A stretch of DNA of 53,263 nucleotides from Flavobacteriales bacterium (GCA_016787995.1 JAEUTB010000205.1:1-53263); one strand, 5' to 3'. Positions 1-53,263 are shown, numbered from the stretch's first letter. Program-made: numbers and translations. The notes: a model not told the origin generated them from the sequence alone.

Positions 1-10
1 CCGATATCCG

Positions 11-487
11 ATGTGGCAGCGTAAACAGACCGTATTCCTGGCCCTGGCGGCCCTTTTCGCCCTGGCTACCTGGTTCATGCCGGTAGCGACTTATGACCGT
101 GTTCAGGATCAGTTCATCTTCTGGACCACCGGCCTCTTCACAGCCGATGGCACACCGGTGACGGATGTGGGCCTGAAGGTGCCTTTCAACATCGTGCTCA
201 CCGTGCTGGCCGTGGCCTTGGTGGGGTGCATCTTCTTCTACAACAACCGGCCGCGCCAGATCCGCTTGGTGCGCGGCACCTACCTGATCACGTTGGCTAC
301 CATCGCCTTCCTCTTCATCACGGATAATTCCGTCCAGACCTACCTCGGGTCAGGCGGCGCCACGGCCATCAGCCATTACGGGGTGTCGTTCTTCCTGCCA
401 CTCGGTACGTTGATCTTCAGCTTCCTCGCCGAGCGCGCCATCAAGGCCGATGAGGAACTCGTGCGCAGTGCTGATCGCCTGCGTTGA
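11..487 (+). CDS. DUF4293-family membrane protein
   Basis: N-terminal MWQRKQTVFL, three to four hydrophobic segments and C-terminal AIKADEELVRSADRLR, typical of Bacteroidota DUF4293. Confidence 0.8.
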   Translation: MWQRKQTVFLALAALFALATWFMPVATYDRVQDQFIFWTTGLFTADGTPVTDVGLKVPFNIVLTVLAVALVGCIFFYNNRPRQIRLVRGTYLITLATIAFLFITDNSVQTYLGSGGATAISHYGVSFFLPLGTLIFSFLAERAIKADEELVRSADRLR

Positions 488-624
488 TCAGATGAGATAC
501 GCCTTGCTGGGTATGCCACATAGGATTGAGCTGCTTAGTCACTTGAACAACAGTTTGAACTGGATGGCTCCCCTGGGAGTTTCTCCAAAGTTCGGCTACT
601 CATTGCTGTAAGTGAAGGGATCTT

Positions 625-740
625 TGCACTCCAAAGGCTAGAATCACTTCAGGCGGCCAGGGACTACCTTCAAGTCCAAGCAGCCATGAGAAAGAGCACG
701 TTCAACGATCACCATATCGTCAGCATCTTCAAGGAGCAAC
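625..740 (+). mobile_element. IS3-family left-end remnant (IR-like sequence plus first ~18 codons of OrfA)
   Basis: TGCACTCCAAAGGCTAGA (625-642) resembles IS3 terminal IRs; ATG 686 reads MRKSTFNDHHIVSIFKEQ, similar to the IS3 OrfA start MxKSxFxxxQIxxILKE; similarity then stops. Confidence 0.55.
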
Positions 741-755
741 TGAAGTTTGATGCAA

Positions 756-1451
756 TTAGTTCGATAGTAAATCTTCACTTTTATCTCTGCTGAGTGGTAT
801 CTCTGTGTCCCCATCCAAAATGAACAGTTCTACTGCACCGCATTCAAGATAGAACATAAGGGCTAACTCACTTGATATGGCGGCTTGTTCTATCGCTACT
901 TGGTATCTGATACGGAATAGGAAAGATGCGAAGGAGGCAATCCCAATTCCTGTCGTTAACAGCACATATGGCCACATTCCTAATAGCATGAAAGCTAGCA
1001 TTACCCCAAAAAGAAGAATCGCGAGTAAGCCAAAAATAGGTGGACTGCTTAGGATGTACACTATTAATGCACATGGTATTCCAGCGTATGACCATATGTT
1101 ACCACTGGTGTATGCAGCAAGAATGATAGTGGCGAGGGCAATTGACGGGAACAAGGCGATATCGCGATAAAATCCTTTGACATAGTGGGGCGCGAAAGAT
1201 TTCACGAATGTCAGACTGTACGAGGCTGAGGAACCAGGGCGAAACCGAATTGACGTTCGATTGCTATTATATAGTAGTAGGAAGTTTTCGAACGTAATGC
1301 TTTCTAAATCTAGATATTGTGAAAGAGTCATCTTTTCTATCCTCGGCCTCCATTCGGGTGTTTCATTTAAGAACTCTCGAATATTATTCTCAATATCTCG
1401 AGCCACGAAGAGTTTTCGAACAGCATTTATGGCCGTCTTCTTGTAGTTCAT
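756..1451 (-). CDS. hypothetical membrane protein in a low-GC islet
   Basis: ~231-aa ORF with four hydrophobic segments; visibly AT-richer than the flanks; ATG at 1451. Confidence 0.65.
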   Translation of the reverse strand: MNYKKTAINAVRKLFVARDIENNIREFLNETPEWRPRIEKMTLSQYLDLESITFENFLLLYNSNRTSIRFRPGSSASYSLTFVKSFAPHYVKGFYRDIALFPSIALATIILAAYTSGNIWSYAGIPCALIVYILSSPPIFGLLAILLFGVMLAFMLLGMWPYVLLTTGIGIASFASFLFRIRYQVAIEQAAISSELALMFYLECGAVELFILDGDTEIPLSRDKSEDLLSN

Positions 1452-1908
1452 TGTCAACTAGGAAATAAGAGGTGCATGTAAGATAGTAAGTTTATACGTA
1501 TCCCAAGGCGGGCCTGCGGATATCAGACAGAGCCGGCTGGAATAGGCCCAAGGTAATCCGTGTTTATTCGGTAAGCCAGCATGGTCATGTTAATGTCATC
1601 AGATAGCGCGCTTTCTGGGTCTGCGAAGCGTTGTGTACATAAGTGACTCTATATCGGTGGAGTTTAAATGGAGGAAAAGAGACGCGTTGAATCGCATTGA
1701 TACGGCCAACTGGGTGATGCCATTATATCAGTCTTTGGTGCTTACAATAGATTCAATGAAAATACATAGATATAATCACATATTTGGCTTTCGTTCTATC
1801 GGTTAGAGCCGAAGGATACTACCGATCCAGAACGACCGGTACTATCGATCCGACACGAATGACCTTTTTGAACGTAGAGCTCGAGCCAATGAAGAAGCTC
1901 CAGTTAGG

Positions 1909-2679
1909 CTAGCGCTTCGCCGCCGCCTCCTTGAACGCCGCGATAGCGTTGCGCGTGAAGTCGCTCAACACAAGCCGCCCGCTGATCTTCGCCCGCTCGA
2001 TCAAAAGCTGGTCCCAATCCTCGGTGCCCTTCCACAGCACGCGCTTGATATCGGCCATGGCCTCGGGGCTGTAGGCGGCCAGCTCGCGGGCATGGGCGTC
2101 CACGCGGGCATCCAACGCCTCGGTGGTCTCGAACACTTCAGCATAGATGCCGTGCTGCTCGGCCCACGGGGCGCTGCGTTTGGTGGCCGGGGTCGCGCTC
2201 AACAGACCGAAGTGTCCGGTGCCCAGCTTGCGTTCCACAGCAGGCCCCACCACGAAGGGACCGATGCCCACCGCCAGTTCGCTCAAGCGGATGCTGGCGT
2301 TGGTGGTGGCATAAGCGATGTCCACCGCGCAAGCGATGCCCACACCACCGCCCACACAATGGCTGTGGATGCGTCCGATCACGAACACGGGCACGGTGCG
2401 GATGGCATTGATCACATGGGCGAAGCCGCTGAAGAACTCCAGCCCGCGCGCACCGTCCTCGATGGCCACGAGCTCATCGAAGCTGGCGCCGGCACAGAAG
2501 GCCTTTTCGCCCTCGCTCCGCAGCACGATCACGCGCACCGAAGGGTCCTTGCCGCAGGTGGTGATTGCATCGGCCATGCCGCGCAGGATATGACCGGGCA
2601 GGCTGTTGCTCTTGGGGTGGTGGAAGGTGACCGTGGCAATGCCGTCGTTCACCGCGTGCTTCACATGACCGTCGCTCAT
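1909..2679 (-). CDS. enoyl-CoA hydratase/isomerase (crotonase family)
   Basis: FCAGASFDEL, CVGGGVGIACAVD and LSELAVGIGP crotonase motifs. Confidence 0.92.
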   Translation of the reverse strand: MSDGHVKHAVNDGIATVTFHHPKSNSLPGHILRGMADAITTCGKDPSVRVIVLRSEGEKAFCAGASFDELVAIEDGARGLEFFSGFAHVINAIRTVPVFVIGRIHSHCVGGGVGIACAVDIAYATTNASIRLSELAVGIGPFVVGPAVERKLGTGHFGLLSATPATKRSAPWAEQHGIYAEVFETTEALDARVDAHARELAAYSPEAMADIKRVLWKGTEDWDQLLIERAKISGRLVLSDFTRNAIAAFKEAAAKR

Positions 2680-2743
2680 AGTGGGTACAAAGATCGGTTG
2701 TCGCGGCCTTCACTCTCGGCAAACGCATCAGTCGAATTTGGAA

Positions 2744-2912
2744 CTCTGCGACCCCGCTGGGGTCGTTGAGTACCGAGGTCGTCCTGTTGCTACGCTCTGC
2801 GACCCCTATGGGGTCGATCATGCGAACTATTGAGCTTGACCCTGGAAGGGTCACAGAACTTAGAACTAACGTCCAGTGTGGGATCCGACCTGCCGTACGG
2901 CAGGTCGCAGAA
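2744..2912. repeat. cluster of four REP-like palindromes (BIME/REPIN-like)
   Basis: CGACCCCgctGGGGTCG 2749-2765, CGACCCCtatGGGGTCG 2800-2816, TGACCCTggaAGGGTCA 2837-2853, CGACCTGCCGTACGGCAGGTCG 2886-2907; first two preceded by CTCTG, last two followed by CAGAA. Confidence 0.75.
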
Positions 2913-2938
2913 GAAATCGTTGCGTTTGCCCTGAGCGT

Positions 2939-3715
2939 TCACCGAACGCCATCCAACCATTCCTTGAAGGCCTTCGCCTTCTCGCGGCTCACCATCACCT
3001 CTGCCGGGGCGGCCGGCTTCAGTTCCACCTTCAGCTTTCCGTTGAAGTGCTGGTGGACCACAGCGATGCATTTCACACAAGCGATGCATTGCCGGTTGAG
3101 GCGGTGGAAGACGCGCGGGTCCAGCTGTGCTTCGATCTCATCCAACGGCTGGTCGAGCAAGTGGCGTTTTCCGCTACAGGTGTGTAGTTCCGTGGTCCCG
3201 TCGCTGCTCAGGAAATACGCGATCTCTACCGTGGCGATGGGCAGCAATTTGGTACCCAGTTTCACCAGGAAGCGATCGCGGTAGCTCGGGCCACGGCCTT
3301 GCACGGCCTCCAGCAGGCGTTGGATATCGGGCAGGGGTGGTGTAGTGGTGGTGCGCACCAAGCCCATCAACTTGGACACACTGCGGGCCAATTCCTCCTC
3401 TTCGATTGGCTTCAGCAGGTAGTCTATGCCGTTGGTGCGGAAGGCTTCCAGCATGTACGCATCGTATGCGGTGGTGAAGATGATGGGGCAGGGGGGAGGT
3501 ACCTGCTTGTAGATCTCGAAGCTGAGCCCGTCGCTCAATTGGATATCGCTGAAGATCACGTCCGGCGCGGCGTTGGCGTTGAACCAATCGACGGCGGCTT
3601 CGATGGTGTCCACCACATCCACCACCTCCAGGTGCGGATGGTGCGTGCTCAACAGTCCGTGCAAGCGGCGGTAGGCCGGTGCTTCATCCTCGATGATCAG
3701 GGCCTTCAACTTCAT
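2939..3715 (-). CDS. LytR/AlgR-family response regulator (REC + LytTR)
   Basis: ALIIEDE, FSDIQLSDG, FTTAYD and YLLKP receiver motifs; LDPRVFHRLNRQCI..VSREKA LytTR motif; ATG at 3715. Confidence 0.95.
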   Translation of the reverse strand: MKLKALIIEDEAPAYRRLHGLLSTHHPHLEVVDVVDTIEAAVDWFNANAAPDVIFSDIQLSDGLSFEIYKQVPPPCPIIFTTAYDAYMLEAFRTNGIDYLLKPIEEEELARSVSKLMGLVRTTTTPPLPDIQRLLEAVQGRGPSYRDRFLVKLGTKLLPIATVEIAYFLSSDGTTELHTCSGKRHLLDQPLDEIEAQLDPRVFHRLNRQCIACVKCIAVVHQHFNGKLKVELKPAAPAEVMVSREKAKAFKEWLDGVR

Positions 3716-4749
3716 CACACGCGGGCTTCGTGTTCGGCGAGTTGGAGCAAGGGCAGCGCCACCAAGAAGTGTTCTCGGGTCTCGATCACGTCCACCGGTC
3801 GTTCGCTGAGGTAGGCGTAGCGCTGCCGAACGTTGCTCAGTCCGGTGCCAGTACCTTCCACGGTGCCTTGCTTGCGGTGCAGGCTGTTGCGCACCACCAA
3901 TGTTCGACCGTTCTCCACATGGATGTCCACTTGCAAGGGCGATGCCGTGCTGGCCACATTGTGTTTCAAGGCGTTCTCCAACAGCAGCTGCAGCGTGAGA
4001 GGTGCAATGAGTAATTGCCTGTGCTCCTTGGCCACGTTCACCGTGATGCGCAAGCTGTCGGCGAAGCGAACCTTCATCAGGTCGATATAGGCTTGCGTGA
4101 AATCGAGTTCGGTGCCGAGGTCCACCACTTCCTTCTCCTTGTGCTGTAGGATGTAGCGGTACACGTGGCTGAGGTTCTTGGTGAAGCGTGCGGCCTGGTC
4201 GGCGTCCTCGTGGATCAAGGCCACCAGCGTGTTGAGGCTGTTGAAGAGGAAGTGCGGGGAGACCTGGTTCTTCAGCATGTCCAGCTCGGTACGCAGTTGG
4301 CGGCTTTTGAGCGCCTCCGCTTCGATGGCCTGGTGCTTCCACATGGTGAAGAAGTAGCCCGCTTCGTACAAGGTTCCCACCACCAAGGTGGCACCAAAGC
4401 ACTTGATCAGGTTCATACGCCACTCACCCGTCTTGTAGGCACTGGGTTCCAGCCCTGCAGCATCGAGGATCGTGCAGGCCATGATATCCACCGTGATGAT
4501 GTACGTGCTGAGCGCAACGACCGTGATCATGATGCGTTGGCCGGTGCGCTCGAAGCCGGGAAAGCGCTGCCTGAAGTAGCCGATGATCATGTAGCAGCCT
4601 TGCCAAATGACCGCTGTGATCCCCAGTGTGATGGTGAAGCCCAGAACGGTCGGCATCTCCGTGTGGAACAAGAAGCTCAGAACAACGGCGAGCAATGGGA
4701 TGCCGATGATCCGGGGCCAGGGTTCCTGAAAGAGGTTGAAGCGTGCCAT
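3715..4749 (-). CDS. LytS/YehU-type membrane sensor histidine kinase
   Basis: four TM segments, LKNQVSPHFLFNSLNTL H-box, LQLLLENALKHN, GTGTGLSNV; overlaps the response regulator start. Confidence 0.93.
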   Translation of the reverse strand: MARFNLFQEPWPRIIGIPLLAVVLSFLFHTEMPTVLGFTITLGITAVIWQGCYMIIGYFRQRFPGFERTGQRIMITVVALSTYIITVDIMACTILDAAGLEPSAYKTGEWRMNLIKCFGATLVVGTLYEAGYFFTMWKHQAIEAEALKSRQLRTELDMLKNQVSPHFLFNSLNTLVALIHEDADQAARFTKNLSHVYRYILQHKEKEVVDLGTELDFTQAYIDLMKVRFADSLRITVNVAKEHRQLLIAPLTLQLLLENALKHNVASTASPLQVDIHVENGRTLVVRNSLHRKQGTVEGTGTGLSNVRQRYAYLSERPVDVIETREHFLVALPLLQLAEHEARV

Positions 4750-4803
4750 GGAATTGAACGCTCGAAAGTACCGCGATGCTACTGAAAGCGCGTTTGTGGG
4801 CGA

Positions 4804-4854
4804 ATGAAGCGTAGGGATCCTGGGTTGAAGCGTGATCCTGCCTCTATGAAGCGT
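4804..4854. promoter_or_regulatory. putative LytTR operator: three 9-bp direct repeats with 12-bp spacers
   Basis: ATGAAGCGT 4804, TTGAAGCGT 4825, ATGAAGCGT 4846 (exact 21-bp period) between the divergent kinase and receptor genes. Confidence 0.7.
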
Positions 4855-5005
4855 TGTTGGGCTTCCCCGTTGAGGAACTGTCGTTTCGACCAGCTGGTAC
4901 TGCAGTCCACCATGGTCTTCTGCGGTCTTGATGGAAGCCAAGGTGGACAAGGAGTTGAGGCCTTCGAGTTTCGCAGCCAGAACGAACACCCAAACCACCC
5001 AGACC

Positions 5006-7402
5006 ATGTCTCCCCTTCGTTTACGCTCCCTGTTCAGCGCGGCACTGTTGCTGCCGTCCCTGCTCTTCGCCCAAACGCAGGTGGTGAAGGGCACTGTGAA
5101 GGATGCCGATTCACAAATGACCCTTCCCGGTGCCACGGTAGTGCTCTTGGGCAGCGATCCCATCATGGGCGCCACCACGGACATGGACGGTCGCTTCCGG
5201 CTCGATCAGGTGCCCTTCGGTAGGCAACAGCTACAGGTAAGCTTCCTCGGCTACAAGCCCACGGTGATCCCCAATGTCCTGGTGACCGCCGGAAAGGAAG
5301 TGGTGCTTGACATCGCGCTGGTCGCTTCGGTGGAAAGCCTGAAGGAAGTGGAGATCACCTCGGAGCGGGGCAAGGACCGCACGGTGAACGAGCTGGCCAA
5401 GGTGAGCGCCCGTACGTTCAGCCTGGAGGAAGTGACGCGCTACAGCGGCGGACGCAACGACGTGGCCCGCCTCGCGACCAACTTCGCTGGTGTGAGCGCC
5501 GCCAACGATGCGCGCAACGATATTGTCGTGCGGGGCAACTCACCCACTGGGCTGCTTTGGCGCATCGACGGGTTGCCCATCGGCACCACCAACCACTTCG
5601 GCACGCTGGGCACCACGGGCGGACCGGTGAGCGCGCTCAATACCAACCTGCTTCGCACCAGTGATTTCCTCAGTGGTGCCTTCCCCGCGGAATACGGCAA
5701 CGCCAACGCCGCTGTGTTCGACGTGAAGTTCCGAAGTGGGAATACCGACGAACATGAGTTCACCGCGCAGCTGGCAGCCTTCAGTGGCGCGGAGTTCATG
5801 GCCGAAGGACCGATCAGCAGGAAGAACCAGTCGTCCTACCTGGTCAGCTACCGGTATGGTATCGCGGGTGCTGCAGCTACGGGTACCAGCGCGATCCCCT
5901 ACTTCCAAGACCTGGCCTTCAAGCTCAACTTCGGTAAGAGCAAATTGGGACGCTTCGAGCTCTTCGGCATGGGCGGTCGCAGCAACATCGACTTCATCGG
6001 TGCGGAACTGGATAGCACAGACCTGTTCGCCGACCCCACCGTGGATAGCTACTTCACCTCAGATGTAGCGCTCATCGGCCTTTCACACTTCCTCCAGCTC
6101 GATGAGAAGAGCTACCTGAGGTCCACGGTCGGTACCACCTACTTGGGTACTTCGTTCCTACAGGACAACATCATCGGTGGTGCGAGCGACCAGAACGCTG
6201 TGCGCTACCGGGCCACCGAAGCCTTGGACAATGAACAGCGCTACACGGTGAGCAGCCAGTACAACCGCAAGTTCTCGCCGCGCTTCAGTCTGCGTGCAGG
6301 GGTGCTGAACGAGGTGTACGACCTGGATGTGGACTGGACGGACCGCGACCGCCGCGCAGGAATTCCCGACGTGAACGGCGATGGCATCCCTGACTTCTTC
6401 GTACAGGTGCGTGATGTACAGGGCACCATCAACCTCTTTCAGGCTTACGCACAAGGTGAATACAAGTTCACCGACGAGCTGAGCTTCACAGCTGGATTGC
6501 ATGGGCAATACCTCGACTTCAACGAGGATGTGATGGTGGCCCCGCGCACCGCGCTTGCCTGGCAGTTCCGTCCGCGTCAACGGGTAACATTGGCTTACGG
6601 GCTGCATGGTCAGCTGGCCTCGTTACCCGTGTTGCTCTTCACCGACCCGATCACCGGCGCGAACAACCGCGACCTGGAGTTCCAGAAGGCTCACCACGTT
6701 GTGCTGGCCTACGATCATCGTTTCGAAGGCGACTGGCGGGTGAAGCTGGAGGGCTATCATCAGTGGTTGTACGACCTTGGCATCGAGGACACCACCAGCA
6801 GCTACAGCGTCGTGAACGAGGGTGCGGACTTCATCTTCAGCGAACGCGGTGGACTGCTGAGCAATGGCACGGGCCGCAACTTCGGTGTGGAACTGACGGT
6901 GGAGAAGTTCTTGAGCAAGGGCTATTACGCATTGCTCACCACCTCGGTCTTCGATTCGCGCTACACGAGCAGTGATGGCGTGGAACGCAACACCGGCTTC
7001 GCGAACGACTATGTCTTTAATGCCTTGTTCGGGAAGGAGTGGGGCATCGGCAAGGACAAGCGCAACGCCCTCACGTTCGATACCAAGTTCACCACCAGCG
7101 GCGGTCGGCCCTTCAGCCCCATTGATCTGGAGGCCACACGCGCCAACCTGGGCCGTGAGGTGTACGTGGATGATCAGGCCTACAGCAAGCGCTACGATGC
7201 CTATTTACGGTTGGATGTGAAGTTCGGTGTGCGCATCAATGGCAAGGGCGGCAAGGTGAGCCACCAGTTTTTCATGGACCTACAGAACGTGACGGATCGT
7301 GAGAACATTTTTGTTGAACGGTACAACCGCGTCACTGACCGCATCAACCCCGTTTACCAGAATGGCTTCTTCCCGGACTTCATGTACCGGGTTCAGTTCT
7401 GA
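5006..7402 (+). CDS. TonB-dependent outer membrane receptor (N-terminal carboxypeptidase-regulatory-like domain, plug, barrel)
   Basis: signal peptide, VKGTVKDA..GATTDMDGRF, plug IVVRGNSP..NHF, FPAEYGNA, C-terminal YRVQF; ATG 5006. Confidence 0.93.
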   Translation: MSPLRLRSLFSAALLLPSLLFAQTQVVKGTVKDADSQMTLPGATVVLLGSDPIMGATTDMDGRFRLDQVPFGRQQLQVSFLGYKPTVIPNVLVTAGKEVVLDIALVASVESLKEVEITSERGKDRTVNELAKVSARTFSLEEVTRYSGGRNDVARLATNFAGVSAANDARNDIVVRGNSPTGLLWRIDGLPIGTTNHFGTLGTTGGPVSALNTNLLRTSDFLSGAFPAEYGNANAAVFDVKFRSGNTDEHEFTAQLAAFSGAEFMAEGPISRKNQSSYLVSYRYGIAGAAATGTSAIPYFQDLAFKLNFGKSKLGRFELFGMGGRSNIDFIGAELDSTDLFADPTVDSYFTSDVALIGLSHFLQLDEKSYLRSTVGTTYLGTSFLQDNIIGGASDQNAVRYRATEALDNEQRYTVSSQYNRKFSPRFSLRAGVLNEVYDLDVDWTDRDRRAGIPDVNGDGIPDFFVQVRDVQGTINLFQAYAQGEYKFTDELSFTAGLHGQYLDFNEDVMVAPRTALAWQFRPRQRVTLAYGLHGQLASLPVLLFTDPITGANNRDLEFQKAHHVVLAYDHRFEGDWRVKLEGYHQWLYDLGIEDTTSSYSVVNEGADFIFSERGGLLSNGTGRNFGVELTVEKFLSKGYYALLTTSVFDSRYTSSDGVERNTGFANDYVFNALFGKEWGIGKDKRNALTFDTKFTTSGGRPFSPIDLEATRANLGREVYVDDQAYSKRYDAYLRLDVKFGVRINGKGGKVSHQFFMDLQNVTDRENIFVERYNRVTDRINPVYQNGFFPDFMYRVQF

Positions 7403-7411
7403 TCGACAAGA

Positions 7412-7480
7412 AGTTGGCGGTCAGCAGTAGGCAGTACCTGTAACTCAACTGCCTACTGCGAACTGCCAACTGGTCACTGC
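7412..7480. repeat. heptamer-periodic inverted repeat / hairpin after the receptor gene
   Basis: arms 7412-7435 and 7448-7471 are complementary at 21/24 positions and are built from 7-mers (AGTTGGC, GGTCAGC, AGTAGGC / ACTGCCT, ACTGCGA, ACTGCCA, ACTGGTC). Confidence 0.7.
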
Positions 7481-7519
7481 GCAAAACGAACAACTCGATC
7501 ACCGATCGTTCAACCCCCA

Positions 7520-8335
7520 ATGCAAAAGATCATCCTCATCACCGGCGCCAGCAGTGGCATGGGCAAGGCCTTCGCCAAGCGCCTCATCAACGAAGGGCAC
7601 ATCGTCTACGGAGCCGCGCGCCGCGTGGACCAGATGCAGGACCTCGAACAAGCCGGTGGGCGCGCCATCGCACTCGACATCACCGATGACGCCTCCATCA
7701 CCGCTGCGGTCGAACAGGTCATTGGCGAGCAAGGTCGGATCGATGTGCTCATCAATAATGCAGGTTATGCCATCTACGGCGCGGTGGAGGAGACCACCTT
7801 GGCCGATGCGCGCAGGCAGTTCGAGGTGAACATCTTCGGACTGGGGCGCATCACACAACTGGTGGTGCCACACATGCGGAAGCAGAAGAAGGGCCGGATC
7901 ATCAACGTCAGCAGCATGGGCGGTAAGATGTACACCCCGCTCGGAGCTTGGTACCACGCCACCAAACATGCGTTGGAAGGCTGGAGCGATTGCCTGCGCT
8001 TGGAGTTGAAGCCTTTCGGTATCGACGTGGTCATCATCCAACCGGGCATCATCAAGACCGAATTCGCGGACGTGATGACCGGTCCGATGTTGCAGCGATC
8101 GGGTGTGGGACCCTACGGAGAGTTGGCGCGCAAGGTGGCCAAGGGCGCAGAGAACGGCATGGCCAATGGTCGGGGTTCGCGTCCGGAGGTGATCGCGGCA
8201 TTGGTATCGAAGACGGTACATGCACGAACGCCGCGTACGCGCTATGCAGGAGGCTTCCTGGCCAAACCAGTGATGTGGTTGCGCATCTACCTCGGCGATC
8301 GTTTCTTCGATAAGATGATCATGAAGGCGGCCTGA
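7520..8335 (+). CDS. short-chain dehydrogenase/reductase
   Basis: TGASSGMG, NNAG, YHATK (YxxxK). Confidence 0.93.
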   Translation: MQKIILITGASSGMGKAFAKRLINEGHIVYGAARRVDQMQDLEQAGGRAIALDITDDASITAAVEQVIGEQGRIDVLINNAGYAIYGAVEETTLADARRQFEVNIFGLGRITQLVVPHMRKQKKGRIINVSSMGGKMYTPLGAWYHATKHALEGWSDCLRLELKPFGIDVVIIQPGIIKTEFADVMTGPMLQRSGVGPYGELARKVAKGAENGMANGRGSRPEVIAALVSKTVHARTPRTRYAGGFLAKPVMWLRIYLGDRFFDKMIMKAA

Positions 8336-8351
8336 TCAGCAAGGAACCACC

Positions 8352-8711
8352 ATGAGCACATTGCCCACCTCGTTCCACCTCTCCATCACCGGACTTCGCG
8401 TGAAGCCCGGAATCATGAACCGCCTGCGCTTTCAGTACCACGCGGTGCGCTCGTTCATGCAGGCCCAGAAAGCGGATGGCGTGCTCCATGTGGCCGCGAA
8501 ACGCGTTCATGGTGTGGAGCATACCGTCACCGCCTGGCGTGATCGTGAGGCCATGCTGGAGTTCATGCGCAGCGGACCGCACTTGGAAGCGATGAAGGCC
8601 TTTCACCGGATCGCTGAGGGAAGCACGTTGAGCGAGCAGGCTGATCGGATCCCGGAATGGCCTGAAGTACATCGCCGTTGGAAGGAGCGTGGTGTACGGT
8701 ATGTTCGGTGA
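8352..8711 (+). CDS. DUF3291/ABM-like dimeric alpha-beta barrel protein
   Basis: TVTAWRDREAMLEFMRSGPHLEAMK resembles the ABM/DUF3291 W..H motif. Confidence 0.6.
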   Translation: MSTLPTSFHLSITGLRVKPGIMNRLRFQYHAVRSFMQAQKADGVLHVAAKRVHGVEHTVTAWRDREAMLEFMRSGPHLEAMKAFHRIAEGSTLSEQADRIPEWPEVHRRWKERGVRYVR

Positions 8712-8848
8712 GGACGTTTGACCGGTCGTGGACTTGGGATCGGGCTTATGGGTCCCTACCTTGGGATGACTTTTTGCGAATGCAGGTTGTGACCCCTAGG
8801 CACATCCTTCGTCGAAAGAACCAAGACCAAAATCAAACACCAAAGTCC

Positions 8849-9274
8849 ATGCTCGATCAACTCCTCTCCAGCCTCCAAAGCCAGGCCGTTCCCCAACTCA
8901 TCAGCAAGTTCGGGTTGAACGAGCAACAGGCCGGTGGCTCCATCAATGCGGCTGCCGATAGCGTGAAAGAAGCCCTGGGTGGCAGCGATGGCTTCGGTCT
9001 AGATGACGCCCTCAGCCTCTTCAGCAGCGCGAAGAACTCGGCCGGTGCCGATGGCCTGTTGAACAACATCGGAGGTCTGCTCCAGAACAAGCTCACCGGT
9101 CAAGTGGGCCTGGATGCCGGTAAGGCTAGTGGCGTGGCAGCCCTGTTGCTCCCGATGCTCACCGACCTGGTCTCCAAACACGTGGGCGGGGATGCCAAGA
9201 ACCTGCAGTCCCTGCTCGGCGGAGGTGGATTGGCGGGGATGGCGAAAGGCCTGCTCGGCAACCTCTTCAAGTAG
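8849..9274 (+). CDS. Gly/Leu-rich hypothetical protein (DUF937-like)
   Basis: MLDQLLS start, GLNEQQA/GLDAGKA internal repeats, C-terminal GLLGNLFK. Confidence 0.7.
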   Translation: MLDQLLSSLQSQAVPQLISKFGLNEQQAGGSINAAADSVKEALGGSDGFGLDDALSLFSSAKNSAGADGLLNNIGGLLQNKLTGQVGLDAGKASGVAALLLPMLTDLVSKHVGGDAKNLQSLLGGGGLAGMAKGLLGNLFK

Positions 9275-9390
9275 ATCACACGTTCGCTCCGGACGTTGCG
9301 GCCGTCTTGTTCAGCGTGAACAGGGCGGCCATTCCTTTTGTTATGCTTCCGACCTACCTTGGTCGAACACTTCGCGAAAAACTCTCCACG

Positions 9391-10479
9391 ATGAAGTCCG
9401 TCCCGCTGTTCACCGGTGTATCGCTGCTCCTCCTGCTCACCGCCTGCAATGTGAACAAGGTGGTCGAGAAGCGGAACCTGAGATCGTTCGAAGAGAGTGG
9501 CATGGTGCAGCGCACCTTTATCGATGCTGCTGGTCCACACTTCACGTGGGTGAGCAAAGACCTTGGTTCCGGCGCCAAACCGAAGTTGATGTTGGTGCAT
9601 GGCATCACCAGCAGCAGCACCATGTGGGCAGGGAATCTCGCCGGTCTTTCGGAGCGTTTCGACCTGATCGTACCTGACTTGATCGGACACGGTAAGACCA
9701 CTGCGCAATGGAGCGGTTCCAGCGTGGACGTGCAAGTCGCGCACCTGGCCTTGCTGCTGGATAGTCTGGGTGTGAAGGAGCCCGTGTACGTGGTGGGCAA
9801 TTCTTACGGCGGTGCCATCAGTGCGAACTTCGCCGAACAACACCCGCATCGCACACGGGCCTTGGTCATTTACGATGGGCCTGCGAGCGATTACACCAGT
9901 GCCATCGCCGATAGTGTGGCACGCAGTCGAGGCGCAACGGACATCGCCGATCTGTTCACTCCGGAGAACCCCGATGAGATGTACCGCCTCATGGCCACCA
10001 GCCTCTACGAGCCTCCCAAGGTGCCCGGGTTCGCTCGAAAGCAGTTGTTCAAGAAGTTCTCCGCCCATCAGTCCACCTATCTGGGTCTGTTGCAGGACCT
10101 GTTGAAGAACGAACAGCGCTATGCACAGAAGCACTATTTGTGGACCATGCCGGTCTACGTGCTGTGGGGTGAAGGGGACAAGCTCATCCCATTATCGGTG
10201 GGTCGTGGTATCGCGACGCGCAATGATCTGCCAGCTGACCATTTGATCATCATTCCGAAAGCCGGGCATGCTGCCAGCGTGGAACAGAAGGAGGTCTTCG
10301 AAGGGCACCTGAACAGGATCTTGAAGGATCCGCCTTGTACGGACGAGAAGCGGAGGACCGATGGCCCCTGCACCATGGAGTACGATCCCTACTGCGGCTG
10401 CGATGGCAAGACCTACCCGAATCGCTGCGGGGCTTGGCGTGCTGGTGTGCAGTTGGTATCGCGGGGGGAGTGCCAATAG
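9391..10479 (+). CDS. lipoprotein alpha/beta hydrolase with C-terminal Kazal-type domain
   Basis: lipobox LLTAC; LVHG, PDLIGHG, GNSYGG nucleophile elbow, WGEGD, AGH; C-terminal CTMEYDPYCGCDGKTYPNRC..GEC. Confidence 0.9.
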   Translation: MKSVPLFTGVSLLLLLTACNVNKVVEKRNLRSFEESGMVQRTFIDAAGPHFTWVSKDLGSGAKPKLMLVHGITSSSTMWAGNLAGLSERFDLIVPDLIGHGKTTAQWSGSSVDVQVAHLALLLDSLGVKEPVYVVGNSYGGAISANFAEQHPHRTRALVIYDGPASDYTSAIADSVARSRGATDIADLFTPENPDEMYRLMATSLYEPPKVPGFARKQLFKKFSAHQSTYLGLLQDLLKNEQRYAQKHYLWTMPVYVLWGEGDKLIPLSVGRGIATRNDLPADHLIIIPKAGHAASVEQKEVFEGHLNRILKDPPCTDEKRRTDGPCTMEYDPYCGCDGKTYPNRCGAWRAGVQLVSRGECQ

Positions 10480-10702
10480 CGGGGTTTCCCAACGATCGAT
10501 CGTTCATAGGGTCTATCGGCGCTTTCCTGCGGACGTGGGTGGGAACGACCTGTTTGTCGGGCGTTCCAGGGTGATCATCTATTCGATGTAACTGCGTGTG
10601 TGTGTCATCCGTTCTTTGCGGCGAGGAAGTGCGGTTCGGCCGGAACCCCGGACACGCTTCTTCGGTCTACGTTGTTCGGCATCCACCTCCATAAACCTGC
10701 AC

Positions 10703-11185
10703 ATGGAAAGGAAGAACCTGTTACCTCCGGCGTTGCTGGAACAGTTGCGCCGACACCTCTATGAGGTGAACTTCATCTACCGTCGCCTACCCGCCGTGCT
10801 GGAGCGTGCGGTGATCGCCACGCGCACCCAAAGCTGGGGCGCCTTCTTCCGCGACCAAGTGGCCAGCGCAAGGGATCAGCGCGCTGAGCTGGAACGCTTC
10901 GTGGAGGGTTGGGGCCAGCGACTGCGACCGTGCGCCTGCTCCGAAGTGGATGAACTTCTGAACGAGATCCATCATGCGCTGGCCGCGCGCCACGAAGAAG
11001 CACGCATGGAGGATCGCGTGCACGAAGTTTTCCTGCTGTTGCGGAAAGTGGTGCTGTCCCGGTTGGAAGAGGGGGTTGACCTCGCCCGCAAGTTGGGCGA
11101 TGGCGAACTCGCTTCGCGCTTGGAGTCCCTTTTCATGCAGGAAAGCGACCGCCAGCGCACCATGCCCGAGATGAAGACCGTCTGA
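10703..11185 (+). CDS. degenerate ferritin-like (DUF892/YciF-like) protein
   Basis: helix pattern LP..F..Q..LE..G..C..LLNE..ARKLG..LE..E resembles DUF892, but metal-ligand positions appear altered. Confidence 0.5.
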   Translation: MERKNLLPPALLEQLRRHLYEVNFIYRRLPAVLERAVIATRTQSWGAFFRDQVASARDQRAELERFVEGWGQRLRPCACSEVDELLNEIHHALAARHEEARMEDRVHEVFLLLRKVVLSRLEEGVDLARKLGDGELASRLESLFMQESDRQRTMPEMKTV

Positions 11186-11247
11186 ACGGTCCTATTCGAC
11201 GTGACCGTATCGATGGTCGCGCGGTCGTGATCGATGCTTGATCGCGT

Positions 11248-11976
11248 TCAATCCGCCTTGGCGCCCATCACCACGCGGTAACGGCAACGCGTATCGGTGA
11301 TGATGGCATCTGTACCACTGGTACGAGCCTCTCGCATGGGCATCAGTTCGGTCCACTCCAGGTCCTTCCGGGTCGGGTTCGCTGGCAGAGGGAGGTCTGC
11401 CGCCAACCAGGTGTGGTCTTCGATGTAGAAACTCATCGTTCGCAGATACGAACGACTACTCAGCGCCGCATGGGCGGTCACGATGAAGGTGCCATTCGCT
11501 TCGTGGTAGTTGGCCGTATCGATCGTCGCGTACTGGTTGTCCTTTGGACCGGCATAGAGGCTCATGCGGATCTTGTCCTTCGCGCGTGACTCCGGGGTGA
11601 TCAGGTGCGATGGTACGTGGACTTCTACTTCGAGCGAGAGTTCGTGTCCCTCCATCAGTGGAGGCCGAATGATGGTGAGCAGGCTAAGGCCCGCTACGCT
11701 GAAAAGTGCGACCATGGCAAGACCGATGGACAGACCGGCCGCTTTCCAGAAATGCGCCCATTCCACTGCGTGCACCAGCTTGGTACCTAACAGTCCGAGG
11801 AGCACACCGCCGATGAGACCGGCCGGGATCAGAACGAAGCCGATGAGCATACCGCGAGCACCTTCGAAGTCGCTAACCCCATGAGCTTTGGTGACACGAT
11901 CGGCGACGGGAGCCGTGATGACAGCCGTGATGATACCGGTGAGCAGTGCTACGGTGATGGCGATCTTCCAGGACAT
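11248..11976 (-). CDS. hypothetical membrane protein
   Basis: three N-terminal TM segments (including VSDFEGARG) plus a soluble beta-rich C-terminal domain; ATG 11976. Confidence 0.75.
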   Translation of the reverse strand: MSWKIAITVALLTGIITAVITAPVADRVTKAHGVSDFEGARGMLIGFVLIPAGLIGGVLLGLLGTKLVHAVEWAHFWKAAGLSIGLAMVALFSVAGLSLLTIIRPPLMEGHELSLEVEVHVPSHLITPESRAKDKIRMSLYAGPKDNQYATIDTANYHEANGTFIVTAHAALSSRSYLRTMSFYIEDHTWLAADLPLPANPTRKDLEWTELMPMREARTSGTDAIITDTRCRYRVVMGAKAD

Positions 11977-12143
11977 GGTGACACAGTGGTACTGATGATC
12001 TATGCCATGCAAAGGTGCGAAGACCGGCCGGCAGAACGCTGGTGATCGCGACAGTGAATTCGATCATGGCACCGGATGTAGATGGCGGCATGGATCCAAG
12101 GAGATCGTGTTCCGTATGGGCGGCGCGCCTTACGTTCGCATCC

Positions 12144-13367
12144 GTGCTGGCCAACGCCTTCCGTTTCTACATCAGTTCCTTTTCGGGCTTCAGCCGCGAG
12201 GTGTGGCTGCTCACGCTGGTCACCTTCATCAACCGCGCGGGTACCATGGTGGTCCCGTTCATGTCGTTGTACCTCACCAAGGACATGGGCCTTTCCTTGG
12301 AGCAGGTGGGTTGGGTGATGAGCAGCTTCGGCGCTGGCTCGGTGCTGGGCTCGTGGCTGGGTGGAAAGCTCAGCGACAAGCTCGGTTTCTACGATGTGAT
12401 GATCGCGGCCTTGCTGACGTCGGGTCTGGCGTTCATCGCGCTCCAGTTCGTGGAAGGCTTCATCCCGTTCTGCGTGGCCATCTTCCTCCTCCTGGTGCTT
12501 TCCGATGCGTACCGCCCGGCGATGTTCGTCGCCATAAGGAGTTACGCGCGCCCTGAGGATCGTACACGTGCCGTTACCTTGATCCGGTTGGCCATCAACC
12601 TAGGCTTCAGTCTGGGGCCTGCATTCGGCGGGGTCATCATCGCGGGATGGGGGTACACCGGGTTGTTCTGGGTGGATGGTCTTACGTGCATCGGTGCCAT
12701 GGCCCTGATGTGGTATGGCATCCCGAGGAAGCGGGCGCAAGCGGACAACACCAACGATCGGTCCACGTTGAAGGCATCACCCTGGTCCGATCGACCCTAC
12801 CTGTTCTTCCTACTCGCCGTGTCGTTGATCAGCATCCCCTTCCTCCAGTATTTCAGTACGGTACCTCTGTTCTACAGCGAAGTCCACCGCCTGAGTGAAA
12901 CGTACATCGGATTGCTGCTCGCGAGTAACGGCTTGCTGATCTTCCTGCTCGAGATGCCGCTGGTGAAGTACTGCGAACAGAGGCGCTTCGGATTGCATGG
13001 GATCCTCACGTTCAGCGTGGTGCTGTTCGCCCTCAGCTTCGGGGTACTGAACATCTTTCCCAATGTGCCATTCCTGTGGGTGGGCATGTTCCTGATGACG
13101 GTAGGGGAGATGTTGAACTTCCCTTTCATGAACCGCTTCGCGAACCAACGCGCGGACCGTGGTCAAGCGGGGGCATACATGGCCCTTTACACCATCGCTT
13201 GGAGCGTGGCGCATATCGTAGGTCATACACTGGGCTTGAACCTCGTGGAACGCTTCGGCTTCACGAACACATGGTACTTCTTCATCGCTGTATTGCTCGG
13301 ATGCCTTGTCCTCCTGGTCGGCGTGGATCGTATGGTGAAGGGGGAAGAGCAGCGAGCGCGGCCGTAG
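12144..13367 (+). CDS. MFS transporter
   Basis: ~12 TM segments, motif A GGKLSDKLG; GTG start chosen after a -7 box TACGTTCG. Confidence 0.9.
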   Translation: MLANAFRFYISSFSGFSREVWLLTLVTFINRAGTMVVPFMSLYLTKDMGLSLEQVGWVMSSFGAGSVLGSWLGGKLSDKLGFYDVMIAALLTSGLAFIALQFVEGFIPFCVAIFLLLVLSDAYRPAMFVAIRSYARPEDRTRAVTLIRLAINLGFSLGPAFGGVIIAGWGYTGLFWVDGLTCIGAMALMWYGIPRKRAQADNTNDRSTLKASPWSDRPYLFFLLAVSLISIPFLQYFSTVPLFYSEVHRLSETYIGLLLASNGLLIFLLEMPLVKYCEQRRFGLHGILTFSVVLFALSFGVLNIFPNVPFLWVGMFLMTVGEMLNFPFMNRFANQRADRGQAGAYMALYTIAWSVAHIVGHTLGLNLVERFGFTNTWYFFIAVLLGCLVLLVGVDRMVKGEEQRARP

Positions 13368-13378
13368 CTTGCAGCCCG

Positions 13379-13825
13379 ATGACCACTACGAACACCATCT
13401 TCAAACGACCAGTGGTCTTGCGCTGGTCCGACATCGATGCGAATTTCCACCTCCGGCATTCCGTCTTCTATGATCTGGGTGCGGCACAGCGTACCGACCT
13501 GCTGGCCTCCTTGGGGATCGGCATGCGTGATATGCAGAAGGGTGGCTACGGGCCTGTCTTGTTCCGCGAAGAGTGCCGCTTCCTGCGGGAGATCCGGATC
13601 GAGGATGCCATTGAGGTGGAGACCTCCATCGCTCACCTGAGCCGGGACTTCCGGAAGTTCGGCTTCGAGCAGCGCTTCATGCGTGGAGAAGAGCTGTGTG
13701 CCATCTTGCGCGTGGAAGGGGCCTGGTTCGATGCCCGCGCACGCAAGGTCGCAGCGCCGCCGCCCATGGTGATCGAGGCCATTCAACACGTGGCGCATAC
13801 ACAGGATTTCAACTGGCTGGACTGA
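13379..13825 (+). CDS. acyl-CoA thioesterase (4HBT/YbgC hotdog fold)
   Basis: LRWSDIDANFHLRHSVFYD motif. Confidence 0.88.
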   Translation: MTTTNTIFKRPVVLRWSDIDANFHLRHSVFYDLGAAQRTDLLASLGIGMRDMQKGGYGPVLFREECRFLREIRIEDAIEVETSIAHLSRDFRKFGFEQRFMRGEELCAILRVEGAWFDARARKVAAPPPMVIEAIQHVAHTQDFNWLD

Positions 13826-13829
13826 TCGG

Positions 13830-14405
13830 ATGCTGACCCTTGACCTTTCGATATTCCCGAACCTTCACACCGATCGCCTCGTCTTGCGCGAATTGGTGAA
13901 AGAGGACGCGTTGGCCTTGCATCGCATGCGCTCCGATGAGCGTGTGATGCGGCATATACCTCGCGACCTGGAGCAGGCTGTTGAAGAGAGCGAGCGCTTG
14001 ATCGCGACGATCGCGGAAGGCCGTGCAGCGAATAACAGCCTGACGTGGGGTATCACCATGAAGGATGGTGGTGGATTGGTCGGTACCATAGGCTATTACC
14101 GGTTGCAGTTGGAACATCATCGCGGTGAGATCGGCTATCTCCTTCACCCTGATCACTGGGGTAAAGGGTTCGCCAGCGAAGCCATGGCGGCCGCGCTGGA
14201 CCATGGTTTCCAAGCGTTCCGGTTCCACAGCATCGAGGCGGTGACCGATCCAGAGAACCATGCTTCCAACAAGCTATTGGAGCGGTCCGGATTCACCCTG
14301 GAGGCGCACTTCCGCGAGAACTACCTCCGGAACGGGAAGTTCCTTGACAGCCTGGTATGGTCCAAGCTGACACCACGCTCAGCCAAAGAGCCTTATAGCA
14401 TTTAG
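13830..14405 (+). CDS. RimJ/RimL-family GNAT N-acetyltransferase
   Basis: LHTDRLVLR, EIGYLLHPDHWGKGFASEA, NHASNKLLERSGF. Confidence 0.92.
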   Translation: MLTLDLSIFPNLHTDRLVLRELVKEDALALHRMRSDERVMRHIPRDLEQAVEESERLIATIAEGRAANNSLTWGITMKDGGGLVGTIGYYRLQLEHHRGEIGYLLHPDHWGKGFASEAMAAALDHGFQAFRFHSIEAVTDPENHASNKLLERSGFTLEAHFRENYLRNGKFLDSLVWSKLTPRSAKEPYSI

Positions 14406-14415
14406 TCGTGGAACC

Positions 14416-14811
14416 ATGAAGACCTACAAGATACCCGAGAACTACTGGCAAGTCGTTTCGGATGAGGGAGTTTGGGAAGATGATACCTGCCATCCGTTTC
14501 TTGTGTCCATAATGGAGATCGAGGTTAAAGGTCACGCGTGCACGAGTTACCAACTTGAATTTCCCTTTGATGGGTATTTGGGAGATATAAGTGACCGGTT
14601 GGAGAAGCAAGGAATTGAACTAGATGGAGACGGCTGGGAATCCCTTCTGCGAAAACTGGTGAAGTCGAAGGATCCTACTCTCGAAAAGAACCTGCGCGGT
14701 GATTCCGAGACCGAAACATGCGTTATCTGGACAGATAACAAGAGTGATTTCGAATCGTTCATGGAAATACTATTTGAATTCATCGCTGGTCCTGAGAAAT
14801 TGAAACGTTAA
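14416..14811 (+). CDS. Imm51-like immunity protein (orphan, low GC)
   Basis: GIELDGDGWESL..DPTL..DSE..CVIWTDNK resembles the Imm51 G..G..WESL..P.L..D.E..F pattern; acidic protein; AT-rich codons. Confidence 0.6.
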   Translation: MKTYKIPENYWQVVSDEGVWEDDTCHPFLVSIMEIEVKGHACTSYQLEFPFDGYLGDISDRLEKQGIELDGDGWESLLRKLVKSKDPTLEKNLRGDSETETCVIWTDNKSDFESFMEILFEFIAGPEKLKR

Positions 14812-14825
14812 GAGGAGAAGAGCAC

Positions 14826-14952
14826 CTGCACTAATAGCACCTGAAAGCCAGCAGGTCCTCATTTCTTCGACCGAAAGTGATGGGTCTAACTTGAAAGATC
14901 GGAGCTACGTGGCTGGTATGTGGTTACCTGCTGGCGATCAGCCGCAAAACGA
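14826..14952 (+). repeat. degenerate attC-like (Bacteroidota cassette-associated) palindromic element
   Basis: CACTAATAGCACCT...GCCGCAAAACG ends; internal arms CTGAAAGCCAGCAGGT 14841-14856 and ACCTGCTGGCGATCAG 14926-14941 (14/16 complementary). Confidence 0.5.
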
Positions 14953-15092
14953 CTGGGGTCTCTTGCAGAATGACCTCCGTGACTGTTTTTCGTTCAGGCG
15001 AACCTGAAGAATTGGCGCGTAGCGGTGGATATGTGACTTTCTTTCAGCGAAGTATGTGTGAGAATGTGGCAGAAGGGTCCCCGTGAAGGGAT

Positions 15093-15395
15093 CTATGCAG
15101 GACTTAATCGGCTGATGATCGCTTCGATCTCATCCTTCAGCCGTTCACACGCTCGGATCGTATCGCCGAGCAGCTCGGGGCGCGGCGTCATCGTGTTCTC
15201 GCGCACAGCATCCACGGCGGCCGGCAATCCTTCACACCGGCTATCAAGGCCCAGCCCGTGGTCCAGTTGCTGGTCGATCTCGGCGATCAATCCACTATCC
15301 ACCTGACCATGGCGCAGTTCGGTCTGCAGCATGAGCACGGTTCGCCGCAAGGTGCGGAGCTGGCGGGCCAGTTCGATGTCGGTCATGGAGGTCAT
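15093..15395 (-). CDS. small helical hypothetical protein
   Basis: 100-aa ORF with host-like codon use, divergent from the photolyase operon; start may be 15386. Confidence 0.65.
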   Translation of the reverse strand: MTSMTDIELARQLRTLRRTVLMLQTELRHGQVDSGLIAEIDQQLDHGLGLDSRCEGLPAAVDAVRENTMTPRPELLGDTIRACERLKDEIEAIISRLSPA

Positions 15396-15504
15396 CGGGG
15401 TCCAGTGGGTGGATCGGCCACGAAGATGGGGAATGAGCGACTTTCCGTGCGGAAGACCTCATTGATCGAGGAGAACATTCTACGGCGCTGATTGTTCCTG
15501 ATGC

Positions 15505-16191
15505 ATGTCCGCCATCCTCATCATCGGTGCATCACGTGGTATCGGTCACGCCTTGGCACAACGGCTTCTCCGCGATGGACGTTCAATCATCACCATGGGC
15601 CGCACCGATCCAGGCCTACAAGGATCCGGGGCACACATCATGCATGACATGGCCGGTCCTGACTTCCCGCTTGCGGAGCTACCCGACGAGCTGGGCGGTC
15701 TGGTCTACTGTCCAGGCAGCATCGACCTCAAACCGTTGCGCAGTACACGGGTCGAAGACCTTCGAGCGGCGTTCGAGATCAACGCGGTAGGTGCCTTTCG
15801 TGCGGTGCAAGCCTGCGCGGATCGGTTGAAGAAGGTCCCAGGCAGTGGAGTCGTCCTGTTCAGTACCGTGGCCGTGCAGCGTGGCATGGCTTTCCATAGC
15901 GGTGTGGCTGCGGCCAAAGGTGCGGTGGAAGGCATGGCTCGTGCGCTGGCGGCAGAACTGGCGCCCACCGTGCGCGTGAACTGTATCGCACCAAGTCTAA
16001 CGCGTACCTCCCTTGCCGAGAAACTGTTGGCCACGCTGGAGCGCGAGAAGGCCAGTGCCGATCGGCATCCGATGAAACGGGTGGGGGAGGCCGATGACAT
16101 CGCCGCCATGGCTGCATTCCTGCTGAGTTCGGAAGCGAGCTGGATAACCGGCCAGGTCTTCGGTGTTGATGGGGGCATGAGTGCGATATGA
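15505..16191 (+). CDS. SDR oxidoreductase, first gene of the photolyase operon
   Basis: IIGASRGIG, YCPGSIDL, VNCIAPSLT, ITGQVFGVDGG; the YxxxK tyrosine is replaced (VAAAK). Confidence 0.88.
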   Translation: MSAILIIGASRGIGHALAQRLLRDGRSIITMGRTDPGLQGSGAHIMHDMAGPDFPLAELPDELGGLVYCPGSIDLKPLRSTRVEDLRAAFEINAVGAFRAVQACADRLKKVPGSGVVLFSTVAVQRGMAFHSGVAAAKGAVEGMARALAAELAPTVRVNCIAPSLTRTSLAEKLLATLEREKASADRHPMKRVGEADDIAAMAAFLLSSEASWITGQVFGVDGGMSAI

Positions 16192-16192
16192 C

Positions 16193-16780
16193 ATGGCGAA
16201 TACGGAGCGGATCACGCATGTAGGTATCGACTTCGGGGCACGCAATGCGGGTACCACGGTGGTCTGTCATCAACGGAATGGCATCTTCCACTTCCAGCGT
16301 AGTGCGAAGGATGCCGATGGGGATGCTTGGCTGGAGACCACCATCGCGGCATTGCGTCCTGGAACGATCTACATCGATGCACCATTGAGTCTTCCCGGTG
16401 TCTACCAAGGGCGCGGAGACGATTACTTCTTCCGAGCGGCCGACCATCAGGCGCGTGGGATGAGTCCGATGTTCCTGGGTGGACTCACGGCGCGGGCCAT
16501 GCGGCTGGCGGCGCAATGGCGGAAACAAGGCATCACGGTGCATGAAGCCTACCCGGCCGCGCTGATCAGGCACGCGTGGGAGAGCCTCGATGTGGAACCG
16601 CGCAGGGCGATCCCGCGGAGCAAATTGAGGATAATGGCCGGCATGGTCGCGGTGCCAACACCCGAAACGCATGACCGGCACGAGGCGGACGCTTGGCTGT
16701 GCTGGGTGATCGGTCATCGCCACCAGCGCGGGGAGTCCATCATCCACGGTAATGCGGAAGAGGGTGTGATCCTGGCTTGA
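16193..16780 (+). CDS. DUF429-like predicted nuclease (RNase H-like fold)
   Basis: VGIDFG, IYIDAPLSLP, VHEAYPAA and HEADA acidic motifs. Confidence 0.7.
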   Translation: MANTERITHVGIDFGARNAGTTVVCHQRNGIFHFQRSAKDADGDAWLETTIAALRPGTIYIDAPLSLPGVYQGRGDDYFFRAADHQARGMSPMFLGGLTARAMRLAAQWRKQGITVHEAYPAALIRHAWESLDVEPRRAIPRSKLRIMAGMVAVPTPETHDRHEADAWLCWVIGHRHQRGESIIHGNAEEGVILA

Positions 16781-16783
16781 TCG

Positions 16784-16951
16784 ATGCCGAAGCATGTACC
16801 ACCGTCCTTGCGGCCCGAGAAACGATGCGTCAGTTGTGGTCGTCCCTTCCAATGGCGCAAGAAGTGGGAAAGGGTGTGGGCCGAGGTGAAATACTGCAGT
16901 GATCGATGCCGCAACAGCAAGAGCCCCGCGCAGCTCACACCGTCCGTCTGA
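16784..16951 (+). CDS. DUF2256 small Cys-rich protein (below the ORF-track length cutoff)
   Basis: [55 protein letters not shown]. Confidence 0.9.
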
Positions 16952-18486
16952 TCCTGGGCGATCAGCTCAACGAGCAACACAGCTGGTTCGCCGAACCGGA
17001 CAAGAACATCTTGTTCGTTCTGATGGAAGTGCGTCAGGAGACCGACTACGCCTGGCATCACATCCAAAAGGTGTTGGGGTTCTTCGCGGCCATGCGGCGC
17101 TTTGTCGATGCACTGCGGGCTCGGGGGCATCGGGTGCTCTACCTAACGCTGGATGATCCGCGGAACGCGCAAGCCATACCGGCGAATTTGGAATGGATAC
17201 TTGCCGGAACCGGGGCACAGCGTTTCGGCTATCAACTTCCGGATGAATGGCGGTTGGACCTTCAACTGCGTGAATTCGCGGAGACGTGCGACCGCAGCGT
17301 TGAAGTGGCGGACACCGAGCACTTCCTCACCACCCGAGATGAGTTGGGTACCCTTTTCAAGGGGAAGAAGCAGTACCTGATGGAACGTTTCTACCGCGTG
17401 ATGCGCGAGCGCACGGGACTACTGATGCGCAACGGTCAGCCCGAAGGCGGTCAATGGAACTTCGATCACGACAATCGACAACGACCACCCAAGGATCATG
17501 TGCCACCGCCACCGTTGGTGTTCGACCATGACCTGCGCGAGTTGCATGGAGTGATCACGCGGGCTGGGGTGAAGACGATCGGTCATGTGGATGCGGCACA
17601 TTTCCCATGGCCGTTGGACAGAAAGGAGAGTCTGCTGTTGTTATCCTATTTCTGCGAGCATCTGTTGCACCGCTTCGGGACCTACCAGGATGCGCTTTCG
17701 CCGCAGAGTTGGTCGATGTACCATGCGCGGTTGAGCTTCAGCATGAACAGCAAGATGCTCCATCCGCTGGAGATCTGTGAAGCGGCGGAGGAGGCTTGGC
17801 GCAACGATCCCGATCGGATAACGTTGAGCCAGGTGGAGGGTTTCGTGCGGCAGATCATCGGTTGGCGCGAGTACATGCGCGGTGTCTACTGGGCGCAGAT
17901 GCCAGAGTTCGGTGAGCGCAACTTCTTCGGGCACACCGCAGCGCTGCCCGCTTGGTTCTGGACCGGTCGCACCCGTATGGCGTGCTTGCGTGATGCGATC
18001 CAAGGGAGTCTCACCAACGCTTATGCCCATCACATCCAACGCCTGATGGTGACCGGCAACTTCGCGCTGCTGGCCGGTGTGCATCCCGATGAGGTGGATC
18101 GATGGTACCTGGGCATCTATATCGATGCCATCGAGTGGGTGGAGATCACCAACACAAGGGGCATGAGCCAGTTCGCCGATGGCGGTATCGTGGGTACCAA
18201 GCCCTACGTGAGCAGCGGCAGCTACATCAATAAGATGGGCCACCACTGCGGCACCTGTTATTACGATGTGAAGGACAGGACCGGCCCGCGGGCTTGTCCG
18301 TTCAACGCACTGTACTGGTATTTCCATGCGCGCAATCGCGATCGTTTCCTCAGCGACGAAGCTCGTCCAGGGATGATGGTCCGCATGGGCATGACCTATC
18401 GTACATGGGATAAGATGACCGCGAGTGCGCGCCAAGCCTTGCTCGCGAAAGGTGATCAACTCCTCACGGACATCGAGACCCTATGA
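16906..18486 (+). CDS. FeS-cluster bacterial cryptochrome / (6-4) photolyase (PhrB/CryB class)
   Basis: [36 protein letters not shown], and four Cys in MACL, HCGTCYY and ACPFN. Confidence 0.92.
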
Positions 18487-19781
18487 GCCGCGCGATCCTC
18501 TGGTTCAGGAACGACCTACGCCTTGATGATAACCCGGCGTTGCAGGCCGCGATGGCCGCACATGATGAAGTGCTGCCGGTCTTCGTATTGGACCCGCGGC
18601 AACATGGGCCGGGGCCGTTGGACCTTGATCGGTCAGGTCCGTTCCGAAGGAGGTTCCTGCGTGAAGGCCTGGTGGATCTTGATCTCCAGCTCCGCTCGAA
18701 AGGAAGTGCACTGCACGTTCGTGTCGGTGATCCGGCAGAGGTGCTCGCACATTTGCAAGAGGTATGGGGTGCGGACGCCGTTCATGCGCAGCAGCTCTTC
18801 GCGTGGGAAGAACAGCTACAGGAACGTGATGTTGCAGCAGTGGCTCAGTTGCACCTGCATGCCCCGAACACCTTGCTCTTACCCGGTGATCTCCCTTTCG
18901 TGATCGAGAAATTGCCCCATGTCTTCACGGCCTTTCGGCAGCGGGTAGAACCGAACGTACCAGTGCGCGAACCACTTCCGTCACCAGCGCGGATCACTTC
19001 GCCACCGGAATGGAAGGGGCGCAAGCTGGGTGATGATGAGTTGCCAGGTGAGGCTCTTTCCGTTGATCCACGCGCCGTGCTCGACTTCCGAGGAGGTCGT
19101 GAAGCGGGGTTGGCCAGGGTGCGTCATTACTTGTGGGAGACCGGATCGCTTTCGCGGTACAAGGAGACGCGCAATGGCCTGTTGGGCGCTGACTACAGCA
19201 GCAAATTGAGCCCGTGGCTCGCGAGTGGGGCCATCGGTGCGCGCGAGGTGTGGCACGAGGTGAAACGGTATGAGGCGGAGTACGGCGCCAATGAAAGCAC
19301 CTACTGGCTGGGCTTCGAACTGCTGTGGCGCGACTTCTTCCAGTTCACGGCAGCCAAACACGGGCGTTCGGTTTTCCTTGCAGGCGGGCTTTCGAGGAAG
19401 GACCACTCAGGTGATTGGGACCTTGACCGATTCAGAACCTGGTGCACGGGCCGAACGGGTCAACCCTTCATCGACGCGAACATGCGCGAGCTGGCAGCCA
19501 CCGGTTGGATGAGTAACCGGGGCAGGCAGAACGTGGCCAGTTACCTGGTACACGATCTCGGTGTCCACTGGCGCATGGGTGCCTGGTGGTTCGAGCGCAT
19601 GCTGGTGGACTATGACCCGTGCAACAACTGGGGCAACTGGCAGTACGTGGCCGGTGTGGGTAATGATCCGCGCGAAGGACGCCGCTTCGATCCGGTGCGC
19701 CAAGCAGGAATGTATGATCCGGATGGGGCGTACGTGGCCTTATGGTCTGACGATCATGATCAGCGTACTTCCAAGACCTGA
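18483..19781 (+). CDS. DASH-family cryptochrome
   Basis: WFRNDLRLDDN, YKETRNGLLGADYSSKLSPWLA, ANESTYW, MSNRGRQNVAS, GVGNDPR. Confidence 0.93.
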   Translation: MSRAILWFRNDLRLDDNPALQAAMAAHDEVLPVFVLDPRQHGPGPLDLDRSGPFRRRFLREGLVDLDLQLRSKGSALHVRVGDPAEVLAHLQEVWGADAVHAQQLFAWEEQLQERDVAAVAQLHLHAPNTLLLPGDLPFVIEKLPHVFTAFRQRVEPNVPVREPLPSPARITSPPEWKGRKLGDDELPGEALSVDPRAVLDFRGGREAGLARVRHYLWETGSLSRYKETRNGLLGADYSSKLSPWLASGAIGAREVWHEVKRYEAEYGANESTYWLGFELLWRDFFQFTAAKHGRSVFLAGGLSRKDHSGDWDLDRFRTWCTGRTGQPFIDANMRELAATGWMSNRGRQNVASYLVHDLGVHWRMGAWWFERMLVDYDPCNNWGNWQYVAGVGNDPREGRRFDPVRQAGMYDPDGAYVALWSDDHDQRTSKT

Positions 19782-20968
19782 CCTTCTTCCACCCAGGTCT
19801 GTGGTCTTACACCGAATTGTCCGCCGGAGCCCGCAGCTACGATCTCCAGTCCTCCGATCATCGGTCGGCCGTATTCCATGGTGCGGTAGACGTAAACACC
19901 TTGGAACGCATCCTCTTCGAACGTCCAGGCGAGTGGCTGTTCGGTCATGCCAAAGGGATGGCGCGCGATCGGGATGAACACTGCACTACTAGCTGTGGAG
20001 GCCCAGACCAGTATACCGGAACTCAGACCGTTGGACAGTCGCTCGGGTGTCAAGACCTCGCCTTCTTGCAGCCGGAAGTAGTTCAATACGCCCCAGCGTT
20101 CGCGGGTCATCAGGAACTGGGTGCCCGGTAGCGGTGAGATGCCGCGGAGGAATTGCCCCTGATCGGTCATGCCATTAGCAGGTTGGATATGACCTGTGAT
20201 CACTAGGTCATCCACTTCGTCGGAGTTCAAGTTCACGCGCTCATCCGGTGGAATGCCCGATGGAACGATCACCTGCGGCTCCACCGGTCCATGCCCGAAG
20301 TCGAAGGGCGGTTCCTCGGGTTCGCGCTGCAGCACGATGAGGTCGCCTTCCTCACCATAGCCGTTCAGTACACGCACCACATACTTCGTCGCGACCACCA
20401 CCCGGCCATAAGGAAAGGGAAGCTCGAACGCGAAGGCCGCGACGCTCGTGCCGCGGTGGTTCGCGCTGCGCAACACCAGCGTGTGCCCCTCGTGATGATC
20501 GCCCGTCCCGTACCAACCGTCCTGGTCCTTCGTGATCGCCGGCCCGAACGGACGCTCCAGCAGCCAGAACTCCGTGGGATGGTCCTCATCGGTCCAGCTA
20601 AGCTGCTTGAAGTGGATGCGGGCAGCGAGCAGGGCGGTATCCAGTCGTGTGCTGTCCTCCAGCGTGTACCAGCGCTGCGTGCTGGGCGTGTTCCACATCA
20701 GGATGGCGTTGCCACTGAGCGTACGCACACCCACCAGGTGCTTGCCCAAGTAGCCGGGTTGCTCTGGGTCGGTGATGTGGATCGTTCTGTTGGTGATCAG
20801 CAGGTCCGCGATGCCATCGCCGGTCACGTCCACGTATTCATCGGGCGGTGGGCCGGGGATGATGCGCTCGTCCTGGGCCGTGACATGGAGGCCCGGGAAC
20901 AGGACGGCCAGCACCAGCAGTGCTGAACAGCGCGGCATGGACGGATGAGTACTGAATGTGCGCATCAA
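19760..20968 (-). CDS. secreted hypothetical protein with two copies of an uncharacterised domain
   Basis: signal peptide; repeats PPPDEYVDVTGDGIADLLIT and IPPDERVNLNSDEVDDLVIT; start may be 20938. Confidence 0.75.
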   Translation of the reverse strand: MMRTFSTHPSMPRCSALLVLAVLFPGLHVTAQDERIIPGPPPDEYVDVTGDGIADLLITNRTIHITDPEQPGYLGKHLVGVRTLSGNAILMWNTPSTQRWYTLEDSTRLDTALLAARIHFKQLSWTDEDHPTEFWLLERPFGPAITKDQDGWYGTGDHHEGHTLVLRSANHRGTSVAAFAFELPFPYGRVVVATKYVVRVLNGYGEEGDLIVLQREPEEPPFDFGHGPVEPQVIVPSGIPPDERVNLNSDEVDDLVITGHIQPANGMTDQGQFLRGISPLPGTQFLMTRERWGVLNYFRLQEGEVLTPERLSNGLSSGILVWASTASSAVFIPIARHPFGMTEQPLAWTFEEDAFQGVYVYRTMEYGRPMIGGLEIVAAGSGGQFGVRPQTWVEEGQVLEVR

Positions 20969-22626
20969 TGCACGACCAGTATCCGTTCGCGCAGCTGTTC
21001 GCCGTGTACGAAGTAGCTGCCTGCAGGCAAGGCGGAACAGTCCATGTTCAATGTGCTTGCCTGAGTATTCGTGCGAAGGACCTCTCGGCCCAATGCATCC
21101 AGCACACGCAGATCTCCGAGCGCATTGCCATTCGCGGCGGTGATCACGATGTACCGATCTGCAGGTACGGGAGCCGCGGACCAGGCGTGATCGCTCGGCG
21201 GAGCGGTGATGCTGGTCGTCAGGTCATCGCCCTTAACCACGAAGCTGCCATCACCGTTCAGTTGCGCCAAGGGCGCGAACGTGATGGAGTCGTTGTATCC
21301 GCCAGCCAGGTACAGTTCACCGGTTTCGCCGCAACGCAGCCGGTTCACCAGACGAGGGCCGACACCACGGTCCACGTATGCGTCGAGCACCGTACCGTCC
21401 GGGTCGAAGTGCGCCACGACCAGGCCATAAGGAAGGTCCGATCCAAGATCAGGCACCTCGAAGGTGTCGATGAAGATGTTCCGCCCGAAGTAGCCGCCGG
21501 CCCACACATGGTCGTTCGCGTCGACATCCACGGAAAGCAGTTCGTGGGTCCCGATGCTATTCCCGGCGCGGATGCCCCACATGGCGGTGCCTTGCGGATC
21601 CACCTTCCACAAGGTGATGTCGTAGGTGGTCAACGTGCCGGCGATCGGCAGGTCGATGCCATCGATCAGGTAGCCGCCTTCACGGGTGGTGGCCACGATC
21701 ACGTTCCCCTCGCCGTCCGTGGTGATGCTCTTGATCTCGTCGTAGTTGAAGCCCGCCCAGGCCTTCACCCACGCTTCTTCGCCATCCGGGGTGTACTTCA
21801 CCACGAAGGCGTCGTCGCTCTGCCCGCTGGGCATGAAGTTGGGCAGGGTGTCCGTGGCGAAGAATGCGGTATCACCCCTGAAATCACCGCCCAGGTAGAC
21901 GTTGCCCGCTGGATCCAGTGCCAGGGCGTTGCACACGGTCTGCCCGAGGCTTTGGTCGCTGGTACACTGCGGTCGTAAGGACCACAGCCCATTGCCGTTG
22001 GCATCGAGCTTCATCAAGAAGCCCTGCTCCCGGTTGTTACAGGCATCCAGTTCGGGCAGACCGGTCACCTGGAGTGCGGTCTTGTACTGGCCGGCCACAT
22101 ACAGGTCGTTGTTGGCGTCGGCCACGATCGCGCGACCCCATTCCACGCCATTGTTGGCGGTCCATCCGTAGCGCTGTGCCCACAGCGACGTGCCGTTCTC
22201 ATCATACTGCGCTACCAGGATGTCCATGGTGCCCAGCTTGTTCAATGTGGCTGATCCGAAATTGATGCTCGGACTTGCAAAATAGCCGGTAATGGTGATC
22301 CGGCCGTCTCCATCTACGGCCACATCAAAGGCCCCATCAAAGTCGGCGCCACCTGCACTGCGCATCCAAAGCGGTGTTCCGTCCGAAGTGAATTTGGCCA
22401 CGAACAGATCGCTCTGTCCAGTGCTGGCCAGTGCGGGCAGTGTACCCAGGGTCAGCGTTCCGTAGAACTCGCCGCAGACCACGGTGTTGCCTGCTGCATC
22501 CACTACCAGTCCGTTCATGGAAGGTTGGATCTCCCCGGTCAGTTGGCGCGCCCATTGCCAGTTGAATTGGGCGTTGAGCGCCAGTTGAAGCAGCAATGCG
22601 TAAAGGGAGAGTAGCGATCGGGTCAT
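20965..22626 (-). CDS. T9SS-secreted SBBP-repeat beta-propeller protein
   Basis: repeated VDxxGNxxVxG..DxFVAKxxxDGxxxW; CTD PVPA..LDALGREV..LPAGSYFV. Confidence 0.85.
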   Translation of the reverse strand: MTRSLLSLYALLLQLALNAQFNWQWARQLTGEIQPSMNGLVVDAAGNTVVCGEFYGTLTLGTLPALASTGQSDLFVAKFTSDGTPLWMRSAGGADFDGAFDVAVDGDGRITITGYFASPSINFGSATLNKLGTMDILVAQYDENGTSLWAQRYGWTANNGVEWGRAIVADANNDLYVAGQYKTALQVTGLPELDACNNREQGFLMKLDANGNGLWSLRPQCTSDQSLGQTVCNALALDPAGNVYLGGDFRGDTAFFATDTLPNFMPSGQSDDAFVVKYTPDGEEAWVKAWAGFNYDEIKSITTDGEGNVIVATTREGGYLIDGIDLPIAGTLTTYDITLWKVDPQGTAMWGIRAGNSIGTHELLSVDVDANDHVWAGGYFGRNIFIDTFEVPDLGSDLPYGLVVAHFDPDGTVLDAYVDRGVGPRLVNRLRCGETGELYLAGGYNDSITFAPLAQLNGDGSFVVKGDDLTTSITAPPSDHAWSAAPVPADRYIVITAANGNALGDLRVLDALGREVLRTNTQASTLNMDCSALPAGSYFVHGEQLRERILVVH

Positions 22627-22656
22627 GGGATAAAGGTCAGGGTTGTATCGGTGCGC

Positions 22657-23223
22657 TCATCGCACCATGAAGGGTTGATCTACCGGCAACAACGCACCGA
22701 CGCGGACCTTCACCATGTTCTTCCCCAAGGGAGGCTCAATGGTAAAGTATCCATGCCAAGTGCGATCGTTCGCCACCGTTCTGAACACGTAATGCTGGTC
22801 GTTCAGGTTGGGTGCAGTAGTGAACGGTTCCGCTTGTCCACCATACCCCCAATTGGCCACCGGTATTGAACCATCGGTGTAGTTCACCAGGGGGATCTGA
22901 AGGTCATCCTGCGGTCGGGTGGGCACGGCTCGTATGCTATCGCCCTTGCTGCATACCTTCAACCGCCACCGGCCTTGCTCATCGCGCACATTCAGGATAC
23001 TGGTGCCCGTCAGGTTCATCACATGGAGATAGCAGTTCCCCGAGCTGCTCGGCTCATCGTCCGTGCCACTGCGGAAGCCCAGTACCACCAGGTCCGGTAT
23101 GCCATCGTTCGTTAGGTCGATGCTATCATTGGGCGCGAAGCCGCAGTAGTTGCGATCGAAGTCGGGCTGTGCGGAGGTGCTGAAGCTCAGCACGAGCAGG
23201 GATGTCAGGAACAGGGCTCTCAT
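22657..23223 (-). CDS. secreted hypothetical protein, single-domain paralogue of 19760-20968
   Basis: signal peptide; APNDSIDLTNDGIPDLVV..YVFRT..G. Confidence 0.75.
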   Translation of the reverse strand: MRALFLTSLLVLSFSTSAQPDFDRNYCGFAPNDSIDLTNDGIPDLVVLGFRSGTDDEPSSSGNCYLHVMNLTGTSILNVRDEQGRWRLKVCSKGDSIRAVPTRPQDDLQIPLVNYTDGSIPVANWGYGGQAEPFTTAPNLNDQHYVFRTVANDRTWHGYFTIEPPLGKNMVKVRVGALLPVDQPFMVR

Positions 23224-23732
23224 CGCGTCTGTAGAATGATGTCCACCGGAGCGAAGTTCGGTCTTCCTTCCATGGGCGGATAGACATCCTCATCATATCG
23301 GCCACACAACGTGTATACATCGTTGTTGGAGATCGGTACCACCGTACGTCGCAGTTCACCAAGACCGCCATTGCGCTCGTCCTGCACGAGGATCGAGTAC
23401 CCGGAGTAGTCCAGGCGGGAGGAAACCACCAGTACGTAGTTATCGCCGGCGAACGGGAACTCATGGCCCTTGTACCGATCGAAGTGCGGCTGCCAGGTGC
23501 GGTCGTGCAGGATGCTGCGCCCATCGTTCGGCCGGAACCGGTTCCATTCCTGCCCATGGATCACGGCCGGCAGGTTGTTGGTGTCGAGCAGGGTGATGCG
23601 TAACCGTGGCTCCACTGTCACGCTGTTCGACCGGTGCGCGTGGACCACGATGATGGAAGCGAAGTCATAGCCGCAGTGCTGGGCGGAAAGGATCACAGGT
23701 TGGAGTACCAGAAGCACGAAGAGGATGCGCAT
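23220..23732 (-). CDS. secreted hypothetical protein
   Basis: signal peptide MRILFVLL..SAQ; 4-bp overlap with the next gene. Confidence 0.7.
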   Translation of the reverse strand: MRILFVLLVLQPVILSAQHCGYDFASIIVVHAHRSNSVTVEPRLRITLLDTNNLPAVIHGQEWNRFRPNDGRSILHDRTWQPHFDRYKGHEFPFAGDNYVLVVSSRLDYSGYSILVQDERNGGLGELRRTVVPISNNDVYTLCGRYDEDVYPPMEGRPNFAPVDIILQTR

Positions 23733-23814
23733 GATCCGCAGTACACCTTCGAACGATAATGGTTCGAACCTTTGATCAGGAAGGGTGTACTTTGAAGCAT
23801 CAACGGACTCCTCC

Positions 23815-24366
23815 ATGTCCCTGTTCCGCTGCTTTTCGCTTGCCATACTGTGTGGTGGACCGGTGTTCGTTCACGCGCAGCTCGGCACTCCGCCAAAGGG
23901 ACGCCCTGTGGTTCCGGAACCTGTGAGGCCACTTCCGGATCCAGATCCTCCTTATTGGCCGGGTGGTCTGCCGCCCTATGAGGGGCCTATCCCACCCGAG
24001 GAGCCACCAATGGAGGACGCTCCGCCTGCGCCCGTCATTCAGGACAGTATCCGCTCGGTGGTGGATAGCGCACCGTCGTTCCCCGGTGGCGAGGTCGCGC
24101 TCCGGGCCTATCTCCAGGAGAACATGGTCTATCCGGAATTGGCGTTGGAGATCGGAGCAGAGGGCAACGTACGTGTCGCGTTCGTTGTTCGGCCAGATGG
24201 CCACCTTACCGACGTTCGTGTGCCAGCGGGCGAACCTCATCCCGAACTGTACCAAGAGGCATTACGTCTAGTGAAGCGGATGCCGAACTGGATACCGGCG
24301 AGCGTGAACGGATCGAAGGTGGCTGTACATGCTTCGGTATTGGTCACGTTTTGTATCCGTGATTGA
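23815..24366 (+). CDS. TonB-family energy transducer (Pro-rich linker + TonB_C)
   Basis: Pro-rich stretch, PSFPGG..YP..EGNVRVAFVV..MPNWIPA. Confidence 0.85.
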   Translation: MSLFRCFSLAILCGGPVFVHAQLGTPPKGRPVVPEPVRPLPDPDPPYWPGGLPPYEGPIPPEEPPMEDAPPAPVIQDSIRSVVDSAPSFPGGEVALRAYLQENMVYPELALEIGAEGNVRVAFVVRPDGHLTDVRVPAGEPHPELYQEALRLVKRMPNWIPASVNGSKVAVHASVLVTFCIRD

Positions 24367-24372
24367 ACCGCC

Positions 24373-25194
24373 ATGAACACGGCGTACGCATTCCGCTTCA
24401 CCCAGCACTTGATCACCGTGATGGTCCTTTTGATCTGGGGCCCAACGAAGGCCTCCGATCGTGCGGTCCATGTTACCGGCACCGTGGCGAACATCCAGAG
24501 CTGGGAGATCCGAGGCTACTACACGGCCATGGTGGTTGCCCACACAGAGCCTCGTCGATATGGTGTGGTTTCCACGAGACCACAGCTGATGGTGGATCGG
24601 CAGACCGGACAGTTCGAGGGTGATCTCGTGTGTGAGGTGCTTCGCAACAAGCATGGTCGCTGGGTGGATATCCATCTGATCAACATGGCACCCACGTTCC
24701 AGGGGTATTCCACGATGATCATCCGTGTGCCCTATACGCGCACCATCGACCTCGGCACTTTCAACTGGAAACCCTCGCATTATCGATGGAAGGAGGGCGT
24801 GCTGGTCATCGACTCCGCCGTGCCGCGCGACACCCTGATCGGCGACCTCTTCGGCGACCACGTACGCATCAGTCCCATCAACCCGGAGCCAGGTGACAGC
24901 ATGCGCTTCGAGTTCGTGTGGAACAATAGCGGGCAACCGCACATGGCCAGGTTCGGGGACCTGTATCTGCAGGACGAGAGCAGCGGGGTGTGCGACTTCA
25001 CCTTCGCGGTGCGCACCGACACGGATGTGTTCACCGAGAGCTGGCCGCATCACGTCGTGCTCCACTTGCAAGCCAAAGTCAAGGGTCGCTACCGCTTGCG
25101 ACAGGTCGCGGCACAAGGCGAACACCTCCGCGATGTGGACTTCATGCTGAACAATGACCTTTATTTCACCGTCAATGAACGGAGCGAACCATGA
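24373..25194 (+). CDS. hypothetical secreted protein
   Basis: 273-aa ORF in an operon-like run; N-terminal hydrophobic segment. Confidence 0.65.
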   Translation: MNTAYAFRFTQHLITVMVLLIWGPTKASDRAVHVTGTVANIQSWEIRGYYTAMVVAHTEPRRYGVVSTRPQLMVDRQTGQFEGDLVCEVLRNKHGRWVDIHLINMAPTFQGYSTMIIRVPYTRTIDLGTFNWKPSHYRWKEGVLVIDSAVPRDTLIGDLFGDHVRISPINPEPGDSMRFEFVWNNSGQPHMARFGDLYLQDESSGVCDFTFAVRTDTDVFTESWPHHVVLHLQAKVKGRYRLRQVAAQGEHLRDVDFMLNNDLYFTVNERSEP

Positions 25195-25874
25195 AGATCA
25201 TGCTACCCGCACTTCTACTCCCGATCCTGGTCGCCTGCGCGAACGCTGAGGTACCCCAAAAGGAATCGTGCGACCAGGTGCCCGAAGCGTTCGTCGCATA
25301 CGTCACGCGCACCCTCTCCGACACCACCGGCCGCTTCTTCAACGACTATCCCACGCCCACGCCGCTCACCTGTGAGTTGCTCGGCATGCTTCAAGAGGAA
25401 CTGAAGGACGATAGTGTGCGCTACCACTTCGAGCACATGCACCAGCGCTACGGGGATCCGCGGGCCTTGGCAGCCTTCACGTTCATTGAACGGCATACCG
25501 ACTTCGCCCTGGCCATGGCGCTCACCACGCATTGGAACCCCGATACGCGCATCGAAGCGGTGAGGGCCGTGCACAACTACCGCCGCATACGGCCGAAGGT
25601 GTGCGCTACCAAGGAGCACTACGCGCAACTGGAGGAACAGGATCGAGCCGCCGTGCGCTGCTTCATCCGCGTGCTGGAGACTACCCCATTGAGCATTCCG
25701 GGTAGCGAGAACTCCACCATCCATGACATCTACATACGCGAGGTGATGGAAAGCCTGGACCTCTTCACCGGATACACGCATGTGCTGGAAGGTGATCAGC
25801 GGATGCGGGTGGACATGTCCGAACAGCGTTTCGAACAGGCCATGGAAGATTGGCGCAACTGGTTGAAGCAATGA
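25191..25874 (+). CDS. hypothetical lipoprotein
   Basis: lipobox LVAC; ATGA overlap with the upstream gene. Confidence 0.75.
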   Translation: MKIMLPALLLPILVACANAEVPQKESCDQVPEAFVAYVTRTLSDTTGRFFNDYPTPTPLTCELLGMLQEELKDDSVRYHFEHMHQRYGDPRALAAFTFIERHTDFALAMALTTHWNPDTRIEAVRAVHNYRRIRPKVCATKEHYAQLEEQDRAAVRCFIRVLETTPLSIPGSENSTIHDIYIREVMESLDLFTGYTHVLEGDQRMRVDMSEQRFEQAMEDWRNWLKQ

Positions 25875-26425
25875 GAGTGCTCATGCTGCTTCTGTTGCTA
25901 GGCCCAGCGTTCGCAAGTGGTCAGCCGTTCGAACATGGTCCGTCCCCAGTAGTCACGGGTTTCATCGGCCTACCCATGCAGGACCCCGATGGTTTCGCTC
26001 GCGCTTTGGAACGTGGGAGCATCCGCGCCATCGACCGCTGGATGAAGCGCGAACTGATGGCCCAAAAGCGAGGAGAGCAGCTGGACAACGGGTCCACCAC
26101 GATCACGGTGCATACGCTCACGTACAACAGCATCGTGGACTGGTTGAAGAAGCAACCCGGTGTGATCGACGCGGCGTGGGATGGATGTATGGCGAAGCCG
26201 ATGATCTGGCCTGGTCATTCGCGGATCGGGATGCGGTTCATCATGAAGGGGATCGAGCATGAACGGTGCTATCGGGTCCAAGAGGGCATTCCAGGTGTGA
26301 TCCGTCTACCGGGTTGGAGGCCTCACGTGCGCAGCGCCCGTGAACACCTGAAGTTCCTGGATGCCACGGAACATCCGGGCTTCGTTGAACAACAAAGGCA
26401 AGCGTGCAGGGAGCACCTTCGTTAG
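25871..26425 (+). CDS. hypothetical secreted protein
   Basis: signal peptide MRVLMLLLLLGPAFASGQ; ATGA overlap. Confidence 0.7.
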   Translation: MRVLMLLLLLGPAFASGQPFEHGPSPVVTGFIGLPMQDPDGFARALERGSIRAIDRWMKRELMAQKRGEQLDNGSTTITVHTLTYNSIVDWLKKQPGVIDAAWDGCMAKPMIWPGHSRIGMRFIMKGIEHERCYRVQEGIPGVIRLPGWRPHVRSAREHLKFLDATEHPGFVEQQRQACREHLR

Positions 26426-28044
26426 GCGCCGATCCTGCTCAAGGTGTCCTCCACATTCATGGCAAGTAGTTCATCGCGGAACCAGGGCTGCGCGCGCAGT
26501 TCATCCGCCACGGTGGGCACCACATCGGTGATGAAGATCTGCTTCCGTTGACGTTCCAGCTGCTGTACGATGTGCCCGATGCGATGCATCCCCGTGGCAT
26601 CCACCATCGGTACATGACGTAGCCGGATGATGATGACGTGCTGCCGATCATTGATCTCCGACAGCACATCCTGGAATTTCTGCGCTGCGCCGAAGAACAA
26701 CGGTCCGCTGACGTCGAACACCCGTACGCCAGGAGGCACGGCGATCTCGCCCTCTTCCGCCGCTCCGCCATCGGTCAACACGGGCTTAAGATCGGTGATG
26801 TCGCTCATGCGTTTCATGAAGAGGAAGGCCGCCAGCACCATGCCCACCTCGATGGCGAGAACAAGGTCGAAGACCACGGTGAGCAGAAAGGTGACCACCA
26901 GGACCAACGCATCATACCGATGACCCTTCAACGCGCTAACGAAGCTGCGCCACTCGCTCATGTTGTATGCCACCACCACAAGGATGCCTGCCAAGGCAGC
27001 GAGTGGGATACGGCCGGCCAGTGGAGCGGCCGCCAGCATGATGACAAGAAGTGTGATCGCGTGAACCATGCCCGCGATCGGCGTGCGGCCCCCGTTCTTC
27101 ACGTTGGTGGCCGTACGCGCGATGGCACCGGTGGCCGGTATACCGCCGAACAAGGCGGATAGCATGTTACCGCCGCCCTGTGCGATCAGTTCCATGTCGC
27201 TGCGGTGCCGGCCGCCGATCATGCCATCGGCCACTACCGCGCTCAGCAGCGATTCGATGGCACCGAGCAACGCGATCGCTACTGCGGGTTGGAAGAGTTC
27301 ACGGACCGTGGCAAGGTCCAGACGTGGTAGATGCGGAATAGGCAGCGTTTGAGGGATCGCACCGAAACGTCCGGCGATGGTCTCCACCGGCAGTTGAAAG
27401 CCCCAGGCCACGGCTGTACAGGCGATGATCGCGGCCAGTGGTCCAGGGATATACCGGGTGATGCGTGGAGTGAACAGCACGAGTCCGATGGACAATACGC
27501 TTACCGCCACCGCCCACGGGTTGATGCTCGTCAACTGGCCTGCGTAGGCCATCCATTGCTGAACGGCACCACTGGGCAAGTCTCCCATGCGAAGACCGAG
27601 GAGCTCCTTCACCTGGGTGGTAAGAATGATGACCGCGATACCCGCTGTGAAACCGACGATGAGGGTGTGTGGGAAGTACTTGAGCAACTTGCCCGCACGC
27701 ATCAGCCCCAGCAACACGAGCAGTATACCCGCCATGAAGGTGGCGATGACCAGGCCCTCGATCCCGTGTTGTTGAACGATGCCGTAAACGATGACGATGA
27801 AGGCGCCTGTGGGCCCACCGATCTGGACACGGCTACCTCCGAAAGCCGAGATGGCGAACCCCGCTACGATGGCGGTGATCAGCCCTTTATCGGGTGCTAC
27901 ACCGGATGCGATGGCGAAGGCGATGGCCAACGGCAAGGCAACGATGCCCACGATCATACCCGATATCACATCGGCGCGGAGCTGTGCCCGAGGAATGCCA
28001 GCTTTCCAAAGGGTGAAGAGCTTCGGGGTGAACTCGAGTCGCAC
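26422..28044 (-). CDS. sulP: SulP/SLC26 anion permease with STAS domain
   Basis: VALPLAIAFAIASG, QIGGPTGAF, AIESLLSA, ARTATNVKNGG, STAS GPLFFG..VDATG; GTG start inferred. Confidence 0.93.
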   Translation of the reverse strand: MRLEFTPKLFTLWKAGIPRAQLRADVISGMIVGIVALPLAIAFAIASGVAPDKGLITAIVAGFAISAFGGSRVQIGGPTGAFIVIVYGIVQQHGIEGLVIATFMAGILLVLLGLMRAGKLLKYFPHTLIVGFTAGIAVIILTTQVKELLGLRMGDLPSGAVQQWMAYAGQLTSINPWAVAVSVLSIGLVLFTPRITRYIPGPLAAIIACTAVAWGFQLPVETIAGRFGAIPQTLPIPHLPRLDLATVRELFQPAVAIALLGAIESLLSAVVADGMIGGRHRSDMELIAQGGGNMLSALFGGIPATGAIARTATNVKNGGRTPIAGMVHAITLLVIMLAAAPLAGRIPLAALAGILVVVAYNMSEWRSFVSALKGHRYDALVLVVTFLLTVVFDLVLAIEVGMVLAAFLFMKRMSDITDLKPVLTDGGAAEEGEIAVPPGVRVFDVSGPLFFGAAQKFQDVLSEINDRQHVIIIRLRHVPMVDATGMHRIGHIVQQLERQRKQIFITDVVPTVADELRAQPWFRDELLAMNVEDTLSRIGA

Positions 28045-28117
28045 GGTGGACAAAGGAACGAAAGCTCCCTCACTGCTCCCGATCAGGCATTCGTACACAT
28101 GCGGATGCTAGGCGCGT

Positions 28118-28783
28118 TCACCTCACCACGCTCATTTTCAAACGACCTGTATCCCAAACCAGCGTATAGATCCCGCTGGCGTTACCGATCTCGACATGCT
28201 CCTGCTTCACCCCTTCGGCCATGGTCCATCGGCGTACGAGACGTCCAGATGCATCACGAAGTTCGAACGGCATGGCATGATCAGGGCTGTCACGGGTGAT
28301 GGTGAAATGTCCGTTGTTCGGATTCGGGAACGCGAGCACATGGAGTGCGGCCGATGGTAAGTACACCGCCACCATCGGGCTTGTTCGATGCGTGCCGTCG
28401 TGGTCCATTTGGATCAGGCGGTAATAGCTGGTCCCTGAGTATGGTGCGTGATCAAGCAGATCGTAATGCCGTGTGATGTGGCTGTTGCCCGCACCGGGTA
28501 CAGTGCCCACGGGCTCGAAGGCTATCCCATCAATACTGCGTTCCACGGTGAAGAAGGCATTGTCGATCTCCACAGCGGTGGTCCACGTGCACAGGATCTC
28601 GCGCCTATCGGTAGGCACTGCATCGAAATAGATCAGTTCCACCGGTAAGGGTGATGCTTCGTAGGCCAGCGCCCAGATGTGCTCATTACCAGGGGCGGTG
28701 GCATCGGTGAAGAGTACATTCGGTACGAGCACTTCGCGGACGCCCGGGTTCGATTGACCGGGTAGGGCGGGGTTCTGCCAGGT
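28118..28783 (-). pseudogene. 5'-truncated T9SS cargo gene (LPVEL..F.VERS module + CTD only)
   Basis: PLPVELIYF..WTTAVEIDN..VERS..YYRLIQMD..FPNP; the frame stays open upstream of GTG 28732 (TWQNPALPGQSNP) with no signal peptide. Confidence 0.65.
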
Positions 28784-28883
28784 GTGCCTGTGACCGTACC
28801 CGCCCAGAACGCGGACCGGAAAGGGTTCTAGACCAGGCGTCGGATCGGCCTTTACACGGTGTTAAGCGGCCTTCATCCCACCA

Positions 28884-31064
28884 TCATGAACGAACGAATC
28901 GCCGGCAGTACACCGAACCTTGACTTGTGCGGACTTGAAGGAGGTAGCATCCGGAAGGTAATGTCGCGATATCGACGATGCCATCGGCCGCTTGTGGTCG
29001 GCTTGTGAAGATGACCCTGCCGTCCGCTGTTATCACCGAAAGGCGCTCGATCGTTCCGGGGAACTGGAACCGGATCTGTTCCGAAGCGGGGATGGGTGAT
29101 ACGATGAGGTCATCGGACATCGGTGTCAGGATCGCCGTGCTGAACTCCGCCACCAGTATGCTCGGCTCGGTGATGATCGGTTCGTTGTAGTCGAAGAAGA
29201 TGTTGGCGATGTTCTCGATCGCTGTGCCTGCGGCCAAAGGCAGGCGGGGCTTCAACCTGAACTTCATCAAGCCATGGCTGCCCGGTTCGTCGCTGGCGCT
29301 ATCCGGTAGTTGGATAGCATCGAAGCGCCATTCGATCACGCGGCCGGGTTTGAATGAAACGCTGAAGGGATGGGACGCCGCTCCTTGCTCGAAGGACAGC
29401 ATGTCCAGCTCGGACGCGATGGTATCGGTGATCACCACGAACTCCGCTGGGAAGGTGCCGGTGTTCTGGAAACGGATGGTGTAGTCGATCCATTCGTCCG
29501 CGTCGATGAAGTAGAGGTCGTCGCTGGCTCTCGAGCTGGTTACCGCGCGTTTGTCATTCGGATCGAAGCTGCCTACTACGACATCGACCGATACATCAGA
29601 GTCATTGGCTGTATTCCCGTCGGGCAGGGTGTTGTTCACCGCGAGGGTGCTGGTCAACGGCGTGCCCAGTGCCGTCCCGACCGGAGTACTCACGGTCACG
29701 TAAAAATTTGCAGCCTGAAAACTGATGAGCGGAGGAAGGCTCCAGGTCAGAATGTTCCCAGAGACCGTAGGAGCAGGATCACTGGAAAGGAAGGCGAGCG
29801 TAGGATCCAAAACAAGGGTCACGGTCACAGGACCGCTCATCTGGGGTGAGTTGTTCCGAATATGGAGGTGATAGTCCGTAGCGAAGCCCGGGCGAAGCAC
29901 ACCAGCAGAAAGACTCGCGCGCAGATCCAGTGGTTGTGTGCTTCCATTGGCCAGATCGATCACGCTGGCGTTCCCGCTCACGCTGAAGGGCACAGGTTGC
30001 ACAGCAGGGCAGATCGGTACCAACGTCGGATCGGTCTGTTCAAGCGTATAGTTGCCATTGAATAGTCCGAACGCGAATCGACCAGCGCCATCCGTGAGCG
30101 CAACTTCGTTCCCTGGTTGGATGGATAGGGTACTGTAGGGTACACCCACTTCGTTAGGATCTTTCACACAATCGCCATTCAGGTCGTAGAAGCTGGTCCC
30201 TTGCACGCTGCCACACGTTGGACCCAGATCAGGAACGGTCACCCAGATGGTGTCATAGCTGCATTGGCCCGGGTCCAGTGCTTCAGCTGTGTAGCCTAAC
30301 CACCAATGGATGCCATAGTAGCCAGGCTCAAGGTTCACGAAGTCCACCGACAAGCTTGCGGGGTCAGGCTGATTCGCTTGAGGTTGAAGCACCTGATCAT
30401 CGCGGATCAAATTCACCCAGGTCAGACCCGCAGGTGCCAGGCCAGAGGACTGCACGTGAATGGCACCGATGGGCACGTTCGAACAGGATGGTTCAACACT
30501 GGTGATCGATAGCGCAGGCCAATTCACGACCTGGGGTCCGTTCGAGCCGGAAATGGTTCCTGTACACCCATGACCATCGTCCACGGGATATTCGAAGAAG
30601 GACCCCCAACCATCTGGGTAGAAGATGAACGTCGGCCCGTTCAGTGTTGAACCCCACAGTGTCGCAGGGATCCCGTTCACCGTCCAAGTGTTGTTCATAC
30701 CCGAGACATAGGGGTCTTCGAGCAAGTTCCCCGGCGCAGCGCACCAGGCAACTCCCGTGCCTATGGCGGTGAGGTCATAGGGTTCGGAAAGCACATCCAC
30801 CGTGACCGAGGCTGTTTCCGAATTGGCATCAGTGACAGTGCATGTATAGCTCCCGGCGATCAGGTTGCTACGTTGAGGATACGAAGGTCCATCCGCCCAA
30901 CTGTAGTTGAAAGGAGGAAGACCTCCGGTCGCCAACACAGTGATATGCCCATTGCCGTAAGTACAGGTCTCATGGACCAAGTTGGTCACCTGGATATCCA
31001 GCACAGCGTGTACCCGGGCATTCGCGTCGTGAACGAGAAGAAGGAGGAGTACGATGCTGCGCAT
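28884..31064 (-). CDS. T9SS cargo protein (SprB-like repeat, DUF11/DUF7619-like domains), paralogue 4 of 4
   Basis: GGxPPFxYxW SprB-like repeat, [27 protein letters not shown]. Confidence 0.88.
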   Translation of the reverse strand: MRSIVLLLLLVHDANARVHAVLDIQVTNLVHETCTYGNGHITVLATGGLPPFNYSWADGPSYPQRSNLIAGSYTCTVTDANSETASVTVDVLSEPYDLTAIGTGVAWCAAPGNLLEDPYVSGMNNTWTVNGIPATLWGSTLNGPTFIFYPDGWGSFFEYPVDDGHGCTGTISGSNGPQVVNWPALSITSVEPSCSNVPIGAIHVQSSGLAPAGLTWVNLIRDDQVLQPQANQPDPASLSVDFVNLEPGYYGIHWWLGYTAEALDPGQCSYDTIWVTVPDLGPTCGSVQGTSFYDLNGDCVKDPNEVGVPYSTLSIQPGNEVALTDGAGRFAFGLFNGNYTLEQTDPTLVPICPAVQPVPFSVSGNASVIDLANGSTQPLDLRASLSAGVLRPGFATDYHLHIRNNSPQMSGPVTVTLVLDPTLAFLSSDPAPTVSGNILTWSLPPLISFQAANFYVTVSTPVGTALGTPLTSTLAVNNTLPDGNTANDSDVSVDVVVGSFDPNDKRAVTSSRASDDLYFIDADEWIDYTIRFQNTGTFPAEFVVITDTIASELDMLSFEQGAASHPFSVSFKPGRVIEWRFDAIQLPDSASDEPGSHGLMKFRLKPRLPLAAGTAIENIANIFFDYNEPIITEPSILVAEFSTAILTPMSDDLIVSPIPASEQIRFQFPGTIERLSVITADGRVIFTSRPQAADGIVDIATLPSGCYLLQVRTSQGSVYCRRFVRS

Positions 31065-31067
31065 AGG

Positions 31068-33302
31068 TCAGTGTTTTACGAAGCGTTTACGCGCGGAGGA
31101 CCCATCTTCCAGAGTGGTGATCAGGATATACGGACCGGCTTTCAGCGCTGCGACGTCAAGGACTATCGTGTTCGAGTAGATGCTGGTCGTGAGCACATGT
31201 CTTCCATCGGCCGCGAAGATGGACACATTGGTCATCAGGACTGATGTGCTCACCTGAAGCAGATCCTGTGTAGGTACCGGGGCCATGGAAAGGTCCTGCC
31301 CTGTCAAATCATCCACCTCTGTACTGAACTCCGCCACCAGTACGCTCGGCTCGGTGATCACTGGTTCGTTGAAGTCGAAGTAGATAGCGGCCGTGTTCTC
31401 GATCACATCACCTGGCAGCAGTCCGTTCCGTGGCTTCATGCGGAAGGCCACGAAGCCTTGGCTGCCCAACAAGTCCGTTGTACTGTCCGGTAATAGGATG
31501 TCGTTGAAGGTGAAGACCAGCTCGCGCCCCTCACCGAAGGAAGGGGTGAACGCATGCGAGGCGCCGAGGATCTGGAGGCTCTCGATGTCAAGGTCCTGTT
31601 CGATGATGTCGCGGATAACCACGGTGAACGCCGTGTCGCTGCCGGTGTTCTGGAAGCGCACCACATAGTCGATCCAGAGGTCCTGGTCCAGGTAGTATTG
31701 CTCGGTGCTCTGGCTGTTGTTGGCAGTGCCCACCTTGTCATTGGGGTCGTAGCTGGCCACGATGGTCCCTTGTCCCGTATCGGTATTGTTCACCATGCTG
31801 CTCTCGTTGGAGGTGCTGGTGGCAGTAGCGGACCAGCTATGTACGAGGCCGAGGAGCTGTGGGTCCGGCGGTACTTGCACGGTGAACTGCAGCCAGCGCT
31901 GCTCAAAGGGCGCGATCACCGGGATGTTCCATTGCACCTGCCCGGGCGTCGCTACGGGATCATTCGTCCCACTGATGAAGGTGAAGAGGGGGTCGTGCGT
32001 GAACGTGACGTTCACATTCTCGCCACTTGCTCCTGTGTTATTGATCAGGCGTACCGAAAAGGTGAACGGGATGCCTACGCGTGATATCCCTTGTAGGGCG
32101 TAAACGCTCAGATCGAAGGGCGAGAGCGTGGAGTCGGCGATGTTCAGCACGGCGTCGTTGCCGCTGCTCACCGTGAACGGGATCGGACCAGCGGGAGGGC
32201 ACAACTGCACTGCATCGGGGTTCAACTGCTCCAATGCATAAGCGCCGTAGGGTAGCCCGATGGAATAGTCGCCATTACCGGACGTGATGCCGTACACCGG
32301 TCCTGGTGTGGCCTTCAGGAGTTGGTAGGGAATGCCCACCTCAAGGCCGTCCTGTAAGCAATCCACATCGGTCTCGTAGTGAACGGTGCCGCTCACGGTG
32401 GCACACGCCGTTCCAAGGTCCGGAACTGTAACGGGCACATCGATCACGCAGGGCTGTTGTGCGGAACCCAAGCTTTCGATGGAGGTGAACCGCAAGGTCC
32501 AATCGCCTGGATGCAGACCGACGATCTGAAAGGTCTCGGTTCCGGCATGGAAGGGTAGGTTCGGGATGGGGGCCACTTGTAGGCCAAGGTCATCCACAGC
32601 GCGAACGGACCAGGAGTCCTCGCTCACGAGTGGTTCGGTCACCACGGTCACTTCGCCAGCGATGGTCCCGTTGTTCGCCCCGGTGCAGCTGCCGGTCACT
32701 TCGCCCACTGCTAGGGTAGGCTCGATCAATGCGGGTACGGTGAAGGAAACCTCTCCTGAGCCGCAACTGCTGTTCACGCTGAGCTGTATCGTTTGGCCAG
32801 CGCAGGCGCCGAGCAATTCATAGCGTTGGTAGTAGCTTACGTTATCCGGCTCACCGGAGTCCCAGATGGGACTGAGCACCACGTTGAGGTTGGGCGATGT
32901 ACTGACGGTGTATCCCCCGAACTGCCTGAGCAGGTAGAGTCGTACACCACCGTTGCATTGACCGGTGCAGGGCGCAAGACCCGGGAAACCGAGGTTCTGT
33001 GTTAGTCCGCTCCCTGTGGGAGGCGCACCGCCAAAGAACACTTCACAGGTCGCCGTGCTCGATGCACCCGTGTTGTCGACGACCGTCACGGAGTAGGTGC
33101 CGGGAAAGAGACCATAGATCTCTGAGCCGGTACTTCCGTTGGACCAGTTGAACGCGTAAGGTGGATCACCGTTCAGTGCAGTTGCGATAATGGCGCCGTT
33201 GTTACCGTCGCAGTCGGTGGCATAAACCTCCAAGCGGACCTCCAGTGCACGTGTAACGGTAGTCGAGGCGACCAGTGCTACGATCAGGAACAGGTTGCGC
33301 AT
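31068..33302 (-). CDS. T9SS cargo protein (SprB-like, DUF11/DUF7619-like), paralogue 3 of 4
   Basis: same architecture; SYDPNDK, RFQNTG, IYFDFN, CTD. Confidence 0.88.
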   Translation of the reverse strand: MRNLFLIVALVASTTVTRALEVRLEVYATDCDGNNGAIIATALNGDPPYAFNWSNGSTGSEIYGLFPGTYSVTVVDNTGASSTATCEVFFGGAPPTGSGLTQNLGFPGLAPCTGQCNGGVRLYLLRQFGGYTVSTSPNLNVVLSPIWDSGEPDNVSYYQRYELLGACAGQTIQLSVNSSCGSGEVSFTVPALIEPTLAVGEVTGSCTGANNGTIAGEVTVVTEPLVSEDSWSVRAVDDLGLQVAPIPNLPFHAGTETFQIVGLHPGDWTLRFTSIESLGSAQQPCVIDVPVTVPDLGTACATVSGTVHYETDVDCLQDGLEVGIPYQLLKATPGPVYGITSGNGDYSIGLPYGAYALEQLNPDAVQLCPPAGPIPFTVSSGNDAVLNIADSTLSPFDLSVYALQGISRVGIPFTFSVRLINNTGASGENVNVTFTHDPLFTFISGTNDPVATPGQVQWNIPVIAPFEQRWLQFTVQVPPDPQLLGLVHSWSATATSTSNESSMVNNTDTGQGTIVASYDPNDKVGTANNSQSTEQYYLDQDLWIDYVVRFQNTGSDTAFTVVIRDIIEQDLDIESLQILGASHAFTPSFGEGRELVFTFNDILLPDSTTDLLGSQGFVAFRMKPRNGLLPGDVIENTAAIYFDFNEPVITEPSVLVAEFSTEVDDLTGQDLSMAPVPTQDLLQVSTSVLMTNVSIFAADGRHVLTTSIYSNTIVLDVAALKAGPYILITTLEDGSSARKRFVKH

Positions 33303-33312
33303 GGTGGTGGTC

Positions 33313-35532
33313 TTATCGGGTTAAGAGCACCTTGGTCCGGAGAAGGTGTCCGTGTGTGGTATGTACTTCGGCGATATAGGCACCGGAGGCCAGGGCTGAT
33401 ACGTTCAGTATGGCTGCATCACTGTGCAACGCTTGGTGCAACACGATGCGACCGTTCATGTCGCGAAGTAGTCCATCGATCAAGGTGTGACCAGGAGCGC
33501 TAAGGCGCAGTGTTCCTTGTGAGAGGTCCGCGATGGCGATGAGCTGGTGGTCAAGCGTTCCGGATGCCGCCATGCCCGTACTGAACTCCGCCACCAGCAC
33601 GCTCGGCTCGGTGATCACTGGTGGGTTGAAGTCGAAGTAGATGTTGGCGATGTTCGACAACACTTCACCGGGAAGTAAGGGCAGGCGAGGTTTGATACGG
33701 AATGAGACGAACCCATGGCTGCGCGGCTCGTTCACATTGCTATCGGGGAGTTGGATGTCATGGAACGCCCACCTGAGTACATTCCCATCGCGAATGGATA
33801 GTGAATTCGCGTGGGAAGCAGCACCAGGTTCAAAGGTGGCCAGGTCGAGTTGTGCAGGAATGGTGTCGGTGATCACGACGTTGAAGGCTGTATCCGTACC
33901 CGTGTTCTGGAAGCGGATCGTGTAGTCGATCCATTCGTCGGTGTCGATGAGATAGCGCTCACTACTCTGTGTGCTCGTGCGTGCGGTCTTGTCGTTCGGG
34001 TCGTAGCTGCCGGTTACGACGGTGGTAAGTGCTGCGGCATTGTTATCTGGCAATACGTCCACGTTGCCGGTAGTGAGCGTGGCGTTGAAGTGCAGGTCCG
34101 TACCGAGCAGGCCGATATCAGGCGGCACCTGCAATTGTACATGCACCACGCGCTGTTGGAAGGAACTGAACGCTCCGATGTTCCAAGTGAGGGTATTGTT
34201 CGATACTGTGGGCACCGGGCTGGCGGAAATGAACGACAGCGCCGGGTCGAAGGTCAATGACAAGCTGCTCGCACCAGTGCTGGCCATTGTTAGGTTCGAT
34301 AGGAGGGCCGACAGTGCGAGCGGGAATCCCGGGCGCGCCGCTCCGCTGGCCAGGACCACTCTGGCATCCAATGGGACAAGAGCGGTATCCGCCACGTTAA
34401 GGGTCTGCAAAGCACTGCCCACAGCTAATGTGAATGGAGCCGGTGCTGAAAGGCAATGATCATCGAGCACAGCACTTTGCTGCTCCAACGTATACGCACC
34501 CAGCGGAAGGTTCACGCTATACTGCCCTCCGTTCGTGATGGTGTACACCGGACCCGGCAGGATCTCCAGCACCACACCTGTAACTCCGGGTTCGCCACCT
34601 TGCCATGTACAATTCTCATTGTTGTCCATGAACACGGTGCCGCTGATGTTGCCACATCCGTTGCCCAGGTCCGGTATCGTGAAGGGGGTGGAGAGGTTGC
34701 AACCGCTGCTTACCAGGAACGGGCTTTCACTCATGAACTGCGTCAAGAGGTAATCGCCGGGCGGAAGCGTGAACGTATTCGTGTATACCTGATCTCCCGC
34801 GCCTACCGAGTTGAGGTAATGACTATTAAGGTCCGTCAGTTTCACCTGAGTGAATTGCCCGTGCCCTTCCAAGCCGGTCTGGAAGGTGACGGTACCGTTA
34901 CTACCATTGGAGCACGCTCCTTGAATGTCCAGGATGTCAAGCTGAGGCCATTCCACCGGGTAACCGATGTACTCCTGAACGGTACCGGTGCAGCCCATAC
35001 CATCTTCGAAGGTGTATGTGACGGTCATGCCGTATTGCGTGGTCGATCCGCTCCACACATGAAAGGTGTCTATCGGCGAACCAAAGCCGTCATCGTAGAT
35101 GAACTCCTGCATGGGCTGTCCGTTCAACAGATACGGTGTCGGACCCATGAAGGTGCCTAGGAATGGATCCAACCCCGGGCCTTGCAGCACCACACCCGTG
35201 ATCCCGCTGTTGCACAAGCCTTGCGGGCCATTTTCACCAAGGTCGGTCAGTGCGTAAGGCACACCGCTAAGGATGATGTCGTCCGTGGCCTGATCACTAT
35301 TGGCATCGGTCACGATCACCGAATACGTGCCGGGGGCAACACCGGTGAGTACATCCGTTGTAGCTCCAGTATTCCACAAGAACGTATACGGTCCGACACC
35401 ACCGCTAGCCACCGCATGTATGGTGCCATTCGGATAGTTGCACGTGGGGTACGCGCTGGTGTACACATTCACGGTAATGGCGCTCACGAGAGGGCACCAT
35501 GCGACGAGGACTAGCGTCAGGAGTGTTTTCAT
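33313..35532 (-). CDS. T9SS cargo protein (SprB-like, DUF11/DUF7619-like), paralogue 2 of 4
   Basis: same architecture; [32 protein letters not shown]. Confidence 0.88.
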
Positions 35533-37805
35533 TGACCCTGTTTGATCAAGGAGCGGCGATGTGTATGTCCATCCGCCGTGTTCACAAAAAGAACGTAAGG
35601 ACCACAGGCGATGCCGGATAGGTCGATGCGGGTGCTCGTGGTGTTCATGGGGCGTTGATGCAACACCCTTCCGTCTGGTGCGGTGATCGATAGGCTTATG
35701 ATCGTCGATCCATCGGTGACGAGGTCGATGGCATCCGTGGCGGGATTGGGGAACACGGAGATGCGGTAACCTGTTGGTTCAATGGTGCGCTCCATAGTGG
35801 TCGAGAACTCAGCTACCAGCACGCTCGGCTCGGTGATCACCGGTGGGTTGAAGTCGAAGTAGATGTTGGCGATGTTGGTGATCTGGTCGCCTGGAAGCAG
35901 AGGCAGGTTCGGCTTTATCCGGAACGAGACGAAACCATGACTGAGCGGTTCGTTGATCGTGCTGTCCGGCAGGAGGATGTTGGCGAAGATGAACTTCAAC
36001 ACGCCTTGCTCCTGGAGTTGACGCGTGTGCGGATGTGAGGCAGCGCCCCATTCGATGGAACCGGGATCCAACGTGGTGGGAAGCGTATCCGTGATCACCA
36101 CGTTGAAGGCTGTATCCGTGCCCGTGTTCTGGAATCGGATCGTGTAGTCGATCCACTCGTCGGCATCGAGTATCCATGCTTCCGTGTTGCCTGTGCTGGT
36201 GGTGGCGCGTTTGTCGTTCGGGTCGAAGCTGCCCGTCACCGATTGTGCGGAAACGGCCGTGTTATTGCTCAGGTCACCATCGGTGTTCGCGCTGACGAGT
36301 TGGGCCGTGGTGGTGAGCGTGCTGCCGATCAGTTGCACATCGGGTGGCACTTGGGTGCGTATGCTGACGTTCCGTTCCTGGAAGACCTGGTTCATCACCA
36401 ACTGCGGAGTGGTCCACGTGAGCACATTTCCGATCACGCTGGTCGGGGTGGGATCAGCGGCGATGAGGCCGAGTGTGGGATCCAAGGTCACCGTCAGTGT
36501 AACCGTTCCAGTGGAAGAAGGGGTGAGGTTCTCCAGTGATAGGCCATAGTGGAGTTCGAACCCAGGGCGCGCCGGTCCATTCGCGATGTCGAGATCAAGG
36601 TCCAGCGGTTGGCCACCGGCGCAGCCCACGTTGAAGGTTTGCGAACCGGCAGCGAGGGTAACGTCACCCGCACAACTCTGCTCGAACACGGGGTGCTGTT
36701 CGGTCACGGTGTAGTCGCCGAAGTTCAGGCCGATGGAATAGTACCCGTTAGCGTCGGTGGTCACGTAGTAAGGCCCCGGAGTGATTTCCACGATGGTGCC
36801 GGGTATGCGGTTCTCGCCGCTACCCATGACGCAGTTCGCATCATCATCGATGAAGACGCGACCGTTCAGTCGGCCGCAATCGGTCCCCAGTGATGGTACG
36901 GTGACCATGAAGGAATCGGCACATGCATAACCTTCGAGTGCACCAGTGTATACGTTGAGCAGGTCGTTGGTGCTGATCAACCAATAGTCGCCCGGAAGCA
37001 AGTTGTTCACGGTGAACGTGGCCCCGGTGCTCCAATTCTCGTGTACCCTCGACCAGATGAGTTCTGAGCACTGGTCCGTGATAGCGGCGGGTCTAAGCAT
37101 CGTCTTGTGATCGTAGGCAGGCTGCGGGGGAACGGTGTAGGTGATGGATCCTGTGGCGGTGGAAGCACAGCTCGGCACCACCTCCACCACTTGGGGGTGC
37201 GGAAGTTCTTGGGTCGCTGGTCCAACCACCACCTGCACTTGGCCAGGACAACCATCGCCGTCCCAGAAGTCCACCAAATAGTATCCCGGTTCCGCTCCAT
37301 CGAATTGCAGGATGTGGTGCATCTCCCCGGGAGTGACTTGGCAGGGGGTGGACTGCAGCTCTCCCAAGAGCATGGGGTGCGAGAACGTATAGGGTTGTGG
37401 TCCATATTGGCCCTCTGGTGGTGGGAACGGCTCCAACGCGGTGACCCCGGTGAAGACCGTTGCCATGCCAGGGTCTTCGGGACAATGGGAAAGCGTGTAG
37501 AAAGAAGCTGCACCGGCACCGTTGTAGTCGGTCTCCAGAATGGTGAAATCCACTGTCACCTCCTCGGCTTGCGAGTCGGTCACGGATACGCTGTAGGTTC
37601 CCGGAAAGAGCCCCATGGCCCAGGAGTCGGTGGTGCCGTTGCTCCAAGCGATGGTGTATGGCGGCACACCCCCATCGATCCAAACAGCCGCTTGCCCCGA
37701 AGGGCGGCCGCAGAACGAATGGCGCATCACATCCACGGTGGCCGTCAGGGCCCACGCCTGCGCTGTAAGAAGGAGGCTAAGGAGTAGGGTAAAAGGTCGC
37801 TTCAT
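35529..37805 (-). CDS. T9SS cargo protein (SprB-like, DUF11/DUF7619-like), paralogue 1 of 4
   Basis: signal peptide MKRPFTLL; [30 protein letters not shown]. Confidence 0.88.
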
Positions 37806-37994
37806 GGGTGGTGGTTCGGTCCATGCGCACACCCGGGTCGGGAGAGGTTCGCTTGTGGGTTAGACGTACCATCCGGAAATGGATGCTTGAAGGTACGAAG
37901 CGACATCCAGAACCCTCCGTTGATGGCACCAACACATCGGAAGGTCCGGCCACCAAAGCTGAACCGACTTGCCTTCGTCGGCTGCGCAGTGCGC

Positions 37995-39530
37995 CTACGG
38001 CATCACCACGGTCGCCACCGAACGCAAGCCATCGCGATAGTGGGCTCGGACCACATAGGACCCAGGAGCCAACGCATGCACATCGATGACAGCGGGTGCC
38101 GAAGCGTTCCAGAAGTTCGATTGGACCACTTGTCCTGAAGTATCCAACAGCTCCAGGCGTATCGGGTCCTGCATTCCTTCCAGGTCGAAGCGGATAAGCC
38201 CGTCCGCACCGATCGGATTCGGATACACATGGAAGCGACGTGCCGTTGGCTGTTCTTTCACAGCACTCGTCACGCTGTTCTGGTAACGCACGATCACCAG
38301 ATCATTGGCCACTCCACCTCCGGCTAGCACTTGGCCATCGGCTTGCAAGGCCAAGGCCTCCACTTGAGTATAGTTGCCCGGGAAGGCTGTTACCACTTGG
38401 GCGATATTGTCCTCTACCCCGTCGGAGAAGGTAAGGTCAACGTCTCCGACGCTGGTAAAGCGCGTGAGCACGAAGCCGTCATCGGTACCGGCACCGCCGA
38501 GGATGATGCGGCCATCCGGCTGGTGGACCATGGCATTGGTGAAGGCGTATAGACCCACGGCATGGTAGAGTATGCCGTCTCCGTCAAGGCTGTTGTCCAA
38601 TTCTCCGTTCGAATCGAAGCGCACCAGCGTCTGGTTCACCGCACCCATGTTCTGGGTATGGCCGCCGAGCAGGATCTTGCCATCCGATCCCACGACCACA
38701 TTGGCGATGGAGGTTATGGAGGAATTGCCACCGAGGGCCACCGTGCCATTCGTACCGAACGTGCCATCCAACGTTCCATCAGCCAGCAAACGTGCCGCTA
38801 CGATACCAACGTTTCCGGGGCTGTCACCTTGTCCGCGGCCGCCCAGAACGATCCGCCCATCTTCTTGCAACGCGATGCCCTGAGCTTGGTCCGCCTGTGG
38901 CGTGACGTCGATCAACACGAGACCTGAAGTGCCGAAGTCGGTGTCGATGGTGCCATCCGCCAACAGCCCCCATATGAGCATTGATCCATTCCCTGCCTCG
39001 AGACGTCCACCAGCGATCAACAGCCGACCATCGGGTCGTACGACCATGGAGCTGGGGATATCCGAAGTAGCACCTTCCAGGATAACGCGCCCGTTCGTTC
39101 CGAATGATCCGTCAAGCGTGCCGTTGGAATTGAATCGCAGCAAGAGTATGTCACTCTGGGAAGTTGAAACGAAACGCTCGGCGAGTACTAGGAAGTTTCC
39201 GTCATCTAACAGCGCAAGATCTACCGCGTATTCAGTGTTCCCGTCATCGTGGATCACCACACCGGCGTTCCCGAACTCCGGATCCATGCCGCCATCCGGC
39301 AGGAGTCGTGCCAAGAGGATGTCACCCGCATTGTCGATGTAGGCGTATCCTCCAGCAAGGATGCGCTGGTCAGGCAGCACTTCCACAGCGCCGACCTCTA
39401 CGAATTCTGCGGCCACGGTGGTGCGTGCGATCCCGCCCATACCGAAGTCCATATCCAACCGCCCGGGTTGTGCCAGCACAGGGATCGAAAGGATGGCGGA
39501 TAAGTAGGGGAGAGTCCGGATCATGGTCAT
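37995..39530 (-). CDS. T9SS-secreted delta-60/DUF5122-repeat beta-propeller protein
   Basis: repeated QxDGRIxxxG..RxxxDGxLDxxFG; CTD VYPNP..LAPGSYVV. Confidence 0.88.
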   Translation of the reverse strand: MTMIRTLPYLSAILSIPVLAQPGRLDMDFGMGGIARTTVAAEFVEVGAVEVLPDQRILAGGYAYIDNAGDILLARLLPDGGMDPEFGNAGVVIHDDGNTEYAVDLALLDDGNFLVLAERFVSTSQSDILLLRFNSNGTLDGSFGTNGRVILEGATSDIPSSMVVRPDGRLLIAGGRLEAGNGSMLIWGLLADGTIDTDFGTSGLVLIDVTPQADQAQGIALQEDGRIVLGGRGQGDSPGNVGIVAARLLADGTLDGTFGTNGTVALGGNSSITSIANVVVGSDGKILLGGHTQNMGAVNQTLVRFDSNGELDNSLDGDGILYHAVGLYAFTNAMVHQPDGRIILGGAGTDDGFVLTRFTSVGDVDLTFSDGVEDNIAQVVTAFPGNYTQVEALALQADGQVLAGGGVANDLVIVRYQNSVTSAVKEQPTARRFHVYPNPIGADGLIRFDLEGMQDPIRLELLDTSGQVVQSNFWNASAPAVIDVHALAPGSYVVRAHYRDGLRSVATVVMP

Positions 39531-39614
39531 GGTTTTTTATCCATCGAGATGCATGGCGGATGTGAACGATCACCACAGAGCGGACGAAGGGGTGGTCCGA
39601 TCTCACCGCTAAAC

Positions 39615-39989
39615 GTGAACGCCAGGTTCATGGCACTTGCACTCCTAGCACCGTACGCGATCGAGACTACCGCCCAATGTGGTGAGCACTTCCTATAGCT
39701 ACCCGACAGTTACGGGGATGACTTGAACGGAGGCAACTTGGAGTGCTCATCAACGGCAACAGCATCGGCACCTTCGCGGCCGAAGGCACGGGTAGCTGAT
39801 CGGCACGGACCTCGGACACTGCCCTGTGAAGTGGTGTTACAGGATGTGCTGGGCCGCCAGGTGGCGCGTTTCCCAGTGCCACCGGGACCCATCGATATCC
39901 TTTGTCCTGTACCGACCGCTGGCGCTTACCTCTTCGCGTTGTGGGATGCGCGCGGGTTGGTGGAAGCCGGGAAGTGGGTGGCGCCGTAG
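39615..39989 (+). pseudogene. collapsed T9SS cargo pseudogene
   Basis: signal-like start, AQCGEHFL*LPDSYGDDLNGGNL with in-frame TAG at 39696; frameshifted VLINGNSIGTFAAEG; then a CTD-like tail LQDVLGRQV..GAYLF. Confidence 0.65.
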
Positions 39990-40076
39990 GTGTTGCGTTC
40001 GCATCGCTGGTGAGGTACCGGCGCCTCTCCGCTCCATACACCGGATCACCATCCATTCCGTAGTGTTGTGGTCGCA

Positions 40077-41606
40077 ATGCCACCCACCGTCACCATCATC
40101 GAGCATGGCCGCGATGGCCAAGTGCTGTATTCCGAAGGGCTGTTGCACACCCTCACCGGCTATTGGGAGTTCGGCGGTGGCGAGGTGATCACCAGCATCA
40201 GCATGGGCTCACGCGACGAATGGAGGCAGCATCAGCCTTGGGCCCTCGAACGCCGTACGAGCATCCTGCGGTTCGTCGCCGAAGAGGTCATCCGCCAACG
40301 CGCACCCTCCTGCTCGCCAACGATCGACGAAGAACAAGGCGTCATCCTGCTCAAGAAGACAGGGGAGGGGACGAGCGGTACATCGGGGGCGAAAGATGAA
40401 GGCTCTTCGTCCGCTCAAGCCGCAGCATTCGTTCGTCGGTACAAGAAGTACAAGGTCATGTTGATGTTCGGTGTGCTCGCTGTGGCGCTCATAGCTGGCG
40501 CCATCTGGTGGATGGGGAAGAAGGTGCTCTCCGTGGCGCCTGCGAATGGGGTGCCGTTGAACGAAGCCGTGCGTTATGGCGGCCCGGATCCATCGGACCC
40601 GAGCGGCATCGCCTCCTTGGTCCAATACACCGATCCGCACCTGCCCGAGATCACCGGACGAGGAGGCAACACCACCACCAGCATCAGCGTGCTGCTCATT
40701 CCTTCCTCAGGTGGGGAGCCGAAAGTGGTCCCGTTGGTGAAGGAGGTGGCCGGTCAAGGCTACGCCCTCGCGCGCATCATCGGCAGTGATGGACTTACGC
40801 TCTGGTGCGATGCCGTCGGCCTCTTCGGTGTGTGCCTTCACGACCACAGCCTTGTCACGGCGAAAGACCTCCAAGAAGCCAATCCTTCCCTCGATACACA
40901 TTGGTGGAACGACACGCGCAGCATGGACATCATCGACGGTCGCCTGCATATCACCAACGACGATCGTAGTGCTGGACTCGACGTGGATGCCGCCACCTTG
41001 AAGGCCACTGCAGTCGCCTCCAAGGTCAGTCGCACGCGGTTCAACAAGCCCGCGCAAACCGACTACTTGGCGGCGGGTTTCCTCACACGCACAGGTGCGT
41101 GGTTCGGTCTACACAGCGCCGCGGAATTGGAAGGAGAATTCAAGCCTGGCCAATGGGTGCGTGCTGTGGAGAGCGGAGAAGAAGCCAAGGAACAGCGTCG
41201 GCTCTGCACCGGCACCACCGAGCCCTCATCCGATGGTGAATACCACCGGATCCAGTCCATCTCACCGCTCGGCGAGTCCACCTACCTCAACGCCGCCTTG
41301 CTCCGCTTGAGTGCTACTGAAGCACCGCTGCAACTCGCCGATCCTACCAGTGTGTTGATGCTCTACACCTCCGCACCTGGCTTGCAAGGCACGCTGGTCA
41401 TCGCACGGGTCGACCTGAATGGTAAGGTGATCTGGACCGCCGATACGGGCCTTGATCGGTTCCTGCTTCAGCGGATCCTTCCCGATGCCAATGCCTTCGC
41501 GTTCGTCGGCACACGTCCACCAGTGGAAGGCAAGTTGAGTGAGCCCTTGGTGGTGATCGTGGATAATTCGACCGGCAAGATCACAAGCCACTCGTTGTGG
41601 CGGTAA
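40077..41606 (+). CDS. membrane-anchored hypothetical protein (C-terminal part possibly PA2928-like)
   Basis: small N-terminal domain, one TM segment, beta-rich C-terminal domain with YLNAALL..ARVDLNGKVIW; family call tentative. Confidence 0.7.
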   Translation: MPPTVTIIEHGRDGQVLYSEGLLHTLTGYWEFGGGEVITSISMGSRDEWRQHQPWALERRTSILRFVAEEVIRQRAPSCSPTIDEEQGVILLKKTGEGTSGTSGAKDEGSSSAQAAAFVRRYKKYKVMLMFGVLAVALIAGAIWWMGKKVLSVAPANGVPLNEAVRYGGPDPSDPSGIASLVQYTDPHLPEITGRGGNTTTSISVLLIPSSGGEPKVVPLVKEVAGQGYALARIIGSDGLTLWCDAVGLFGVCLHDHSLVTAKDLQEANPSLDTHWWNDTRSMDIIDGRLHITNDDRSAGLDVDAATLKATAVASKVSRTRFNKPAQTDYLAAGFLTRTGAWFGLHSAAELEGEFKPGQWVRAVESGEEAKEQRRLCTGTTEPSSDGEYHRIQSISPLGESTYLNAALLRLSATEAPLQLADPTSVLMLYTSAPGLQGTLVIARVDLNGKVIWTADTGLDRFLLQRILPDANAFAFVGTRPPVEGKLSEPLVVIVDNSTGKITSHSLWR

Positions 41607-41670
41607 GGCCTTGGATCAGCAGTCGCGATACGGGGTTTTTCGGTCGCCTGCATTCATCACCTTTGCGCGG

Positions 41671-42261
41671 ATGTCCCCCGTCACCACGCCCATCACCCTC
41701 ACTGGCCAGCACGTCGCGCTGGAACCTTTGGCGCACGCCCACCACGATGACCTTTGCGATGCCACCCGCGACGGCGAATTGTGGAAGCTTTGGTACACCA
41801 TCATACCCACACCAGAAGGCATGCGCGCCGAGATCGACCGCCGCAATGCACTGCTAGACGCTGGGAGCATGGTGCCCTGGGCCGTGCGCGACCTCCAAAG
41901 CGGCAAGGTGGTGGGCATGACCACCTACATGAACATCGAAGCGCGCAAGCCCCGCGTGGAGATCGGCTCCACCTGGTACGCTCGCTCCGTGCAACGCACC
42001 GCCTTGAACACCGAGTGCAAGTTGCTGCTCCTCACGCACGCCTTCGAAACTCTCGGCTGCATCGCCGTGGAGTTCCGTACCAGCTCCTTCAACTTCCAGA
42101 GTCGTCGCGCCATCGAGCGGCTGGGCGCCAAGGCCGATGGTATCCTGCGCAACCACATGCGCATGCCCGATGGCACGATGCGCGACACCTGTGTCTATTC
42201 GATCCTGCCTGGTGAATGGCCTGCGGTGAAGAAGAACCTGCTGTTCAAGTTGGGGCGTTAA
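41671..42261 (+). CDS. GNAT N-acetyltransferase
   Basis: VEIGSTWY..QRTALNTECKLLLLTHAFE..SRRAIERLGA. Confidence 0.92.
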   Translation: MSPVTTPITLTGQHVALEPLAHAHHDDLCDATRDGELWKLWYTIIPTPEGMRAEIDRRNALLDAGSMVPWAVRDLQSGKVVGMTTYMNIEARKPRVEIGSTWYARSVQRTALNTECKLLLLTHAFETLGCIAVEFRTSSFNFQSRRAIERLGAKADGILRNHMRMPDGTMRDTCVYSILPGEWPAVKKNLLFKLGR

Positions 42262-42320
42262 CGGGGGCGGAAATGACAGGTACACCTACCACACCTTTTC
42301 GGTCGCCGAGCGATGTCCGC

Positions 42321-43481
42321 ATGCGCGGTCCATTGCTGAGCCTTGCGATGCTCGCGGCCGCATTCGCCGTGGCGCAACCTTCGCCGCCACCGATCGGCTT
42401 TGCCGACACGCTGCTCTTCAACGACGGCCTGCGCTACAGCGGTTTCGGATACGAGGGTCCAGCGCCGCTCTTCGTGCAGGCTTGGTTCCCGCTCGGCGGC
42501 ACCATCGCCGAACCCCGTGGCAGGCTCGAGCCGGACCATTTGTGTTTCCGTGAACTGCGCGAGCCTGAGCTGCCTTCCGCCCTACAGCGTGTGTACCAGC
42601 AATTGCTCCTGCGCATGGACAGCGCCTTCATCGAATACGACCTGCGCTACCCCTTCTTGGGTGAGGAGCCTATCGACTACGTTCCCTACACGGAGCAACA
42701 GGTGAAGGACAGCCTTTTCGCCCTGAGCACGCATGCTTACCGTGCCGAATTGCCCTTGGACGCTTCACGCCCGGTGATCCTCTACCACCATGGCTCCCAG
42801 GGCCTCAGCGACGAGAACGTGTGGATGGCAGAGCACTTCGCCGAGAACGGGTTCATCTTCCTCTCCTGCAACTTCCACTGGCCCCTTGAAAACAAATACT
42901 ACGGCTATCCGTTGGTGTGGGCGCCAGATAGCGGCAGCATCCGCACCCTGCTCGACTTTGCCCGTCAGTTGGCCAACGGCAACAAGGTCTTCTACATCGG
43001 CCATAGCTGGGGTGCGCAGGAGGGATGGTGTACGCTGCACGAGCCCGGTCTCGCTGATGCCTTCATCAGCTTGGAGACCACCATGGAGTGGAAGACCGAC
43101 ACGGTCGAGGTTCGCGATAAATGGCCGCATGTGCTCGAGGCCATCACCAAGCACAGCTACCGCATGCCGATCCTGATGGTGGCCGACTCCGATGGAGAAC
43201 CACCGTATCCGTTGTTCAAAGGCATACGTGCCGACATCCGTTACCTCGATCCGAAGGAGCCTTTTGGCCATGAGAGCTACACAAGCGCCTACCTGCTGCG
43301 CCGGGCGGGAGAGGGCCGCTTCAACGTTCCGGACAGCGATGCCTTGGATGCCCAGTTCCATCTGCACGGGAGCATGCTGGATGAACTTTTGGCCTTCCTG
43401 CAAGAGCAGGTCGGCACCCCCGTCACTCCTTTAAAGCACGGGAACGGCGACCCCTTCCATCGATACCCGGTTCGGGACTGA
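42321..43481 (+). CDS. secreted alpha/beta hydrolase (PAF-AH/dienelactone hydrolase-like)
   Basis: signal peptide, PVILYHHGSQG, IGHSWGA nucleophile elbow, GHESY. Confidence 0.8.
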   Translation: MRGPLLSLAMLAAAFAVAQPSPPPIGFADTLLFNDGLRYSGFGYEGPAPLFVQAWFPLGGTIAEPRGRLEPDHLCFRELREPELPSALQRVYQQLLLRMDSAFIEYDLRYPFLGEEPIDYVPYTEQQVKDSLFALSTHAYRAELPLDASRPVILYHHGSQGLSDENVWMAEHFAENGFIFLSCNFHWPLENKYYGYPLVWAPDSGSIRTLLDFARQLANGNKVFYIGHSWGAQEGWCTLHEPGLADAFISLETTMEWKTDTVEVRDKWPHVLEAITKHSYRMPILMVADSDGEPPYPLFKGIRADIRYLDPKEPFGHESYTSAYLLRRAGEGRFNVPDSDALDAQFHLHGSMLDELLAFLQEQVGTPVTPLKHGNGDPFHRYPVRD

Positions 43482-43488
43482 TCCGACC

Positions 43489-43659
43489 CCGACTTACGCT
43501 GATGCCAACTGCAGGGTGGTGCCCGAACAGCGCCGCGCACGCATGACTACTGGACCGCACACGCTCACGTGGATGGTGGATCACTTAGCCTCCGGGCTAT
43601 TCGGCTGCCGCGTGATCACCGGCACGCAACAGGGCGACATGCAGGTGGTCGTGGAGTAA
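43489..43659 (+). pseudogene. orphan T9SS CTD-like remnant
   Basis: ..DANCRVV..MTTGPHTLTWMVDHLASGLFGCRVITG..QVVVE* resembles CTD tails (GxHxxxW..LASGxY). Confidence 0.4.
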
Positions 43660-43789
43660 GGAGTGGTGTACCATCCCCGAAGGATCCGCTCTCTGAGCGT
43701 ACAACAACGGAATGACGGACGGGGTCTAAGCACTGCTTGGTGCGACCGCTCCGATCAATTGCTGCCTTTTTCACCGAATGGTCGCCGCG

Positions 43790-44863
43790 TTACCGTTCCC
43801 ACACCTCCACCAGCCGGTCGATATCCGCCTCGTTGTTGTAGAAGTGGATGCCCACCCGGATGCCCTTGCCGCGGAAGGCCACCTTCACCCGATATTCTTC
43901 CAAGCGCTTCACGTGGGCTTCATCACCCTGCACCAGTAAGATGCCCGCGCGCTGAGCAGGATCACGACCGTGCAACACCGGGATGCCCGCCGCATCGAAA
44001 CGCGCGATGGCATACGTCCATAGTGCGTTGACATGATCAGCGATCCGCTGCGGGCCGATCGCAGCTACACGTTCCAACGCATTCTGCAAGCGCGTGAGCG
44101 CCACCGGGTCGCGGTGACCGGCATTGAGCATCGCGATCGGATCCACACCGTTGCGCTCCTTCAGTTCCGCACGCACTGCTTCGCTCAGGTGCAAGAAACC
44201 ATTGCCGAAACCTGCCAAGGGCCACTTGTAGCCACTGGCGCCGACGATGTCGATCCCTGCGGCCTGCACATCCAACGGCACTACACACCACGACTGCGTG
44301 ATGTCCACCAGCGACCATGCACCGAACGCACGGCAGAGCGCGGCCAAAGCATGCAGGTCGATCCGGAAACCCGTCAACCACTGCACCTCACTGATGGCCA
44401 CCAGCTGCGGCCGCTCGCGTTCCATCGCCTCGCGCACCGTGTCGAGGGAAATGGTCCCATCCGCTTCCGGCGGCACCACTATGCGTTGGAAGCCTGGCAA
44501 GGCGAAGGGGGCGTGCAGGGTGGGGTAGTCGTGACCGATCAACAGCACCTGCGGCCGATGTTTCAACAAAGGCGCCAGCTGCGCCAAGCCCACCGTGAAG
44601 CTCTGTACCAGAGCCGTACCCTGCTCCGTGCCGCTGATGTTCGCCGCCACAGTGCGCGCCACATCCGCGTTGCCACCGAACATCCATTGGAACAAGCGCG
44701 CACTCCCTTCGTGCATCAAGCATTCATGCTCCTCGTTCGCTGCTTGCACGGTGCTCTCCGCCATCAGCCCCATGGACGACGTGTCCAGGTAGCAGTGGTC
44801 GTTCAAAGCGGGGTAAGCGGCGCATATGGTCGCGTGGTCTGGGAGGCTTTGTGGGGATGGCAT
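43790..44863 (-). CDS. class V PLP-dependent aminotransferase / cysteine desulfurase-like enzyme
   Basis: YLDTSSMG, LVDITQS, ASGYKW (PLP lysine), IRVGIHFYN. Confidence 0.88.
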   Translation of the reverse strand: MPSPQSLPDHATICAAYPALNDHCYLDTSSMGLMAESTVQAANEEHECLMHEGSARLFQWMFGGNADVARTVAANISGTEQGTALVQSFTVGLAQLAPLLKHRPQVLLIGHDYPTLHAPFALPGFQRIVVPPEADGTISLDTVREAMERERPQLVAISEVQWLTGFRIDLHALAALCRAFGAWSLVDITQSWCVVPLDVQAAGIDIVGASGYKWPLAGFGNGFLHLSEAVRAELKERNGVDPIAMLNAGHRDPVALTRLQNALERVAAIGPQRIADHVNALWTYAIARFDAAGIPVLHGRDPAQRAGILLVQGDEAHVKRLEEYRVKVAFRGKGIRVGIHFYNNEADIDRLVEVWER

Positions 44864-45248
44864 GGTGCGAAGGTCGTACCAACGATGGGAACGAAGGCGC
44901 CGCATGGTGTTGATGATCCATTGGAGCAAGTCCCTCGCTCAAGAACGTATTCAACGTGGTAGGCATTCGGGCGAAACACCCAGCCACAGCTGCGTCCCTC
45001 TAGGACAAGGAACACCTTCACCGCATGGCTTTCCTCGGCACAGATGATCACATGCTGTAGGGCATACTGCAATGAGGCAGAAAGGCTGGTAAGGGGGAAG
45101 GCCATCGAACGAAGGTCGCACGAAAAGGGTGACCTGTGAATACGGCAACGACCAACGCGGTTGGGGTCGCAAGATGGACGGACCCCACAGGGCGGAACAG
45201 CAGTGCAGGCTCATGGTTGACACCTACGGCACCGCTTTTGGGAGCGTC

Positions 45249-45692
45249 CTACGCGTTCTCCTCTGCCAGCCGTTCCACGATCGCGAGCGCTTTGGGGAAC
45301 TTCTCCTTGAACGATTCCACTTCGCTCTCCACCACATCCACATCCACACGCAAGTCGGTGGTTCCACCATTTTCCAGCAATGTGTATTGCTCCTTCGCGC
45401 CGCTCCACACCCGGGTGGCGTCATCGTAGGGCTCCTCCTTCCCGTTCTTGAATACGCCTTGGTGCGTGATGCTGAGGATCGCCGGTTCGTGTACGCGGTC
45501 CAAACGACCGATCATGCCGTCGCCCTCAGGGGAAAGGAACAGGACCCGACTGCCTTCTTTGAAGTCCGTCTCCATCCGACCACCTTCGCCGAAGGGGGCT
45601 GTCCATTTCGGATAGGTTTCGGGGTTCCAAAGCACTTCCCAGACGCGTTCCCGGGAGGCGTTGATGTGTTGAGTGAAGTGTAGCTTGTTCAT
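45249..45692 (-). CDS. SRPBCC/AHSA1-like domain protein
   Basis: INASRERVWEVLW..YPKWTAPF..EQYTL. Confidence 0.88.
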   Translation of the reverse strand: MNKLHFTQHINASRERVWEVLWNPETYPKWTAPFGEGGRMETDFKEGSRVLFLSPEGDGMIGRLDRVHEPAILSITHQGVFKNGKEEPYDDATRVWSGAKEQYTLLENGGTTDLRVDVDVVESEVESFKEKFPKALAIVERLAEENA

Positions 45693-46043
45693 GGGAATGC
45701 CGCACACAAACCCCGGGCCACGCAGCCGATCACGATGCGCTACATGCCAGGAAGTCGACCGGTGAGGAATTCTTGCATCGGATGATGCGGAATTTGGGCG
45801 GCGACTTCACCCGATCTGTCTACCACCTACCGATCACCGGTGGCTATGCGCTCGACCGAACGGTTCAGCTACGCACTCACCAATGCAGCGCTCTGGTTCC
45901 ATAGCCGGATCTCGGCGGAGGGGAGCGTTGGTCGTGCCACCCGCCATATATATATGGTAGTATACGGAAGACTGGACTCGAAAGTTCCCGCATTCCGGTT
46001 CTGCGTTGCTGTGAGCGCACCCATGGGGTGCTCGACAAACTGC

Positions 46044-46463
46044 GTAAGGTGCCTTCCCCGCCACAGAGGCTGTATTCCTGACGGTGCAAGCTGCATACTT
46101 GGCGGTGCAAGTTGCATTCCTCGCCAAGCAAGGTGCCTTCCTCGCCACGCAAGCTGCATTCCTTATCGTGCAAGCTGCATTCCTTGCCATGCAAGTTGCA
46201 TTCCTTGCCGTGCAAGTTGCATTCCTTGCCATGCAACTTCTATTCCTTGCCGTGCAACTTGCATTTCTTGCCATGCAACTTGCATTCCTTGCCGCGCAAG
46301 CTGCATTCCTTGCCGTGCAAAGTGTATTCCTGACGCTGCAAGATGCCTTCCTTGCCGTGTAAGGTTTATTCCTGACGTTGCAAGCTGCCTTCCTTGGCGC
46401 GCAAGGTGTATTCCTCGACGTGCCAGTTGCCTACCTCACGGTGCAAGTTGCCTTCCTGGCCGT
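46044..46463. repeat. tandem array of 20 x 21-bp units (consensus GCAAGYTGCATTCCTTGCCRT)
   Basis: units start every 21 bp from 46044 to 46443 with no indels; central units homogeneous, edge units degenerate. Confidence 0.95.
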
Positions 46464-46730
46464 TCAAAGTGCCCAGCTTCTGAACTCACTGATGAACAAT
46501 CTCGAACTGAGAAGAGGCTGCTAACCCCTCAACGAGAACGCTCGGTGAAGACGGTCACCAGAGCGCTACGCATCAGCCGCGCTGGTCATGCGGAACATAC
46601 GCCGCAAATGTGGGGCGGACAGGGCAGGGCTTCCACACCGAACAGGGCTGCCGACTGATCCCAAGCCCGCAACAGCTTGGCATCAAGCGCGATCGATGAA
46701 CTGTGGCCCGCGATCCGTACTGCAGTGACC

Positions 46731-47282
46731 ATGAAAGATCAACTCAACGGCAAGCGTGTAGCCATCCTGGCCACCAACGGTTTTGAAGAAAGCGAACTGA
46801 AGAGCCCCAAAGAGGCCTTGGAGAAGGCCGGTGCCACCGTCCACGTGGTGTCGCCCGAGAAAGGCGCCATCAAAGGGTGGAAGGATGGTGATTGGTCGGA
46901 GAAGGTGGATGTGGACCGCAGCCTCTCCGAAGCGAAAGCCTCGGACTATGATGCACTCGTGCTCCCCGGCGGCGTGATCAACCCGGACACACTGCGGCAG
47001 GATCAGAAGGCGGTGGCCTTCGTGCGCGACTTTTTCACTGCCAAGAAACCGGTGGGGGCCATCTGCCACGGACCGTGGACCCTGGTGGAAGCCGATGTGC
47101 TGCAAGGTCGCAAGGTCACGAGCTACGACAGCATCAAGACCGACCTGCGCAACGCCGGTGCCCAATGGGTGGATGAAGAAGTGGTGGTGGACGATGGCCT
47201 GGTGACCAGCCGCACTCCGAAAGACCTGCCCGCCTTCAACCAGAAGCTGGTGGAAGAGATCGCGGAAGGGGTGCACGCCTGA
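46731..47282 (+). CDS. pfpI: DJ-1/PfpI-family protein (type 1 glutamine amidotransferase-like)
   Basis: GFEESEL, LVLPGG, AICHGPW, TSRTPKDLPAF. Confidence 0.92.
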   Translation: MKDQLNGKRVAILATNGFEESELKSPKEALEKAGATVHVVSPEKGAIKGWKDGDWSEKVDVDRSLSEAKASDYDALVLPGGVINPDTLRQDQKAVAFVRDFFTAKKPVGAICHGPWTLVEADVLQGRKVTSYDSIKTDLRNAGAQWVDEEVVVDDGLVTSRTPKDLPAFNQKLVEEIAEGVHA

Positions 47283-47300
47283 CACATCGGACACAGCGAC

Positions 47301-47891
47301 ATGAAGAAATTGAAGATCGCCATCATCCTGGGCAGTACCCGCCCAAATCGCAACGGCGAAGCGGTGGCCAAATGGGTACTGGAGAAGGCCGAGCAACGCA
47401 CCGACGCCGAATTCGATCTCATCGACCTGCGCGAGGTGGACCTGCCCTTCCTCAACGAGGGCATACCGCCTTCTCAAGGCCAGTACGAACACGAGCATAC
47501 GCGCCGATGGTCACGTACCATCGCAGCTTACGACGGTTACGTGCTGGTGAGTCCGGAATACAACCACGGTACCTCCGCCGTGTTGAAGAACGCGCTGGAC
47601 ACGGTGTACAAGGAGTGGAACAACAAAGCGGCGGGCATCGTCGCCTACGGCAGCGTGAAAGGTGCGCGGGCCGTGGAACAGCTGCGCCTCACCCTGGCCG
47701 AACTGCAAGTGGCCACCGTGCGCGCCCAAGTGGGTTTTGCGCTGGACCGCGACTTCAAGGACATGAAGACCTTCCAGCCGCAGCCCGGCCATGAGAAGGA
47801 ACTCGACGTGATGCTCGACCAACTCCAGGCCTGGGGCAATGCCCTGCGCGGGGTGCGGGAAAGCATGAAGGAGAAGGACGATGCCGGTTAG
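47301..47891 (+). CDS. NADPH-dependent FMN reductase
   Basis: ILGSTRPNR, SPEYNHG..LKNALD, GARAVEQLR. Confidence 0.92.
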   Translation: MKKLKIAIILGSTRPNRNGEAVAKWVLEKAEQRTDAEFDLIDLREVDLPFLNEGIPPSQGQYEHEHTRRWSRTIAAYDGYVLVSPEYNHGTSAVLKNALDTVYKEWNNKAAGIVAYGSVKGARAVEQLRLTLAELQVATVRAQVGFALDRDFKDMKTFQPQPGHEKELDVMLDQLQAWGNALRGVRESMKEKDDAG

Positions 47892-48139
47892 CTCCATCTG
47901 CCATCGTCCCTGCGATCAACCCTGACAGTGGACCTTTCGTGCGGGGGTATGATGGGAGCGTCATGTACCGCTCGAGGCGCGGGATTTGACGAACGCGGAG
48001 AACGACTTTGTCGGAAGGTCACCATCGTCAGGCAAAGCATGGTGACACCCTCCTGGTCACCTATAGGCGCTGTTCGCGGGGTACGGGGCGTTGGCTATTT
48101 TCGGCGGGGTCAGATCACCACCCTCCTCGGATCCTGCCG

Positions 48140-49144
48140 ATGCATCCCACCACCACCCAGCAGATCATCGGCACCCTCAGTGCCGGTCTCGCCAGCATCC
48201 TCTTCTTCATCCGGCTGCTGCCATTCCTGGCTGAGTGGATCACGAAGGAGACGCACAGCGACCGATGGGCGGCACCCGCCGTGAACATCCTGGCCTCCAT
48301 CTGGGGGCTCATGATGATCGCGCTGCTCTGCATGACGGCCAGCGGTGGTTTCGACTGGATACGACTTGGACGCGGCAAGCTCTACCTGCTCACCGTGGCA
48401 GCGGCGTTCGCGCTGGCGGTCGCCTCCTACGTGTTCATCGCCTTTTACCTGCGGCCCGGCTTCACGCCGCGCGGCCTCTACAGCCCGTTCCACTACCTCA
48501 TCCTGTTCTCCACCGTGCTACTGGTGGTGGTCAGCTTGAACCAGAAGCTCGTGCCGGGGATCACCGTGAAGTGGTTGCTTCGGCCATGGACGTGGTTCAC
48601 CGCGTTGAGCCTCTTGGGCAGCCTGATCTTCGCAGGCCAATGGATCGCCAACAACGGCGTTCGCGGCTTTTCCGGTGTCGCCATGCGGATCGTCCGGATG
48701 CTACCCGCTTCCGAAGAGGAGCTCGCGCGGATCGCACAGCTCGATCCGAAGAACGACTTTAGCAAGCTGCTTGGGTATGCGAACGTTGATGAGAAACCGG
48801 CCGTGTGCGATGCTGCCACGGCGCGCCTGCGTTCGGATCCGGAGTTCGTGGAGCGCATGGCCCTCATGCTGGATTCCGGCTATGCGGACCCTGCGCTGGC
48901 CTTTGTGCGCGACGCGGAGCTGACCCCCGATGAACAAGCACGCTTCGCCCGGCCCACGCTGAACGCCCTGGGACGTTGGGTCAACAGTGCATCCCCGCCC
49001 AACTACACCACGTCGGAGAACCTGAAGCGTACGCGGCGCTTCGGCGATGAACTGTTCCGTGTGCTCCCCGGGAAGTTCGCGGGCACCGGCGTCGACTTCT
49101 CCGAGCTGGAGGGGTGGTATAAAGAGAAGATGGAAGTAGAATAG
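48140..49144 (+). CDS. hypothetical membrane protein
   Basis: about five N-terminal TM segments plus a helical C-terminal domain; ATG 48140. Confidence 0.72.
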   Translation: MHPTTTQQIIGTLSAGLASILFFIRLLPFLAEWITKETHSDRWAAPAVNILASIWGLMMIALLCMTASGGFDWIRLGRGKLYLLTVAAAFALAVASYVFIAFYLRPGFTPRGLYSPFHYLILFSTVLLVVVSLNQKLVPGITVKWLLRPWTWFTALSLLGSLIFAGQWIANNGVRGFSGVAMRIVRMLPASEEELARIAQLDPKNDFSKLLGYANVDEKPAVCDAATARLRSDPEFVERMALMLDSGYADPALAFVRDAELTPDEQARFARPTLNALGRWVNSASPPNYTTSENLKRTRRFGDELFRVLPGKFAGTGVDFSELEGWYKEKMEVE

Positions 49145-49163
49145 CGGACCCTCGAACGCACCG

Positions 49164-50321
49164 ATGACGATCCCCGATCCCTTCCGCCAGCAGCTCGCGG
49201 AATTCCCCGCACCCTTGCGCGCGCTTGTTGAAGCCGAGCTCGAAGCGGGCAACACCATCGTGGCCATCGAGAACGGCTTTCCCGCTGCACCCTGCGGTGC
49301 CTCGGTGAAACTGGCCAAGGCTGTCAGCGATGTACGTCGGCGATCAACCGCGGAGGTGAGCTTCTGCGCGCGCAACAACCCGTCGTACGCGGGCGAGTTC
49401 ACCACTGAGCAGCGCCACTTCTTCGTGTTGGAACCGCCGTTGCCACCGGAACCACCGCCGGACATGGACGCCATCCGCAAAGCGCTAGAACCGAAGCCGG
49501 ATGCCTTGTCCCAGCTCGCGCAGCGCGAAGCCCGTTCAGGTCCGGAGGTCCTGCGCTCGATGATGCAAGAACGCGTTATCGCAGAACCCGCTAAGCCCGC
49601 CCCCGTTCCGCAAGGCGCGCTGACCTCCACAGAAACCGCCACCAGCGTCATTCGCCTGCTGCACTTCCGCGACCCACGCCCGCCGCACGAGGTGCAGTTC
49701 GCTGTGGAGCGCGACCTGATGACCCTGTTCGCCGCTTCCATGCAGAACGATAGGCTTGTCCTCACGGCCAGTGCCAAGGTGGTCGGTGCCCAGTACCACT
49801 TCGAACTGCGCTTCGAAGCGGCGCTGCCGCACACCCACTGTTATTCCCTCCGCGTCGCGACCTCTTGGGCCGATGCGGCGGCCACGCATCACGACTATTA
49901 CAGCCATACCGCGGACAGTTGGTTCAGCCACTGGACACGCGGGTTCATGCCCGCCGATCCGCCCGCCGCGGAGGCCAGTGCGCCCGAACGGTACCAAGCC
50001 ATCTGCGCCGCCGCGTTGAATGCAGAGGCACACCTCGACTCCGTGCCAGCCTTGCAACAGACCATTGTGGCCGCCATTAAGCAGGGCGCACGCTTCACCA
50101 CCTCGCACAAGGAAGGCGGCACCAACATCACCTGGAACGGCGCACACTTCGTACGCTCCGACTACGGCGACTACCCGGATCACATCACTTACGCGAGCGA
50201 GGCGCACTTCCTGGATGCGCTGCGAAAGTTCTACGATTGGGAGACGTCGCGGAACATGTATCCAGAAAAGGTGTCGGAGCTGGTGGCGTGGAGGCTGATG
50301 CTAAGGTTGATGCGGAGGTAG
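49164..50321 (+). CDS. hypothetical protein whose 3' end is triplicated downstream
   Basis: 385-aa ORF with host-like codon use; C-terminus LRKFYDWETSRNMYPEKVSELVAWRLMLRLMRR. Confidence 0.8.
   Translation: MTIPDPFRQQLAEFPAPLRALVEAELEAGNTIVAIENGFPAAPCGASVKLAKAVSDVRRRSTAEVSFCARNNPSYAGEFTTEQRHFFVLEPPLPPEPPPDMDAIRKALEPKPDALSQLAQREARSGPEVLRSMMQERVIAEPAKPAPVPQGALTSTETATSVIRLLHFRDPRPPHEVQFAVERDLMTLFAASMQNDRLVLTASAKVVGAQYHFELRFEAALPHTHCYSLRVATSWADAAATHHDYYSHTADSWFSHWTRGFMPADPPAAEASAPERYQAICAAALNAEAHLDSVPALQQTIVAAIKQGARFTTSHKEGGTNITWNGAHFVRSDYGDYPDHITYASEAHFLDALRKFYDWETSRNMYPEKVSELVAWRLMLRLMRR
50231..50321 (+). repeat. direct repeat copy 1 (current 3' end of the gene)
   Basis: aligns without gaps to 51865-51955 and 53115-53205. 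Confidence 0.9.
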
Positions 50322-50346
50322 TGGAGTAGGAGAACGGAACGGTCGC

Positions 50347-50742
50347 TCAGTTGCCCAGCCACGGTATCTCCTCCACCAGCACCGCGTTGCCTGCCTTGTC
50401 GAAATAGGTACACGTCATGGCAGTGGTATCCACCACCCAACGCTGCACACCTGCGGCGCGGGCCTCGTTGCAGATGGTCGGATAGTCCGACAGCCCTTGC
50501 TGATGGTGCTTGATGCGAGCGATGAAGTGCTCACGTTCCACGCGGTCGGCGATGGCGTGTTCGGCATGGGTGGGCGGAGAGCTGAGGCGCTGGTCGGCGC
50601 CTTCGTAGTCCGTATGGCCATCGGTGAGCCAGGTGGTGTAGCGGCGCACACCGAGTTGGATAAAGGTCTGCACCAGGGCAGGGAAATCGGCGCCGCTCTT
50701 CACGTGGCTCCGTGCTTCGGCAAGTTGCTCAAGGGTGAACAT
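50347..50742 (-). CDS. DUF1398-family protein
   Basis: MFTLEQL..HVKSGADFP..GV..HQQG.SDY..GV..WVVD..MTCTYFD. Confidence 0.88.
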   Translation of the reverse strand: MFTLEQLAEARSHVKSGADFPALVQTFIQLGVRRYTTWLTDGHTDYEGADQRLSSPPTHAEHAIADRVEREHFIARIKHHQQGLSDYPTICNEARAAGVQRWVVDTTAMTCTYFDKAGNAVLVEEIPWLGN

Positions 50743-50818
50743 GATCGTTGTGTTTTGTGACCGCAAAGCAGCACCAGAGCCAGGTCGTTCTCCTTGTAAA
50801 AAGTCGGCTATTGAGCCT

Positions 50819-50958
50819 TCCACCTTTTGCTTCGCCAAAAGGTGGAGCCAAAAGGCGCCCACGGCCAAAGCCACTGCCCGGCTCGCGCAAAGCCCGCAGC
50901 ACGGGCTCCCGAGCCGGGCGTGTCCCTGCCTACCGGCAGGCAGGCGCGCTGGCCGTGG
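50819..50958. repeat. structured interspersed repeat with nested CCTGCCTACCGGCAGGCAGG palindrome
   Basis: stems 50819-29/50836-46, 50859-67/50950-58, 50876-85/50910-19, 50891-96/50902-07; palindrome at 50925-50944. Confidence 0.75.
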
Positions 50959-51057
50959 ACACCCACCGCACGTTCTACTTGAGGTGTAGCAGGTGTACTG
51001 GTATCGCGTGCGGACCTACTCCATCATCATGCGCTGATCCTGTCCCAACATGGTGCC

Positions 51058-51837
51058 CTAGTCTTCAGTCGGCCCGAAGAAGCGCTGCGGTGCCTCACCG
51101 GTGAATGTGCGGAAGGCCTTGATGAAATGCGCCTGGTCATAGAAGCCGGCCTCCAATGCAGTGTCGAGCAAAGCCGTACCGGGGACATGAGCGCTGAGCA
51201 CCTGTCGCATGCGCACGATGCCCGCGTACTGCTTGGCCGTGGCACCTACCGCCTTGCGGAAGCGCCGCTCCAACGGACTGCGGCTGGTGTGCAACTGCTC
51301 GGCGAGCTGCTCGATGCGGATGCTGCCCTTGCTCCGGTGGATGAGCGCCAACGCGCCGACCACCAACGCATCGGGCTTCGCGGGCCGCAGGCGTTCCAGC
51401 AGAAAGGCCTCCACCACCGCTACTCTGTTGGCATCGTTGGCAGCTTCCTCCAAGCGTTCTTCCAACAACACCAGCTCCGAACGCAGCATGAACTGCTCCA
51501 GCGAGAGGCTCCGGCCGAAAAGCTCGTTGAGGGGCTCGGGGAAGAAGGCCGTGGCACCCGCCTCGCGGAAGTATACCAGCACGGTACCGGTGCCCGCTTC
51601 GCTCTGGAAGGTAGCGGCCGCGCCGTGTAGACCGGTGACGCCGGACCGATGCAACTTACGCGGACCACCCGGCCCCACGCGCTTTACCGCACCGCTGAAC
51701 TGGAAGCCCAGGACCAGTCCCGTGCCCGGCAGCACGTTAAAGGGAACATCGCTGGTGGACCGGACCACGGCATAGCGCTCCACGAAGGGCCGCAAGGGCT
51801 CGCACGGCAACGCGATGGACGGTGCTGGCTGAGCCAT
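51058..51837 (-). CDS. AraC-family transcriptional regulator
   Basis: P..PLRPFVERY N-terminal domain, LERRFRKAVG, AGFYDQAHFIKAFRTFTG. Confidence 0.92.
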   Translation of the reverse strand: MAQPAPSIALPCEPLRPFVERYAVVRSTSDVPFNVLPGTGLVLGFQFSGAVKRVGPGGPRKLHRSGVTGLHGAAATFQSEAGTGTVLVYFREAGATAFFPEPLNELFGRSLSLEQFMLRSELVLLEERLEEAANDANRVAVVEAFLLERLRPAKPDALVVGALALIHRSKGSIRIEQLAEQLHTSRSPLERRFRKAVGATAKQYAGIVRMRQVLSAHVPGTALLDTALEAGFYDQAHFIKAFRTFTGEAPQRFFGPTED

Positions 51838-51864
51838 GCACGAAGATGGGACAGGCGAGGGATA

Positions 51865-51955
51865 CTACGACCAGGAGACGCCGAAGAGCGTGTATCCCGA
51901 AATGGTCTCGGGCTTCGTGGCGTGGAAACTTATGCTGCGCTTGCTCTGGAAGTAG
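51865..51955 (+). repeat. direct repeat copy 2 (orphan gene tail)
   Basis: encodes YDQETPKSVYPEMVSGFVAWKLMLRLLWK*. Confidence 0.88.
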
Positions 51956-51965
51956 TGCGGTTGAC

Positions 51966-52307
51966 TTACTTCCCTTTTTTGGAACGCAGCTCAGCCGCCA
52001 ACAGCTTCATCGCCTTGGTATCCACGGTGTCGTAGTCGCTCTTGTCGTAGATGCTGAGAAGATAGACCTCGGCATCCTCGGTCACCACGTAGGTGATCAC
52101 CCGACCGCCGCCGCTTTTCCCTTTGCCTTTGCTGGCGATGGCCAAGCGGACCTTGTAAAGCCCATGGCCAAGCGCGGTACCCGTGGTCGGCTTCGCTTCC
52201 AGTTCCTTCTCCAGCTTCAACAGGTCCTTGCCCAGCGAACGATGGCGCTTGAGCATCGGGCGCAACTCCTTCACAAAGGCTGGCGTGGGGATGACCCTAT
52301 GCTTCAC
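51966..52307 (-). CDS. RelE/HigB-like type II toxin
   Basis: F.KEL..L..KVRLAIASKGKGKSGGGRVITY..YLLSIYDKS. Confidence 0.85.
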   Translation of the reverse strand: MKHRVIPTPAFVKELRPMLKRHRSLGKDLLKLEKELEAKPTTGTALGHGLYKVRLAIASKGKGKSGGGRVITYVVTEDAEVYLLSIYDKSDYDTVDTKAMKLLAAELRSKKGK

Positions 52308-52515
52308 GCAGCACGTCCTTCAGGGTCCGCTTCTTCAACTTGCCGGAACGCATGCGCGCTACCTGGTCCAGCGCAGTGCTCAGCGTGGAACGCAGCTTCA
52401 GCAACTGCTCGTAGTGCCGCAGCTTGTCAACAAGTTCGTTCCAGTCCTCCACGGGGATCTGCACGGCCTGCACGTTGCCGTCGGCATCGTTCACATAGCG
52501 CATCGGGACTTTCAT
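52297..52515 (-). CDS. putative cognate antitoxin
   Basis: 72 aa, YVNDADGNVQAVQIPVEDW..; overlaps the toxin start by 11 bp. Confidence 0.75.
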   Translation of the reverse strand: MKVPMRYVNDADGNVQAVQIPVEDWNELVDKLRHYEQLLKLRSTLSTALDQVARMRSGKLKKRTLKDVLREA

Positions 52516-52592
52516 GAACCAAAGGTATGCGAGGAGCACTGCATCACGGCCCCACCAAGTAGCGTCATACGCATGAATTTCTGGGACCGGCG

Positions 52593-52960
52593 TCACCCAC
52601 AACGAATGGTTCCCCTTCCTCGCAGCGCGTCGGCATCGTCCAGCAGGAGCAACTCGCCCATGCCCGATCGAAGAGCACGACATCGAAACCGTGCGTTGCA
52701 TGCAGTTCGGCGATCAGGCTGTTGCGCAGGTCGGCGACCTCTTTTGATCCGTGGTCCGGTTCACCGATGAGCACGATGTCCTTGCCTTCGAGGTCCGGGC
52801 CCAAGGGGCTCCAGTCGCAGTCGGTGAAAACGGAGTCGGTGTCGATCGACCGCACCTGTGCGGCCAGTTCGCGCGCCTGTTCGGTGGTCCAATGCTGCGC
52901 GCATACCGGGGTGCAGGCCCCAAGCCCGAGCCAGAGGAAGGGAGACAAGCACCGGCGCAT
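52593..52960 (-). pseudogene. erythromycin-esterase-family (EreA/ChaN-like) pseudogene
   Basis: signal peptide, IVLIGEPDHG..LH..GFDVVLF; 1-bp frameshift near 52667 at FESG, then truncation. Confidence 0.7.
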
Positions 52961-53114
52961 GGTGCGAAGATGAGACGGAGTGCCTGTCCGCGGAGGGTAA
53001 CAGGGCCGTAGCGTTCGGTGGATCGTGGGCTGAGGCGAAGCTAGGCTTGCGACTTCAGCGAGCGTCCTGTTCCGCATCCGCCGAGGCAGAATTCCTGGAA
53101 GTGCTGCGGAAATT

Positions 53115-53205
53115 CTACGACTGGGAGACGTCGAAGAACGTGTATCCCGGAAAGGTCTCCGACCTCGTGGCGTGGAAGCTCATGCTGCGCTTGCTGCGGA
53201 CGTAG
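53115..53205 (+). repeat. direct repeat copy 3 (orphan gene tail; homology extends to ~53080)
   Basis: encodes EAEFLEVLRKFYDWETSKNVYPGKVSDLVAWKLMLRLLRT*. Confidence 0.9.
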
Positions 53206-53263
53206 CGCGACGGACCCGTCCGTATGTGGCAGACCTCTTGGGGGCGGCTTGCGGGACCTGTCG

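What the first reader, a model, noticed from the sequence alone, without database searches (positions are those of the whole stretch)
49164..53205. Three copies of one gene's 3' end bracket two cargo modules: candidate 3'-end-replacement accretion array
Seen: the last 91 bp of the hypothetical gene 49164-50321 (50231-50321) recur without gaps at 51865-51955 and 53115-53205, each ending at the same TAG. By hand count the identities are 74/91 (copy 1 vs 3), 77/91 (2 vs 3) and 66/91 (1 vs 2). Differences between copies 1 and 3 are mostly synonymous or conservative, whereas copy 2 carries decay-type changes (W>Q, S>P, E/D>G). Each interval starts right after the stop codon and holds opposite-strand cargo: DUF1398 + AraC, then a RelE-type toxin/antitoxin + esterase pseudogene. 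The current tail uses rarer codons (AGG, CTA) than the orphan tails. Inference: incoming DNA carrying an allelic 3' end plus cargo repeatedly recombined into this gene and pushed the old tail downstream, as in Rhs orphan-tip or att-duplicating island accretion, but in an uncharacterised gene with no integrase in view. A TA pair would stabilise such an array.
Basis: partly seen in the sequence, partly recalled or inferred. Interest (0 to 1): 0.78.

Follow-up and report, generated by a model that had tools for sequence, protein, structure and literature searches.

The report
Orphan gene tails mark island growth
Short leftover copies of the end of one gene sit between small blocks of imported genes, many of them toxin-antitoxin or defence genes, and record how a variable genome island grew with no integrase in sight.

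Summary
The three tail copies exist with exactly the stated identities (74, 77 and 66 of 91). The array probably continues on contig C198, giving 4-5 orphan tails in an island of about 13 kb. That island lies between the 385-aa gene and a convergent PaaN-like gene.

Related Flavobacteriales MAGs carry 22 orphan tails in all:
- All 8 that share a stretch with a live gene point the same way as it.
- 20 of 22 end just past the stop codon.
- Their 5' ends vary, so lengths run from about 50 to 390 nt.

The same cargo blocks follow live or orphan tails in different genomes. I found no recombinase, no hairpin site and no extra synonymous constraint in the tail.

The pattern is general. The PaaN-like flank, a core HD-domain gene and several other genes also have orphan ends next to small inserts. 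One aminotransferase gene has an orphan 5' head instead. The inserts are often toxin-antitoxin pairs.

Best reading (0.62): DNA from relatives carrying a gene end plus adjacent cargo inserts by homology-anchored, duplicative recombination (Campbell-type, ends-in or HFIR). Homologous recombination then shuffles the blocks, and toxin-antitoxin pairs resist loss. This is a new variant of displacement and accretion arrays. The mechanism is inferred, not shown.

The parts
48008..49144 (+). 378-aa predicted multi-pass membrane protein. It is the conserved upstream partner of the 385-aa gene.
   Evidence: It is co-conserved with the gene as one block (window 48124-50323) in G006, G008, G012, G016 and G022. 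No Pfam or NCBIfam family.
49164..50321 (+). Live 385-aa gene of unknown function, forming the left flank of the variable island.
   Evidence: More than 465 homologues, all named hypothetical and mostly from Flavobacteriales MAGs. No Pfam or NCBIfam family. AF2 model pLDDT 75.5, with no recombinase or nuclease fold among Foldseek PDB hits (TM below 0.4).
50084..50333 (+). Live tail: the last 238 nt of the gene plus about 12 nt past the stop. This is the segment copied in the orphans.
   Evidence: nhmmer profile positions 3-252, E 1.8e-83.
50334..51862 (-). Cargo block 1: DUF1398 gene (50347-50745), a repeat element of about 150 nt (50814-50972) and an AraC-type regulator (51058-51837).
   Evidence: Pfam. 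The same DUF1398-AraC pair lies in L075 (77-88% nt identity) without flanking tails of this gene.
51863..51968 (+). Orphan tail 2 (profile positions 148-253), decayed.
   Evidence: nhmmer E 9e-21. It has 16 differences in 90 nt from the nearest live allele, spread [4,6,6] over codon positions. The stop codon is kept.
51956..52530 (-). Cargo block 2a: a RelE-type toxin (51966-52307) with a RelB-like antitoxin (52297-52515).
   Evidence: Pfam. The same cassette follows the live gene in L038 (80%) and an orphan tail in L042 (88.8%), with the same left junction.
52531..53048 (-). Cargo block 2b: an unassigned ORF or fragment (52565-53077).
   Evidence: No family found. Run X4's contig leaves the window sequence at 52974.
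53049..53213 (+). Orphan tail 3 (profile positions 77-248), well preserved and of a foreign allele class.
   Evidence: nhmmer E 1.4e-40. It is 93% identical to the live tail of G006 and 81% to its own live tail.
53206..53263 (+). Start of cargo block 3, which encodes a protein with a type IX secretion C-terminal domain. The contig ends here.
   Evidence: The 50 nt after the stop are identical to those after orphan tails in L037 and L062. L062 8600-8723 matches window 53140-53263 at 97.6%, and L062 9237-9300 matches C198 1-64 at 98.4%, leaving a gap of 513 nt.

Best explanation
The tails are relics of repeated additive insertions at the edge of a variable island. They are not functional sites.

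The island lies between two convergent conserved genes: the 385-aa gene and a PaaN-like aldehyde dehydrogenase-MaoC gene. In different strains the DNA next to these genes differs, so the end of the flank gene is the only homology available.

Proposed steps:
1. DNA from a relative arrives carrying the flank gene's 3' part (from a random break x to the stop) plus the cargo next to it.
2. It recombines through that homology in an 'ends-in' or Campbell-type single crossover of a circularised fragment. Alternatively it uses homology on one side and an illegitimate join on the other (HFIR).
3. Cargo is therefore added rather than replaced, and the homologous segment is duplicated. One intact gene remains, and a 5'-truncated orphan lies on the far side of the new cargo.
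4. Repeats of this process, plus ordinary homologous recombination between tails of different arrays, build and shuffle the array.
5. Direct repeats invite deletion, so blocks that resist loss (toxin-antitoxin pairs) or are useful (defence genes, regulators) are the ones kept. Surviving orphans tend to be short and diverged.

Shown: the anatomy, the recurrence, the modular blocks, the mosaic identity, the absence of a recombinase or site signature, and the generality at other genes and at a 5' end.

Inferred: the recombination route, its dependence on RecA, the form of the incoming DNA, and the role of toxin-antitoxin pairs in retention.
For: ANATOMY
- 22 orphan tails were found in 12 stretches.
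- All 8 orphans that lie on a stretch with a live gene are co-oriented with it.
- Arrays without a live gene (L057 with 4, L062 with 5, L028 with 2, C198 with 2) are internally co-oriented.
- 20 of 22 end at profile positions 238-255, with the stop at 240. One ends at 200 and one is cut by the end of the locus.
- 5' starts range from position 2 to 189.
- 17 of 19 orphans examined keep a stop codon in place.

MODULARITY
- The RelE cassette follows window tail 2, the live gene of L038 and an orphan in L042.
- The flank after window tail 3 equals that after orphans in L037 and L062.
- The block after C198 tail 4708 equals that after the L057 orphan at 8173.
- The DUF5694/ChaN flank follows live genes in G012 and L036 and the orphan in G008.
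- An orphan's 5' limit goes with the block to its left: the short orphan after the T9SS-domain block has the same limit in C198, L057 and L062.
- An orphan's 3' part goes with the block to its right: window tail 3, the L037 orphan and L062 8578 are nearly identical over the last 70-100 nt while their 5' limits are at 77, 13 and 153.
- Between G000 and L062, identity within one block falls from about 99% to about 80%. Their live genes are about 82% identical.

ALLELIC ORIGIN
- Long orphans differ from the nearest live allele as [2,2,9], [2,2,7], [4,4,12], [2,2,9] and [3,2,10] by codon position.
- Live-versus-live comparisons sum to [70,56,193], the same bias.

NO DEDICATED MACHINERY FOUND
- None of 296 proteins scanned matches a tyrosine or serine recombinase family. 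There is one IS3-type rve (L036) and one topoisomerase IB upstream of the L057 array.
- A six-frame PF00589 search of G000, G006, G008, G022 and G023 puts no match on the island contigs or ranges. G000 has only two, on C163 and C239.
- None of 10 single-strand folds beats shuffles (z from -0.71 to +2.79).
- Synonymous-site entropy in the tail is 0.54-1.0, against 0.52-1.01 elsewhere in the gene.

GENERALITY
- The PaaN-like flank has 8 orphan 3' tails reaching its stop in 6 loci, all on its own strand and inside the island. In L065 a DUF5615/DUF433 pair lies between the live and orphan copies.
- The core HD-domain gene (present in 41 of 41 genomes) has orphan tails in G000, G008, G012, G019 and G022, and G027 is an empty site.
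- ValRS, a glyoxalase gene and genes on C60 and C243 each have one.
- An aminotransferase gene on C234 has an orphan 5' head with an MNT/HepT pair between it and the gene.
Against: - No step of the recombination was observed. Contigs of 4 runs showed no cassette-skipping or tail-to-tail joints, though contigs drop rare variants.
- The 3' limit just past the stop, with a loosely conserved 12 nt after it, in front of unrelated cargo is also what a fixed crossover site would give.
- The orphan nearest the live gene is the most decayed. That does not fit simple stepwise accretion at the live tail and needs block import or insertion at inner tails.
- In L054 the duplicated unit runs 142 nt past the stop, which looks more like a local tandem duplication.
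- Homology-driven insertion should favour long anchors, yet most orphans are short. The deletion-survivor argument for that is untested.
- Only ORFs passing my crude GC3-based caller went to Pfam. Serine recombinases were not searched in six frames.
- The genome-wide scan for orphan heads and tails is confounded by tandem paralogues, and only a few cases were checked by hand.
- These are MAGs. Linkage of L062 to L039 and of C198 to C240 rests on binning and colinearity.
Confidence: 0.62

Rival explanations
1. Site-specific cassette system acting in trans. A recombinase encoded elsewhere recognises a site in the last part of the tail or just past the stop, and it moves integrase-less cassettes in and out. 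This would resemble cis-mobilisable elements, SCC-type arrays at rlmH, or integron cassettes.
For: Strict co-orientation, a near-constant 3' limit just past the stop, a loosely conserved 12 nt after the stop in front of unrelated cargo, cassette-sized intervals of 0.6-4 kb, and the same cassette in different array positions.
Against: - No recombinase family among 296 proteins scanned, and no PF00589 match in the islands of 5 genomes.
- No hairpin signal in 10 folds.
- No extra synonymous conservation in live tails.
- Repeat lengths vary from about 41 to about 390 nt.
- The same pattern occurs at unrelated genes (PaaN-like, HD-domain, ValRS, glyoxalase) and at a 5' end, with no shared motif that I could see by eye.
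- The DUF1398-AraC block occurs in L075 without tails of this gene.
- No hit for the tail core in viral contigs.
Confidence: 0.15
2. Local origin. Tandem duplications span the gene end and downstream DNA, or full-length tandem paralogues erode from the 5' side. The duplicated cargo is later replaced.
For: In L054 the duplicated unit includes 142 nt of downstream flank. Live and orphan tails are each other's close relatives in L071 (94.9% over 217 nt) and G008 (92.3% over 169 nt).
Against: - No orphan exceeds about 130 of 385 codons, and no N-terminal remnants occur in the Flavobacteriales loci.
- Window tail 3 is closer to other species' live tails (93%, 90%, 89%) than to its own (81%).
- The cargo on the two sides of an orphan is unrelated.
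- Differences between G008's two copies are [2,2,9] by codon position, which is not what decay of a dead copy gives.
- Identical blocks occur in different array contexts in different genomes.
Confidence: 0.12
3. Assembly or binning artefact: strain mixtures joined at the shared tail sequence.
For: All sequences are metagenome assemblies. Some tails share identical runs of about 60 nt across genomes.
Against: - A chimeric join at a shared tail would swap downstream DNA. It would not create cargo-to-mid-gene junctions.
- Those junctions recur at the same base in independent assemblies.
- Run X4's own contig spans tail 2.
- Arrays lie inside long contigs, for example the 991,755-base contig G008:C3.
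Confidence: 0.02

Closest known systems
C-terminal displacement in Rhs loci, and sequential displacement of T6SS effector-immunity modules in Vibrio cholerae. Source: Kirchberger et al. 2017, PMC5361080, passages read. Jackson et al. 2009 is known to me only as cited there.
   Same: Incoming DNA anchored in a conserved upstream part pushes the old 3' part downstream. Strings of co-oriented orphaned 3' regions result. No integrase is involved. The authors propose homology-facilitated illegitimate recombination followed by homologous exchange of whole arrays.
   Different: In those systems the displaced ends are variable toxin tips kept with their immunity genes, and that retention explains the selection. 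Here the displaced tail is conserved and appears useless. The host gene is not a toxin gene by any test run. The cargo is unrelated to the host gene. Both island flanks, other genes and one 5' end show the same pattern.
Integrase-made att duplication and tandem accretion of islands at gene or tRNA 3' ends, including integrase-less cis-mobilisable elements. Source: the IME review PMC5704250, seen only in the search listing. Tycheposon-type partial-tRNA arrays and SCC arrays at rlmH are recalled, not checked.
   Same: Direct repeats derive from the 3' end of the target gene. The target gene stays intact. Several elements stack in tandem, and some units lack a recombinase.
   Different: No integrase is present in any occupied site examined. 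The repeats are long, of variable length and diverged, rather than a short identical core. Many unrelated targets are affected.
Chromosomal integron cassette arrays (general knowledge; the parallel is also drawn in PMC5361080).
   Same: Arrays of small cassettes are separated by a recurring element. Toxin-antitoxin cassettes are common, and new cassettes displace old ones.
   Different: There is no IntI and no attC-like hairpin. Cargo lies on both strands and includes multi-gene blocks with their own regulators. The recurring element is a gene fragment.
Integrase-free defence-island hotspots between core genes. Source: Hochhauser et al. 2023, PMC10121019, seen only in the search listing.
   Same: A variable, defence-rich island lies between conserved flank genes, without mobility genes.
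   Different: Here the flanks leave duplicated ends inside the island, which points to additive rather than replacement recombination. Whether such relics exist at those published hotspots I did not check.

Membership tests
Integron | An IntI tyrosine recombinase next to the array. | tested here: not met
   No PF00589 among the ORFs scanned. The six-frame search puts no match in the islands of G000, G006, G008, G022 or G023.
Integron | attC sites that fold as imperfect hairpins. | tested here: not met
   5 tails folded on both strands gave z-scores from -0.71 to +2.79 against shuffles.
Integron | Mostly single, promoterless, co-oriented ORF cassettes. | tested here: not met
   Cargo lies on both strands and includes blocks of 2 to 5 genes with regulators.
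Integrase-mediated island, tandem accretion or CIME | Direct repeats made from the 3' end of the target gene, with the gene kept intact. | tested here: met
Integrase-mediated island, tandem accretion or CIME | An integrase in at least some occupied sites. | tested here: not met
   None among the 296 proteins scanned nor. Only one IS3-type rve (L036). Serine recombinases were not searched in six frames.
Integrase-mediated island, tandem accretion or CIME | A short identical core at a fixed crossover point. | tested here: inconclusive
   The 3' limit is nearly constant (20 of 22 orphans). However, repeats are about 50-390 nt long and 70-95% alike, with no excess synonymous conservation.
Rhs / CDI / T6SS C-terminal displacement array | Co-oriented displaced 3' fragments downstream of one live gene. 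| tested here: met
Rhs / CDI / T6SS C-terminal displacement array | The host gene encodes a polymorphic toxin with a variable C-terminal tip. | tested here: not met
   No toxin family. The tail is among the conserved parts of the protein. Orphan peptides are near-identical to live ones.
Rhs / CDI / T6SS C-terminal displacement array | Each orphan tip is followed by its immunity gene. | tested here: not met
   Orphans are followed by unrelated cargo: TA pairs, regulators, redox enzymes and T9SS-domain proteins.
Homology-anchored additive recombination (Campbell-type, ends-in or HFIR) | Duplication of exactly the homologous segment, with dependence on RecA and no site specificity. | not testable with these tools
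   The pattern is consistent: variable repeat length, many targets, both gene ends. The reaction itself was not observed.

The most novel reading that the evidence does not exclude
These Flavobacteriales may have a dedicated, still unrecognised cassette-capture mechanism that acts at gene ends. It could be a trans-acting enzyme, or the conserved membrane-protein/385-aa gene pair itself. It would make staggered or polar cuts just past stop codons and fill in long, variable target duplications. That would amount to an integron-like platform without IntI or attC, one that preferentially moves toxin-antitoxin and defence cassettes.
Probability: 0.1. Interest if true: 0.9.

Novelty: new variant of a known kind. 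Interest (0 to 1): 0.62.

Why it matters
Many defence islands sit at fixed hotspots between core genes and carry no mobility genes, and how they gain genes is an open question. Here both flank genes leave dated, oriented relics of their own ends inside the island. These relics show that cargo was added next to the flank rather than swapped in.

The relics mark the limits of each imported block, so they could be used to reconstruct the order and the donors of acquisitions. If the same relics occur at integrase-free hotspots in other phyla, they would give a simple sequence signature for recombination-driven island growth. They would also offer an explanation for why toxin-antitoxin pairs crowd island edges: they hold repeat-flanked inserts in place.

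Tried and rejected
- attC-like hairpins: rejected. 10 folds gave no signal.
- DNA-level constraint in the live tail: not seen.
- The 385-aa protein as a recombinase or nuclease: no support. It matches no family, and the best Foldseek PDB matches are weak (TM below 0.4) and heterogeneous.
- A phage or plasmid attP carrying the tail: a degenerate 34-nt core pattern found nothing in viral contigs. The plasmid and phage BLAST collections were not searched.
- Excision or empty-site joints in public runs: contigs of X3, X4, X5 and X8 showed none across cassettes. The two small skips at 50744-50792 and 50865-50936 lie in the repeat element of block 1. Contigs cannot show rare forms.
- 'Esterase pseudogene': no family and no likeness to neighbouring ChaN/DUF5694 genes.
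- A tail-only replacement of the live gene: not seen.
- A motif shared between the tails of the 385-aa, HD-domain, ValRS and glyoxalase genes: looked for by eye only, nothing convincing.
- Literature: searches found no paper describing conserved orphan gene ends at both flanks of a defence island. Read in passages: PMC5361080, and PMC13617665, which has no such description. The search failed on syntax. Supplements were not consulted.

Full report
OBSERVATION

The window is the whole of contig C240 of a 3.30-Mb, 271-contig MAG with 59.6% G+C. The repeat finder returns one family of three direct copies at 50228-50325, 51862-51959 and 53112-53209. Copies 1 and 3 align over 124 nt.

A profile built from the live tails of seven genomes finds the two orphan copies at E 9e-21 and 1.4e-40.

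The cargo is as described for DUF1398, the AraC-type regulator and the RelE-type toxin. The antitoxin match is below Pfam's cut-off. The 'esterase pseudogene' could not be confirmed.

THE ARRAY IS LONGER THAN THE WINDOW

tblastn and the profile find further tails on contig C198:
- one at 723-892, which is frameshifted;
- one at 4708-4823;
- a weak remnant at 653-724.

C240's last 124 nt and C198's first 64 nt are both colinear with one contig of another MAG (L062), at 97.6% and 98.4%, leaving a 513-nt gap. The two contigs therefore very probably adjoin, but this is inferred.

The far end of C198 holds a PaaN-like aldehyde dehydrogenase-MaoC gene on the opposite strand. The same gene closes the region in G008, G022, G023, L058, L065 and L080.

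The locus is thus a variable island between two convergent conserved genes. It is about 1.6-1.9 kb in L080 and L065, and about 12-15 kb in G000, G008 and G022.

THE GENE

The 385-aa protein has more than 465 homologues, all unnamed and mostly from Flavobacteriales MAGs. It forms a unit with the upstream membrane-protein gene. It was found full-length in 5 of the 36 same-genus genomes searched, plus one more (G033) where it is split over two contigs.

It has no Pfam or NCBIfam family. The AF2 model (pLDDT 75.5) gives only weak, heterogeneous PDB matches and no recombinase or nuclease fold.

ANATOMY OF THE ORPHANS

Across the window, C198, 5 genus relatives, 30 genome-contig loci and 45 metagenome loci I count 22 orphan tails, plus the weak one.

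How often they occur:
- Among distinct loci with a live gene and at least 1 kb downstream, 6 of 26 have at least one orphan: the window, G008, L037, L042, L054 and L071.
- L038 has one within its 688 nt of downstream sequence.
- Five stretches hold orphans without a live gene: C198, L028 (2), L057 (4), L058 (1) and L062 (5).

Their form:
- All 8 orphans on a stretch with a live gene point the same way as it, and arrays are internally co-oriented.
- 20 of 22 end at profile positions 238-255, where the stop ends at 240.
- 17 of 19 examined keep a stop codon in register.
- 5' limits vary from position 2 to 189.
- tblastn shows none longer than about 130 codons, and no N-terminal remnants in the Flavobacteriales loci.

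This argues against erosion of full-length paralogues.

MODULAR BLOCKS

The same cargo follows different tails in different genomes:
- The RelE cassette follows window tail 2, the live gene of L038 and an orphan 6.6 kb out in L042.
- The sequence after window tail 3 equals that after orphans in L037 and L062.
- The block after C198's tail at 4708 equals that after an L057 orphan.
- The DUF5694/ChaN flank follows live genes in G012 and L036 but an orphan in G008.

Two linkage rules emerge. First, an orphan's 5' limit goes with the block on its left. The short orphan after the T9SS-domain block starts at the same base in C198, L057 and L062.

Second, an orphan's 3' part goes with the block on its right. 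Window tail 3, the L037 orphan and L062 8578 are nearly identical over their last 70-100 nt, although their 5' limits are at 77, 13 and 153. A single crossover between a resident tail and a fragment carrying a tail piece plus cargo would produce this arrangement.

Identity between G000 and L062 is about 99% in part of one block and about 80% in the rest. Their live genes are about 82% alike. The arrays are therefore mosaics made by homologous exchange.

Two strains with 99.9% identical genes (L045, L075) differ by a DUF1398-AraC block. That block is itself bounded by direct repeats of about 190 nt, which match the 3' end of another ORF.

SUBSTITUTION PATTERN

Long orphans differ from the nearest live allele mainly at third codon positions: [2,2,9], [2,2,7], [4,4,12], [2,2,9] and [3,2,10]. 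Live genes differ among themselves in the same way ([70,56,193]). Short orphans such as window tail 2 ([4,6,6]) show unbiased change.

So orphans were alleles of working genes when they diverged, and they decay afterwards.

Window tail 3 is 93% identical to G006's live tail but 81% to its own. The live tail's similarity to relatives tracks that of the gene body. I therefore cannot say that the live tail is the incoming one.

NO SIGN OF A DEDICATED SYSTEM

- None of 296 proteins scanned matches a tyrosine or serine recombinase family. There is one IS3-type transposase and one topoisomerase IB.
- A six-frame PF00589 search of five genomes finds nothing in the islands. G000 has only two matches, on other contigs.
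- Tails do not fold better than shuffles.
- Synonymous sites of live tails are no more conserved than the rest of the gene.
- The tail core is absent from viral contigs.
- Contigs of four runs show no cassette-skipping joints. That is weak evidence either way.

THE PATTERN IS GENERAL

- PaaN-like flank. It has 8 orphan 3' tails reaching its own stop in G008 (2), G022 (2), L028, L058, L065 and L054. All lie on its strand and inside the island. In L065 a DUF5615/DUF433 pair lies between the live and orphan copies.
- HD-domain gene. This core gene (present in 41 of 41 genus genomes) is followed in G000 by a ParE-type TA pair and an 87-nt orphan ending at the stop. G022, G019, G008 and G012 also have orphans around other cargo, and G027 is an empty site.
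- Other genes in G000. ValRS, a glyoxalase gene and genes on C60 and C243 each have one orphan tail.
- A 5' case. An aminotransferase gene on C234 has an orphan 5' head about 100 nt long upstream, with an MNT/HepT pair in between.

Of the seven intervals between the live 385-aa gene and its first orphan, four hold TA-family genes: G008, L037, L038 and L054.

MECHANISM

Several features fit recombination anchored in the only homology available at an island edge: many unrelated targets, both gene ends, variable repeat length, allelic orphans, mosaic blocks and no recombinase.

A fragment from a relative, holding a gene end plus the adjacent cargo, is added in one of two ways. One is a Campbell-type or ends-in event. 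The other uses one homologous and one illegitimate join. Only products that leave one intact gene survive, so relics sit at gene ends.

Repeats favour deletion, so addictive or useful cargo persists. Every step of this route is inferred.

A trans-acting site-specific enzyme remains possible (0.15). The near-constant 3' limit is its best argument. Local duplication explains a few cases, such as L054, but not the whole.

COMPARISON WITH KNOWN SYSTEMS

The nearest described processes are Rhs C-terminal displacement and the sequential displacement of T6SS effector-immunity modules, for which HFIR was proposed (PMC5361080, passages read).

The differences here are:
- a conserved, apparently useless tail;
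- a non-toxin host gene;
- unrelated cargo;
- relics from both flanks and at other genes.

It is not an integron, and it is not an integrase-made accretion by the tests above.

CAVEATS

All data come from MAGs and metagenome contigs. My gene calls are crude. The genome-wide scan was only partly curated. The C240-C198 junction and the linkage of L062 to L039 are inferred.

Noticed in passing
window 50814-50972: A repeat element of about 150 nt with inverted arms (50854-50878 and 50939-50963) lies between the DUF1398 and AraC genes. Copies occur in L075 (inverted), L045 and L050. Contigs of runs X4 and X8 break or pile up here, at depth 25-43 against 13.
   Followed up: partly
L001 (C198) 5694-9687: A CBASS-like operon lies at the inner end of the island. 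It holds a LexA/S24-type regulator, a nucleotidyltransferase with a weak match to the CBASS cyclase family (42 bits, far below the cut-off), a 232-aa unknown, and a 600-aa SAVED-domain protein.
   Followed up: partly
L108 (C66) about 3433-3562: An element of about 125 nt sits just after the orphan HD-domain tail. It recurs at 80-93% identity at many places in at least 10 genomes of the genus, so it looks like a small dispersed repeat.
   Followed up: no
L130 (C234:3001-5400) 300-1066: An orphan 5' head of an aminotransferase gene lies upstream of it, with an MNT (NTP_transf_2) / HepT pair inserted between the head and the intact gene. This mirrors the tail arrays.
   Followed up: yes
L024 (G022) 7185-8008: An insert of about 822 nt with a 90-aa ORF separates the membrane-protein gene from the 385-aa gene. 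About 21 nt of the window (49159-49179) match on both sides of it.
   Followed up: no
L048, L052 and other Verrucomicrobiota/Opitutaceae loci: The N-terminal part (residues 1-109) and the C-terminal part (about 150-385) of the protein family are encoded apart, and in L048 and L052 in reversed order. The protein therefore has two separable modules joined by a proline-rich linker.
   Followed up: no
L072 2653-4185: In this metagenome contig the gene reads on to 510 aa with a different end, so its tail is altered or fused. The near-identical L068 has the normal end.
   Followed up: no
L110 (C243:24001-27973): This region holds repeated heads and tails of a 313-aa gene around a Toxin-JAB1-domain ORF and a Sel1-repeat ORF. 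It is possibly a polymorphic-toxin locus with its own displacement array.
   Followed up: no
L057 3995-5074: A bacterial type IB topoisomerase gene lies about 1.9 kb upstream of a four-tail array that has no live gene on the stretch. This is probably coincidental.
   Followed up: no
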